Assembly (NCBI GenBank): GCA_017654855.1
Contig: CM030335.1
Span: 2,666,001 to 2,730,000 of the forward strand
DNA length: 64,000 bases
Direction of reading: 5' to 3'
From: Podospora anserina
Taxonomy: Eukaryota
Below, one piece after another: positions 1-64,000 of this stretch. The stretch's first letter is position 1; every line of letters begins with the position of its first letter. The notes beneath the pieces were generated by a model. The model did no database searches. It was not told the origin of the DNA and worked only from the letters and a program-made list of their open reading frames with translations. The translations under genes and the position numbers were made by a program.

Positions 1-1062
1 AAGGATTGCCTAACCTGGGACGCGGCTGCACACCGAGCGGGAGGCCAGTGACACGTCGTTCGGCGACGTGAGGTTTCACCGTCAAGCCAGCAAAACTGCA
101 AGTTCACCAATCCCTCTTGACAGACCTCACAAGTCTTCCCATGTCTGACAGCTGCAAGTCCTGTTGATCACTATTGCCAGCCATGCCGCGATTCTGGGGT
201 ACTGCTACAGAGCTGCACAGTGCATGTGTACGGTTGACCTTGATCAGATCAGCTTTCCAAGGAGAGTCCACCATGGCCACGCACCCATGGTGCTCCCCGA
301 GGGTCATTGATGCAAATGCATCACACCACTAGCTCCCTTTGACCAAGGTTATTCTATACACACACACCGGTCCGGACATAGAGAATCGGCAGGATTCACA
401 GAGCAGCGGGTGCCTAGGTATGTGGTGCCAACAATCGAGGATACACCGCCACTCTTTACAACGCCCTCTCATGGAAGTCATCGAGTCGGGGAAGAGCAAG
501 GACCTTTTTTTCAGCCAGCCCAAAATGCATCTGCAAAAGGAATCTGCAGCTTGCTGTCACGGGTCGCGCAGAAATTTTGCCATTCGCATGGGAGGCTCCA
601 CCGGCGTGCAGTTTGCAGGGCGATGCAGCAAAACGCTGTCAGGACATCCCGTCTCAACTATTCGATACATCGCAGTAGTGTCTGCTAATACGCACATTTT
701 CACGAGGGCGGGAAAGCGGGAGCTAAACACAATCCGGAATCACTTTGTCATGGCCTGCAGCAGAGGGAGGAGGGGAAGAAGCGGGGGAGGGGCTTCTGTC
801 TCATTCGATGAGTCCCGGCTCTTTTTTTCCCACCCTCCAATACAATGTCGTTGGCCCCCTCAGCGGGGGAGCGGCTGCGTTTTCCCAGCAATAGTAGCTT
901 GTTGCTATTCGTATAGCTGGACAGGAAAACTTGCTGAATCTTACCCCTGATCGATCAGAGCACTAGGCATTTCCGCGGAGGACTACACTACTATGTGTAG
1001 GTTTTGTCGCTCTTGGGGGTCATAGTATCACCAGCTGCCAACAAATCTACTTAGTTGTGGTA

Positions 1063-2602
1063 CCGTATAAACTCGAGGAATATGTCTTTTTGCCCTGGAC
1101 AAACCCGCTTTTATATATGGGACCCGTGTCAACCGAGCCAATCAAACTACCTTCCGGGCTACTATTTTATAGACCAATATTCCACTTTTCCTTAGTATTA
1201 AACTACTACAGCCACTCACTTGATACTTTAGTTTACCACTACTATATTACGTTTTCATTATTTTAATACTACTACGTAGAGTTATACATAGCTAAAATCA
1301 GTTAATTTCACCTAAATTTATTAATTAGGTTATTTATATAAAATTTTATTAATAAAATGCCTTTTTAATTAATTTAAATATTAATTCCTGTATATTTAAA
1401 AGTATAATATATAACGACTAAAGTACTAAAGCTAAATATTATAAGCTTCTAAGCTATAGTTGAGGGAATCACACCAAGTTTAGGACTCCTACTAACTATA
1501 GTTTAAAAAGCTTTACTTCAAGAATATTTTTTGGAGCTGCTTATTTTTAATTTACTTTACACTTTAATTTGTATTATTTTTTATATCATATAATTATTTT
1601 GTTTATAGTTTTTTATATTTTTATAATAACGGAATATATTTAATAACCTTCTTTAATGTTAGCTGGTGAGCCCTGATAGGCCTATAATATAGAACCTATA
1701 CAGGGTTGCTGTAAAATACAGCAGTGCGCAAGTGGAAGCGGAAGGATATGACGGCAGTGCCGAAGGAAGATAAAGCACTGTAATATAGTGAGGTATAAGG
1801 AATAAGAATTGCCTTTATTACCTTTGGCCTTAGCCTTAAGCTTTTGCCCTTAAGGAAAGAAAGAAAGGAACTATTCTACAGGAGAGAGGAGAGGTCTATA
1901 TATAGGCCTTCGTAGGCCTACTGTGGGTCCTGTAGGCCCTGGAAGCCCCTATACCACTTTGGGGTATTTGGTGGGCTTAGGTGGGTCTAGTGTAGACTCA
2001 CGGAAATCCATAGAACTTTCGGTAGCAAGGATGCCCTGTAAATCACACTATTGTAGCAACTTACTACGTAAGCTTGTAGCTACTTTGGAAGGTTCTAGTA
2101 TCTATTGACTAAGCCTCAGGCCACAGTAGCCCTGTAAGCCTTCAAAGGTCCCTTGTAAAGAATATTCTAAAGGGATCCAAGCCGGGAAGTTCCACTACTG
2201 CTTATAGCAGTGCTGCCCACTGTAATATTAATTTGTAGAGCAGTAAATATGGCACTTAGTAGTACCCACACATTAACAGATATAATAAAAATTATTTTGC
2301 TAGTTACATTAATTTATAATTTATAGATTATTTAATATTATTAAATATAAACCTTATTTTTAAGCATTTATTAGTAGCTTTATATATTTTTAAAAAAAAT
2401 AAGTCTAGTTTATTTATTTTTTTACTTATAGGTTTACTTACAGCTAGTATTTATAGAGTTTTCAGCGTAACTAGCTGAACTTTTACTGATGCGTAACTAT
2501 AAAAAGTCCAGAAAGCAGTTCAATTACCTCAGTTGATATAGGTCCCATATATAAAAGCAGGTTTGGCTGAGGAGAAAATATGTATTTCTCGAGTTTATAC
2601 GG
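1063..2602. mobile_element. Degraded non-autonomous Tc1/mariner-superfamily-like DNA transposon, apparently RIP-mutated
   Basis: 75-bp imperfect terminal inverted repeats at 1063-1137 and 2528-2602. The first 15 nt (CCGTATAAACTCGAG) are identical; by eye 15/75 positions mismatch, mostly transitions. Flanked by TA on both sides (1061-62, 2603-04). Interior is very AT/TpA-rich with no long ORF. Confidence 0.85.
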
Positions 2603-5198
2603 TAATTTCTTTCCACCGGCAGGCAATTTGTCACAAACAACTGCTCCCCGCTTTGTCTATGTACTATATCCCACCGCGCCCCGCTTCGGCGTCTAATGTC
2701 CCACAGGCCGGCTGACGTTGACAAAAGCTTCGGGTTTCGCACGGAATGTGGATAGACAATAAACTCGGGGGCTCCGCTGAATCGGGGCCGAAAGTGTACC
2801 CACCTTTTCCCCTCCGCAAGTTTGACGGGTAATGACTAAGATTAACGCGATGACGGCCGGGGATATTTGATGACGGGGAATGGTTAGGTAATACCCGATC
2901 CTATTTTCAATGTTTACGGGTCAGAGGGAAAAGTTATTTGCACTGTAGAGCGAGAAGGAAGAAAAATTTTGATGACAGGACACGGCAGGCCCGGGCTGGA
3001 CCTGAGTCTTCCGGACCCCTGTGAATGACGGGTTTGTTGCCCACCGGCATCGGGGCGGCAATTTTCTCTGGGCAGAGTGTGGGGGGTTTTCTTACAGCAC
3101 ATTCATTCATCAACGCCGCCGTCAAAGTTGAGACTGGCGGCGGCGGCAAACGTGAATTTCTTTTTTTTCTTTTCTTTTGTGAAAGAGTGCATCATGCAAG
3201 TGAACATCGGCATCTAGACTTTTTCTTTTTTTAACCCCCCCTTGCGTAGCCGCTTTTCTTACTCAGGGGTAAGCAAGACAAGGCAGTCAGTCTGTGGGAT
3301 ATTCCTAATGAGGAAGTTGGTCTTTTTTTGCTACTCTTTTAATCTCAGATGTTTTCAGACAAGGAAGTGCTACTAGGACAACCGCCCCCACGGTCACGAC
3401 AGGAATGCCCGACGGGAGCCGACGTCATGGGGCGTGGGTTGGTGCTTATTTTTTTTTCGAAATATTCTCGTCGGGCAAGAATGCAGAAAGGGCCGGGTAT
3501 GGGACAGGGATATGGACTTGACATTGACATTTAGCTATGAGATACCCATTGTCAGAATTATCATGAGGCTGCGGTGCGGGCTCCTGTCAATCTAATCACA
3601 CATGGGAGTGTGCAGAAGGGGGAAGCAAGTTTTCTTCACCGGTGAGAATGATGATCACCTCATCAGACAAGGGGGTTTGGGAGTCAATCGCCGATGATGG
3701 CTTTCATCATCACTTTGTAGTAGGTTGGATGTACACACTACCTATTTACATCGAGAGCGTAGTTGAGCTCATTTGTTGGGACGACAACTTCCCTCAGCCT
3801 TGCGTGGGACGACCGCACTACTTACATCTAGTACTGCCCAGGTACCTACCGTAGCCGACAAGTCTCTCCAAGTACCTCCCAGAAAACAGGCCCCTGAAGA
3901 GAATAAGCTCGTAACCATTTCTGCAGGTCCGGTGACCCCCAATTTCTTGTCTAGTCCCGTCGTCATCATGACTGGCTGTGTCCCCGGTGACTAGGGCATC
4001 TTCCTTGGTATTCAGCCTGCCGGAACCAGGTTTGGGCCAAGTGTGGGAAGTGCCGATCTTGAAAGGGAGAAATTGTCACACGGCATCATTGTGCTGTTGG
4101 GGATGGGGGATCTGCTGATGGGTGTTGCTTCTGTCCGGTTTTACATTGTGAGGACATGACAGGTCGGGATAAGGAAGTGTCAGAGAAGTAGACAGGTCAG
4201 AGCAAGGAATTATTTAGGTGGGTACCAGGCTTGGTGGGAGGGGGGAGGTTGGGATTGGTTGGTGAGGCTTGCTGTGGCAACTGAGGGGAGAGAGCAAAAT
4301 AAACAAGGGAATCAGGGGTGGGAAGGGGTTAAAGTAGTTGTGGAGTGTGGGAGGTGGTGAGTGGTGAATCGCTTTAAAAGCAAAGCACACCAACTTTACG
4401 GGTGTACCTAAATTACTAGTGAATGTACAACAGATCTGTTTATCATTATTCTCTATCATATTTACTACTCTTTTATTTTTTGTAATGAGTTCCCACTTAG
4501 AAGTTCTCAGTGTTCCTTGCCGTAGCCACTGCCACCGCTGTGGGCTTGCCGGCCTTTAAGTCAGTCACTATGTCCACAAGCTTTAAGAAAGACGGCAGCA
4601 AACAACAGGCAGATTGTTTCATATCTTAATTTTACCATGGACGGACCCATCCAAAGTTTATCCTTGATTTTCTTTTAGTCAGCCAAACAATCTTGAGTTC
4701 TCATATGCAAACCTACCTAGTCGACTTCGGAAGCCACCTGGAAGAGCACATCTCCTATCACCACAACACTATGCTAACAACCCCTCCAAGTTGCAATTAT
4801 TCTTACAAGTTTTTTTGAGGCCTCAAGTCCTTTTATTACATTCAACTAGTCAAATGTTTTTTTGCAGATAAAGAGGCGTTAACTTTGCATCACCACACTA
4901 ACCCTACCCCACACCCAACTTTCAACCCCGAACCCCACTCAACCTACACACACACAACTTTACCTTACATATAGGGCCTGGCTAGGAGCAGGCATTATTG
5001 TTTCCTGAAGACAGGCACGCTAACTAGCTATAGAAGGCTTTTTTGCAAAAGCTCTCGAATATCAAATCAACTAAAAACACTGTAAAAGCTAGCCTCAGAA
5101 ATGCAAGCTTATTCAAATTATAATTTTAAACATAAGGCATCTACTAATAACCTTTATACTACCACCCTCACTACCATCCTCACCACCACCTTTATTTT

Positions 5199-5282
5199 AT
5201 TACAACCCTTACTACAACCCTCACCACAACTCTTACCACAACTCTTACCACAACTCTTACCACAACTCTTACCACAACTTTT
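5199..5282. repeat. 12-bp minisatellite (ACCACAACTCTT), about 7 units
   Basis: Four perfect units from 5223, one with a single mismatch, and two degenerate units upstream. Confidence 0.85.
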
Positions 5283-7133
5283 ACCATTAGCTATCTACTT
5301 TAAAGCGCATAAGTAAGTAATAAAATATAAAGAAATGTGGAAAAGGGATAGATTGCATGATACACACCTGTTTTTATCCACGTTTTGCGGCTATAGTAAT
5401 GCTTAAAGACTTTTGTGAGAGTTTAAAGGTCATTTGTGGAGCCTTATTCCCAGATGTGGCTAGCTGCCTATCTTCAGGGAAAAAATGCGCCTGCTCCTAG
5501 CCAGACCCTTACATATGCCCATCTTCTACCATCCCCACCATCAACCAGTATTACCTCACCGGGTGACTAGTCTAGTGGTCAGGACGCTTCGTTGTGGTTG
5601 TTCGCAAGAACATCACATACGATCCGAAGAAACCCCGGTTCGATTCCGGGGTCGCCCAATATCTTTTGCCAATTCTGCCTCACATCAGCCTTTTTTTTTT
5701 TTTTTCTCTCTCTCTCTCCATTTTTGTTTTTACATCAGTGAAAAACTTTTACTTTTGCGTTCAGCAACGCCATAAACCTGGACCGACCGGGAAGAGGGAG
5801 GTGATGCATCACTCTTACCTACTCCATAGCCAAGAAGCAGGAGGAAGCTGAAAGAGCATCGAATGGGAAGCCCAGGGGCTTTGGAGAACAAGATGATCAA
5901 TCCTACCTTGCTATGCTGTTCTCTATCGATGGCTAGAACCAAGGCATGCTGGATGGACAAAACGGCAGACTTCATGGTGAATCATTTTATTGTGGAAAAG
6001 ACTTTTCCAACTACCGCAACTAGATGACACTTGTAAGGGGCAACCCATTTTCCCAACCGCCGAAGACGGGTATCACAAAATGCAGTGAACTACCTATCTT
6101 GGGATGACGAAACACGACGGTTGATACTGAACGTTGGTTGACCTCGGGCCTGTCTCTAGACTATGATGGCATAGCTTGAATCTAAAGGGATGCCTACCTC
6201 AGAGTTGGAAAGATTCAAGACAACGTGGCGCAACCTCCAACACATCACACCAAGCACTCAGACGATCCAAACATACAGTAATCCCTTTAATTCCTTGTCA
6301 TAATCCTAGCATACAGTTATACACATGCCCAAAGCATAATATATAGATAGTAAGTTGCGGAACCCATCTTCGACGAGACCTCCTTTTTCCAAGCCGCGCA
6401 ACCACCGCAGCCTCCAAAAGTCTTTCTCGTCTCCTCGCTGTCAACCCATCATCAATCGACAGCATCATCTGGCTTCCTTACTATTCCGTCACCGTCCTAT
6501 CCCTCTGCCTTTTTGGTTTGTCCGCTCAACAACAATGGGCAAGCTCATTCCCAATACATCCAACAACCGGCAAGCCAAGCCCAATGAGCAGAGCAAAAGG
6601 CCTGCCTAGTAATCCCGTCATCTGGTCTCATGCGCCCCTCTCCCCTTCCCGTGATAATGATTGCCCCCTTTTCTGTCCCGTCAACTGCTGGACACGAACC
6701 GCGCGAACCGATCAAACCAAATTGACCAGTTGGATAACAAAAAAACGAAAAAAAGGGGGGACAGCCAACCAACCCAAACACCAACTACAGATAAGTCAAA
6801 CATCACAAGCCAAAAAAATTCCACATAACACCCGCTCACTCCTTCCCACCCTGGCTTGCTATACCCCCCCACCCCACCTCTTGAAAGATATGCTCGTAAC
6901 GTTATTGTTGCCTCCTACCAATGGTGTCTCTTGCGGATGAGACAGACAGCGCGCCCCATGCAAATGCTAGAGTCGTCGATCACAAGCCCGTCGAAAGAAA
7001 GGAGATAAGAGAAACCCAACCCAAGACCCATAAAGAAAGGCCCAAGATGTGCCATATGCGAAGAAGAGGATCGAGACAGAAATGGGTATCACGCGGAGGA
7101 GGAGCGCGGAACGAAATGGGAGTGTGAACCAAA

Positions 7134-9182
7134 TTACCACTCGTCGTTGTCAACTTCGTGTCTGTGACGGGGACGGCGTTTGAGAAGTGCGAGGAGGGCA
7201 TCGAGCTGAACCCAGTTGTCGTCATTTTCTGCAAACTTGCGATGCTTGCGGGTAAGAATATGCTAGGTTGCGTCAGCATTGCTTCACAGCAAAACAACAT
7301 CATAATAAAATATTTACCTCGTCAAAATCATCAAACTTATCCATGCAGTTCTCGCAATACCCTGGCTTGGGATCACGCTTCTGTCTTTGTGCAACGGGCA
7401 AACTGACGGTTCTACGCAGCTTCTCTCTCTGTTTCGCCGCCTCCTCTTCATCGACAGTTTCGAGCTTGCGGTGTGTAGCTCTGCTAGCACTCGCAGACCG
7501 GACAAACGTGGTGCTATCGTGGCTCATCTCAGCCATGCGGCGCGAGCTCAAGTCCTGGGACACAGCAGGGGGACCGGCCTTCGCCAGAACCTTACGTTGC
7601 AACCCGTGGATCTCCTTACTGGTGCCCGCCTTGGCACCTAGCACACCACTAGTGGAGGAGATCATCTGGGAGCGGATGGCCGATGTTACGGCGGATTGCT
7701 GGAGACCAGACGCAACGGGCTCGCCAGCAAGGAGACGGCCTGCCTTTGCATGGCTCATAAAGGCGTTCTGGGTACGGAACTCCATCTGGGGAGGGTTGGA
7801 AACCCTAGATCGATCCAACGCATCAGCCGCGGCGACTGGCGGGGTGCCTCTGTTTTGCCCGTCTTCCATCACGGCGAGAGTCCGCTTTCCTGTAGCGGGC
7901 TTGGGTGCTGGCACTTCTGGAGGCTGAAGTTTGGCAGCATTTTCGGCGGCAGCTGCCTTGGCGGCGCGCTCCTTTGTTTTCGTCTTTTCGCGGTTCTCTT
8001 TTTCTGGGATTTCATAATCCTGCACAAATGGGCACCGGCCAGCAGAAGCTACACGGAACTGCGGCCACTCTCCATCCTTCTTATCGGCAACCTTGGCATA
8101 TTCGCGGGCCATGACCGGTTTCGTCTTCTCTTCCATATCGTAAATGTAGATATACGGGCCCTTGAAGTGATGCATCTCCTTGGTAGCAACCGTCGGATCA
8201 CGATCTGACGGGCCATGTACCCGCTCCTGCTGAAGAAGATGACGAAGGTTAGATCGATCCGTCGTCTTGCCGGTCCCTGTGCGGCCATGGTTGGTGCTCT
8301 TGTGCGGCTCCGCCTCCAATGCTTCAAGAAATCTCGTGAGCTTGTCGACCGACCATAACTTCATTTTCATGTCCTGAGCGCGGAGCAAGATGTCTGTGCT
8401 GCGTGACTTTTGTGGTTTGGCATCCTGCCCTGGGACTGGCATCCTCCGACTCGTATCAAACACAAGCTTCCTCCTCACAGGAGGTGCCTCCGCAACACGA
8501 TTTAACAGGGATGGGTCTATCGTCTTTGGCTGCTCGGAGCCATGGGATTCGGCGGCATTTTCCTGATCGTGGGCCGAGTTTTTTTCGGCACGGGGGATCG
8601 GCCGGGTGGTGATAACGTGAGTCACATCGATCGAGAAGAACTTTTCCTCGCGCTGTTCCAAGTGGCACGTTAGTCTCTCAGGCTCAACTGATCCGAGTCT
8701 CAAACACCATCACTTACAGCACCAAGGTTATTGACCCGCTTGGCCAATCTGGACCGCTGCTCATCAGGAACACTCTCAAAGTAAAAGACCCAGGTCGGGA
8801 AGCGAGCGCTGTAGGTGGCCCTCCACTCGGCGAGCTCTAATTGAGAAGCCTTTTCAACGGCTCCCTGTGAAGTCTTTTGCGAGGTGGTGACAGCAGCGCG
8901 GGTGGTGGTTCCTCTGTGTACGATAGTTCGGGATGGTTTCGTTCGGCTGGGGGATGCGACACCGCGCTCGATCATCTGGCGCTTTGCTGGTGGAGGTTGG
9001 CCATAAGGCTCCTCCCTAAGGAGCTCAGCATGGGAGCGAACCTTTTTGGCACCATTGAGGGCGGCCGAGGTACGCATAGGCGAATTGGCGACATTGGGAT
9101 TATTCGAAAGAGGAACTCTCCTGGCGGTCGACATGGCAGAGAGCTGGTGGAAGGGGGCGGGCGATAGAGATACTGCGGCCAT
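7134..9182 (-). CDS. DBF4: Dbf4/Dfp1/NimO-like regulatory subunit of Cdc7 (DDK) kinase; 3 exons
   Basis: BRCT-like N motif (FYFESVPDE..LGA|REEKFFSIDVTHVITTR), M motif (FKGPYIYIYDMEEKTKPVMAREY) and C-terminal zinc finger (KPGYCENC..FDE|HILTRKHRKFA). Introns 8653-8717 and 7263-7317. Start could alternatively be 9134. Confidence 0.9.
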
Positions 9183-9368
9183 ACGAAAGCCCACTCAACA
9201 TGCTAAGGGGCAGTCTGTCTGATGTTGAGTGAGGTATGGGAAGGAAAAGGGCGGTCGTGGTCGCGGTCTTGTGCGAGAGTGCGAGTCGGATGTGGAGGGG
9301 CTGGGTGCTGGCAGCAACGACCGTCCAACGCGGGCTGGAGTGTGGACGTGCGTGCACACCAAAAATGG

Positions 9369-9405
9369 ACGCGTCGACTGATGGAGCCGGAAAATGGCGA
9401 CGCGT
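9369..9405. promoter_or_regulatory. Two MCB-like (ACGCGT) elements upstream of DBF4
   Basis: ACGCGT at 9369-9374 and 9400-9405, with more CGCG cores nearby. DBF4 is a known MBF/MCB target in yeasts. Confidence 0.5.
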
Positions 9406-10021
9406 TGGGAGTTGAGGACTTGAGAGAAGCCCTGGAGCTGGAGGGATGGATGAGGAAACACCACAGACCTTCAATGGCTCAAAGATTGCCCGGCAGCAGT
9501 CTTCAAACCAAGGTCTATCAAAGTGAAGGTGTGTCGGCAACTGGGGCGTTTCTCGGTGTGTGTGGAAAAGGTCGCGCAATCTCAAAAGCAGCGGCAAGTC
9601 AACATCAGTGTCCAAGCTTTTTCCCGCGACTAAGCCCACTTTGAGTTCAGCACAACAAACTTGGGTCCACCGACGCGGCTGCCAACTGCCCCCCTCTGTC
9701 GCGCACGGCAACGCCCCCCAGTTGCATATCCACTGCCACTTGTCGGCACTGCCAACCTCGACATCTTCAAGCTTGGCACAGCCCATCTGACGACATTGTT
9801 CAAGATCCAGCTTTCCTATCTGGGCTGTGAGATACTCTTGAGAATTTCTTGAGTTGCGAGGAATAGCGTGTTGTGAGAAGGCATTGGGTGTGGAATTTTG
9901 AGATTTGCCCACGTTCTTTGTGTGGATTGCATTTTGCTGAGATGTACTAAATTCTCTCTCGCCTATCAAAGCCTCATCTCATCCACCAAAGCTCACAAGA
10001 CCACTAAAAAAAAGAGACATC

Positions 10022-11588
10022 ATGAGATTATCAAGAGGCAGAGCTGCCTTACGGCAACTGAGTCTGGTTTCATCCCCAAATAGACAGCAAATATACCGAC
10101 CATTCCAACAATCACTCACCCTTACCGGTGCAAGATTAAAACCTTTTCGCAACTATGCCACCTCAGTCTCAGCAGCCGATCTAGAATTCGGCCAACCCGT
10201 CTATGAGACACACCCTCACATTCTCAAACCAGGCGAAAGTATGTAACCAACCTCACACGCTCACAAACATATACACTAACTTTTTTCTCACAGTAACCCA
10301 AGGCATCACCGCCCGCGAATACGCCTCCCGCCGCTCCCGCCTAGCCCTCTCCCTCCCCCCCGACGGCGTGGCTCTCCTCGCCGCCGCCGACCTCAAATAC
10401 CGCTCCGGCGCCGTTTTCTACCCCTACCGTCAAGACTCCAACTTCCTCTACCTCACCGGCTTCCTCGAGCCCGAATCCCTCGCCGTAATCCGCAAAACCG
10501 GCCCCGGCCCCGAGGACTATCTGTTTTCCCTCTTCTGCCGCCCCAAAGACCCCCGCGCAGAACAATGGTCCGGCCCCTGGTCCGGCCTCTCGGCAGCAGA
10601 AGACGTCTTCAACGCAGACAACAGCTACGACATCTCCCGCGCCTCCACCACCCTCCCCTCCCTCCTCCGCGGCGCCTCCAAAATCTTCACCGACATCCCC
10701 CCCTCGCTCACCACCCCCTCCAACATCGGGCCCCTCCTCAAATCCCTCTCCCTGCCCACCTCCCCCTTAAAAACCCTAGTCAACACCCTCCGCGCGATAA
10801 AATCCCCCGCCGAAGTCGCCGCCATGCGCCACGCCGGCCAGGTCTCGGGCAGGGTGATCACCTCGGCCATGCGCCGCCCCTGGACCCTAGAAAAAGACCT
10901 CCACGCCTACCTCGACTACGGCTTCACGCAGCACGGCCTCAGCGGGCCAGCCTATGTCCCTGTTGTTGCTGGCGCAAGCAGAGGTTGCATGATCCACTAC
11001 GTGCATAACACGTCCGACCTGCCCGCCAACTCCACCGTGCTGGTCGATGCGGGGGGTGAGTACGGGTACTACGTCACTGACATCACGCGGACCTGGCCGG
11101 TGTCTGGAAAATTCTCCCCTGCTCAAAAAGATCTCTACAATGCTGTGCTTACCGTTCAGAGGCAGTGCGTGGCGCTGTGCAGGGAGAACGCGGGGGTTAG
11201 TCTGGATGAGATTCACCGCGCGGCGGAGAATGGGTTGAGGGAGCAGCTGGCGTTGTTGGGGTTTGAGGGGTTGACAGCGGGGACGAAGAGGTGGACGGGG
11301 CAGGGAGGGGAGGATCTGATGGATGTGCTGTTTCCTCATCATGTCGGGCATTATGTCGGGTTGGATGTTCATGATGTTCCCGGGTATGGACGGTCGGTGG
11401 CGTTGAAGAAGGGACACTGCGTGACGGTGGAGCCGGGGGTTTATGTACCGGATGATGAGAGGTTTCCCAAGCATTTTAGGGGGTTGGCGGTCAGAATTGA
11501 GGATAGCGTTGCGGTGGATGAGGAGGGGCCGCATGTGCTGACGACCGAGGCGGTTAAGGAGGTGGAGGATATTGAAGCGCTGAGGTAG
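10022..11588 (+). CDS. ICP55: Mitochondrial Xaa-Pro aminopeptidase family M24B (Icp55/XPNPEP3-like)
   Basis: Arg-rich presequence (MRLSRGRAALRQ..FRNYATS), intron 10239-10293, and motifs YRQDSNFLYLTGF, LVDAGGEYGYYVTDITRTWP, PHHVGHYVGLDVHD, TVEPGVY, VRIED. Confidence 0.88.
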
Positions 11589-12362
11589 GGTGGTGTAGTT
11601 GTTGTACGATAGGTGATGAGGGTATGTAAAAGGGGGTAAATAAAAGCAAGGTGACACATACATTAAGCTGTAGAAACAAAGAGGCCATGTTTGATATTAA
11701 CATTTGATTCATGGGTAGATATTCTAAGTTAAGGTGCTGTTCCACCAGAGCCAGAGAAAGTACCTCCCCCTTTTACTTGCTCTGCCTAGTTTGACGGTTT
11801 GCCAATTACTGCTATTAATCTCTTGCTATTGCCGATCATGAGCCGTCAGTAACAAGGCATACATACACAATTTTCATACCACTCGACTCAACGACACCAA
11901 GAAACCAATGTGAGATACGATTCTCCATTCTCTTCATGGCGATTCATCCCAAGTAAACTATCATCGGTATCATGAAAATGGGACCCAAGTTCCCAAGACA
12001 ATGATAGCCCGAGCATAAGACCTGGCCTGTCCAACCCAAAAGAAAACCGACCCAAAAACCCCAACATCAACATGTAATTTTCTCAACCCATCCAACCCCC
12101 TAACCCCTATTTTTAAGCATGCTTCCAAAATGAACCCTCCTCCAAAAAAATGTAAATGCTCCCACCCCAAAACGCCACATCCCTTTCAATCAACAAACAC
12201 ACAGATGACGAAAGAAAGCCGCTTTGCCGCCAATTTTTTGATGGGAGTAGGAATTAAATAACAAAAGAATAAAAAAAAGTGGTATATACAAGAAATGTGT
12301 TTCTTGAAGAAATAAAAGAAAGCTTGATTGGTGATGATGTTGGTGGTGATAGTTTTTGTATG

Positions 12363-14027
12363 TCAACAGAACCCTCTCGGATCGAAAAGCGTCCTACTAT
12401 ACGTCGGCATCATGTACTGCGGTCTTGCCGTCGCGTTCAAAAGTTGTTCAAAGGCCTGCAACCGTCTCGAGAGCTCGCGGTGTTCCTGCACGATCTGCTT
12501 GTTTCGACGCTCGAGCCAGTGTATGTACTCGGTTGCTTTAGTCAGGACCGCACCCTACAAGCAGTATTGGTTAGTTTTATTGGTAGGAGCTTGATCATGG
12601 TCGATATTAAACCCACCTTGCTGACTTTAGGCGCCCTCGACGGCTGATTCGGGTCCTCCCCTTCCTCATTTTCAGGTATCGTCCTCAGCGATGGAACAGC
12701 ATCTCTCAACTCCGAGATCTTATCCTTCAAATTCGTCCGGTATTTCCTCTCGATATCGTTATGCGCCGTCCGGTCCCCTCCTGCCGCCTTGACCTTCTCC
12801 TTGGCCTTGCTGTCACTGACACTGCCCTGTCGTTTTGGCTGGTGCAAAGATCCCGGTTTCGGGTGAGGTGTCGTCGAATGGGGCGGTGACACTGGTTTTG
12901 GGCCACCCATACCGCCACCCATCCCCATTCCCATCCCCATTCCCGTCCCCATGCCCATTCCCATTCCCATACTTCCACTGCCCGAACCCCCTGCCGTAAA
13001 AGGTGTGCTCACCCCCGGGTTCAATCCCGTAAAATTCAAGTTCAGATTCGACCCTAACCCTCCCATACTCGACCCCGGATTCATGGCAATCGCTATTAGC
13101 CTCCTCTGCTCCGCCTCGTTCAAAGCCTGATTGTTAAGACCAATCAAAGAGTCCATGCGCAGGCCCGGCTGCGGTCGTTCCCAGCTAAGCGGCGTCGAGT
13201 AGAGCCCTTCCCGCGGCGGAACCTCGGGTGGTGGCGCAGATTCGATCATGGACATGTGGTCGGCAAGATTAATCGAAGAAAACCCGTCATCGTCGTCGTC
13301 GTCATCCGAGAGAGCATTGTCCAACGCGCTGTCGTCCATCATCTCCTCGTGTTTTAGCCTACCCCCCGCATGCGCAGTGTTTCTGGAACTATTCGTGTCA
13401 GTCACTGTACCCTGCCTGCTATTGCGCCCATCCAACCGACACTCACCTCCGCTTTACAGGTGGTCTTAGTTCTCCCTCACGTCTAGAAGCCTCAACGCCC
13501 TCGGGAATACTGGCCAGCCCCTCATCCTTGTCGAAATCCAGCCAGTAATCCACAGAATCTAGCGGCGTTGCGTCCATACTGAGCCTTGACCGTTTCCGCT
13601 CGTGGGCGTCCCTCCGCACGCCTCGTGCTGGCAATACTGGCCGCGGCTGCCTGCTGTGGGCTGAAGCTTGGGATGCGGAAGAAATGCCTGGCGGGATACT
13701 GTTGAAGCCGGTGAGCGAGGAGGGCTGGGCGATGGAATCCAGTGACGGAGGGGTTGGTGCTGTGGAAGGTGACATAGAAATGCCACCATCCAGGCCCATA
13801 CCGGTGGTGTTCCATATTGGTGGTGCCTGAGCCGAGGTGCTGGTCATGAATGGCTGGTCGACCGGGTTGACCGTCTGAATCCATGTGTCAGCAAGAGAGA
13901 GCCAAGGGCCCACCAGGTCAGGTCCAGAAGGAGTGATGAGCAAAGTGTCTTGTGTGTGCTCATAAAGTCATACCTGGTTATTGGGCATCGAGAAGAACTC
14001 GAGATGTCTTAGCGGGTCCGAGTCCAT
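12363..14027 (-). CDS. SREBP-family bHLH-Zip transcription factor without a transmembrane domain (SrbB/Hms1-like); 4 exons
   Basis: Basic region AHNDIERKYRTNLKDKISELRDAVP carries the SREBP-diagnostic Tyr; helix 2/zipper is GAVLTKATEYIHWLERRN. Introns about 13875-13973, 13389-13446 and 12555-12616. Ends DPRGFC*. Confidence 0.8.
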
Positions 14028-16737
14028 GGTTGCGTGTGCATGCCGTTTGGGGTGGCCGATGAGAGAAAAGGGGTAAAGTCGCCGGGACGGGATCCAGGTG
14101 GTGTTGAAACTTTTCGTCCAGAAGTTCAACGGTTTTTTTTGGTGGGGATTTGTTTGGCAGAAATGGGGTCTTGTCCGTCAAGTGATGGCAAGGCCGAAAG
14201 GTCTACCCAAATCGAGAGACGAGAGGCGTCTTACTCCAAGCCTCGTTTCGGTCTTGGTATTGTCTGGCCTCCAGACGAACAACGGGATGCTTGCAGGTGC
14301 ACAGTTCAGACTTTGGCGATCTGTGCCAAGACCGAATTGAGTGGCAAAGTTGCTGGATTGGGTTGAAAAGGTTGCTTTGCTTTGGACGAGTTCAAGAAGG
14401 GTGCGCAGGCGCCGACAGAATGAGTTGGTTGAAATCACCGGTGAGGTAAGTGACTGAGTGACTGAGTGTGAATGTGAGTGTGAGTGTGTTGTGTAATCGA
14501 GCGCGGGGGCTGGCTTGGATGCTTGAGGCGCGGCGGGTGGTTTCCGAGGAGAAGATCAGCAGCCACAGAGACGCAGCAGTGGGTAGATGTTCATGAGCTG
14601 GCGGTTGAACACAGCAGCGGACGACGGTGAGGGTCGGAGTCGGGTGCCGATAGTCACGAGATGTAGTAAGACCACGAACACTGACGGATATGGCAGCACC
14701 TAGCCAAGGGCTGTTGGAGCTACCACAAGATGGCAAATACAGGTAGGTTGAATTAAGAGGTCCCAGTCGGAGGTTCTAGGGAAATGCAGGGTGGCGAACA
14801 GCGAACTATTATCGTGGGACAAATGCTGCAATGCAAGTAGCCGTGTTGCGAGCAGTCCGGAAAGGGTTCCCAACAGGGGAATAGGAGTGATAAAGAAGAA
14901 GACAGGAAAAAAAGTACACAACGAAGGTGACGGTCGAGTCGACACCGGCAAGGTCTAGTATTACTTTAGCGGCGATAACGAGTGAAAAGGGGGGCTATTG
15001 CGCCTATGGCGTCGAGTCCTTCGAGATCCGTATTCGAGCGTAGTGCCTCTGTGTACCTGGCCCGGAAGGTATCGCTCCAGATGCGGTTTATGGAGGCCGG
15101 TAGCTGACGAGCGGGAGGTGATGTTGTCGGGCTGTATGTGTGAGAGAGCTATGTACAGGAAGTGTACTAGAAACAGACAGAGAGAGCGCGGGAAGTCGGA
15201 AGCGGGCTCGAGGAGAATATGGGAGGTACCTAGGGCCCTTGTCGAGTAGTGTCGAAGAGCAGCATCAGGAAGACTGAATGTCGGTCCAGTGGCAGAATCT
15301 CCTTTCCTATTAGAGCCAGACAGGGGCGGGCTGACAGTAACGGACGACTTTGCAGGAAGACGATCTCGGTCTCGGCAACTGGCAGCAACGGCCAGAGAGG
15401 GTAAAAATGGATGGTGGTGTTGTTGAGCCGGGCCGAAGATACACACAGACAGATGGACACCAGAGGGAGGCTGTAACTTTTTTTTGCTGGTAGCGTGGCG
15501 GCGGGATAACGTGTGGGAGGTGGGTAAAATCAGTGATCACAAGCAACAAACACTCCTCGTGAAGTGAGTGAAACTGCAAATGGCTTCTTGGGGCCTGGGA
15601 TCGTTGAAGATCTCGATGGGTGTGGCACCCTGGTATTCCAGGAGGTCGCTAGGAGTTGCTGCTAGAAGCCGATTGGGCTGCTGGATCTCTGTTGCTGTCG
15701 AGATGGCCTGACTTTTGGGCTTGGGAAATTCACTCAGACACTTTACGGATTCTCTGGGGAGCTTTGGGAAGGCGGCCAGAGGCCAATCGGGGGATTGGAG
15801 CTCTGACGCAGACTCTTTTGATTTGGGCTGATTTGAGAGCAGAATCATGCCACTTTTTGTCTTGGAGAAGGCTGCGGGTGCGTGCTTCTCCACCAGCCAA
15901 GCCGGCAGTAGCTCGATCAGCGCCGTGCTGTGATTGGCTGCAACCCCTCTGCTGGGTGTCAGCCTTACCTACGACAAAAGGTTCTGATGGGGTCTGGACC
16001 CTGATATTGACAACTCCAAGGAACATGGCTGGATGTTCTGGTCCCGCCTGGACCTGCGCCGGGCTATGGATTTTCCTAATCTAAATGCAAGGACTGCCAC
16101 ATCACGAATAACGATATTCTCGAAGTCATGGAAGCATCGGATGCCACTTGATATATATATATATATTTGTCTGAGGTGTTGAAGCGGTCAAGGTTGCGTT
16201 GCATGTTTGTTACTCAGCGGCGAGAAGAAAAGCAAAGACCTCTTAGCTAGGTAAGTAAAGTCGGGCGATTCGGCAGCCTGATGGAAACAGGGAGCCGCAA
16301 TTGCCGTGCCATTTCGTTCCATTTGCGTCGCGGAGCTATTAAAGCGTGGATTTGATATTTATACATCAAAACCAGCCAACCTGGTAAGGTCGGCCCGGCC
16401 CGCTGACATTTCCAAAGCCATTGTCGTCAAAATGGACGGCAAAGCGTGTGGTTGTTGACAGCTTCATCCTATACCCTAACCCTGAAAATAGCACATGGTG
16501 GGGTGGGGTCCCCCACAAGAAGCACATGCCAAGATTGATGATCGATCGTGGGGCTGCCTGGTTGCCCTGATGCACTGGACAACCTCAAAGCTTACGACTC
16601 CTCTTTTGGGAAACCTTTCACAAAAAACACAGATACTCATCCGTTTGCTCGTTACTGAGCCGCCACTCCGCTTTGTCCATCATCTCTGACAACAAATAGC
16701 CAAAGGGCGGAGAACAGCAACCGATATCTTAGCCAAC

Positions 16738-17249
16738 ATGGCATCCTCACCTTCACCCTCCCGCCCGACAGCGGACGACACCAATACATCACCACCGGCA
16801 TCCCCTGTTTTGGAAGGTCGTGACTCTCCGGATCTGCCCCTTACCATGACAGCATCCACAGTTCTAATGACCCTGCCCCGTGATGCCACAACTGCCCTCG
16901 CCGCTGCCGGAGCCTTCCCTCAGGAGAAAGTCATCGTGCGTTTCCGGCCTGTCGGAGCAGCCCCGGCCGTACCTCGAGAGCAGGTCAAGGTTTCCAGCAG
17001 CTACAAGTTTGAGAGTGTTGTAGCCCATCTGAGGAGATCTCTCAAGGTCAGGGATACAGACAGTGTGTTTCTCTACATTAACAGCACCTTTGCCCCGTCA
17101 CTAGACGAGGTAGTGGGCAACCTATGGAGGGTAAGCGATACTCGACTTGTACTGACATGACACTTTGCTAACACTACGGGCTGCAGTGCTTCAAAGACTC
17201 GGAAAACAGACTGAATGTGTCCTACTCGATTACTCCTGCGTTTGGATAG
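16738..17249 (+). CDS. ATG12: Autophagy ubiquitin-like protein Atg12
   Basis: [50 protein letters not shown] with the terminal Gly. Intron 17131-17186. Confidence 0.93.
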
Positions 17250-17537
17250 TAAGTCAACCATGCTGGCATGACCGAAACCGCGACAAAGTTATGTGTCCCA
17301 GTCAAAAGCATGAAGCTATTATCCTTGAGTATTATTTGAAGAGTCCTTTGATGAAACGCACCAAAGGCATCCTAACTACCTATCAACACAACATGGTATC
17401 CGCCAAAATGCAATCAAATGGCCAAACAGAAAACCAGTTACCGCCAATGCATACAATAAACCACAACGCTGAACCCAAGTGCAAAAGGGACAACCACGCC
17501 ATGCGAAGCATCCAACACCCCCAAATCCCAATATTCT

Positions 17538-18658
17538 TTACACATCCTTGACCGTCTCCGCGAACGCCTCGAGCTCATCCTTTGGAATCGGGTACGTGTG
17601 CTCAGGGGCAGGATATTGCCGACTCTTGACCTCGTCTCGATAAGTCTCAATGGCCCGGAGACTCTCTGACCAGACATCGCCATACTTCTTGACAAACTTG
17701 GGGAGGAACCTTCCAGGGGGAAAGTTGCCCGTCATGTCGACCTGCACAAGCACCTGACCAGAGCAGCCGTTTCCAGCACCAATGCCAATAGTTGGAACAG
17801 AGAGCTTCTCAGTGATGATGGATGCCACCTCGGCAGGGACTGCCTCCAGGACCATGGCAAAGCACCCGGCTTCTTGAATGGCGAGTGCATCTTCCAGCAC
17901 CTTCATAGCACCGTCAGACGTTTTGCCTTGGACTCTGAAACCACCCAGGGCATTCTGCCGTTGAGGAGTGAGGCCTACATGGCCAAGTACTGGAATGCCG
18001 GCTCTGGTGATTTTGGCAATGGTGGGAGCCATCTCTTTGCCGCCTTCAAGCTTGATGCCTTGCATGCGGCCCTCTTTGACAAACCGGATGGCTGTCTCAA
18101 GAGCCTGTTCCGGGGCGATCTCGTATGAGCCCATGGGAAGGTCACCAATCTAGGAGGAATGTCAGTCAGTCTATTGCAGAGTAGAGGGGACCAGAATAGA
18201 ACACATACAGTAAAGGCAGCTCGGGTGGCACGTGCAACGGATCGACAGTGTAACAGCATCTCTTCCAGAAGAACCTCTGATGTATCTTCCATGCCGAGGG
18301 CCACCATGGCAAGGCTGTCGCCGACGAGGACCATGTCCATGCCGGCGGCATCTGCCACATGGGCACTGGGGAAGTCATGGGCAGTGATCATGGTGATAGG
18401 CTCACCCCTCTTGTGCATGGCTCGGAGGGTACCGATGGTGACCTTTTTGCGGGGGTTGGTGGGTGGCGTGCCCATGGGGGAGTGGGAGCTGCTTCTAGTT
18501 TGCTGATTTGATGCATGATTTTGGCGGAATACAGAGGCAAAGGGTGTTGTGGTGTTGAGTGTTGATGTTGTTGATAGTGTTGTTGGTGGTGGTCGTGTGC
18601 CCCTGGAAAGGGTAGCGCACGACCTCCGAGCAACTGAGGACAGTGATGATAGGTACAT
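17538..18658 (-). CDS. panB: 3-methyl-2-oxobutanoate hydroxymethyltransferase (ketopantoate hydroxymethyltransferase), mitochondrial
   Basis: Motifs ITMITAHD, LVGDSLAMVALG, GDLPMGSYE, IKLEGG, GHVGLTPQ, TIGIGAGNGCSGQVLV. Intron 18150-18208. Arg/Ser/Thr-rich presequence. Confidence 0.95.
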
Positions 18659-20330
18659 AGGGTGTACTTGTTGTCACTGAAGAGGTGTGTGTGTGCGTGT
18701 GCGTCTTGCTGCACGGTGACGTCTTGTTTCAAAGTGGAAAAAAGTGGTGGTTGTTTCTCAGCTCTCTTTTTTCCTCTGCAAAGAACAGAAAGAGAAGAGT
18801 TTTTGGGAATCTGAAAATGAGCATGGTTGGGGCGAATTCGCGCAGTTTTTAATCAGCAGGGTCATGATGGTTTTTGCTGCGTACAATTGAGTATCTCTCT
18901 TGAATCCGCTGGAGTTTTGTTTGTTGCGGCGCCCCTCCACCCAGAGGCCCAGTAAAACTACAGGGCGGGTTTCTTACCCCGAAAAAAGGTTGAGGCCGGC
19001 TCTTTGCAAGCGGTTCGGGCGATCGGGGTGGAACATGATTGGTCATGAACGGTGAGCTGGAACTGGGGCCGCTGGAGCCGAGGCAGTGGTTTCGCCGAGT
19101 GCTTTTCCATCAGACATCTTTCAACACTTCCATGCATCCATCAGCTGAAGTGGCAGCCTTGTTATTGATTGTGTTATCTACTCTCAGCCTTGGGGCCATT
19201 GTGGTTGCTTTGGTGTCAGATGTACTTTTGATATTGAGTCTTTTAATAAGACTATGTTGTGAGCGGAGTTCAAAGATTTCTTACCCCTCCAACATTTTGG
19301 ACTTGCAACAGCAAAGCCAGAAAACCGGAGCCAAGCCGTCGATTTGCATGCCCGATTCCGGGTCAGCTCTGAGGATCAAATGTTACCGGCCAGGCACGCG
19401 TGACTCCTCCGCCTTTGCCATTGCCGTTCGCCCTCAGCTACCGCCCATTGGGCTATGGTGTCGTATGCCCATCTACAAAAGGTGAGGAGATGGCTGTTCC
19501 CTACCCCGCTTCGCTGTACTTGTCTGTTTAACTCCGCGGGGACTACCCGGCAGGCCCGGGTTGCTTTAAAGTGGTCTCCTTGACAAGATATCGGTATACA
19601 AGAGATCAAAGCCTGGATATTCTGTATGTTGGAGACTTGACTGTCAGTCCGGATTAAGGGGCCCGTTGAAAGAAGACAAAGGCGTGCCTGAGACCTGACC
19701 GCCATCGGGCCAACATCAACTCTCCCAAATGCTTGGGCCCTCCAATCGCATGGCGTCATCTGTCTCCACCGATCACTGACACATCATCGAACACTCATGA
19801 ATGTCCATTCATACATCCAAATGGAATCCAGGAACAAGAGAGATCGGCAATATCGGGCAGTTGGGTTGTTGATTACAAAATTGGCGTGATGGCCTAAAAG
19901 CCAACCATTGCGGGATACTCTTGGTTTTGGCTTCTCCTGTACTTGGGTGGCCTCATCGAATCTCTCTCTCTCTCGGAGCAACTGGCAATTGTCCGAGCGG
20001 CTGGAAGAGGCCCAGAGCGGGCGGGCAACGCATCCACCTTGAGGCTGCTGCAGGCGGGTGACTTCCACTGTCTGACGTCGTGACCTTTGAAAGGGACTAC
20101 CACCTCATGAAGCAATCATTTCCCTTCCCCTTTTGCCCCCTTTCCAATAAAATCGCAAGCCCTTCAACGCCTCTCTCTGTAACTGCATAAAACGGCACCT
20201 AATAAAGGCAGAAACAAGAAGCCGCCATTCAGGTACAACACATCAAACAACCACAGATAAAAGACCCCCCATTCCCCGCATCCCGCATTAACACTACGTG
20301 CCACACCCACCGCTGCTAGTACACCATAAG

Positions 20331-20372
20331 ACCACCACCACCACCACCACCACCACCACCACCACCACCACC
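20331..20372. repeat. (ACC)14 microsatellite upstream of UBC8
   Basis: Perfect trinucleotide run. Confidence 0.95.
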
Positions 20373-20746
20373 CAGCTGAGTCAACCGATCCGATCGTCGA
20401 CACCTAATAGCAGCAGCCCTCGCTCGCCTCTTTCGCAAGTGCGCCCCTGCCAACTCCAAAAAGAAAACCATCAAGGTAGGCCAGCGAAAAAAAAAACACC
20501 TGTGGGATTGATCTCCTCCTTTTACGCCATACCTATCCTGCTGTGGCTCTGCTTGCTACTTACTACATCCTCTCTTCCTTTCCTAACACCGATCCCTCAA
20601 ACCTCGAACGCCCTGCCAGTTGCCACCCGCTAACTCAAACTCCTCGATTTTGACAAGACCGACGCCGAAAACTCCACGCGGGCGTGTCCCTTTGAAAGCC
20701 ACACCATCCCAAACGACTGGTAACGTAGCGATCCAAGTCGGCAAAG

Positions 20747-21786
20747 ATGGCTTCCCCGCGTCGCCGCATCGAGACAGATGTCATGAAGCTGTACGTCTAC
20801 CTGCGAGGGAGGGTGATAAAAAACCAAGACTGATGGGAAATGGGTCGATAGGTTCATGAGCGATTACGAGGTCACCTTGGTCAATGATAATAGTACGTAT
20901 ACATACATATACCCGACAGCGTGGGGCAAGGGGCTTGATGCGGTGGGATGCTAACAGGTTATGCTTAATTTGCAGTGTAAGTCAAGCTCGACGCCACGAC
21001 GATGGCTACAGCGGCCCGATACTCCACACGGTGCGATGGTTTGCAAGATGGGAACCTTCATGACTGATGCGAGTGGTGGGAACGATAGGCAGGAGTTTTA
21101 CGTGCGGTTCAAGGGGCCTACTGAGAGTATGTGATATCTGCTCGATAAAAGAGGTGGGATAGCTAACCCGGTGCAGCTCCCTTCGAAGGTGGTGTCTGGA
21201 AGGTTCATGTCGAGCTCCCTGATCAGTACCCGTATAAGTCGCCGAGTATTGGGTTCGTGAACAGGATTTTTCACCCTAATATTGATGAGCTGTAAGTTTG
21301 ACCACACGGAAGCATATAGGCAAGATTGGAATGAGAGGCTAACGACTGGGGGATTATAGGTCTGGATCGGTCTGCCTCGACGTCATCAACCAAACCTGGT
21401 CGCCCATGTTCGACATGATCAATATTTTCGAAGTCTTCCTCCCGCAGCTGCTGCGCTACCCGAACCCGACGGATCCGCTGAATGGGGAGGCGGCGGCGCT
21501 GTTGATGAGGGAGCCGAAAAGTTATGATATCAAGGTCAAGGGTGAGTAGCCTTCTGCTCTCTTTTTACGGTCACTCGCTTTTACCGGAATCCTCGGGTCG
21601 TAAATGGACAAGTACAAAATTGCTGACGATATCCCAATGACAGAGTACGTCCAGAAATACGCCAGCAAAGAAGCAGCCGACGATGCCGGCGCCGAAAGCG
21701 AAGACGACGACGATCTGTCCTCGGTGGCGAGTTTCGACGACGACGATGAGGAACAGCAGCCAGCTGGTAAGATGGATGATGTATAG
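20747..21786 (+). CDS. UBC8: Ubiquitin-conjugating enzyme E2, Ubc8/UBE2H; 7 exons including a 1-nt exon at 20976
   Basis: Spliced translation [108 protein letters not shown] plus an acidic tail. Exons 20747-20790, 20852-20892, 20976, 21089-21126, 21177-21291, 21360-21541, 21644-21786. Largely missed by the ORF track. Confidence 0.93.
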
Positions 21787-22417
21787 GGTTGGATTTGTCG
21801 TTTGTTTCCGAGGGGTACTCCAGCGGTGTGTTGAATGCTTTTTCGTCTTGACCAAATCATGGATGGACTACAGGTATGGGTGGATAAGGGAGTTGCAATG
21901 GCTTGGTACGGTACTAAGGGTTTTCTAACGGTTCTGGTTCCTGGTTTTGATATCCATTATTTTTCTTTTCTTGGAGGTTGATGCACACTCGGAGGCTGTG
22001 AATGTGTTGTTTGGTTTGCTTGGCTCCGGACTCCCGGCAACAAAGGGTTTGAGGTTGGCTTGTGTGAGAAACAGTCAGACTGTGAACCTGACTGCACACA
22101 GTTTAGGCGACTTCACTATATATGTTCAGGAGCAAGGTTATAGAGCAACTTTTACAACGACTGCTAGTGTTGTAGAGTAAGGCAGCAGCTACAGATCTGG
22201 AGCAAGCTGCAGCCAGCCAATCAGCGCCGATAAGACAGAGTACGACTTGACTAATAGTATCCCAAGTTGTAGTTGTAGTTGCAGTTGTAGTCAAAGCCAC
22301 TAGGTACCGACAAATGGGGAAAGCGAAAAACAATCAATCTTTTCATGAGTATGGGGTATAATCGCTATGCTTTGCAAATAAAACAAAATGCAAACCTTTT
22401 CCGCGTCCCTCCGGGAG

Positions 22418-23542
22418 TTAAGCCGAGTCAGAGTCGTAACTCACGAGTAGAGCACGCTGCCCTGCAGGTGCTGTCGGCTTAAGCTCCCCTTTGCCACCTC
22501 CAGCGAGGGTATCTTCTGGCTGCGTCGGTGCCGGTGCCGGTATCGGTTTCTCACCCTCATCCTCTGCCCCCCGCTTCCTTTTCTTCAACCCAGGAAGCAA
22601 ACCACCCCCCTTGTCCCTGCTGCTTTTGTTGTCCCCAAAAGCAACCAAGAACGGGTCTTTCATCGCCCTGGTATTTGTCCTAATCTCCTCCACCAAACTC
22701 TCCCTCATCCTGTCAGCCTTAATCTCCCTCTTCAACCTCCCCTTTCCCTCCTTTTTAAGCCCCTCTTTCTTTTTCCCATCCTCAAACAACGGCCTCGCCA
22801 AAACCCTCTCCACCCCCATCCCCTCGTTCCCCTCGGACACACCCCCAAAATCAACCAATCCCGCCCTCAAGCCATCCTCCTCCCTTTCAGGAAGCAACTT
22901 GATCCTCAACCCCATCCTCTCCCTTATCCCCTCATCCCTCTCCCCCTCCCGTTCCCGCCTCTTCCTCCCCTCCCTGAACCCCGCCCTCAACCTCCTGTTG
23001 GCAGTAAACGGGTCCTCCCACAGCCTCTCATTATTATCCCGCAACTCATCTATCCTAACCGTCGCATCCCTCGCCTGCTCCCTATCCGCAATCGTCTTTT
23101 CCAGCTTCCCAAACGCCGTCTTCCTCTCCTCTTCCTTTTCCCTCTGCGTCTTGATGCTCGTCGTGACTAAATCATCAGTCGAGGTAGCGACGTTTTGTCT
23201 CCGGGCGCCCGAGAGAACGACATAGTCTGTGTTTTTGGGGTCGGTCTGGATGGTGATGGTGCCGGAGCAAGGGGGGTGGCGGAGGGTGAAGGTGTAGATT
23301 GGGGTGGTGTGGTAGGAGCCGGAGCGAGACTTGGAGGCGTTGAAGCGGACGCCTTGGGGGATGAGGGTTGGTTGGGGGCAGGTGGCGCACCAGATGGGGA
23401 AGGGCATCTCGAAGCGGACGGTGAGGAGGCCGGGTTTGGAGGCGCGGGGGCCGAGGGGATGTTTTTTGTGGAGGGGGTTGCCTGAGGTGAGGAGGCCTTC
23501 GAGGTCTGGGGGGACGTAGCGGCCCATGTTGAAGCCTTGCAT
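22418..23542 (-). CDS. CWC16/Yju2/CCDC130-family splicing factor
   Basis: MQGFNMGRYVPP..VRFEMPFPIWCATC..GVRFNA..IQTDPKNTDYVVLSGARR, followed by a coiled-coil region. Confidence 0.88.
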   Translation of the reverse strand: MQGFNMGRYVPPDLEGLLTSGNPLHKKHPLGPRASKPGLLTVRFEMPFPIWCATCPQPTLIPQGVRFNASKSRSGSYHTTPIYTFTLRHPPCSGTITIQTDPKNTDYVVLSGARRQNVATSTDDLVTTSIKTQREKEEERKTAFGKLEKTIADREQARDATVRIDELRDNNERLWEDPFTANRRLRAGFREGRKRREREGERDEGIRERMGLRIKLLPEREEDGLRAGLVDFGGVSEGNEGMGVERVLARPLFEDGKKKEGLKKEGKGRLKREIKADRMRESLVEEIRTNTRAMKDPFLVAFGDNKSSRDKGGGLLPGLKKRKRGAEDEGEKPIPAPAPTQPEDTLAGGGKGELKPTAPAGQRALLVSYDSDSA

Positions 23543-23971
23543 TTTGAAGGTGGGCGGGGGGTTGATGGGAGGGAGTAGGTGCGTAAGGGGGTTCAGGTGG
23601 GTTATTTGAGGGCGCGATGGATGGATAGGCTCGATAATTGTGTTAGTTGACGGTTGAATACTCAAGATGGTCAGCGCGCTCGACGGTGGGCGATCGCGCC
23701 GTGATCAAAGGTTGAGGTTTCGTCCATGTTGAGGAGCGCGGAAGTTTAGCGAGTGACGCAGCTAACAGACCCCTGACACCCAGTTGCCGGCCGGGGTGCA
23801 TAGGTGGCGTTCTTAGTGGGCTTCTAGCGTAGATATGTCTTGGCATAGAATACTTATGTTAACTTTCCCTAACCCTTTGTCTGTAGTGTATTCGACATCT
23901 TCAACATTGGTGTCTCGACCAAATTTGAATTTCCTGAGTTGCTATATAACGTCGGGTGTCCAGCTTGTTTC

Positions 23972-24223
23972 TCAATCACCACCCTCTCCGTCTCCTCCAC
24001 CCCCACTATATCCTCCACCCCAACCGGATCCTCCATCAGGCCATGAACCACGGAATTTGACTTTCTGGGACTTGACCTCGAGATTGCCAGGAACGGAATG
24101 GTGGATGGCGACGGTGTTGTCCGAGTCGGGGTGGTGGTTGGCGTTGCTGTTTGAGTTTTTGTTTTCCTTGTCAAAGCTCATTTCGGATACCGACCGGGAC
24201 AACTTTGACAGGATTTTACCCAT
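23972..24223 (-). CDS. Hypothetical 83-aa protein with an N-myristoylation-like start and a Gly-rich tail
   Basis: MGKILSKLS fits MGxxxS; the ORF ends GGSGWGGGYSGGGGDGEGGD. No family recognised. Confidence 0.3.
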   Translation of the reverse strand: MGKILSKLSRSVSEMSFDKENKNSNSNANHHPDSDNTVAIHHSVPGNLEVKSQKVKFRGSWPDGGSGWGGGYSGGGGDGEGGD

Positions 24224-25100
24224 CTTAGGTCTCGAAGGTGAGGTTGGTATTGTGCAAGAGGTTTGATAGAAGTGAGGCGAGCTTGGCCAAAACCAACAGG
24301 TTCTCTGGCAAGTGAAGGCTCCCTTATCATTGTATTTCCTGCCCTGGAACATGTGCCATCAAGTTTTGAATGAGGTATCTCTTACTGACATGGGATGGCT
24401 GAGTTCGTCTGCACTGGGCACTGTCATGAGCTTCCATGCTTGAGCTTCTGTGAGACCTCAACTCACACACACCACGCGACTTAAGCTAACCGGATGACAC
24501 AGCCAGTAGGATCACGTTAAGCTCTTAAAACAATGATTTGAGCTTTCATCCGGATCTGCTGTAGTTCATGACGCATAGCCAATACGGGCGTTCCCTTTCC
24601 ATATTGATGTACCTTGCATGGCTCCTTCCCCGCAGCGGCCCTGCGACTTCTCACGTTCCTGCCTTCCCATGGGCAACCCCATCACATGTACTAGAATTAG
24701 TTGTGGAGTATCTATGAAACTTCAATTCTTTTTTCTGTTGTATGGCAGAGCTATTGATTCCTGGCAGCTTTCACCGACCATGGCAGCATCTTGGAAACCG
24801 TACCCTCATTCAACAACCAGCAATCTCTCTACATCGACGAGATGTACCAAAACACCCCAAATCGGCATGGTAACAGTCCTTATGCTTAACCAGCTGCCTA
24901 AACGTTCGGTACCTATTTTATACCCGGCGATGGGCCATCCCGCTGTTTACCCCCTTTATCCGGCAATCCCACGTTGATCTCCTCCACGTGCGGGGCCCAA
25001 CTACCAGGTTGCTGGTGACGACTCGGGTACATATTGACCATGTATCGTCTTTGGCATGAGACATTTCTCAGAGAGATGGACAACGTTGAAGTTGGTTACC

Positions 25101-27276
25101 ATGAAGTCACTCTTATTACTGGGCTTGTCAGCCCGTCTCTCAGCTTCGTTGGGGCACGCGGCCAACTCCACCATCTACAACCCGATATTCCCGGGCTTCT
25201 ATCCGGATCCAAGTTGTATCTTTGTCCCTGAGTGGGATGATACCTTTTTTTGTGCTTCGTCGAGCTTCAATGCCTTTCCAGGAATTCCTATTCACGCGAG
25301 CAAGGACCTGCAGAACTGGCAGCTGATTGGGCATGTGCTGAACCGCAAGGAGCAACTCCCCAGGCTGGCGGAGACGAATAGATCAACCAGGTAGGAATTG
25401 AATCGATCTAACTGAGGACAGTATCATGGCTGACAGCCTGAAGTGGCATTTGGGCACCGACCATCAGATTTCATGATGACACTTTTTGGCTTGTCACGAC
25501 ACTGGTAGATGATGACCGCCCTCAGGCAGATTTTACCAGATGGGATAACGTATGTCTTCCCCACCACCTGTTCTTCGAAGAGGATGCTTATCTTTTTCTG
25601 CTTGGCAGATTATCTTCAAGGGCAAGGATCCGTACGACCCAGCCTCGTGGTCGAATGCCATCCACTTCAATCTTACTGGTTACGATCCTGAGCCTTTTTG
25701 GGATGTGGATGGAAAGGCTTACATCAACGCCGCCCACGCATGGCAAGTTGGGTATGTACTGCTTTAACTATTTGAACTTTGAAATGGTGTGGGCTGACCA
25801 TGGCTGTTAAAGACCTTACATTGAACAAGCGGAAGTCAACCTTGACACAGGAGAAGTTGGCGAATGGAACGTCATATGGAACGGAACCGGCGGCCTTGCC
25901 CCTGAAGGACCGCATATCTACCACAAGGATGGATGGTATTATCTCCTGGCTGCAGAGGGTAAGAACATGGCAACCCATATATTCTGTCCAAGTGGACTAA
26001 GCTGACCATCTTCTAGGTGGAACTGGTGTTAACCACATGGTCACGATGGCTCGCTCAAAGAATGTTTCTGGACCCTACGAGTCATATGTGAACAACCCGG
26101 TCTTGTCCAATGCCAATACCTCAAGTCTTTGTAAGCGCCGAATAACCCATAACAGCAGTGGTTCGATTGACTTACACCCCCGTCAACAGTCCAAACCGTA
26201 GGCCATGCGGATCTCTTTCATGATGGCAATGGAAACTGGTGGGGTGTTGCTTTGTCCACTCGCTCAGGTCCTGAATACATACACTATCCCATGGGACGGG
26301 AAACCATCATGACGGCTGTATCCTGGCCCGAGGGAGAGTACCCAGTTTGGACACCCATCAGCGGTGAAGTGAGCGGTTGGCCTCTGCCGCCTGCGGCACT
26401 GGATATCAAAGGGGTGGGGTAAGTTGTGAATTCGCAACTTCTGCTCGTCATGTGCCTAGCTAATCTCGGTTTTCCTCATGCTTTAGGCCATTTGTCAACC
26501 ATCCGACACCCGAGATTCTCACCTTCTCCAACGATACCGCTCTCCCAGCCCACATCACGCACTGGCGTTACCCCAATCCATCCTCCTTTACCATCTCGCC
26601 GCCTGAGAAGCCAAACACTCTGCGAATCAACCCTTCGAACATCAACCTGACCGCTCTGAATGGGAATTACGCCGGCCCAGGTGGTCAGAGCTTCATCTCG
26701 CGCCGACAGCAAGACACCCTTTTCACTTTCTCCGTCGACCTTGACTTTTCTCCCACAGTCATCGAAGAAGAAGCCGGTGTATCTGCTTTCTTGACACAGA
26801 ACCACCATCTCGACATTGGGATCGTGCTGCTGCCTCCAAGTGCCAGCACTGCGACTCTCTTGCCGGGACAGCCCGCGGGACAAGAAGAGGAGGCTCTGAT
26901 TCCGCAGATCAGGTTCAGGGGGGAATCCTACGTGCCTGTTCCGAAGCCCATCATTGCCCCTGTGCCCAAGGCTTGGAGAGATGGAAAACTGAGGCTGGAG
27001 ATCAAGGCTGCGAATAGGACTCATTACAGCTTCAGTGTTGGGCCAGCGGGGAGACAGAGCTTGATGCAGACGTTGTTGTATGCGAGTAATGAGCCTGTTA
27101 GTTGGGGTTTTACTGGTAGGTTCTCCATGGAAGATTAAGGGATATCATTGTGTTGCTAACTGGCTGAAATAGGGGTGCTCCTTGGCGTGTATGCCACGAA
27201 TAACGGGAGAAATGGGACGACACCGGCATATGTCTCGAACTGGCAGTATCTGCCTCAGGGGCAGTTCAGAGACTAA
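25101..27276 (+). CDS. Secreted glycoside hydrolase family 43 (beta-xylosidase/arabinofuranosidase) with C-terminal beta-sandwich domain; about 8 exons
   Basis: Signal peptide and motifs NPIFPGFYPDPS, SSSFNAFPGIPIHASKDL, GIWAPTIR, GYDPEPFWD, APEGPHIY, QTVGHADLF, PMGRET, and C-terminal GFTGVLLGVYAT. Seven GT-AG introns. Confidence 0.92.
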
Positions 27277-27443
27277 GGATTGGGCTCCCAAGCATAGGCA
27301 CTGTCATCAAACAGATAACCATTGGATAAACAAAGAAACAATACCATCCCTACCGTCATGAAAACTCATCACATCTCATTATTTCCCTTGCAAGTCAGTA
27401 CACCCCAATCACTGCCTTTTGGGGTATTCCAACAAGCCCCTCA

Positions 27444-29184
27444 TCACAAAACATACCTAAACCCAACCATCCCCTCCCTCTCCCCATCCTCCCTCCTCCC
27501 TCCATCCCCCACCCTCAACACCACCTGAGCCCTCTCCCTCTCCTCTAGCCTCTTATTTTTCCTCGCAAAATGCCACCTCAACCCCGCCGCCAGCCCGGCA
27601 TTAACAAACATAAACACCGCACAGACCACCATCCCCTTTGTATACCCAGGCCTGTCCCCCTCGGGGAACAGCCTCGTCCCCAACAGCGGCCCGCACTGCC
27701 CGACCATATTCAGCACCGCGATGCCCACCCCCCGTTTGGTGTCGCTCCCCTGGTTATTCAATGTCCACGGAAGGACATTGGCTATACTAGGAAAGACACC
27801 CCCGGCAGCCAAGAAAACAGAAAAATACCGGACCGAAACGAGGTGTTCTGGCAGGGTTGCTAGTAGCACGTACCCCGCCCCGCCGACGAGGGAAAGACAA
27901 ATGATTGTCAGGCCGCGTTGCTGGGTTTTGTCGGCGAGGTAAGTGGACAGGATGCAGATGAGAAAGGAGAGGAGGTAAGGCGGGGCGGTGAGACCCTGTG
28001 CGGTGGAGGTGTTTGGGGAAAGGGACATGGAGGAGAGGATGGAGGGGAGGAATACAGGTAAGGAGGAGAAGGAGACGTTGAGGGAGAAGTACATTAGGGA
28101 GGGGAGGAGGGTTTGCAGACTTTCAAAGGTGGAGAGGATTTCGCGGGGGGAGATGCTTCGCCAGCCGGTGGGGGTTTGACCTTGCTGGGGGGTGTGGAGG
28201 GATAAACGGGCTTTGGCGACGGAAAGTTCGGTTGGGGTGAGGACCGGGGCGGTGGTGGGGGAGGAAGGGAGGTGGAAGTAGAGGATGATGGCTAAGATGA
28301 GGGTGGGGAGGCCTTCGATTAGGAAGAGGAGGCGCCAGGGCGGGAGAGGGGGGGAAGGGGTGCTGGTTATGGCGTAGGCGAGGGCGCCGGCGAAGGTTGT
28401 TGCGAGGGGGGCGGCGGAGAGGAAGATGCCGCAGCGGAGGCCGAGTTCGCGGCGGCGGTAGAAGAAGGATAGGAGGTAGGGGACGCCGGGGGCGAAGCCG
28501 GCTTCGGCCATGGCGAGGAACCAGCGGCAGACCATGAGGGATTGCCAGTTGGGGGCGGCGGATTGGAGGGTTGAGGCGAGGCCCCTGGGGGGACGGTTAG
28601 CGGGTTGAAAAGGGGGGAGGTGAGGGGTGAGTACCAGGTTGCTACTGTTATGGTGGCCCAGATATCTGGGTTGGGTTAGGATCTGATGTGTTAGGAGAAA
28701 ATAGGAGGCAGGCATACGAGGAGGCATGATCTTCCACATGAGGGCAAAGCCTTCAAACAAGACTGAGAAGCTGTCAGCACCAAGTCCAAGAAACGAGCAT
28801 AAGGCACTTACTATACGGTATGTAGAATATGGTGAGCAGCCACCGATAGTGCTCATCGTCAAACCCAAGATCATCGCCCATTCCCGCATTCTGCGCATTC
28901 CCAATATTGGACCGATCAAGAAAGGCAAGCATATAAGCCAGAAACACCAGCACGACCAGCGTCTTGTCAAACTTCCTCCTGACCCGCTTCTCAACAACAG
29001 GGTCGATCTCGACAATGACGTCGCCCAGTAGGGTGCTGCCTCGTCTATCCTGGTTTCTGGGTCCATGTTGGCTAGAAGTATAAGGTTGGAGAGAAACACC
29101 GAGCTCATGCTTATCCTCATCGTCGTCTACAGGCGGTGGGAGCTTTTCAATCTTGTCAATTGCTCTTATTCTGTCGACGGACAT
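27444..29184 (-). CDS. MFS transporter, anion:cation symporter (Dal5/Tna1-like) family; 4 exons
   Basis: AFLDRSNIGNA, RWFLAMAEAGFAPGVPYLLSFFYRRRELGLR, WRLLFLIEGLP, LTAPPY, YLADKTQQRG, NNQGSDTKRG. Three short introns within about 28587-28811. Confidence 0.9.
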
Positions 29185-30402
29185 GTTGATATCGTCCTGG
29201 TACTTTCTGGTGGAGATGGCAGTGTTGTGGCTGGTTTCCCTCAACTCAACGGAGTTGCTCCGACGGTGAAACCCGGGGTAATTCGACGGGCGAGCAGAAA
29301 AAGGGAGGCATGAAAGAGAAGAGCCGGTGGGGGGTTAGCTGTCAACAGTGTGGTTGAGCAGCTTGTCTTCCAACGTTGAACTACCAACGACCACCAGCCA
29401 GACAACAGCGAGATACCTTAGAGAGGGGAAAGTCGGAGTGTGCGGGCAAACACATTGGCATCCAAAGACAAGCTCACCCAGCGTTCCGCTGCATGTGTGC
29501 GACCGACACAAACATAGTGATGGTGGTGATCGTCCAGGCAATTGGCCTCACCTGCCATCTCTGGTTCTTCTGACAGCTGTGCGCTGGCTTGGAGAACAGA
29601 GATTGATGCAGTGGTATCATCCAAGCTGCCAGATCTTGCCGCCAAGGGCGAAAGGACAGACGAAGATAAGGTTTCGACGGTTTGAACTGCTGCGGTCATA
29701 TATGGCTCAATCATGCCAATGTCAATCCGTCACTGAATCTGTGGTACCTGATCCCAAGTTCCCGACCCGGCCGAATCGGTCCGTGAGGTGAGAATGGGGG
29801 AACTTTCGCGATACGACCTTCGATGATTTCATCCCACCCAAGGGAGCAAAGATAGCGATATCACCAGCCATGTCTTACGCTCAAACCCTCAAATCCCCGC
29901 CTTTTTCCTCAGAGAGAATCAGGCAAGGCGTTGTGACACACAAACGGTCACGACAGACTGCATGCGGCGGTCGTGATCCTGCAGTACATCGATCAGCAGG
30001 TTCCATGCATGTCTTGCGTTGCGTAACATCTCTGAAGTTCTGTAGCACCCAGAGTCGTTTGGTTTAAATATCTGTGACATCGGCAACCTGACGCGCACCT
30101 GTGGTTGGTCTGGAAAAGGTGTGGTGGTGATGTGACAGACGGTTTTTCGGGCTGTACCGAGAGATATTTGGATAGTGTTGTTGCACCCGTGAGAGAGAAG
30201 TCGGGTGGTTGATGCTTGCCGAGCTCATTGTGTGAGTGAGAACAACCTGAGTTTGAAGTCGTTGACGATGATGTCAGTCTGGGTAGGGACCGAAGTTTAT
30301 GCATGTGAACTACCTAGTGTTGTTGGGTGACTCCTGATGTAAAGGCAAAATCCTCGATCCATTCCCAGCAAACCAGCTACGACAGATGATCACATCTGTA
30401 AA

Positions 30403-30482
30403 TCTTCCGTAGTATAGTGGTCAGTATGTGAGCTTGTCATCCAACAACGCTCGAGACCCGGGTTCAATTCCCGGCGGGAGAG
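30403..30482 (+). tRNA. tRNA-Asp(GTC) with an 8-nt intron
   Basis: Acceptor stem TCTTCCG/CGGGAGA, D-arm, anticodon GTC at 30436-38 in stem TGAGC/GCTCG, insert 30440-30447 after position 37, T-arm GGTTCAATTCC, and downstream T-runs. Confidence 0.9.
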
Positions 30483-33095
30483 TCAACCACAACCTTTTGC
30501 CTTTTTACTAGCTTGCTCTGTCTTTTTGCCATTGCAGAATTCACAACCCATATCCATCCAAATTTGCGAATGTGCTGCTCGCTGCAAAAGTAACGGCGGC
30601 TGGCTCATGGAGAACTTCCTACCGCCTGCCATCTTGGCATGTGTCTCAGGATCTTCTTACCAGTCACAAGAAGGCGTGGAGGCCGCACCGGGAAAATAGA
30701 AAATATTGGAACCATATAATACTGAGGCATCAATATCAGCCCACACTCAACCTGTTATAAGCAACCCAAAAATAGAGACTATGGAGATGGAGATGCGATG
30801 AGCTGGGCTTCCCGTGTTCACTCGTAGTCCGGGTTTTCACAACGTCCCGCCGAGGCAGTTGTCCACCCGCTGCAACGGCCGTCCCGTAGTGGCCCAGAAA
30901 ACCGGGAGAGCTCTTGTCGTAGGGCTGAGCTCTACAACTCGAAAAAATCTTTGTCGATAATCATAGCAGAAAGCATGCTCCGAGCTAGCATCATGTTAGC
31001 AACAGGCGCAGTCGAAAACAGACTTGGGAACTGCTGAGATCTTGTGCGTTGAATGCGACATCGTATTTTGGTTGGGCCGAAAAGTCCAAGAAGGTTTTCA
31101 ATGCGAACCCAAGCGCACTGCCACACTTTAAACGCGTGATGAATGACAGCTGGTCGGTAGACAATTTGTTGCTGACTGAGTGAGCACAAAAGTCGGTGTC
31201 TCAGTCAACCCTTCTAGAGCCACCAAGTGACATGCTGCGAGTGAGACATGTTTCTTGTCATATGCCAAAAAAGGGATATGCAACGTTGTAAGTGGCCTCC
31301 TTCCTCGCCGTCTGACCCTCTTCGCTATGACGGAAATGGCCTCTGAAATAAATCATGTTTCCTCGGCGGGCACCAAAGAAGAAGAGAAAGTCCATGAAAC
31401 CATGAAACCGGAGACTGGGCGGATGTGATCCGACATCCAGAATAACGGCTCCGTTGCCATAGGTGGCGCGCTAACGTCGTACGAACCGTTCGGCCGCGGG
31501 GGGAAAGGTGCGAGGAAAAATTACAAGAAGGAAGATGCCCCTTGCTGTTCTCCTGTTTCAGCGGCCAGGATGCGAACACCACAGAACCACCGCAGATTCG
31601 CTCACTGTTTCGTACAAGGGCGAGATGTTGTTTCGGCGACTGGTACAGTGGCAATGGGCGGGATCAACGCTTTTCCTGTTGGTCTCACCGCTGGCCTTTG
31701 ACTTGAGGTTGTTTGCATGGCGTGCAGGAGGGCGCCGGTGGGGGCGTCGGTCTCCGGAGAGCGGGCCTGGATGCGGGCAACGTGGGGCGGCAGCGACCAA
31801 CCTCGTCAACCCAACCGTCCTCCACCACCAAGCGCTGGGAGATCGATCACGAACTGCCACTGGATTGGTCGACAGACAACATTTCGGGCACGGGCATTGC
31901 ACGGGGGCCGGATCGACCATGTGGCGGTGATGTTTGTTTGCGCCAGTGCGGCCCACGGCCTCTTGAAATAATGACAAGAAGAAAAATATCGAGTTTTGAT
32001 ATGACACGGCCAAGTGCTTCTTTTGCTTTCAGCTTTCCCATCAGCTGGGAAAAGGCGATTCGATAGCGCCGGTACGTGGCCGGTAGTTTTTCACCCGCCG
32101 TCGGGGTCCGAGTCTCGTGTTTTGGGAAATTCGGTAGGTAACAACTCCTTCTCATTTCAATTTTCATAAGCAACGCTGCCGCCTCATCTTGGAGTGCTTG
32201 GTTCCAAGACTTTTTCCACGGGAAGCGCGCCCACGTTGCACACGATCTGATGTGAGCACAAAAATGGTTACACAACGCAGAGCAATATCTCTGGGACACG
32301 ACATTTTGTCCACTTCTTCTGGGTCATCCTCAGTCCTCACCTTATTTCATCTCAATACCTCTAGATCATGGTGGTGACTAACTCTCTCGTATTATCATCT
32401 TGCCCAGACTGGGCTAGCCCAGGCAGGCCACCCGCCATCACTTCAAAATCCCAAAACATGGGGTTAGTAGCGTCCGACACCCCTTGAATGCCAAGGCTAG
32501 CTTTCCTTCCTGGGACGTGTGCCTCAGCAGTGCCACTGGCTGGGCAGCATCTAGGGGTCTTCCCTGCATACGCGCCTCTGATTGGCCTGATTGGCCTGTC
32601 AACGGAGACAACATGCGCTCCCTTGGCAGGGTTGGCAGGTGACATTGCTGAATTTCGGCCGTCGGCGGCTCAGATGCCCCCAGCGGCCAACAAAGGCGTG
32701 AGAGGTTGGGACCCCGGTGGGAAAGGGGCTCGGCGCTGCTGGAAGGAACATTGAAAGCGATGATGGGTCCCCGTTTGTCAACCTCTCTCGTTTTTCCCCA
32801 TCCCCATCCCCCATCGTCAGCAGACAAATTCACGCATACACGAACTGCCAACACCAAGGCTCGTGTTGCCCACGCTTCTTCAGTCTCTCGTTCACAGCCT
32901 CACTGGCACTTTTCTCTTTTATACACTCGCTCATCATCACCACTTGCCTCGTGCTCTTTTTCAATCATCAGCCATCACTTGACCCGCCTCAGCGCATACA
33001 TCACCACCAACTACTAATCAACAACAACACACACTCATCTTTCTTGGAATATTCAGCTGTACCTACACTCACAACACTCACAACACTCTCACACC

Positions 33096-34255
33096 ATGCT
33101 TTCCAAGTTTCTCACTCTGGCGCTCGCCGCCTCCATGGTCTCTGCCCAGACTTACACTGACTGTGACCCCACCAAGAGATGTGAGTAGTTCCTGTCTCAA
33201 GACAACATTCCACATCTCGCCATGAACGTGTCGCTGACACCCCGGATCTAGCCGACTGCCCTGCCCGCAAGGCCGTTGGGTCTAAGCCCGTCAACATTGA
33301 CTTCCGTCAGGGCAAGAACAAGTTCTTTAAGGAGGCCGAGGGTACCAAGCTCACCTACGATAAGGATCTCGGCGCTGTTTTCTCCATTGCCAATGAGAAC
33401 CAGGCCCCCACGATCGGCAGCGACGCCTACATCTTCTTCGGTCAGGTCGATGTTGTTCTGAGGGCTGCCCCAGGTCCCGGTGTCGTCACCAGCTTCGTGC
33501 TCCAGTCTGACGACCTTGATGAGATCGATTGGGAGTGGCTCGGCGGGGATAATGCCCAGGTCCAACACAACTACTTCAGCAAGGGCTGCACCGAGACGTA
33601 CGACCGCGGTGGATTCTCTCCCGTCGCCGACCCCATTGGCGCTTTCCACACCTACACCATCAAGTGGACCTCGGAGCAGCTCGACTGGATCATTGACGGC
33701 CAGGTCGTCCGCACGCTCAAGAACACCGGCATTGAGGGCTGCGCTGGTTATCCTCAGTCCCCCATGCAGATCAAGCTCGGTACCTGGGTTGCCGGTCGTA
33801 AGGATGCTCCCCAGGGCACTATCGAGTGGGCTGGTGGTCTTGCCGACTTCTCTAACGGACCCTCTGACGGGTACTACCAGAGCCTCAAGATCATCGACTA
33901 CATGGGTGGCCACAAGGAGGCTACCGAGTACCAGTATGGCGACAAGTCTGGCACCTGGCAGAGCATCAAGGTTATTGGGAGCAGCGGTGTTGTTTCCAGC
34001 AGCAGCAGCGTCACCTCCAAGGCTACCACCAAGACTGCCACTTCTGCCACCACTCTTCAGACCGTGACCTCTAGCACTGCTCTCGGCGCTACTAATGGTA
34101 CCCTCACTACTGATGCCACCACCACCCCCACCAGCACCACCGAGGAGGTCACCGAGACCGAGACTGCCATCCCCACCGGTGCCGCCGGCAAGGTTGCCCT
34201 CAGCAACATGGCCGCCATGGGTGCCGCCGCTGTTCTCGGCTACCTTGTTCTCTAA
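33096..34255 (+). CDS. GH16 Crh-family chitin transglycosylase, GPI-anchored cell-wall protein
   Basis: Signal peptide, QTYTDCDPT, catalytic DEIDWEW, IKLGTWVAG..GTIEWAGG, Ser/Thr-rich stalk and hydrophobic C-terminus. Intron 33181-33251. Confidence 0.92.
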
Positions 34256-35507
34256 ACGCACACGCCATTTGGACACGATAAGAGGATAGAAGGTTGTTTC
34301 AAGTTTTGTCTCCTGTCACCGGAGCTATTTTGCGTCTTCGCCACACTCCTTACATTTGCGTCTGGCAATGAGAGCAGGGGTACGCTTCCGCAATCCCCCC
34401 ATTGCGCGCTTTCTCTTGGGTCCTTGCGGAGCAGTGGTCCCCCGAGATGTGCGCACGACATTGTGATGAGAACGGTCGCCCTGACGGATCTTGTTGCTGG
34501 CTGAGCAAATACCGATGCCCAATGTTTATACGAGTTTAATACCGGTGGTCCCCGGGAGATATATATGTCGACACGGATGGGAAACAGTCATGGCATCTGT
34601 TAGATGAGACAAGGCAATGTTTTTTAGATGAAGACTTTTGGGGGCGCGTCTGTATACTGAGCGAGCATGTTGTTATGGTTTTTTTGGCGTGTTTAGAAGT
34701 TGTGGCATGACTGCTTGTTATTTGATAGCTGGGAAGCGTTTTTGTTGTAAATAGATACCGAGACTTCAACGTATGTATTCGATTGGAAAGACGACATATT
34801 GGATTGAAGTTGACGAGGCTCTTTTTCAAGTGTTTTGTGTTGATGATCCCAAGACGGCATGGGTAAAAGTGGTGGCTCTATTCCAGGTTCCTCATCGGAA
34901 AATATTTTCAGGGGTCAAAGGGGCAATGCAAGATCTCCAATCAGCGTTGCATGCATCCGAGATGCCGGGCAAAAAACGGTGAGATGCATGAGGTCATCCC
35001 GCTTCCGATTTGGGGGGCCTCGTGCAGCTATTCTCCATTCAGATTGAAGGAGGGTGTGAGGCTCCAAAATGCGGGGAACCTCTCACCGAACCTGAACCCC
35101 TTTAGCCCTTCGGCTACTCAGACACAGGGCAAAGAAGGCTGGGAGCCAGGAAGCAAGGCAACAGGCTGCCTTGTCAGGCGTTGGTTTATATCAGTAACTG
35201 GAGTGTACGACCTTTTACTGTGACTCCAGAGCCGAGAGGCTTGGATCGAAGTCATCTCCCGGAAACAAAGACACGAAAACCGGAAACCAGTTGTGCTTGT
35301 GAGAGGTACGTAGAGAACTATTTAATAGATCTCCTATTTTGTCTAAACCTTTGATGGAAAAGGGGCCGCTTTTTCACATACTTTCACGTCTATAACACAA
35401 AGCCTTTACCCAACATTGCCCATCTCATACTTTCTCCTTACGTGAAAAAGACCAGCCAGCTAACAAATCTCACCAGTCTCAAGCACACAAACCCCAAACC
35501 AAGAACC

Positions 35508-36540
35508 ATGGCCTCCTCCGCCTCGCGAGCAGCCCTTAGCTCCATCCCCCTCTTTCACGAAAAACTTCTCAAATCCAACCGCATCCTCGCCGTCTGCGGC
35601 GCCGGCCTCAGCGCAGCCTCCGGCCTTCCCACCTTCCGCGGTGCCGGAGGTCTATGGAGGAACCACAACGCCGTCGACCTCGCCACCCCCGAAGCCTTTG
35701 ACGCCGATCCCGGTTTGGTCTGGCTGTTTTACGCCTACGTACTCCATTTTCATCCCCATTTTCCTTTGATGTACAGGTCTGATATTTATCAACAGCGCCG
35801 ACACATGGCCTTGACAGCCAAGCCCAACCCGGCTCATTACGCCCTGGCCGAGCTGGCGAGAAAGAGACCTGGTTTTAAATGTCTTTCTCAGAATGTAGAT
35901 AGTATGTCAGCCATCTCCCCCCTTTCCGTCCCCTGTTCCTAAACCCAATCAAGACCTCCACGTCAGAGCCAACCACCCAAGCGATCAGCTCTCTCTGCTT
36001 CACGGCTCGCTTTTCACGCTCAAGTGCACCACTTGCTCCTGGAAAGACCTTTACAATATTGCCGATCCATTATGTCCTGCCCTTGCCCCGGCGGCAGAGT
36101 CCAATCCTGACCCGACAAAGCCGCTTCCTTTGCTAGATCCGGCCCAGCCGTTGGCCGAGATTAAGGAGAGTGAATTACCGCATTGTCCGGATTGTAAGAC
36201 TGAACTGCAGAGGCCGGGGGTGGTGTGGTTTGGGGAGATGCTAGATGAGGATATGTTGGATGATATTGAGGAGTGGATTGAGAAAGAGCCGGTGGATATG
36301 GTTTTGGTCGTGGGGACGAGCTCGGCGGTGTATCCTGCGGCGGGGTATGCTGAGCGGGCGAGGACAAAGGGGCGGACGAGTGTGGTGACTGTTAATTTGG
36401 AGATTACGGAGGAGGACTGGGGGAGGATGAGGAAGGGGGATTTTGGGTTTGAGGGGGATGCGAGTTTGTTGTTGCCGGAACTGTTGAGGCCGGTGATTGG
36501 GGAGGTGAAGGGGGAGGAGGAGGAGGAAGTGGAGGGGTAA
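35508..36540 (+). CDS. Class III (SIRT5/CobB-like) NAD-dependent deacylase
   Basis: GAGLSAASGLPTFRG, WLFYAY|RR, PNPAH, SQNVDNLH, LHGSL, CxxC zinc pairs, RPGVVWFGE, VGTSSAVYPAA. Introns 35739-35795 and 35902-35953. Confidence 0.9.
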
Positions 36541-37416
36541 ATTTGGGTGGGTATATGGGTGCTGTGTTGAATGTTAACTAACATCTGCTTGCCATGTTCA
36601 AATCTATTTCGTGAACTAATATTCAGTAGTGTTGGCACCGACCTAATGAAGCAGACTCTCAGAGAGGGTGAGACTGTTTAGACCTATTAGCATCTTGGAG
36701 TATCGGCGACCTGTGGGATTTCAAAGACAGTCCAGACTAACAGAAATAATACGGTGAAGTCACTCTCAATCACGGTTTTGAGAGTCCCCGGTGCCAGACA
36801 AACTCCAAACGTACGTAATTTGAGAGTCTCGAGTGCATTCCGACCCTCGTCTTGGTTGATTCGAACTTTTTAACTGCATAAACTACCTACCGAGGCACCC
36901 TTTCCGCTTGGCTGCAATGGAATGGACGATTGTTCATTCTACAGCAGTCGGCTGCTTCCATCAACGACAACCAAATGAGGTAGGCGTGGCATCTACCAAA
37001 GGCTCTTTCTTCACCCCCAAACCAGATTCAAGATGGTACGACATCACATGAGAGTGGAAATCTATCTCGGTAACAGGTCATCTATCTCGGTAACAGGTCA
37101 TCAATCGTGGTTGCCATACTGGGGCAGGTCGGGGTCAGAGGATTGGGGAAGGGCAGGTAGGTATCTTGGAAAGGCCACAACGTCATCATGGCAGAATCGC
37201 TGTTGCAATTCAGAGCAACGCCTTTGGAATTCGGGCTTGACTCTGTTGCAGATCGATTTACTTTGCCTCTTTGCTTTCCTTTGCCGTCTTTCGGAGGTTC
37301 AAGGTCCAGGGCTATCGCAATACATCTCTACAAACTCGGTCGTCAACCAGCTTGGGAGGCCGACTTCACATCTCATCATCATCATCATTTACCTCAGCAT
37401 CGACTTATCAGTAACA

Positions 37417-38109
37417 ATGGTCAACTTCGCCCTTAACGTCGCCGTCTTGGCTCTGGTGGCCTCAGTGGCAGCTGCCCCAGCCACAGCTGACGCTTCTTCA
37501 ACCACCTTCTCCTTCGCTCGATGGGTTGAAGATATTATCACCAACCCGGACACAGCCCTCTCACCCGCCGAAGCAATCGTGGCAGCGAATGCTACTGAGG
37601 TTGTCAGCACGGCAGGCGGTCTCCAAAAGAGAGCCAACTGTCAGCCGACATTTCCAGATGCGCCTGTATGATACCCCTACCTTTTCGTATTCCTTGACTT
37701 AGCTTGCACAAGAACCAAGATATCTAACGGATCTGGCTGCATATATAGGCACCCGACGCAGCAGCCTGCCTTAATGATCTCGCTCGCAAGGGCGCTAATG
37801 GTCAACACTGTGCTATGGGGACGCGTGTCTTCGAAATTGAGATGTGTCGAATTGGTGGTGCGCAGATTGTTGCCAGCAGGGGCGGTTTGGCGGCGCAAAG
37901 TGTCAATTGGTATGTCAATGCTGTTTTTATCGATGTTTCGTTTCCTTGTTTTCTGGGACGCTGGCTGATATGGTGTGTGATCTAGCCAGGATGTCGCTCG
38001 CACGGGCGGGTTGATCTTTGACAGCTGCTTCCGAGCGGACAACACAGTCAAGGGCAGCGAGATTTGCATTACCAACAGGTTGATGCAGATCAATATCAGT
38101 GGAGTCTGA
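37417..38109 (+). CDS. Small secreted cysteine-rich pre-pro-protein (effector/toxin-like)
   Basis: Signal peptide, pro-region ending LQKR (Kex2-like), then ANCQPTFPDAP|APDAAACLNDLARKGANGQHC..EMC..VNC|QDVARTGGLIFDSC..EIC..GV* with 7 Cys. Introns 37666-37748 and 37910-37985. Confidence 0.8.
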
Positions 38110-38559
38110 GGCTCTAGGGGGATATCGTAAAGTCTGGGATGGAGATGGTTCACAGTTGTCCAGGTGTAGGGTATAAGGTAAGTAGCATTGTTCGAAAAAT
38201 AAGGAATCTTTCGCGCACACAAGAAAAGAAAAGGGAACAGATTGCAGTGCCCCCAAAGCCTTCTCACATTGTAAAAGATTACCGGTATTTTCCTCCACAA
38301 AACTTGCAAAGTTTCTCAGAAACCCATACTTTCCATCAAGCCTCCCGGGTATCAAACCTGCCAGTCACAAGAAACAATCATACTGTACCCATGGACATTA
38401 ACCCCAGTATCTGCCTATCAACACCACAGGCGTAAAGTTCCACGAAAGGGTATTTCTCAAATGCGCTACTGTGCTCTTCTGCATATCTGTCTCTGGTCAA
38501 GACGCTCCGGAACTTCAACTGTGCTTCAAACATAAGCCAGAAATTCAAGCTCAACTATC

Positions 38560-38678
38560 ACATACGACCATACCCAGCTGAAAATACGGCATCCCGTCCG
38601 CTCTGCCCGAGTCAAGCAGCTGAGGGCCGAATTAGTACTCAGGTGGGTGACCACTGGGGAATCCTCGGTGTTGTATGT
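38560..38678 (+). rRNA. 5S rRNA gene (variant A)
   Basis: 119 nt, ACATACGACCAT..CCCGTCCGCTCT..TTAGTACT..GGGTGACCACTGGGGAA..GTTGTATGT, followed by an oligo-T terminator. Confidence 0.95.
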
Positions 38679-39308
38679 TTTTATGCTTTTTTTTTGGGTT
38701 CCACTGTTGACTCCGTGACTGTTGCTATGCGGGGCCTTTGTTCATGGGTTCAGGGGTTGATGTAAACAAAGAACTATCTTTTGCCAATATCACCCGATTT
38801 CGCGGGTTACTTGCAGGGATGTAGGAGAGAGATACTGACGTTGATGTTTTTATAACCCCTGGGTCCCTGGACCTGCAGCAGAACCAGCAAGGTAGTTATT
38901 TGAGAGTTTCTTAAGGTGAACCAAGCAGCACAAAAGCTCCGCTGCAGAAAGCCGAAATGCCAAGCTGGAGAAACTCTGGAGTTTTTTTCTTGCCCCTGGC
39001 AATAAACAAATCTCAAAGCCATCTAAGGCGGGGCACAGAGGGCCTCGCGAGGGTCTTTAATGCACAAGTTCTGCTACATGATGGTTGTCAGCTGGTTATC
39101 TTACTTTCCCAAAATGAAAAGCCCTCGAGCCGTGAAGACAAGCAAAGATCGCAGACAGGCTGCCGATATTGATCAAATCGACTCTTCCAAATATCTATTA
39201 ACCTTATCAGGGAATATAAGCAACCTTAATCGGGAAAAAAAAGCCGGTGCCAGTCACAAGCTTGGAGTCTCACAGTGGATCCCCCGGGGAAAAAAAGGCA
39301 CCAAAAAA

Positions 39309-39427
39309 ACATACAACACCAGGGATTCCCCAGTGGTCACCCACCTGAGTACTAGTCTGGCGATCAGCAGCTTATCTAGGGGAGAGCGGACGGGATCCCG
39401 AGCTTTCTACTGTCTGTGGTCGTATGT
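39309..39427 (-). rRNA. 5S rRNA gene (variant B)
   Basis: 119-nt 5S on the minus strand with a T-run terminator (A-run just left of 39309 on +) and TATA about 27 nt upstream. Confidence 0.95.
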
Positions 39428-39996
39428 GATAGATGGGTGAGGGAAAAGGGTATACATGGTTTGGTGATGGAGAAGTGAGGCGAGATGCTGGGTGCACTTG
39501 GTGAGGTAAGTGGCCGGATAGCGTTGGGTATTGCAGGTATTAATGCGACAGGTATATGTGTGAGTTTTATTTTTTCCCTATGTTACTACTTACCCAGCCA
39601 GCGAGCGAGGTGGTGTTGGGCACTGGGTAAGGTAGAGAGGATGAACTTGGCTTTGTGATCCCAGGCTTTTATGCTGTAGCCCCCCGGCTACGGAAACAGA
39701 TGAACTCAGCAGAAAAGCCGTTTGTTGTCTTGCTCTCAGAATTCCCACTATTTGAAGGGTGGGTCGGTGATGGCGTCGGGGTTTGTTGCCGGTGTTTGAT
39801 CGAGTGGGCCGGCCGTTCAGACGTTCAGGGGCGCAGCAAACAAAAAAGTCGATAGGTAAATAAGGCAGCCATAAATAAACATTACTCAATTTTCAGTACA
39901 AACAATATGATGTAAGCACCGAGATACCATCATTTTGTTCCAAGCTAGCTAATTAGCCTGCCATCCTTGTAGTCGTGGAACATGGGCGTGGCTGTA

Positions 39997-41973
39997 TCAT
40001 CCTTTGCATGCCGTCTGCGCCTCTGAATTGAGTGTGTTTGTCAAAAGAAGCAATATTGTGGCTAGTAGGAGCTCAATAGCGAGAAAGCTGATCCAGCCCC
40101 AGGTGATGTCGACGTAGGACTCATCCTTGAAGGCCTTGCCCGTTATATTGAAGGCACTTCGGGCGGCTTTGAGGTCAGGAGTTGCGTCGCGGAGCCTGTA
40201 TATGGAAGGCATTAGCTTGAGAAAAACCAGTGATGGGAGACATATAGGGAGGTCTTTGGCCTTTACCTGTACGAGATGGCCGAGGCAATGTTGTGGTACA
40301 TGTTGAATATCTGACTATGGCGTCTCGTCGCATTGGTCAATTTTTCCACCGTATATAAACCGTAGTAAAATAGGTTTGGGAATGTAACACCGTTGATGTA
40401 TACTGACGGTTCTAAAGCCTCTTCCCCCCGATCCTTCATGTAAAAGTCATCTCTTCCCACGCCAGCAAGATTAAAGTTCATCTCTGCTGCAATACTCTCC
40501 ATTAAACCGAGGTCTGAGCTGTAAAGCCGTTGCCTCTCTGTCGGGCCTTGAAGGGTTATCGTTGTATTCCATTTTGTTTCATCTCCATGATGACAGAAAA
40601 CCATATATTCGAGGGGTGTAGTGCAGTTCATTTGCACAGAGAAATCCGGATCTTGATTGGGAACAGGCTTAGCCAGTGCATTAACTAATGCTGTGCTTGC
40701 CACACCGTGTTGTACAGCGGTGTTGCATGTTTGAACGCAGAGGTGGAATATGACCTCGAAAGCTCCGTGCTCGATGTCCCGGAAGGTATTTGCAAGCTCC
40801 GGCCCGCCATCTGTCGCCTGGAGAATTTCTAATCGGTGGCTTTCGTCCTCAATAACCGGGGCAGTGTGTATGAGCACGAAACTGGCGATTCTGGTTTGCA
40901 TGAGGCTTTTATCATCTCGGAAAGCGAGGCTGTATTGGCCGTTCAATAACCCCACGGCGGCTGCGAAACGGCTTTGATGTACCGAAGAGGTAGGATTGTC
41001 CGGAATTGATACATTCCAAAGTGTAGCTCCCGCAAACGCTTCAGTCCCTATTCCCAAACCGATCGTCCTGTTGACTATCACCATCGGAGTTTGGTCAGGT
41101 CCTGGTGCCTGAAATTCATGGATGATGAGATGTGGAGTGACATCTGCCATTTTAATACAGACAACAAGAGAAGAGTAAAGATCAAAGGTGCAATTTCCTG
41201 TCGGGCAAAGTCCTCCGTACGGTATTGGCATCTCTTTGAAGCTTCCACCACCGCATTGCTTGTTGTGTGGCCCGGGTCATCCGTCAGGTGGTTCAGACTT
41301 TGTAACGCTGAGACCAAAGCCTCTTCTGTACCTACAACCGTTCGTAAGGGATAGCTAATGGCAAGTTGTGTAATGGGGGAGGTAATGACGCTGACTATAC
41401 TGAGAAGAGCGCCTAGAGTGATGAAATGCTTGTGGCGCATTCGAAAGGCAAGTTGAGCGGACCCCAGGGGTCCCTTACTTGCTTGGTCAATGAGGTGAAA
41501 GTCGTAAAGTGGTCGACTGTGTGAGAACCAGCTCCATGAGGTTTGGCTGATAGCTACCGAGTCCGGGAACATAAAGGCTGCTTTCGCGACAATAGTCAGG
41601 AATGCGAGGAACGTATTGAGTGAGACTTTAAGGGGCCAGTTTGGAAGCTGTTGTTGGTCGAAAGTGGCAAGGACAATCACGATTGCTAAGAGAATTAAGT
41701 AAGATGTTAGCATTTGCCTCGGTACACATAAATATGGAACTTCAACATACCAATGAATGACGCAAAGCCGACAATCATACACACGATCTCAACGGCCCAG
41801 ACTTTCCAAAGGGTCCTATTTGTATGTTGACCAGTCGGTGGCGGTTCGTCAAGGGAAATATCGATTTCAATGCTGCTTGACCTGGGGCTCAGCGTCTCGC
41901 TACTTTCAGGGACCCGGGACAGAAGTCTGATCGCCGGAGTCGTCTTCACCCAACAGTTCGGTTGGGTGAGCAT
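39997..41973 (-). pseudogene. DUF3176-like membrane protein, probably frameshifted
   Basis: W..EI..TM, VSLNTFLAFL, ISQTSWSWF, RPLYDFHLIDQASKGPLGS, CPTGNCTF..YSSLVVC, and a final TM (ITWGWISFLA). The frame changes near 41231-41260 and the C-terminus is short. Introns 41686-41750 and 40196-40266. Confidence 0.6.
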
Positions 41974-43479
41974 CTTGCGCCAAGTTAGGACTCAAACTCG
42001 GATCGGCCTCTCGGGTCGAGAGCTCACTCAAGGCTGAAGAAGACTGCCGGGACATGAAGGAGTTCTGAGGCTATCTGGTAATTGTGAAAGGTCATCGGCG
42101 AGAATTCTCGGTCTGTCGGTGGAGCTGCGGTCAGGTGTATTGTCAGGGAAGGTTCCAGGGGTGCCTGTAATCGCATGAACCGCAACCTCTGCCCTCTGTT
42201 GATGTGCCATGACAGCCGGATCGCTGTCCAAGGGCCGATGAACAATAAAAGTCTTCAAAGCTCAAGGTAGTGATGGTTAAAGAATAGCGGGATCAAGGCG
42301 GCTTATGCTTAGGACCTTGTCTCAAGGAACATCTATATATCTGAACGCATACTCTGATCGATGCCATGTATGCTCACCTGGCTGCGTTAAAACACATGTT
42401 TGATCAGTTTTCGTTGATAACCTCATGGTCCCCTAACCCCCAGCTTCGTCCTCCCTCCCGCATGTTTGATACCTGATATATTACCTACCTACCTAGGTAT
42501 TCAAGCCCGTCAATAAAAATGAAGAAAAAAAGGGCTCAGGTACTGCGCCCCTGGCAGTGTCGTTCTGAAGCCAACCACTGCCTTTGAAGCCATCATAGAG
42601 GGCTCAGGAATATGCGGCCAGCCGACAGTGAAGACAACAGGCGAATCGCAGGGCTAGTGTTTGGCCTCGGACAAGGCTGCCCATCCCGCTGATCACCGCC
42701 TTCACCGAACTTTTATATGAACAAACTGCAACGATGAAACCATCTTATCGATTCTACCCCCCGTGGCACATCACCCAGGGCATTCTTCTCATGCAATATC
42801 CGTTGTATCACAGCACGAGGGGTCCAAGGCATGAACTAAATGCATCAGTGAGAGATTTTGGTGTACCAGTGTATATTCCATGCAAGATACCACTCTTGCA
42901 CATCAAAGAAAATCAGGATATCACACGCAAGCAATTCTTAGTTTTCCATCAGTTCAAGACAAAATCAGAGCAAATCAATATTACCCCTCTCTCTCTTTCT
43001 TCTCTTCGAAATCCCCCCTTTAACACCCTACTCCTTGGCTAATCGTCTCTAACAGACATGAAAAAAAGCCACTATACAAATCATAACCGATTCTTTTCCC
43101 TCCACCCACGGTAAACTATAACAAAAACCAAAAGAAAATAACTTCCCCACTTATACGCCATCCCCATTAAACACCCCATCCATTCATTCATTCCTCCTCT
43201 TCCCATGCTATCATCGCTTCACTTCCACTCATTCCATCATCCCAACCCCCTTCCAACGTACACTATATAAACCTATAAAAGGAAAAGGAAAAAAGCAAGG
43301 AGTAGAGGTATCATGCGCCAAACGCAATCGCATCGAGATAAAGAAGAATATACGGCAACTGAGAGCCTCTGGTCAGACATGATATAGCATAGCAAAAACA
43401 GACCATGAAAAAAACAACCCATCGCTCAAAACCTTTGTCACAAAAACTAAAAACTCCAAAACAATCACTAGCAAAAAAT

Positions 43480-46400
43480 TCAGCATCCACCACCCGCCGT
43501 ATCCTCAGTGCACTCTTCTTCCATGCTTGCGTACCCAGGGTCAGCCTCCATACCCACCACGCTCTTCGTAATAGCCAAGCACCTATCAATCATCTTTTGT
43601 CTCATCGGCCCATCAAAGCCCACCTCGTTGCCCGCCTCGCTGCCAATCCATATTCTCAAACTGCCAGCAAGCCTCTCAAGAGAACGCGAGCAAGTTTCCC
43701 GGCCGACGGCGTGTCTGTGGAGGCGCTCCATCAGGTGGTAAGCAGCGGTGTAACCCAATAGAGACATGCCCTCAATGTCGGCACCAGCGGGAAGGATGGA
43801 GTCGATGACGGTAAAAGCGGCTGGAGGAGGATCGGAGAACCTTTGCAGCTGAGCAATACCCATGGCGCAGCGAAGAGCCATCTGGGCGTCGGGGTCAGGA
43901 GTGATAGGGGTGACAGGAGAGTCGATAAGAGGCGGCACACCCCTGCTGTAGTTGGGGTGCTTGTCAGGGTTCAGAGACGGGCCGAGGGCATTCATAGCAG
44001 TGACGATGGCAGCACCACGCTTCTGCTCACCGAGGACCGCACGAGCGACCAAGACGCGAACGTGAGCGTTGGAACCAATGGGGGCAACCTTGGTCGCCAG
44101 GTTAAGCTTGTCTTCAGTCTCGAGAGCCAGTCTTCCGGACTCATCACGGGTCTTGGGCAGATTGTTGCACAGAACATGGTGAAGCTGCAGGCTGGAGTAC
44201 CAGGCCGCAACGGCATCCATGGGCGACCTAACGGCAGCATCCTCAACCACGGCGTCCATACCATCAATGATTTCATCAACGTTGTGTGTGGTGGGCTGGT
44301 TCCAGGCCAGGTTGTGGGCTCTCTGAATAATATCGTCATTGAGCACCTCATCACAGTCCTGTTCGAGAAGCACTGCCAGATGCTCAGGGAGCATTTCGTC
44401 AGCAGACTTGTTGTTCTCGCCGAGTGAGTTGAGAATGCGGTTGAGTTCGCGTGCGTCGTTCCAACGCGCCCTGGCAAGTTTGGCAGCCACCAAGTTGGTG
44501 ATCCAAGAAGCCCCATCGAGTCTCCAAAGCAATACCCGGATGTGCAGCGCCTTCATCATGAGACGAAGCGGAGTATCCGGCAAAGTGCCCGAAGCGATCA
44601 AGGTGAGCGTGAGACGGCTCTTATTAATCTCGACGTCACCACCGGCGAGCTGGGCATCCAACGCAATTGACCATGCTTTGACCCGCGCAGCTTCTTGCTC
44701 TTCGCTGAGGCCGACAAGCATGAGATAACCACGAGGTCCGATCACATTCCTGAGGGCGTACTTGGACGACTTTAGGACCAGCGCGGCGGCTTCCAGGACA
44801 AAGTTGTGCTGGGGTACCCAGACGGTCTGGATAGCGGTGAGCCAGGCTTGCCTCCTGACGTGAATAGGCGATGCAAGAGATGGCACCGCTTGAGGAGCCG
44901 AGGTAGCATGCTTGGGCTTCTCGGATGGCTTGAAGATATCAATATTGAATAAGGACGCGCAGGTAGCCCAGAGGAAAGCCGCCAGCAATCCGAAAAATCT
45001 GAGCTGGGATAGAATCTGGCTTGCAGAGACGTAGTAGCCCCCAATGCTGAAGTGAGTTGATCGGATGAAGGATGCCAAGAGATGCACTGGAACGCCCATC
45101 AAGCCACGACCCTCGGTGGTCTCGGGGTTTTGTTCCTTTTCGACGTAGGCTTCGACCAACATCAAGCCAGCCAGTGATCCCACCATCAGCTTTCCAAGAT
45201 ATGGGTTCCATCTGCTGGATTGAGTTTGCTGTTGCTGCTGCTGAAGCTGTTGCTGGCGGATCATGGCAGGGTTTTGCTGGAACTGTTGACCTGGCACTGG
45301 ATAAGGGCGTCCTGCATTCATCTGCTGTGAAGCCAAGATGCGTTTGATGTCGTCGGGGATCGGAATCATACCCGCTGGGTCTGGTCCTCTTGTGGTTGCT
45401 ACTGGCGTATTCATGTAGGGCATAGCATCTTGAGGATACTGTACCGGTGTGGGCGGTTGTTGGAGAGGATTGGGTAATTGACCAGTCATGGCGCCAGCCA
45501 TGAACAACTTTTCGAAAGCAGCGATCCTCGCCTGCATACTACTGTTCTCGTCAATGAGGCGATTGTTCCGCTTTTCCAAGTGTCTGATATACTCGGTAGC
45601 CTTGGCAAGGACCTAGATTGATAGTCAGTATAAAGTCTAGATTTGTTCTGGACGACGACATAGGTCGGACATACAGTGGCCTTGTTGAGCTTATGGGCAG
45701 GAGTCAAGCCGTGTAGCTCCTCCCTATCTTCAGTGGTGTCTTCACCACGAGCACTTTTCGACATGATCCTCAGTGATGGGACACTATCTCGCAGAGCTGC
45801 TATCTTGTCATTGAGATTGGTCCGGTACCGCTTTTCGATCATGTTGTGTGCCGTCTTCTTGACGGGGTGCTGTCCGTCGAGTTCATCATCATCGTCATCG
45901 TCGTCGACCTCGGCCGACGACTTCCTCTTTCTACTGTTGGACTTGGAGTTGCCTTGGGCATCTGGGGACGAGCCAGCACCCTTATCGGCGCTGACGCTCG
46001 AGTCGGGGCTCCCGGCACTATTGGGGGAGTGATACTGAAGGTGAGGCGGCATGGCGATGCTCTTGAGCCGCTCCTGCTGAGCAGGGGTCAGTGTATTCTG
46101 GATGTTGCGATTGTCAGGTCGAAATTGGTCGTTCGAGAAGGAGTGGGCCTGAGCCTGTGATAGCGAGATGTTGGCCGGATCGGCGGCGGCGGTAGTGTGA
46201 TCAAAGGCCGGATCGATGCTGGAGGCAGCAGGAGACTGGAGATACAAGGGCTGATGCTGTGGCTGCTGCTGCTGATGCTGATGCAGCACTGGTTGGCCCA
46301 GGTTGACGTGGACCGGGAGATCCCAGGTATGGGGTACAGGAGGAACAGTAAACTGATTGTCACCGGCGTTGAGGTCGTAGGGGGGTGTATCCTGGAAGTT

Positions 46401-46718
46401 CCAGGAGGGCACTGGGTTGAAAAATTGCTGCTGTTCGGGTTGGGTGGTTTGGAGGTGGTGTGGGTGGGCGTGTGGATGGGCGTGGGTGTTGGTAATGGAA
46501 GGCGAGACTGATACAGGAGTCCCACTGGGGCCGGACCCAGGCGTGGCAGCAAGCGTGTCACCTGGTTGGGAGGAGGCAACGGTTGCGGCGGTGGTGTTGT
46601 TGTTGGGATCCGGAGTGCCGAGGCCACTATTCACCAAGTTGCCAGTAAGGCTGCCATCGAGGTCGAAGGTGTCCAGGTCGGCAAAGAGCACGGGCGAGTC
46701 GGCGTCGGGGTCGGTCAT
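43480..46718 (-). CDS. Membrane-bound SREBP transcription factor (Sre1/SrbA/SAH-2-like)
   Basis: [52 protein letters not shown], hydrophobic segments ([13 protein letters not shown]) and a long C-terminal domain ([26 protein letters not shown]). Intron 45613-45674. An in-frame upstream ATG exists at 47021. Confidence 0.9.
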
Positions 46719-48317
46719 TGTTCCTTTTTTGTGAGGGTCAGAGCCCTGAACTCCCTGGGCTTGCGAGACCTCTCTCTCTCTCTCTCTGGCCGGCAGTGTG
46801 CGTGTGCCGCAGGTCAGTGACAGCGAGTCTGGGTCGTGGGCCGACTGGCGAGACTGGGCGGCCGGGGCAGATGCCGACAACCAATTGCGCGCGGAGGTGT
46901 CGCGCGGCGTAGAGTGAGTAATTCGGTATCGGGGGAGTGCTGACCGCGTTCCTGGCCTGCTGATGGCTGCGGAGGCTGTTCTCGATTGTCGATGGGAAGG
47001 GAATGTGGGTTTAAAAAACATACGATGCGATTGAGAGAATCGAATGATTCCCGCCCGGAACTCAGCGGCCCCCTTTCAGCACAGAAGCACGGGCCACGTT
47101 ACTAACAACCCCACCTCGCTAGCCTCAGAAAGCTGAATTTGCCATCTTCAACCACTTCTTCGTCGGGCACAGTAGTTTGAAGATATCTGTACGGACCCGT
47201 CTAGAAGAAAAGTTTATTTCGACGAGCATGCAGAGGAAGGCGTCGCTTCTTTCGGGCGGCCAAAAAAAGAGCCACAGTCGACTCAACCGACATCACGAAC
47301 ACGAGACAAAGACGCAGCCCGATTGCCATCTCTCATCTGCCTCTCTCGCTATCTGAATCAGTGCGACCACCAGCTGTGGGACTGACGAGAGGCACACAGA
47401 CTTAACTCTTAGTAATTTATCCCACTCAATCGACTTGGCCTGAGTGGATAGAAAAGAGTCGGAAATCCTGTTTTTCTTCCAAGTTTTGTTTGGATCAAGT
47501 GGAGAGGGCCTTATAGCAATAGCTCTCCGTTTTCTTGGTTCCAAGCTTCCAACCCAAGGTTTCGTCGGATGCAGATGCAGGCGGATGCGGGGTCTGGCGA
47601 ATGGTGACCGTAGGCTCAGGACCATTGCGAACACATCGGCCCAAGGTCGGGTTTGCCGCCAGAATTCCGTTGCGTCTGATCGATGGCACTTTGAGCCTTT
47701 TTGATATGGAATCCCTACCTCCTTCCAGCTTGCCTTTGAACGACGGGATTTCTGATGACGAGAAGGACCCCTGTTATCCACTGGAGAAGCACGTGAACGA
47801 GCGAGGGGCCTGCCAGCGAAGCATCTGAAGCAGCCCAGCACAACCCTTTCAGTATCACCGCATTCTGAAACATCACCACACAATGCCCGCAGGCATCACT
47901 CACCAAGGAGCCGATAGGTTTCATCATATCTGTCATACATATTTCCCAGATACTCGCATGAAGCTATATGGTGTTCCCAATACAAGAAATTGGCGTCCAA
48001 CGTTTCTAGACGGGCCCAAGCCAACGAACTGAATTCATTCTCGCTCGCTCGTCATGGATATCAATACTGACCACTTCCTACACAAAAACCAACGGTAAAA
48101 GAAAGAGAAAATGAGTTTTCCAGGCTAACTAACCCGTCCTCCCATTATAGCCAACCGCCCCATCCACTCCATCAATGCAACAAAAGAAAACAGCCAGGTA
48201 CACACACCAATCAAAGCTAAAAAAAAAATATAAAAAAAGACAAAACACGGGATATCTACGAAGAAGATTGAACAACACCCAACACATCACGCAACATCAC
48301 ACCGTCACCTCAACTAT

Positions 48318-50075
48318 TTACCAAACATCATCCGTATCCCGAACCATCTCCAGCGTCGGTGTCTTCGGCTCCAACTTCCTCATCATCTTCCTCTCCTTCT
48401 TACTCAACAAACTCGGCGTAACCGGAATCACCGGGCTAAACGGCTGATAAGGCGTATAAGGCACCGGCGCCCCCGTCCATGGCGTCCTCTGCCCCGTCGG
48501 CAACCCATTATCCCTGTCCGGCCTCGTGAAAACAGTCTGCTTCGTCGTGCCAAACGACGCAGCAGAAGGACTAGTCACTGCTGGCTCGTAGGCTCTAAAA
48601 GGCAGGGCACCACCCGCGCGAACGGCAGAAGGCGGGTTGGGTCGGTTAAAGGATGTTTGTCCTGGACGGGGAGAGGCAGGGAGGGAGTCCATTGAGGGGA
48701 AGCGGTTGACGCCTGGTTTGGGGGAGGTGGGGAGGCCAACCAGGCCCGAGGTGGAGGAGGTGGCCGAGGGGGGTTCTTCGTTGGAGTTGTCGCGTTGATG
48801 ATGACGGGGGGCGGCGACGGCGGCGTCGATGCGAGAGTCGATTGATTGGGTGGAGACGGGGGAGATGTCTGGGGTGGGGAGATGTTGGCTAGAAGAGCCG
48901 GCGTGGTTGTTGCGGCGGAAGGGGAGGTCGGAGGAGCTTCCTTGTGGCAATGGGGGAGGGGCTAGGGGAGCGTAGTGACGGGGTGGGATGGTGTTCAGTT
49001 CTTGCTCCTCTTGGCGAGGGAAGGTGCCTGACATTGGGGTCAAGATGGGGGAGGAGATAACCATTCCTGAGCCTTGGACTTTGTTCTTCCTTGGAGACTT
49101 GAGAAAGTTGAGAAGTGATGAGCTTCGGGATTCCTTCTTGGTGTCCTGGGCGAGGTTGAGGTTGGAAGGTTTGTTCCTCTCTCTTTTGGTGCTTCCGGGG
49201 GTGGGCGGCATGGTGTTGACGGACTTGGTGGATGGCGAGGTGAGCATTGGAGGAGGCTCATATGCCCTACCCTCCGCTTTGGCTCTTTCCTGCTCCATCA
49301 CATGCCTGTACATCTCTTCTAGCTGATTTTGCGCCATGGCTCTGTCCCGACCGACGACTGTCTGGTCAACCGAGAGGTCGATGCCGCAAGCAAGGATCGT
49401 CGAAGTCGGCGAGTGTGCTGTTGCGATGGAGAATTGTGACTTGGCTGGGCTGAGTGGGCCGCCGAGTCTGTCTCTTGCTGTCAAGGGCGAAGCCGAAGGA
49501 AGAGAATAGTTTCTTGTGTGCGCCGGGAGGTCTGTCTGGAGAGAGAGCTTCTGCCCTAGGTTGTGACCAAGGTACTGCTGTTGCTGCTCTGGCTGGAATT
49601 GTTCTTGCTGGAACTGCTGAGGATGTTGTTGCCCGGCCTGGTATTGTCCGGCCTGAAGTTGGTATTGCTCGAGTTGTTTCTTGTATTCCTCTTCGGACAG
49701 GAATTGTTGTGTGAACGGGTTGAAAGCCAGTAGTCCCCTCTCCTCCTCGGGTAATTCACCGTTCCTGATATGTGTTCGTCTGGTCTTGAGGAGAGCCAGC
49801 AACAGGATAGCTACAATCACCAACGCAAAACCATACGCTCCCACAATGGCACCTATATGGATTGGGAGGTAGGCCGGGTCCCGGACGGCGTTGGCGGATA
49901 GCGGAGGTCCGTCTTCGGGGGAAGGAGTGGGAGAGGAATAGTCGAGCCACAGGTCACCTCGACGAAGCAATTGTTGAATAGAAGGCAAGGCAGCGCAAAA
50001 AGAAGGCCAAGATGTCGTCGCAAAGAGAAGAGCGAAGGCAGCTTTGTTATATGAAGACACACCAGCTGACAGCAT
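48318..50075 (-). CDS. Hypothetical single-pass membrane protein with a long Pro/Ser/Gln-rich tail
   Basis: 585-aa intronless ORF with a signal-like N-terminus and TM IGAIVGAYGFALVIVAILLLALL followed by KTRR. Confidence 0.8.
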   Translation of the reverse strand: MLSAGVSSYNKAAFALLFATTSWPSFCAALPSIQQLLRRGDLWLDYSSPTPSPEDGPPLSANAVRDPAYLPIHIGAIVGAYGFALVIVAILLLALLKTRRTHIRNGELPEEERGLLAFNPFTQQFLSEEEYKKQLEQYQLQAGQYQAGQQHPQQFQQEQFQPEQQQQYLGHNLGQKLSLQTDLPAHTRNYSLPSASPLTARDRLGGPLSPAKSQFSIATAHSPTSTILACGIDLSVDQTVVGRDRAMAQNQLEEMYRHVMEQERAKAEGRAYEPPPMLTSPSTKSVNTMPPTPGSTKRERNKPSNLNLAQDTKKESRSSSLLNFLKSPRKNKVQGSGMVISSPILTPMSGTFPRQEEQELNTIPPRHYAPLAPPPLPQGSSSDLPFRRNNHAGSSSQHLPTPDISPVSTQSIDSRIDAAVAAPRHHQRDNSNEEPPSATSSTSGLVGLPTSPKPGVNRFPSMDSLPASPRPGQTSFNRPNPPSAVRAGGALPFRAYEPAVTSPSAASFGTTKQTVFTRPDRDNGLPTGQRTPWTGAPVPYTPYQPFSPVIPVTPSLLSKKERKMMRKLEPKTPTLEMVRDTDDVW

Positions 50076-51242
50076 GATGATGGGGGTGGGAGAGGGTCGG
50101 GGGAGGGTCGGGGGAGGTCCAATCCGAGGCCACGGGTGGCGATAGACAGTTGGTGGTGTCGTCCAAAGGGTCTGTCTTACTTACGGCTGCCTCGTAGTAT
50201 CCGCCATGCCGAAACACTTTGTGATTGAGATGGACAAAGAGGAGGTGCAAATGGCAGCAATCACGGTATATAGCAGCGCCTGTTGCGACGAGAGTCAACG
50301 GAACCGACATGGGGAGGCGGGGGGGCAGCCCATGCCGACTCTGGACCTGCATTGGATCCATCTCACGGTGAGGCCCTCGATTGGTTGCTGTATTCAACTC
50401 CCGTTGATGTCTTGCCCAACCACTTGCATGAGCGAGCCGACGCTCGCGCTAAGTCTGGCCTGCTGATTGGCTGTCAAGGGATCCACCCCGCATCTCCCAT
50501 CACCCTCCCACTGCCATTGGGCTGTGATGAGAGACCTCACAGGCCATGAGAGCGCTGGTGTGTGCTAGAATAAGAGGTTTTTTTTTGGTGATTCTCATGC
50601 GAGAGCGAGTTCACCTCAACTGGTGCTGCAGTAGCGTTTCCCAAAATGCAGGATGGGCCACCACTTGCAGCGTCAACTTTCACATTTCCCCCTTGATAGC
50701 CAAGTTGCGCCTGTGCTAGCTCGCTGTGATATTAACCTCTGATATCGGTGATCAGCCTCTGATCACTGAAAAGCAGTGGATTCGGTCCGTTCTCTGAATA
50801 AACATCACATCCCGTCACGCACAGGGCATAAAGTGACAGAACAGGTGTCACTGAGTGTGCCGCCCGCCGGTGGGCACCTCTCGGCGCATGAACGGATCGA
50901 CCACGCTTCCGACAGATTGATTGCTTGCCACGAGTATGTCAGTGTTAGCAGCTGCCAAATGCTTTCCGAGGAGAGGTTTCACTCCTGCTCTGTTAACCCT
51001 AACCCTTTGTGCCATCACCCATAGGTAAGCAAGAGATTGGTGGACTGCCTTCACGTGCTTCCGCGACTGCCCCACCTCGACACACGCTCTCTGTTTTGTA
51101 TCAACGCGTCTTCTGTATCTCGAAGCCTAATAATTGCACCAACTTTCTTTCCTCAAATGGCCAAACTGTAAAATCTCATCAATTGCACCAATTGGAGGAC
51201 ATTTCATCGCCTTCCTTGTCATCCAAAAATTCACTGCAGCAC

Positions 51243-54209
51243 ATGCCTCCACCATTAGCAAACCACCCCATCCTCAACAGCCTCAATGATGCCCAACGCC
51301 GAGCCGTAAGTTCAGATGCCGCTACTGTCGCCATCCTTGCTGGACCCGGCAGCGGCAAGACGCACACTCTGACCTCTCGAGTGGTATGGCTCATCGATCA
51401 AGTCGGATACCGACCCGAGGATGTCGTCGTCGCGACCTTTACCGTCAAGGCTGCACGGGAAATGAAGGAGCGTATCGGAAAGGCTCTCGGAGATGGTAGG
51501 GAGAAGAAGATTGTTCTGGGCAACTTCCACAGCATAGCTCGACGCTATCTTGCTGCCTACGGCCGGAAAATCGGAATCAATCAGAAATTTGGCATTGCCG
51601 ACGACGGCGACTCGCGCTCCATCATTGCTCGGATATGCAAGCGAAGAGAAGTCAATCTCGATCCTGTGGCCGTTCGCTCCTGGATCAGCAAAAAGAAGGC
51701 CAAGGGAGATGAAGTGGTGACAAAGCCACTTGGTCAGAAGGCCACAAAAACGTCAGGAGAGAAGGACCTCGACGAATGCTATGAGGAGTATCAGGCTCAC
51801 CTGAAGAAGTCGAACCTGCTGGATTTCGACGACTTGCTTGTTCGTTGTGTTGAACTTCTCCGCGAGTTTCCGTCATGCGTCTCCAACATCCAGACCGTCC
51901 TCATCGATGAGTATCAGGACACCAACGGGGTTCAGTACGAGCTCATGAAGTTGTTCGCTCAACGACACAAGAGAATTACCATTGTGGGGGATCCGGATCA
52001 GAGCATTTACGGATGGCGTTCTGCCGAGATTCAGAATCTATGGCGAATTCTGAAGGATTTCCCCGGCACAGACGAGATCTCACTGGAGCAGAACTATCGA
52101 TCGTTTGACGCCATCCTCAGATTGTCCCTGTTGGTGATACAGCAGGACAAGAAGCGATATCAGAAGGCTCTGAAGCCTGTCCATGGCCGAGGTCCTCGTC
52201 CGGTTTTGCGGAGGCTGAAAAGTGCTTCCGCCGAGGCAGATTGGATCGTCTCCGAGATCAGGAGAGTCATCATGATGTCTGGATCTATGCTGACCTTCAA
52301 TGATGTTGCCATCTTGCTCCGCTCAGCTTCACTATCAAGACATGTTGAGACTGCTCTTGGCAAATCGGGAATCGCTTACAGGATGGTGGGCGGCAAGAAG
52401 TTTTACGAGCGTCTAGAGATCAAAGCCATCCTGGATTATTTGCGCGTCATCTACCAGCCGGAAAACAACGATGCCTTGGCCAGAATCATCAACGTACCGA
52501 AACGAGGAGTCGGAGATGTGACCATAAAGAGTTTGCTAGAGGAAGCAGAGAGCTCGTCGTTGAGTGTCTGGGCGGTATTGACTAAGCACTGCCGAGGAGA
52601 TCGTACCGCAAAGACAAAGATTCCGAAACCCATGGAGCAAAGAATAGCAGCCGGTCTCATTCGTCCTCTGGATAATATCCGTCGAAAAATGGAGGAGGCT
52701 GCTAAGCCTGGTGGTGCGGTCTTTGGACTAGTGGAAATGATTGAGCAACTTCTGGCAGCCCTCAATTTTCAAAAGTATCTGAAGGATACGCACCCCAACG
52801 AGCACGAGGGGAGATGGGCCAATGTAGAAGAGTTCTTAACTCTTGCGGGCGACTTCGTGCGGGATCTGAAAGAGTCCAGTGATGAGGAGCTCCTTCCAGA
52901 ACTCGAGGGACTCGAGCAGGCAAAAGAGGACGAGGTTCTGCCACGTTTCTTGGCCAATGTTTCTTTGGCATCCGATGTCCAGACTGGGGACGACGGGGAA
53001 AACAAGCCGCTTGTTACCATATCCACCATCCACGCAGCCAAGGGCCTCGAGTGGCCCGTCGTGTTTGTCCCTGCCGTCTATAACGGCTCGATCCCGCATA
53101 TGAGGTCCGACGACAACGATGAGGAGCGAAGACTCTTGTATGTCGCCATGACAAGAGCCCAAAGTCTACTCTATCTGAGTTGCTCCCTGTTTAGCACCAA
53201 CGGCAATGGGGAGCGCAACCAGTTATCGTCTTTTGTGGAGCCTCTGCACAGAGTATTTGCACCCAAGGGGCCGTGTTTTGATCGACCGGTCATGCTAGAG
53301 ATAGCCAAGGTGCTCGGTCGCACATTACCACCAGAGGATGCTGTCTTCAAAGCCTTGCCGTCCATGTTCAACCCGGAAGACAACATATTTCCCGTGGACC
53401 CAGAAGAATCCCAAGAGGTCCCAGCTGCCGGTACTGAGGCTCGTACTTCTGATGATGCGCCACGAGCAAAGCGGCCCAGGCTCTCCAATATGTCTGGCCA
53501 GAAGAACTCAGGCGAAGACGCGCAGTGGCACAGAGACTACACAACCACTATGGAGGGGGCTTCTTCTTTTACAGTCTCATCGTTACCTGGGTTCGTCAGT
53601 GCTGGCATGCACCAGGCCGCTATCACAGCGGCAAACGCCGCGGCCGAGACTAGGCAAAAGGCTGAACAGGAGAAGAGACTTGCCAACCGACGACCTCCAG
53701 ACCAGAAGAGCATTCTAGGTTTCGTCAAGTCTACAACTAAACCGAGTATCGACCCCAGTCCAGCGCCAACGTCTCATAATGGCCTTCCAACTCAAGCCAG
53801 CCTTGCTCCTCCGCAAGTGACGGCCAACCCAGGCCAGCAGGCGATTCCTCCCAGCCTGGCCACACACAAACCTGCCAAAGGGACGCTGCTTTCTCGTCCT
53901 GCCCGGCCTGCTCCAGCCCCTGATGAAAATCCCAAAGGAACGGCCTATCCCTGTTTCTCCAGCTCTCCTGTCAAGCCCGACGCCATCAAACCGGATCCAG
54001 ATGAAGATGATGAGCCCCTACCAGAGCCCACCAGAGTGGCTGCTTGCCTTCACAGCACAACCTTCACGAGACCAACTCTACTGACGGCAGGGAGAGGATC
54101 AGGAGGTCTGACAAGACCGAGTCCGGTGGGTAAAGTGGGAAGAACGCCTATTGCACCGATAGACAGACTGCGCAAACCGTTCAAGCCATTGACGATTAAG
54201 CGGCCTTGA
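51243..54209 (+). CDS. SRS2: UvrD/Srs2-family 3'-5' DNA helicase
   Basis: SF1A motifs AGPGSGKT, TFTVKAAREMKER, LIDEYQD, VGDPDQSIYGWR, LEQNYRS, STIHAAKGLEW, EERRLLYVAMTRA, plus a disordered C-terminal tail. Confidence 0.92.
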   Translation: MPPPLANHPILNSLNDAQRRAVSSDAATVAILAGPGSGKTHTLTSRVVWLIDQVGYRPEDVVVATFTVKAAREMKERIGKALGDGREKKIVLGNFHSIARRYLAAYGRKIGINQKFGIADDGDSRSIIARICKRREVNLDPVAVRSWISKKKAKGDEVVTKPLGQKATKTSGEKDLDECYEEYQAHLKKSNLLDFDDLLVRCVELLREFPSCVSNIQTVLIDEYQDTNGVQYELMKLFAQRHKRITIVGDPDQSIYGWRSAEIQNLWRILKDFPGTDEISLEQNYRSFDAILRLSLLVIQQDKKRYQKALKPVHGRGPRPVLRRLKSASAEADWIVSEIRRVIMMSGSMLTFNDVAILLRSASLSRHVETALGKSGIAYRMVGGKKFYERLEIKAILDYLRVIYQPENNDALARIINVPKRGVGDVTIKSLLEEAESSSLSVWAVLTKHCRGDRTAKTKIPKPMEQRIAAGLIRPLDNIRRKMEEAAKPGGAVFGLVEMIEQLLAALNFQKYLKDTHPNEHEGRWANVEEFLTLAGDFVRDLKESSDEELLPELEGLEQAKEDEVLPRFLANVSLASDVQTGDDGENKPLVTISTIHAAKGLEWPVVFVPAVYNGSIPHMRSDDNDEERRLLYVAMTRAQSLLYLSCSLFSTNGNGERNQLSSFVEPLHRVFAPKGPCFDRPVMLEIAKVLGRTLPPEDAVFKALPSMFNPEDNIFPVDPEESQEVPAAGTEARTSDDAPRAKRPRLSNMSGQKNSGEDAQWHRDYTTTMEGASSFTVSSLPGFVSAGMHQAAITAANAAAETRQKAEQEKRLANRRPPDQKSILGFVKSTTKPSIDPSPAPTSHNGLPTQASLAPPQVTANPGQQAIPPSLATHKPAKGTLLSRPARPAPAPDENPKGTAYPCFSSSPVKPDAIKPDPDEDDEPLPEPTRVAACLHSTTFTRPTLLTAGRGSGGLTRPSPVGKVGRTPIAPIDRLRKPFKPLTIKRP

Positions 54210-56299
54210 CGGCATGTACATAATGATGAATTATGACTTATGATCTGAGCTCACAATTTGGCTTGAAGTTTCTGGACACTGTGCAAGTTGCCATGATTTG
54301 TTCGCTTCCATCAGGCAGGTGAAACATGCATGCTCCCTTTATGCTCTGCCCTAAGAAGAGAATTTTCGCTCTTGAAAATAATTCATCTTTTTTCTGTGAA
54401 CGGGGGCCATTTCGAAAGACAACTCTACCATCAAACCCAACAAGCATGACTCGCCGTTTCGTCTCCCACTCTCAACTCATTTCCTCCGCAACTCGGTTAT
54501 TTCCAACCAGGCTTGTGACCCAAAATGTCTTCCCAGTCACCTCATAGATTTTCCACCGCTATTCACAAGTAGTCCCTCGCCGATACGGGCCTATTCTTCT
54601 TCGAAATGGACCCGGGGCGTGAGGTTGACCCTCGATCCAAAGCTCACTACAATCGCGCTCATGCTGGGAATCCTGTTATGCGGTTTCGAAGTGGTTCATA
54701 CCGTTCGTTTACAGAAGCAAATCGAGGAGGAGGTGATTAGGCAGCTGAAACAAGGAGAAGTGGCAGCAAAAAGCGGATGGAGGTTGAAGCCAACTTGTGG
54801 AGAAAAATAGCAGAGCTACCTGCCACCGCACTCACATACGACGCTGTTTCAAACACTGTGCCGACCAAAACCACCTCTGATACGCAGAAATTCCAAAGAG
54901 GGGATTGCAACCTGGCAAAACTTTTCATGGATGGTCATTCCAGTCTCATGACCTACCGAGCAACTGAACACAGCAAACAGTAAAGCGCACCATGCCTTAC
55001 CAACCAATCCCACGGTTTATCCTTGCCCGCCCCCCCTCATACCGGTTGCTCGCATACAATATCCGCTGTTGCGTCCCATTCCCATCATCACCACCACCAC
55101 CACCACGGTCATACCTTTCAAGTCAGCACTCCAAGCCATCTGGTTCCCGTTGGCAGAAACCGCAGCATCCCCTATCTCGAAAGCAAAAAGAAGCATATGA
55201 TTCCTACTCTCTCAAATCAGGGCAGATGAGAGTCTCTACTAAATCAAAACGCCAGAGCCAAAGCCAGAGAAGAGGACTGAAGATGCAGAGGAGTCCCAAG
55301 AACTCAAGGATGCTATCAAATTGGGCTCTACCGCAGGAATGATCCGAAAACGCAAGAGCCAAAGAAGAGACCCTGGGAGGGATTCAAGGAGCTCTGCTTA
55401 TGGGTCGTTTTGGGAGTTGGAGTTTTGCTCCCAGGAATCTTTTTGGTCGTTCTGGACCTAGTGCTTTGGTAGGTTATTAACTTTAGGTTCGAGATGCTTT
55501 GGAACTTTGTTTATGAAGTGGTGGCTGGAGTCTTGAGCTTTCTGTATTGGATGTTGTTTGGGTAAGAGGGGACTCTGCTGGCAGGTCTGAATTGGCATTA
55601 CAGTAGATATTCTGAGATCTGTAAAAGCACGTCGCCAGCATCCATCTATCACTCATTATCTGTAAAACTTCTTTTTATGTGATCGCTAATAGTTGACACT
55701 GTGTGAAGGAGCATCTGGATACGGCATCCTGCAGACCAGCCAACCGCTCGAGGTTTCATCAGCCTATCACAAGCAACTATCCTCGGGCCTGATAGGCAGT
55801 TGAGACATGAGTGTTGCTTGCTCATATTTCCCCCTCAATTCGACTTTTAACATCTACCCAAGATTCTCAGGGCATACACCATCTCAACACCAACCAACTC
55901 ATACATTACCAAAATAGACCAACATTGAGCATGCCTCACCGTCTCCATCCTCGCCACGTTCTACCCTCTACTTCCTCCTACCAGGTATCCTCACCACCAT
56001 CCAACGCTCTATCGCTCTCATTGTCACGGGCATATTCGTCGAAAAGACAGCATGGGTCACAGAGAGGGGCGTATTTGAAGCAGCGTTCTCAAACAAAATC
56101 ACACTTTATCTACCAAACTCTGCGGCAACAAGAGCAACGGAAGAACGGCGGCGACTCATCTACCTCCAGCAACAACAAGTCCAACAACAAGTCGAACGAA
56201 AAGGAGAAGAGGAAAAAGGACTGATGATAAGGGCTCTGACCCAGGATTCCCCATCATCATCCCGGATATTTTCCCTTTTGACTTTCTCTAAGGACAATC

Positions 56300-56789
56300 A
56301 TGCTACCCCGGCTCACCCACCGCTTCGAAATCCCCATCTTGTCCACCTCTTCCCTTCGGCCAGCATTCCCATTACCAAGAGCCTTCAAGACCAAGCAATG
56401 CTGGGCAATAAAATCACCGCCGAAATGCAGAGGACCGGAACCACGGAAATTCGCCCAATTATAATGATGACCACCTCCGGCCCTACAAACGACGGCGTCC
56501 CAGCATTTTCGACTTGGTCGTCATCTTAGCCTTCTTGCTCGTCCTCGCGTTATACCGTCAGTTCATCCGCTCTTACGACCCAACTTACGCCCGCGCTTGT
56601 CAAATACCCCGGAGACAGAGGCGGGAGAGGCGGATGAAGAGGCAGATGAAGGAGAGGCAGTTGCTGGTTGAGACTGAAGGGGATCGTGAGTTGGAACGGC
56701 GGCGGGAGCTGGAGGGGCGGCCGCTGGGTGGGACTGGTGTGAAGGTAGAAGAGAAGTGGGATAATGTAAAACCTGCTGTAGCTGCGTAA
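56300..56789 (+). other. Possible small single-TM orphan gene or pseudogene, interrupted reading frame
   Basis: MLPRLTHRF.. starts at 56300; in another frame, TM LVVILAFLLVLALY is followed by a charged tail ending at 56789. Confidence 0.3.
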
Positions 56790-56900
56790 TCTAAAACGAT
56801 CTGCCAGACGAACTAGAACATGAACAAAGATTTCTATGACAATTTAACACTTGATATTCACCGCTAATGAAATGATTGGGGACATAAGGTACTTTAAACA

Positions 56901-57195
56901 GTGCAGACACCAGCCCACATCCGCAGCTTTATCGATTGCGTTTACTCACCCGCCCTGATGTCTCAGACTCATCTACCACTTTACCTCCAACTTCTTCCAC
57001 TTCTTCCTCACCACCTACCTACCTACTTACCTACCCAGCACATCTATTTCCACCACCTTGATAAATCACAGCATAATGCCTCCCCGTCTTCCCACCCCCC
57101 ATCCCCCGCTGCAACCATCTCTTCACCAGGTATTCACAACGTCTTCTCCCACGCCCAACCACCCTCCAACCATCACCACCACCATCCCTTACCAG

Positions 57196-57231
<36 letters not shown>

Positions 57232-57713
57232 TCCAGCCATCCTTTGCCGAAGCTTCACCGCCCAAACCCAAACCAAAACCCCTCTCCCATCCTCCCCTAA
57301 AGACACCCCCTTCCTCACCAAAGCCCTCCATAACTACAACACCAACAACGACGTCTCCCTCCCAATCGGTCCCAACCCCCTCGGCCTTTTCCTCTACGCT
57401 AATAGAATATACCCAACAACAACAATCCAGCGACCTTTTATACACCCGCGCCTGCAAACAGCTCAAACTGCAAAAAGGGATCAAAAACCTCAAGGAGCAA
57501 ACAGACCGGATCAACGGGATGGGGGACGGGCGGTGGAAAGACCTGAAGGAGTTCAAGCTGGCAGAAACGAAGGGGGAATGCCTGAGGGAGGTTGCACGCG
57601 AGTGGGATTGGGGATTGGGTGAAGCGTGGAGGAGAGGGGTGGTTGTGGTTGAGGTTGTTGATGGGAAGTTGGTTGTTAGGGCGACTGAAGAGGTCCGTCT
57701 TCTTGTGGTATGA
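56901..57713 (+). CDS. Hypothetical low-complexity protein (start uncertain)
   Basis: 270-codon ORF with the same C-rich to G-rich gradient as the real genes here; the C-terminal third looks globular. Confidence 0.4.
57198..57230. repeat. (AAC)11 microsatellite
   Basis: Perfect trinucleotide run. Confidence 0.95.
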
Positions 57714-58382
57714 TCTGATTCTCTTGTGTAGGTGATACAAGAGTGGACGCGCGGCTTAGCATGGCGGTAAATAAGAACAAGGCTTCGGGAGAAGGTGTAA
57801 AGATTTTGATGCGCTGCAAAGATGCCAGGTTCACACTATAATTCTTTGCTCTGAATCTTCGCACGACAGCCTTTTTCTGAAGCGTGCTGGGAATGTCATC
57901 AGTAACTATCAGCATATCCCATCAGGCGGATGGCTGTCCTCACATGGTAAATCACTGATGAAAGAAGTAGAAACGTCGGTCAGGCGGTGACGTTCTGGTA
58001 GGACAGCCAGGGCAAGAGAGTGTAGTGAGGGCAGAAACCTTCCATGCATGCCTATACATCCCATACAGGCGCAAGAAAAAAAGTCTCGTATTAATAAAAA
58101 GTAATTAGAATAATAAAAATTCTCAAATCATGAAAACTTGTAAATGGATCTCTCTCTCTCTCTCTCTCTCTTTCTCTCAAAAGTCACCAAGAAAAAAAGT
58201 CCCTACCCGCCGCTTTCCCCCCAAGCCACCGTATGCCATGCCAAAGAAGAAGAGAACAAAAGCCAAACACAATTTCCCCCTCCTTCCTCTTTGTTTCGTT
58301 CCTCCTACACCATTCAAACCACCCGCGTCCATGTATACCCCCAAAACTACTCTATCCTAACCCCGTTTTATGTTTCCCCCAT

Positions 58383-61031
58383 CTACAACCTCAGCTCCCT
58401 CACAATATGCTCCGCCATCGCCTTATACTGCCAAGTATCACCGCCCACCCTCTTGAACTGCACACCATGCAAGCTCACGATAGGGACCTTGACAATCAAA
58501 ATCTCAAACTTGATCTCCCCATCGTCCATGCCCCTGCTTCCACCACCTCTCCTCTCATCACTGCTCTGATGGCTGTACCTTGACCGGTCATACTGAGGCT
58601 GACGCTCGGCAATGCTAGGACTATGCGCGCATCTAAACCCACCCTTGATCTCCTTGTAATCCACCCCAAGCGCCCTCAGGACCCTCTTGATATCCGCCCT
58701 AATCTCCACCAGTGGCTTTGTCGAGGTAGTCGACACGCTAAAAATGCCCTTGAGGAAGACAGGCTTGGCAAGGTCGGGATCCTCTGGCTCAAGACGCTCG
58801 TGGGAACCGCCGCTTGTCTCGCCGCCGTTGTCATTGTCGAGCTCGCCCAGTTCAGCGTCGGTTTCCTCCCGCACAGGTAGCGCGGTGGCAGGCGCCGCAT
58901 CGCCTCGGGCTGCCTCGGCCTCCCGCTTCGCCCGCCGCGCTTGGATGCTTTCCCTGCGGGCGTGGCCGAGCGATTTGGCGCGCATAGAGACCGACTTTTG
59001 AATAGACTTGCCAGTAGGATCGCCGACGTCCTTCTTTCTGTCGCGGGTGCTGAGTCGTCGGAAGATGCCAGCAGCAGTGCTCTCCTTCTTTTGGGGGATC
59101 ATGTCAGGCGACAAGAGCCCATTCTTGACGGGTTCTCTGGTTTGCTCCTCGCTGTGGGACCTAGCCCTGGTTCGGGTTCCACGTCCGCCGTCGGTGTGAG
59201 CTGGTGCTGGGGGTACGATCTCGGCAAGAGAGTGCTTCTCCTTGGGTCGTACAATTGGAGATGGGGGCACCGGTGGGGGCTGGGCCTGCTGTGGTGATGG
59301 CGGGACTTGAACCTTGGGTGGCGCCGCTGGTGGACCAGCCTGGGCGGCCTGGCCCTCACGCTCGCGTTCTAGCTTCTCCCGCACGAGATAATAGATGGAA
59401 ATTAGAGGGTCAAAAGCGTTCAGCGGGTCATCACCAATCGGAAGACCCTCGGAGCTGGCGGTGGTTAGTGTGTCCCGGCTGGTGACTGAGTTCCTCCTCT
59501 TGTAAAAGTCAAACCCAAAGCCACGTCTCTTCTCGACGTCCTTGGGTGTGGGCTGCGGTTGCTCCCTCTCCCTTTCGAGCCGTCTGACAGCCGCTTGGTA
59601 TTTTGGAGACTTGATTCTCTTGGTCAACTCCTCCCTAATGTATTCTGGAGGGCCAAATTTAAAGCCTGTCATCTTTGCAATAACTTCGTTGTCGAGCGGG
59701 AGCGACAGGGGTTCACGCTGCGGGAGATAATTCTCGGGTGGCCCGTTGTAACCCTTGAGCATCCAGGGGTGGTTCATGACCTCATGCATGGTAGCACGTT
59801 GTCTTGGATCCGTCACCAGCATCCGCGAGATCAGATGCTTGCATTCTAGAAACAATATCAGCATGAGAAGTGAAACATGGTAGACACAAAGGTCAACTCA
59901 CCACTAGACAGCCAGCTTGGGTAGTCAACAGCACCCTTCTTGATCTTTTGGTGGAGGGCGGGCATATACTGGTCATCAAAGGGCACCTTTCCGCACACCA
60001 ACACGAAAAGCACGACACCGAAACTCCAGACATCAACCTCTGGGCCAGTGTAGGGTTTCGCCTGGAGCAGCTCGGGGGCGGCAAAGTACAGACTGCCACA
60101 GTAGGTCTTCAATTTCCTGTCCTCGTCCGGCGAGAAAAGGTTGCTGAGGCCGAAGTCAATAATCTTAATGTCGCCCGTCTTGCTGATGAGGATGTTTTCA
60201 ATCTTCAGGTCCCGGTGGACAATGCTGTTTCGGTGGCAGTAGTCGACGGCGCTTGCAATCTGGCGGGCGAATTTCCGAGCCTGCTTTTCTTTGAGCTTTC
60301 CATGAGAGATGATGTAGTCCAGCATTTGACCGCCATTAACGTATTCAAACAGCATGTACCAGTGCCATCTCGTTCGCAGGTTGTCCCGGAGTCCGCAGAT
60401 GTACTGGTGGTTGAGCAGGCTGACGATGGCAGCCTCGCGCGCATTTCGGTCTTCCCTGGCAGCATCCGCCTTCTCTCTCTCCTCCCTGCTCTGGCGACCA
60501 TCGTCGGGCGACACTCTCTCGATAATCTTGCAAGCAACCTATTGACAAGTAAAAGATCCAAGGTTAGATAGACTGACCCACAATGTAGCCGAGGATGGCG
60601 GTGGGGAAACCGTGATAACTGACCAGTTCGCCTGTGACCTCCTTTTTGGCCAGCTTGACTTTGCCCATGCTGCCCTGGCCAATGGTCTTGATAAAGGTGT
60701 AATTGCCCGAAGGGGCGGGAATCATGGTACGGTATTTGTGCTTGGAGGTGTGGTGCCTCCGGGGGTCGGTTGAAGTGCCATCGCCGCGGTGCTCTTCGGC
60801 GTGGTGGCTTGGGGGAGCAGCCGAGGCGTCAGGCTGCTGGGGGTGACGAGGAGACGGGGCATTTGTCGAGCGCTGGCTTCTCGTGCGTGACGGGCGCGAC
60901 GCCTCGGCTCTCGTAGATGATTCGGACCGTGGCAGAGGGTCGGGGCGGGTGCCTGTGGGCGGGCGCCGTGTCCGGACAGACTGCGACCGGATTGGCATTT
61001 CGGTGCCAGCGGCTGGCATTGTGGTTGTCAT
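58383..61031 (-). CDS. KIN1: Kin1/PAR-1/MARK-family Ser/Thr kinase with KA1 domain; 3 exons
   Basis: [40 protein letters not shown] and C-terminal KA1 ([29 protein letters not shown]). Introns 60539-60623 and 59846-59901. Confidence 0.93.
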
Positions 61032-63253
61032 GGTCGGACTCCCGGAGCCCGGGCAATTGAACACGGTGAGTAAGAGTCTTGCAAGAGGAAGGGCGTCGGT
61101 AGAAGGGAGGCGCGCTGGTGGAGGCGGTGATGATGATGCAAAGACAATTTCACAAAGAGAAGCAGTCGAGTCGAGTCGTCCAGGGTGGGTGGTTGGCTTC
61201 CAGGTGCCTTGCTTGGTTGGTTGATTTGGCAACGGTTTCGGTCAGTCGATTAATCGGTCAGGAGGCAGACAGGCAGCGGGGCGGTGGAGGTTCTTGTCTG
61301 CTGTTGCGGTGCAAAATAGATAAACAACACAAAAAAAGACAACAGACAGGATTGATCGTGAGATGCGGTGGGAGGGCGAGGGCGAGGGTGGACAAAGACG
61401 GGAATTGGGGGTCGGGATTTGGTTGGAGAAGCGTGGGCTGCGTGGTGTCCAGCCTGCAGCGTGTCGTTCCAAGGTTGGGCAGTCGACGCAGCTTTTTTAG
61501 TGAGTTGAGGGGAACAAGTCGGTGTTTGGGCTGGAGCCAGGGGCTCGACTGGGCTGGCTGGACTGGCTGGCTGCCCTTCTCTAGCGGGTACCTAGTTGAG
61601 GTGTGAACTGGCATTTCCATGATGGCATTGCATTGCGTCTCCAGCCCGGTTTATGCACAATCCGGGTTACTCTGTTTGCTCCTTTCTTTCTTTTACTCAT
61701 CCCCCGACTACTCTATTACTGTCTAGGTAACTATCCTCGCCTCACCCGTGATATCAGCGTCCGTGACAGTCAAGATGGATGGTAGCTTTTTGCTGTTGGT
61801 CCCCGCTCTGGCCAATGTCAATTCCGGGGGGAGGGGGGCTGGGCGATGTCTGGGCAGACAGCGGCGACCCACTCAGCACTTCCATGTTCATCAACCCACC
61901 CTCACCTCGAAAAGCAACCCTCGCGAGTGGTATTAACAAACGGCTCAGCCTGATGGTACCGGTTGCTCGCTCACCGTCAACCTAATTCACCTCAGCAGTT
62001 TGGTTTGCAGGGCTGACTTTCAGGTTGCCCGACCGGCCCTGATTGGCGAGATCAAAGATGGGATGGTGTGTGTGCTGCACCAACAGCTCGTTTGGGAACT
62101 CTCATAGCAAGCAGCCTTCCGCCGACCGGCTCTTGTCCAGTAGTCTGTCTCCAACGGGTCACCAGCAAAAGCGAGACCCCGTCGGCCTGCTCAAGGAACG
62201 TATGCCAACGGTGGTACCACTCGAGTCGTTGTTCTCGAAGCCTTTGCGGGTCATCGCTGGTCAGGAGCACAAGGCCGGGGGCAGCCTTTCCAACTGGTTA
62301 TGCGTCGTCGGGGCAAAGGACGTATGCACACCAGCTGCGGTGGCGCCAGCAGACCAAAACCAATATGCGGGGGACGCAATTCTTCTCCTGTCCTATCGGG
62401 TCCGTCGTCAGCTTCTTCTGCACGTGTTCGGCGACCCGAATCGGCCGGTTGGGCCTTTTATTGAGCAGCAAGGCCTACAGGTGAAACCTAGAAATCACTC
62501 GGGTCTAATAAGATGCAGGTCCTCCGTCGGGGATTCTTCAATTTTCGTGTGGATAACACAAGGTGACACGGGCCTTGCAAGGAGTCCTCGAAGGCCCTGA
62601 GCACAGCAGGATGCCCGCTTGAGATGATATCATGAGGCCGATCATTTCAAGCGAGCCACCCGTTATCAATCAAAGTCTGTGGGGGTCACGATAATATGTT
62701 CGATGTTTCAGTCTGTCGCGGTGACGTTGTTCAAAAAGTCCTATATTGAACCCTCGATATGAGTTAGAGCGATCTGCCGATCTCACGCTATGCCGATAAT
62801 GGTACAGCAGTGCTCGATGGCTCATGCTGTGGCTGGTGTCAGAGATTCTCAAAGACTTCTCACAAGTACTGTAAGACGGCCAGACCATTATCCCGCACCG
62901 AAAGACTCAAAAGAACTTGGTGATTTGGCTTCCAGAAAACCAAAAAATACAGGAGATTAGTGTTCCACTGGAATCCAAGAGGTCGGATGCGCTAAACCCC
63001 CGCGTTCTGGAGTTGGTAAATGCCCCACAATCTCTATTCGAGAGCTCCCACCGCCTTCCATATTTGGCCCTCTGTCATTTTGAAGTCAGCCTAGAGCAAC
63101 GGCCAGCATGTGCTCATTCGCAGTCGAATTATTGCCAGTCTCCAAGCACCATCGAATCCTTCAGCATTCAACATTCGGCAGCCATTGACCATCACAACAC
63201 ACAGCATTGCGACAGTCAACCCCATTTAACGATAATCGAGGATCACCATCCCC

Positions 63254-64000
63254 ATGTCCTACAAGCGTTCGCGCGCCGCTTACGAAGCCGACCTCACCAC
63301 CCAGCAATCCCCATACGTCTTCTTTGGGACTCCGCTCCCACCACTTGATCCCGATGTGCGAGACGACGGCTCCTACGTGCCAATATGGAAGCAGGAGGTG
63401 AGGGATGAGCGCGGGCGCAAGAGGCTTCATGGCGCCTTCACCGGAGGCTTCAGTGCAGGGTAAGCGTCCAGCCCTTACCCAGTTCCCTTATGCCCAACAG
63501 GCACCGACCATCTTCTCAGATATTTCAATACAGTTGGCTCCAAAGAAGGGTGGATGCCCTCGGCATTTGTATCTTCACGTACGAACCGCCGGAAAGATGA
63601 CCCGAAATCCGCTCAACAACGTCCCGAGGACTTCATGGACGAAGAAGATCTTGCCGATGCCGAAGAGGATCGGAGAATACAAACCAAAGCAGCCTTTGCT
63701 GGCCTGGGCTCCACCAAAAATGACGCGTCAAGAGCCACAGGGCTTATGGGCCTGTTCCGAGCTACCGGGGAGACAATGGGCGAAAAGCTACTGAAGAAAA
63801 TGGGCTGGAAAGAAGGGCAAGGCATAGGTCCCAAGATCAGAAGGAAAGCTCGCCTCGAGCTTCGTAGCGATTCGAGCGGCCCTGGAGAGACATATTTGTT
63901 TGCTCCTGAGAATGTGCCGATGATCTCCTTTGTGCGCAAAACAGACCACAAGGGATTAGGTTATGGAGGCCATGCTAGACTGACACCTATTGGATCTTCC
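63254..64000 (+). CDS. GPATCH1-like G-patch protein; runs off the window end
   Basis: [44 protein letters not shown] and G-patch [18 protein letters not shown]. Intron 63460-63519. Confidence 0.9.

Follow-up and report, generated by a model that had tools for sequence, protein, structure and literature searches.

A one-nucleotide exon was described in Fusarium CYP621A (Nelson and Syed 2026, PMC12940212), a rarely expressed P450 gene of one genus with 20 orthologues, in which the single base is G (AG-G-GT). In the available parts of the respective reports, one-nucleotide exons were also described in land-plant APC11 (Guo and Liu 2015, PMC4674806) and VPS55 (Yu et al. 2022, PMC8831610), single-base exons were found in Candida snoRNA host transcripts (Donovan et al. 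2016, PMC5033589), and thirteen 1-nt exons were listed in a long-read annotation of Coprinopsis cinerea (PMC12230235). PMC12940212 presents its exon as the first in a fungal gene, a claim that leaves the reports from Candida and Coprinopsis out of account. An earlier note on the DNA analysed here had called such exons rarely documented, a wording that needs updating in view of these cases.

Two other systems bear comparison. Spliceosomal twin introns, or stwintrons, were described by Flipphi, Fekete and co-workers. In the available parts of their accounts, an external intron has its donor, branch or acceptor split by an internal one; the order of removal is forced, and nothing is left behind. 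Zero-nucleotide recursive splice sites have reportedly been described in Drosophila and vertebrates, by Hatton in 1998, Burnette in 2005, Duff in 2015 and Sibley in 2015. These sites consist of a back-to-back acceptor and donor, YAG next to GTRAGT, which are used one after the other. They split very long introns, leave no base, and regenerate a donor from the upstream exon.

The window, which is the whole stretch of 64,000 nucleotides of Podospora anserina DNA that was analysed, contains a UBC8 gene with a comparable arrangement. We hold with high confidence that the Met29 codon of UBC8 is split over three exons, of which the middle one is a single T (20976) between two complete U2-type GT-AG introns, that this T is kept in the mRNA, that the layout is old and under selection, and that both introns are probably spliced stepwise by intron definition.

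The UBC8 locus and its transcripts

The gene was composed of the following elements, in which the two introns flanking the single T are called A and B.

20476..20657, plus strand: probable 5'-UTR intron, 182 nt, by canonical GT..AG placement
20747..20790, plus strand: coding exon 1, ATG at 20747-49 (sequence and frame; joint 20790>20852 with GT..AG in 3/3 RNA-type runs)
20791..20851, plus strand: intron 1, 61 nt, GT..AG (61 skipped in the contig alignment)
20852..20892, plus strand: exon 2, 41 nt, last base is the A of the Met codon, phase 1 (sequence, contigs, frame)
20893..20975, plus strand: intron A, 83 nt; GTACGT 20893-98, branch GCTAAC 20950-55, acceptor CAG 20973-75 (sequence; removed in the X1, X5 and X7 contigs)
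20976..20976, plus strand: one-nucleotide exon T, middle base of Met codon 29 (contigs, frame, orthologous loci, mRNA of a relative)
20977..21088, plus strand: intron B, 112 nt; GTAAGT 20977-82, branch ACTGAT 21063-68, acceptor TAG 21086-88 (sequence; removed in the X1, X5 and X7 contigs)
21089..21126, plus strand: exon 4, 38 nt, first base is the G of the Met codon (sequence, contigs, frame)
21127..21176, plus strand: intron, 50 nt, GT..AG (50 skipped in the contig alignment)
21177..21291, plus strand: exon 5, 115 nt, with the HPN motif of the UBC fold (contigs; UQ_con E 4.9e-13)
21292..21359, plus strand: intron, 68 nt, GT..AG (68 skipped in the contig alignment)
21360..21541, plus strand: exon 6, 182 nt, with the catalytic-Cys stretch SVCLDVIN (contigs; UQ_con E 1.9e-13)
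21542..21643, plus strand: intron, 102 nt, GT..AG with the cut at +1 (102 skipped in the contig alignment)
21644..21786, plus strand: last coding exon, acidic tail, stop TAG at 21784-86 (sequence, contigs, frame)

The gene product is predicted from its sequence to be a UBC8/E2-H ubiquitin-conjugating enzyme, and this assignment holds. The UQ_con domain of Pfam matched both window exons tested (exons 5 and 6, with the E values listed), and the translations contained the UBC core motifs HPNIDE and SVCLDVIN. Protein P0011, 90% identical to the gene model, was closest among solved structures to 8pmq_E 'E2-24 kDa' (E 7.6e-71), which we take to be yeast Ubc8. The best chains also included 8pjn/2z5d 'E2 H', and other E2s reached only about 1e-26. 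Furthermore, the translation of exon 7 (ORF 21604..21786) formed an Asp- and Glu-rich C-terminal extension; an acidic C-terminal tail is typical of the UBC8/UBE2H subfamily. The label UBC8, which the earlier note had given to the gene, was thus upheld by the domain, the closest structures, and the source names 'E2 H' and 'UBC8'.

Three RNA-type runs (X1, X5, and X7) were aligned to the window. They were labelled 'RNA? (a guess)', and their RNA nature was taken from five clean splice joints. One contig per run, from three studies, joined all exons with GT..AG ends. Upstream of 20654, the letters of these contigs matched 20442-20471 of the window, where the exact cut of the 5'-UTR intron is ambiguous by the CAAG present on both sides. 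The transcript continued at least to 22000. The contigs represent the end product of splicing, and rare isoforms and intermediates drop out of them. The run X19, which contains all of the sampled words, was colinear with the window with zero differences.

Exon 2 ended with ...AAT GAT AAT A (20892), and exon 4 started with G CAG GAG TTT (21089). In all three RNA-type runs, 195 of the 196 bases between these positions were skipped and exactly one was kept, which was not G. The aligner reported this site as 'skips 195, AT..CG, both=3' and gave the piece 21085-21126 a single differing letter. Since 80 contiguous contig letters covered 20852-21126, which equals 41+1+38, and that piece carried one differing letter, the contigs retained one non-G letter. 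The splice elements around 20893-21089 lay where the earlier note had placed them, and the branch A was 21 nt before the 3' end in intron A and in intron B alike.

The reading frame and the conserved Met both depended on T 20976. With this base, the coding sequence was 564 nt long and encoded 187 amino acids, with internal stops absent. When 20892 was joined straight to 21089, the first stop appeared at residue 69, in line with the statement of the earlier note that this direct joint is out of frame. The same statement about a joint from 20892 to 21093 followed by arithmetic, as it would link a phase-1 end to a phase-0 start. The letters A, C, G, and T at 20976 would give Lys, Thr, Arg, and Met, respectively. 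An in-frame shortcut from a GTCAAT donor (20880) to the acceptor before GAG (21093) was considered and rejected; it would delete six conserved residues and was used by no contig.

Orthologous loci and public protein models

Orthologous loci were compared in the best 80 of 387 confirmed relatives, which were metagenome contigs with several duplicates, so that the numbers count loci and not species. The site was spanned by 75 of these best 80 loci; ATG was uninterrupted in 23 and interrupted in 52. The pattern A-GT...AG-T-GT...AG-G was present in 51 of the 52 interrupted loci, and the single letter was always T. At the level of distinct orthologous gap sequences, 43 of 44 contained an AG-T-GT core flanked on each side by an intron of 40 nt or more, while 500 shuffles of the same gaps gave a mean of 1.2 and a maximum of 6. 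The AG-T-GT layout is more than chance, and the conserved YAG-T-GT core that the earlier note had proposed to look for in orthologous UBC8 loci was recovered.

The first 41 distinct gaps fell into 36 mutually unalignable groups. G+1, T+2, and G+5 were invariant in the donors of intron A (44/44), as were G+1 and T+2 in those of intron B (44/44), where G+5 was present in 43 of 44. The CTRAY branch motif occurred in 41 of 44 A introns and in 26 of 44 B introns, compared with about 7 in shuffles. The shortest of the 88 measured introns was 46 nt. One locus, L058, had two possible AG-T-GT cores. The single T was flanked by complete introns, an AG-ending one upstream and a GT-starting one downstream, in the window as in 43 distinct relatives. 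The window also had a second AG-N-GT, with the letter C, 28 bases into the gap; it implies a 27-nt intron and was not conserved.

The T was also found in the transcript of a relative. The sequence L017, which has the whole coding sequence in one open reading frame and is transcript-like, was 98.5-98.8% identical to the genomic loci L035 and L036 in exon-sized blocks, and the 30 bases on either side of the junction were identical. L017 reads ATG, whereas in L035 and L036 introns of 62 and 57 nt separate the A from the T and the T from the G, respectively. This pair shows that the T is present in the mRNA of a relative. L001 was rejected as a source of the kept letter; it belongs to another organism, with 87% nucleotide identity in exon 6. 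In Podospora, the kept letter is probably T, by exclusion (it is not G, and the other AG-N-GT needs the 27-nt intron) and by the relatives. Contigs, frame and protein, orthologous loci, and the transcript/gene pair of a relative agreed on the Met codon built as A, T, and G from three exons, as the earlier note had read it.

Public protein models were consistent with this codon where they derived from transcripts. A single M stood at the junction, never R, in all 16 transcript-type proteins with both flanks, so that orthologous proteins retain the Met, and the junction was clean in these 16 of 16 compared with 6 of 131 genome-annotation proteins. The expectation that gene predictors miss the one-base exon was borne out by the latter count. 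The remaining genome-derived models ran into an intron, dropped residues, or missed the N-terminus, and the closest public model began within intron B of the window gene. A looser pairwise tally of the junction, which included gapped alignments (M 22, R 14, V 7, etc.), is superseded by the stricter count. When the species-specific C-terminal tail was used as a query, transcript-derived proteins of this organism were absent from the hits; an identical tail occurred in just two of them, P0009 and P0022, both genome annotations with a faulty junction. Separately, the Morchella model P0024 resembled a joint from 20880 to 21093. UBC8/E2-H is a conserved housekeeping enzyme, yet most of the sampled genome-derived models were wrong at the junction. 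A simple repair rule is available for such models, in which a phase-1 end and a phase-2 start are one base short and an internal AG-N-GT is present.

The layout is old and under selection; an invariant T recurs in dozens of fungi whose introns can otherwise no longer be aligned. Since Met has ATG as its sole codon, the T is fixed, and the adjoining AG and GT are fixed because both are splice sites. The layout has outlived a complete turnover of the intron sequences. Introns A and B of one locus resembled each other no better than shuffled sequences did (44 pairs; mean z 0.25; 1 outlier), and a tandem-duplication origin left no trace among these 44 pairs, though age would erase one. Among the best 80 of 387 relatives, 11 genomic loci had no intron at the site and only one kept a single intron, so the introns appear to have been lost mostly as a unit. 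Such joint loss fits intron loss via reverse-transcribed mRNA.

Pezizomycotina is the largest fungal subphylum. The nearest named relatives of the 43 core-bearing gaps belonged to several of its classes, by a placement on the C-terminal parts of 121 named proteins that is rough, the domain being very conserved. We put the chances at about even that the UBC8 one-base exon is ancestral to Pezizomycotina and has persisted over hundreds of millions of years in the Sordariomycetes, Leotiomycetes and Pezizomycetes, and probably also in the Lecanoromycetes and Dothideomycetes, both introns having been lost together repeatedly. If this were true, no one-base exon known from fungi would be older or more widespread, and most public Pezizomycotina UBC8 models would be wrong at the N-terminus. 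It would also provide a natural system for measuring how the spliceosome handles and orders an acceptor and a donor one base apart, since UBC8 is an expressed housekeeping gene of genetically tractable fungi.

Order of intron removal and rival readings

Splicing would proceed by intron definition, with introns A and B removed in turn. At the donor of intron B, the region contacted by U1 includes the AG that ends intron A, and just 22 nt separate this donor from the branch site of A. Therefore, two spliceosomes could hardly assemble on both introns simultaneously. This steric argument follows general knowledge of spliceosome footprints, and stepwise removal of A and B is plausible. The sequence enforces no order, because removing either intron leaves the signals of the other intact. 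Our guess, which we favour only slightly, is that the upstream intron A is removed first in most molecules.

A fixed order in which the one-base exon is real and the downstream intron B is removed first seems rather unlikely, though it has a precedent: the Arabidopsis authors, in the available text, cite a report of this order for potato invertase and its 9-nt exon. Once B was removed, the acceptor of A would be unchanged and free of bound U1. However, each removal leaves the splice signals of the neighbouring intron as they were, transcription reaches intron A first, and the single-base-exon snoRNA hosts of Candida were spliced classically or by two alternative routes, according to the available part of that report (PMC5033589). 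As a single base separates acceptor and donor in UBC8, which is well expressed in transformable fungi, a question open since 2015 becomes directly testable, namely which intron leaves first and whether two spliceosomes exclude each other.

The remaining readings are far less probable. A single non-canonical 195-nt AT..CG intron, combined with a G-to-T change at 21088 by RNA editing or strain polymorphism, would dispense with the one-base exon, and it is literally how the aligner placed the contigs, with 195 letters skipped and one other letter. Several public protein models, moreover, have Arg (AGG) just before QEF, the residue expected if the genome is translated with such an intron. We consider this reading very improbable. 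The change would be needed in 3/3 RNA-type runs, whereas a DNA-like run of the same organism label differed nowhere; the canonical solution was found in 51 of 52 interrupted relatives with unrelated intron sequences; and the transcript-type proteins with both flanks had M, never R, in 16 of 16. To our knowledge, AT..CG ends match no known spliceosomal intron class.

It is similarly hard to credit that the spliced contigs were DNA of a processed, intron-free copy elsewhere in the genome. The RNA status is on record for none of the runs, and their label is a guess. However, X1, X5, and X7 covered a fraction of just 0.41 of the sampled words and lacked intron sequence, compared with 1.00 in runs that contain the full sequence, and their contigs also lacked the 5'-UTR intron and continued through the 3' UTR. 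Such a copy would in any case derive from the same spliced mRNA, so the inclusion of the T would still be proven. The least credible reading, in which the kept letter is a C near 20919, 28 bases into the gap, and Thr takes the place of Met, has a second AG-N-GT in the window and contigs that exclude G only, leaving C open, but its upstream intron would be 27 nt where the shortest of 88 measured was 46 nt, a non-T core with both introns of at least 40 nt occurred in 0 of the first 41 distinct gaps, and ATG was read in 23 of 23 uninterrupted orthologous transcripts or intron-free genes.

Comparison with known one-base exons and related systems

No link of UBC8 to a micro-exon or one-base exon was found in the part of the open literature that was searched. 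The one-base exon T of UBC8 shares many features with that of Fusarium CYP621A (PMC12940212). Both are in fungal coding genes and consist of one base flanked by GT-AG introns; this base takes the central position of a codon within a conserved motif and is needed to link a phase-1 end and a phase-2 start; and both have RNA-read support, while nearly all public gene models miss the base. The UBC8 exon differs in having a T, in belonging to a housekeeping E2 enzyme, and in its spread over 43 distinct gap sequences and several Pezizomycotina classes.

According to the available parts of PMC4674806 and PMC8831610, the APC11 and VPS55 exons are constitutive, as that of UBC8 may be, and resemble it in being deeply conserved and absent from reference annotations. 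Both of their flanking introns were lost together in some lineages, leaving the base inside a large exon, and one-after-another removal was proposed there too. The kingdom and the genes are different. Furthermore, APC11 was examined by point mutation in protoplasts (PMC4674806), whereas the analysis of UBC8 covered sequence comparison and transcript contigs. Alternative use of the exon was described for VPS55 (PMC8831610), whereas no alternative form was seen for UBC8 in contigs, which could not show one.

The Candida snoRNA hosts, in the available text of PMC5033589, likewise have fungal spliceosomal introns one base apart, and RNA-seq showed their splicing, partly by nested or recursive routes. 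Unlike UBC8, these transcripts are non-coding, and no frame depends on the base. The neighbouring introns of one Candida cluster share splice-site letters, whereas the UBC8 introns share none. The one-base exons of Coprinopsis cinerea (PMC12230235) were, like that of UBC8, found in a fungus from transcripts, and their omission breaks gene models; this species is a basidiomycete, unlike the host of the UBC8 gene. The terms microexon, ubiquitin-conjugating, and UBC8 were absent from the available content of three supplementary spreadsheets of that report.

Stwintrons, as far as the available accounts of them go, resemble the UBC8 site as complex intervening sequences in Pezizomycotina; they are removed by two consecutive standard splicing reactions, as the UBC8 introns probably are. 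At the UBC8 site, both introns are intact and independent, each with its own GTNNGT donor, branch motif, and YAG acceptor; one base remains in the mRNA, and no new signal is formed when either is removed. The likeness to stwintrons drawn in the earlier note therefore stands as an analogy only, since that class is defined by one intron splitting a splice signal of another, and introns A and B leave each other's signals whole. Compared with recursive splice sites, the UBC8 introns are short, the donor is pre-existing, and the AG does not directly abut the GT, since the T lies between them and is kept in the contigs. One-base exons as such are already described, and the UBC8 case is a further member.

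Splice layout and transcript of the UBC8 locus

The window sequence from 20400 to 21800 was re-read, and every element of the three-exon Met codon (A|T|G) described in the earlier note was located on the + strand, as follows.

Splice elements at the split Met codon of UBC8 (+ strand, from the sequence)
Exon 2 end: ...AAT GAT AAT A, last base 20892
Intron A (20893–20975, 83 nt): donor GTACGT 20893–98; branch-type GCTAAC 20950–55; acceptor CAG 20973–75
One-base exon: T 20976
Intron B (20977–21088, 112 nt): donor GTAAGT 20977–82; ACTGAT 21063–68; acceptor TAG 21086–88
Exon after intron B: G CAG GAG TTT, from 21089

The branch A lay 21 nt from the 3' end in both introns. The gap between the A of exon 2 and the G of exon 4 contained only two AG-N-GT sites, T 20976 and a C 28 bases into the gap. 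The C was rejected as the kept letter since the upstream intron would be 27 nt, compared with a shortest length of 46 nt among 88 introns measured.

None of the sequencing runs was recorded as RNA. Of the sampled words, a fraction of only 0.41 was present in eighteen runs and the full set in six. Contigs of one run with the full set (X19) and of three runs of the 0.41 type from three studies (X1, X5, and X7) were aligned to 20500–22000. X19 was colinear with the window, with zero differences in this interval. X1, X5, and X7 each yielded one exon-joining contig, and these contained four clean GT..AG joints, 20790>20852, 21126>21177, 21291>21360, and 21540>21643 (the last with the cut at +1). 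The same contigs extended upstream past 20654 to match 20442–20471, which implied a 5'-UTR intron (20476–20657, 182 nt) whose exact cut was ambiguous over CAAG. From the exon-joining structure and the 5'-UTR continuation, we infer that these contigs derive from spliced RNA. A long trinucleotide repeat was located upstream of UBC8 at about 20330–20375; its three + frames encoded stretches of about 13–14 Thr, His, or Pro, and the opposite strand stretches of Gly, Val, or Trp.

At the T site the aligner reported 'skips 195, ends AT..CG, both=3', with one other letter within the piece 21085–21126. The three ambiguous letters were ATA, present at both 20890–92 and 21085–87, and the fourth letter mismatched both G 20893 and G 21088. 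In the X5 contig, positions 260–297 and 298–339 were contiguous, so that 80 letters (41+1+38) spanned 20852–21126, where a direct join would give 79. Therefore, the extra base anticipated for the mRNA was present in contigs X1, X5, and X7: exactly one letter, not G, was retained between 20892 and 21089 in these final products, in which intermediates and rare isoforms are invisible. Introns A and B are canonical, independent introns that leave one base in the mRNA. The gene model was built by coordinates.

Exons of the UBC8 model (+ strand)
20747–20790, exon 1
20852–20892, exon 2
20976, exon 3 (one base)
21089–21126, exon 4
21177–21291, exon 5
21360–21541, exon 6
21644–21786, exon 7

The T was needed for the reading frame, as had been claimed: the model with T comprised 564 nt and 187 residues with zero internal stops, whereas without T the first stop fell at residue 69. 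The letter at 20976 would specify Lys (A), Thr (C), Arg (G), or Met (T). Exclusion, together with the related loci, points to T as the letter retained in the mRNA of this organism.

The one-base exon in related loci

Metagenome contigs were scanned with exon 6, and 387 relatives were confirmed, of which the best 80, including duplicates, were analyzed. The site was spanned in 75 of these 80, five loci ending before it. The ATG was uninterrupted in 23 of the 75 and interrupted in 52, and 51 of the 52 had the arrangement A|GT...AG|T|GT...AG|G with both introns at least 46 nt. The conserved T core that the earlier note proposed to look for was present, the letter being T in all 51 loci with a one-base exon among the best 80 of 387. 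After removal of duplicates, 43 of 44 distinct gaps contained the AG-T-GT core, compared with a mean of 1.2 and a maximum of 6 in 500 shuffles with fixed ends. The first 41 distinct gaps fell into 36 mutually unalignable groups; the intron sequences were thus fully turned over while the core persisted. In the splice signals, intron A and intron B were each complete and independent.

Splice signals in 44 sequences (43 relatives and the window)
G+1 and T+2: intron A 44/44; intron B 44/44
G+5: intron A 44/44; intron B 43/44
Pyrimidine at -3: intron A 43/44; intron B 39/44
CTRAY motif 8–45 nt before the 3' end: intron A 41/44; intron B 26/44
CTRAY motif in shuffles: intron A mean about 7, maximum 17; intron B mean about 7, maximum 15

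The processed form of a relative was compared with its gene. A 1199-nt contig (L017), carrying the complete CDS as a single ORF, aligned at 98.5–98.8% identity to two genomic loci, L035 and L036, over five to six blocks of exon size, and the 30 bases on either side of the junction were identical. The uninterrupted ATG of L017 was split in both genomic loci, by a 62-nt intron after the A and a 57-nt intron after the T, so the letter in the processed form, as read from this pairing, is T.

L038, on a 10.9-kb contig, was the sole locus without a one-base exon among the 52 interrupted loci of the best 80 of 387. The site (2163–2212) contained one 47-nt intron only, A|GT...AG|TG, positioned like intron A. 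This locus shows that an upstream-intron-only state exists; either intron B was lost or the single-intron arrangement is the older state. L058 (2123–2245) had two alternative AG-T-GT cores 9 nt apart, with introns of 65+55 or 74+46 nt and the same mRNA from either, and alternative one-base exons may occur naturally at this locus.

Among the 23 uninterrupted loci, 12 were short, transcript-like contigs whose complete CDS lay in a single ORF, 2 had the whole CDS on long contigs, and 9 had no intron at the T site yet kept other introns. The genomic loci with uninterrupted ATG were L001, L005, L013, L022, L042, L051, L056, L067, and L078, and also L034 and L079. Retention of other introns in the 9 loci points to joint loss of introns A and B, probably in more than one event.

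Each locus was placed by a ranking of 121 named proteins, compared through their C-terminal parts, a rough placement since the domain is very conserved. One-base-exon loci were nearest Helotiales (L030, 0.98; L031, 0.96), Hypocreales (L012, 0.91; L065, 0.93), Geopyxis of the Pezizomycetes (L061, L066, and L068, 0.90), and Morchella (L028, 0.86), and others were more loosely near lichen-forming and dothideomycete genera (0.83–0.88). In four loci nearest Geopyxis (L061:2110–2241, L066, L068, and L069:716–845), the one-base exon was present and Ser replaced Gln after Met (G TCG GAG). Irregular junctions in named gene models pointed in the same direction, occurring in Sordariomycetes, Leotiomycetes, Lecanoromycetes, and Morchella. 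The UBC8 one-base exon likely arose near the base of Pezizomycotina.

Protein identity and public gene models

The UBC8 label was upheld. The exons matched UQ_con, and related proteins were named 'E2 H' and 'UBC8' by their sources. P0011, a full-length, transcript-type relative with 90% identity to the model, had as its nearest solved structures 8pmq_E 'E2-24 kDa' (E 7.6e-71) and 'E2 H' chains, with other E2 families at about 1e-26. The junction was classified in 220 related proteins sorted by source, with labels transcribed by hand from source tables.

Junction at the split Met codon in related proteins
Only Logan, JGI, ENA or similar (n=89): clean single M 16; both flanks, irregular link 0; left flank only 0; right flank only 6; neither 67; 2–3 residues between flanks 0
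Genome-annotation sources (n=131): clean single M 6; both flanks, irregular link 43; left flank only 31; right flank only 33; neither 13; 2–3 residues between flanks 5

The Met expected in orthologous proteins was found as one M between the invariant flanks in 16 of 16 transcript-type proteins with both flanks. The junction was clean in only 6 of 131 genome-annotation proteins, one of the six being a plant, in agreement with the statement that predictors miss such exons. Irregular links usually began with Ser or Thr, Ser being expected from read-through of the A|GT donor. The two closest public models are wrong in this region. P0009 (Podospora pseudocomata, Sordariales; 166 aa) was 100% identical to residues 47–187, and its model started at 21067, within intron B, without exons 1–3. 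P0022 (Cercophora samala), with 97.9% identity, had two residues missing at the junction.

Intron removal and known one-base exons

Splicing would proceed by intron definition, stepwise. The AG of intron A occupied positions -3 and -2 of the intron B donor, and the intron A branch site was 22 nt from that donor. With the footprints of U1 and U2, and with the smallest exon that permits recognition from both sides at once, this overlap and spacing would leave too little room for two complexes, and removal would be stepwise. The Arabidopsis authors (PMC4674806) took the same view, likewise as a proposal. Unlike in a stwintron, removal of either intron here leaves the signals of the other intact, and thus no order is forced. 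The bases before the intron B donor change from AGT to TAT once intron A is removed, and TAT may pair slightly better with U1 at -2 and -3, a weak argument; that intron A is the first to go in most molecules would be only slightly more likely than not. No similarity suggesting a duplication origin was left between introns A and B when the two were compared. The Met at the split codon was conserved from plants to fungi and, with ATG as the sole codon for Met, this keeps the T invariant.

One-base exons are already known, and UBC8 is a new addition; no published link between UBC8 and a one-base exon was found in the literature searched. They were described for Arabidopsis APC11 (PMC4674806), for APC11 and VPS55 across land plants (PMC8831610), for snoRNA host transcripts, which are non-coding, in Candida species (PMC5033589), and for 13 Coprinopsis genes (PMC12230235); a further case is Fusarium CYP621A (PMC12940212). 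The UBC8 case is distinctive in its breadth, its housekeeping gene, and its frequent mis-annotation. Land-plant APC11 and VPS55 are described in PMC8831610 as having annotation gaps and lineages in which both introns have been lost, the same pattern as in fungal UBC8.
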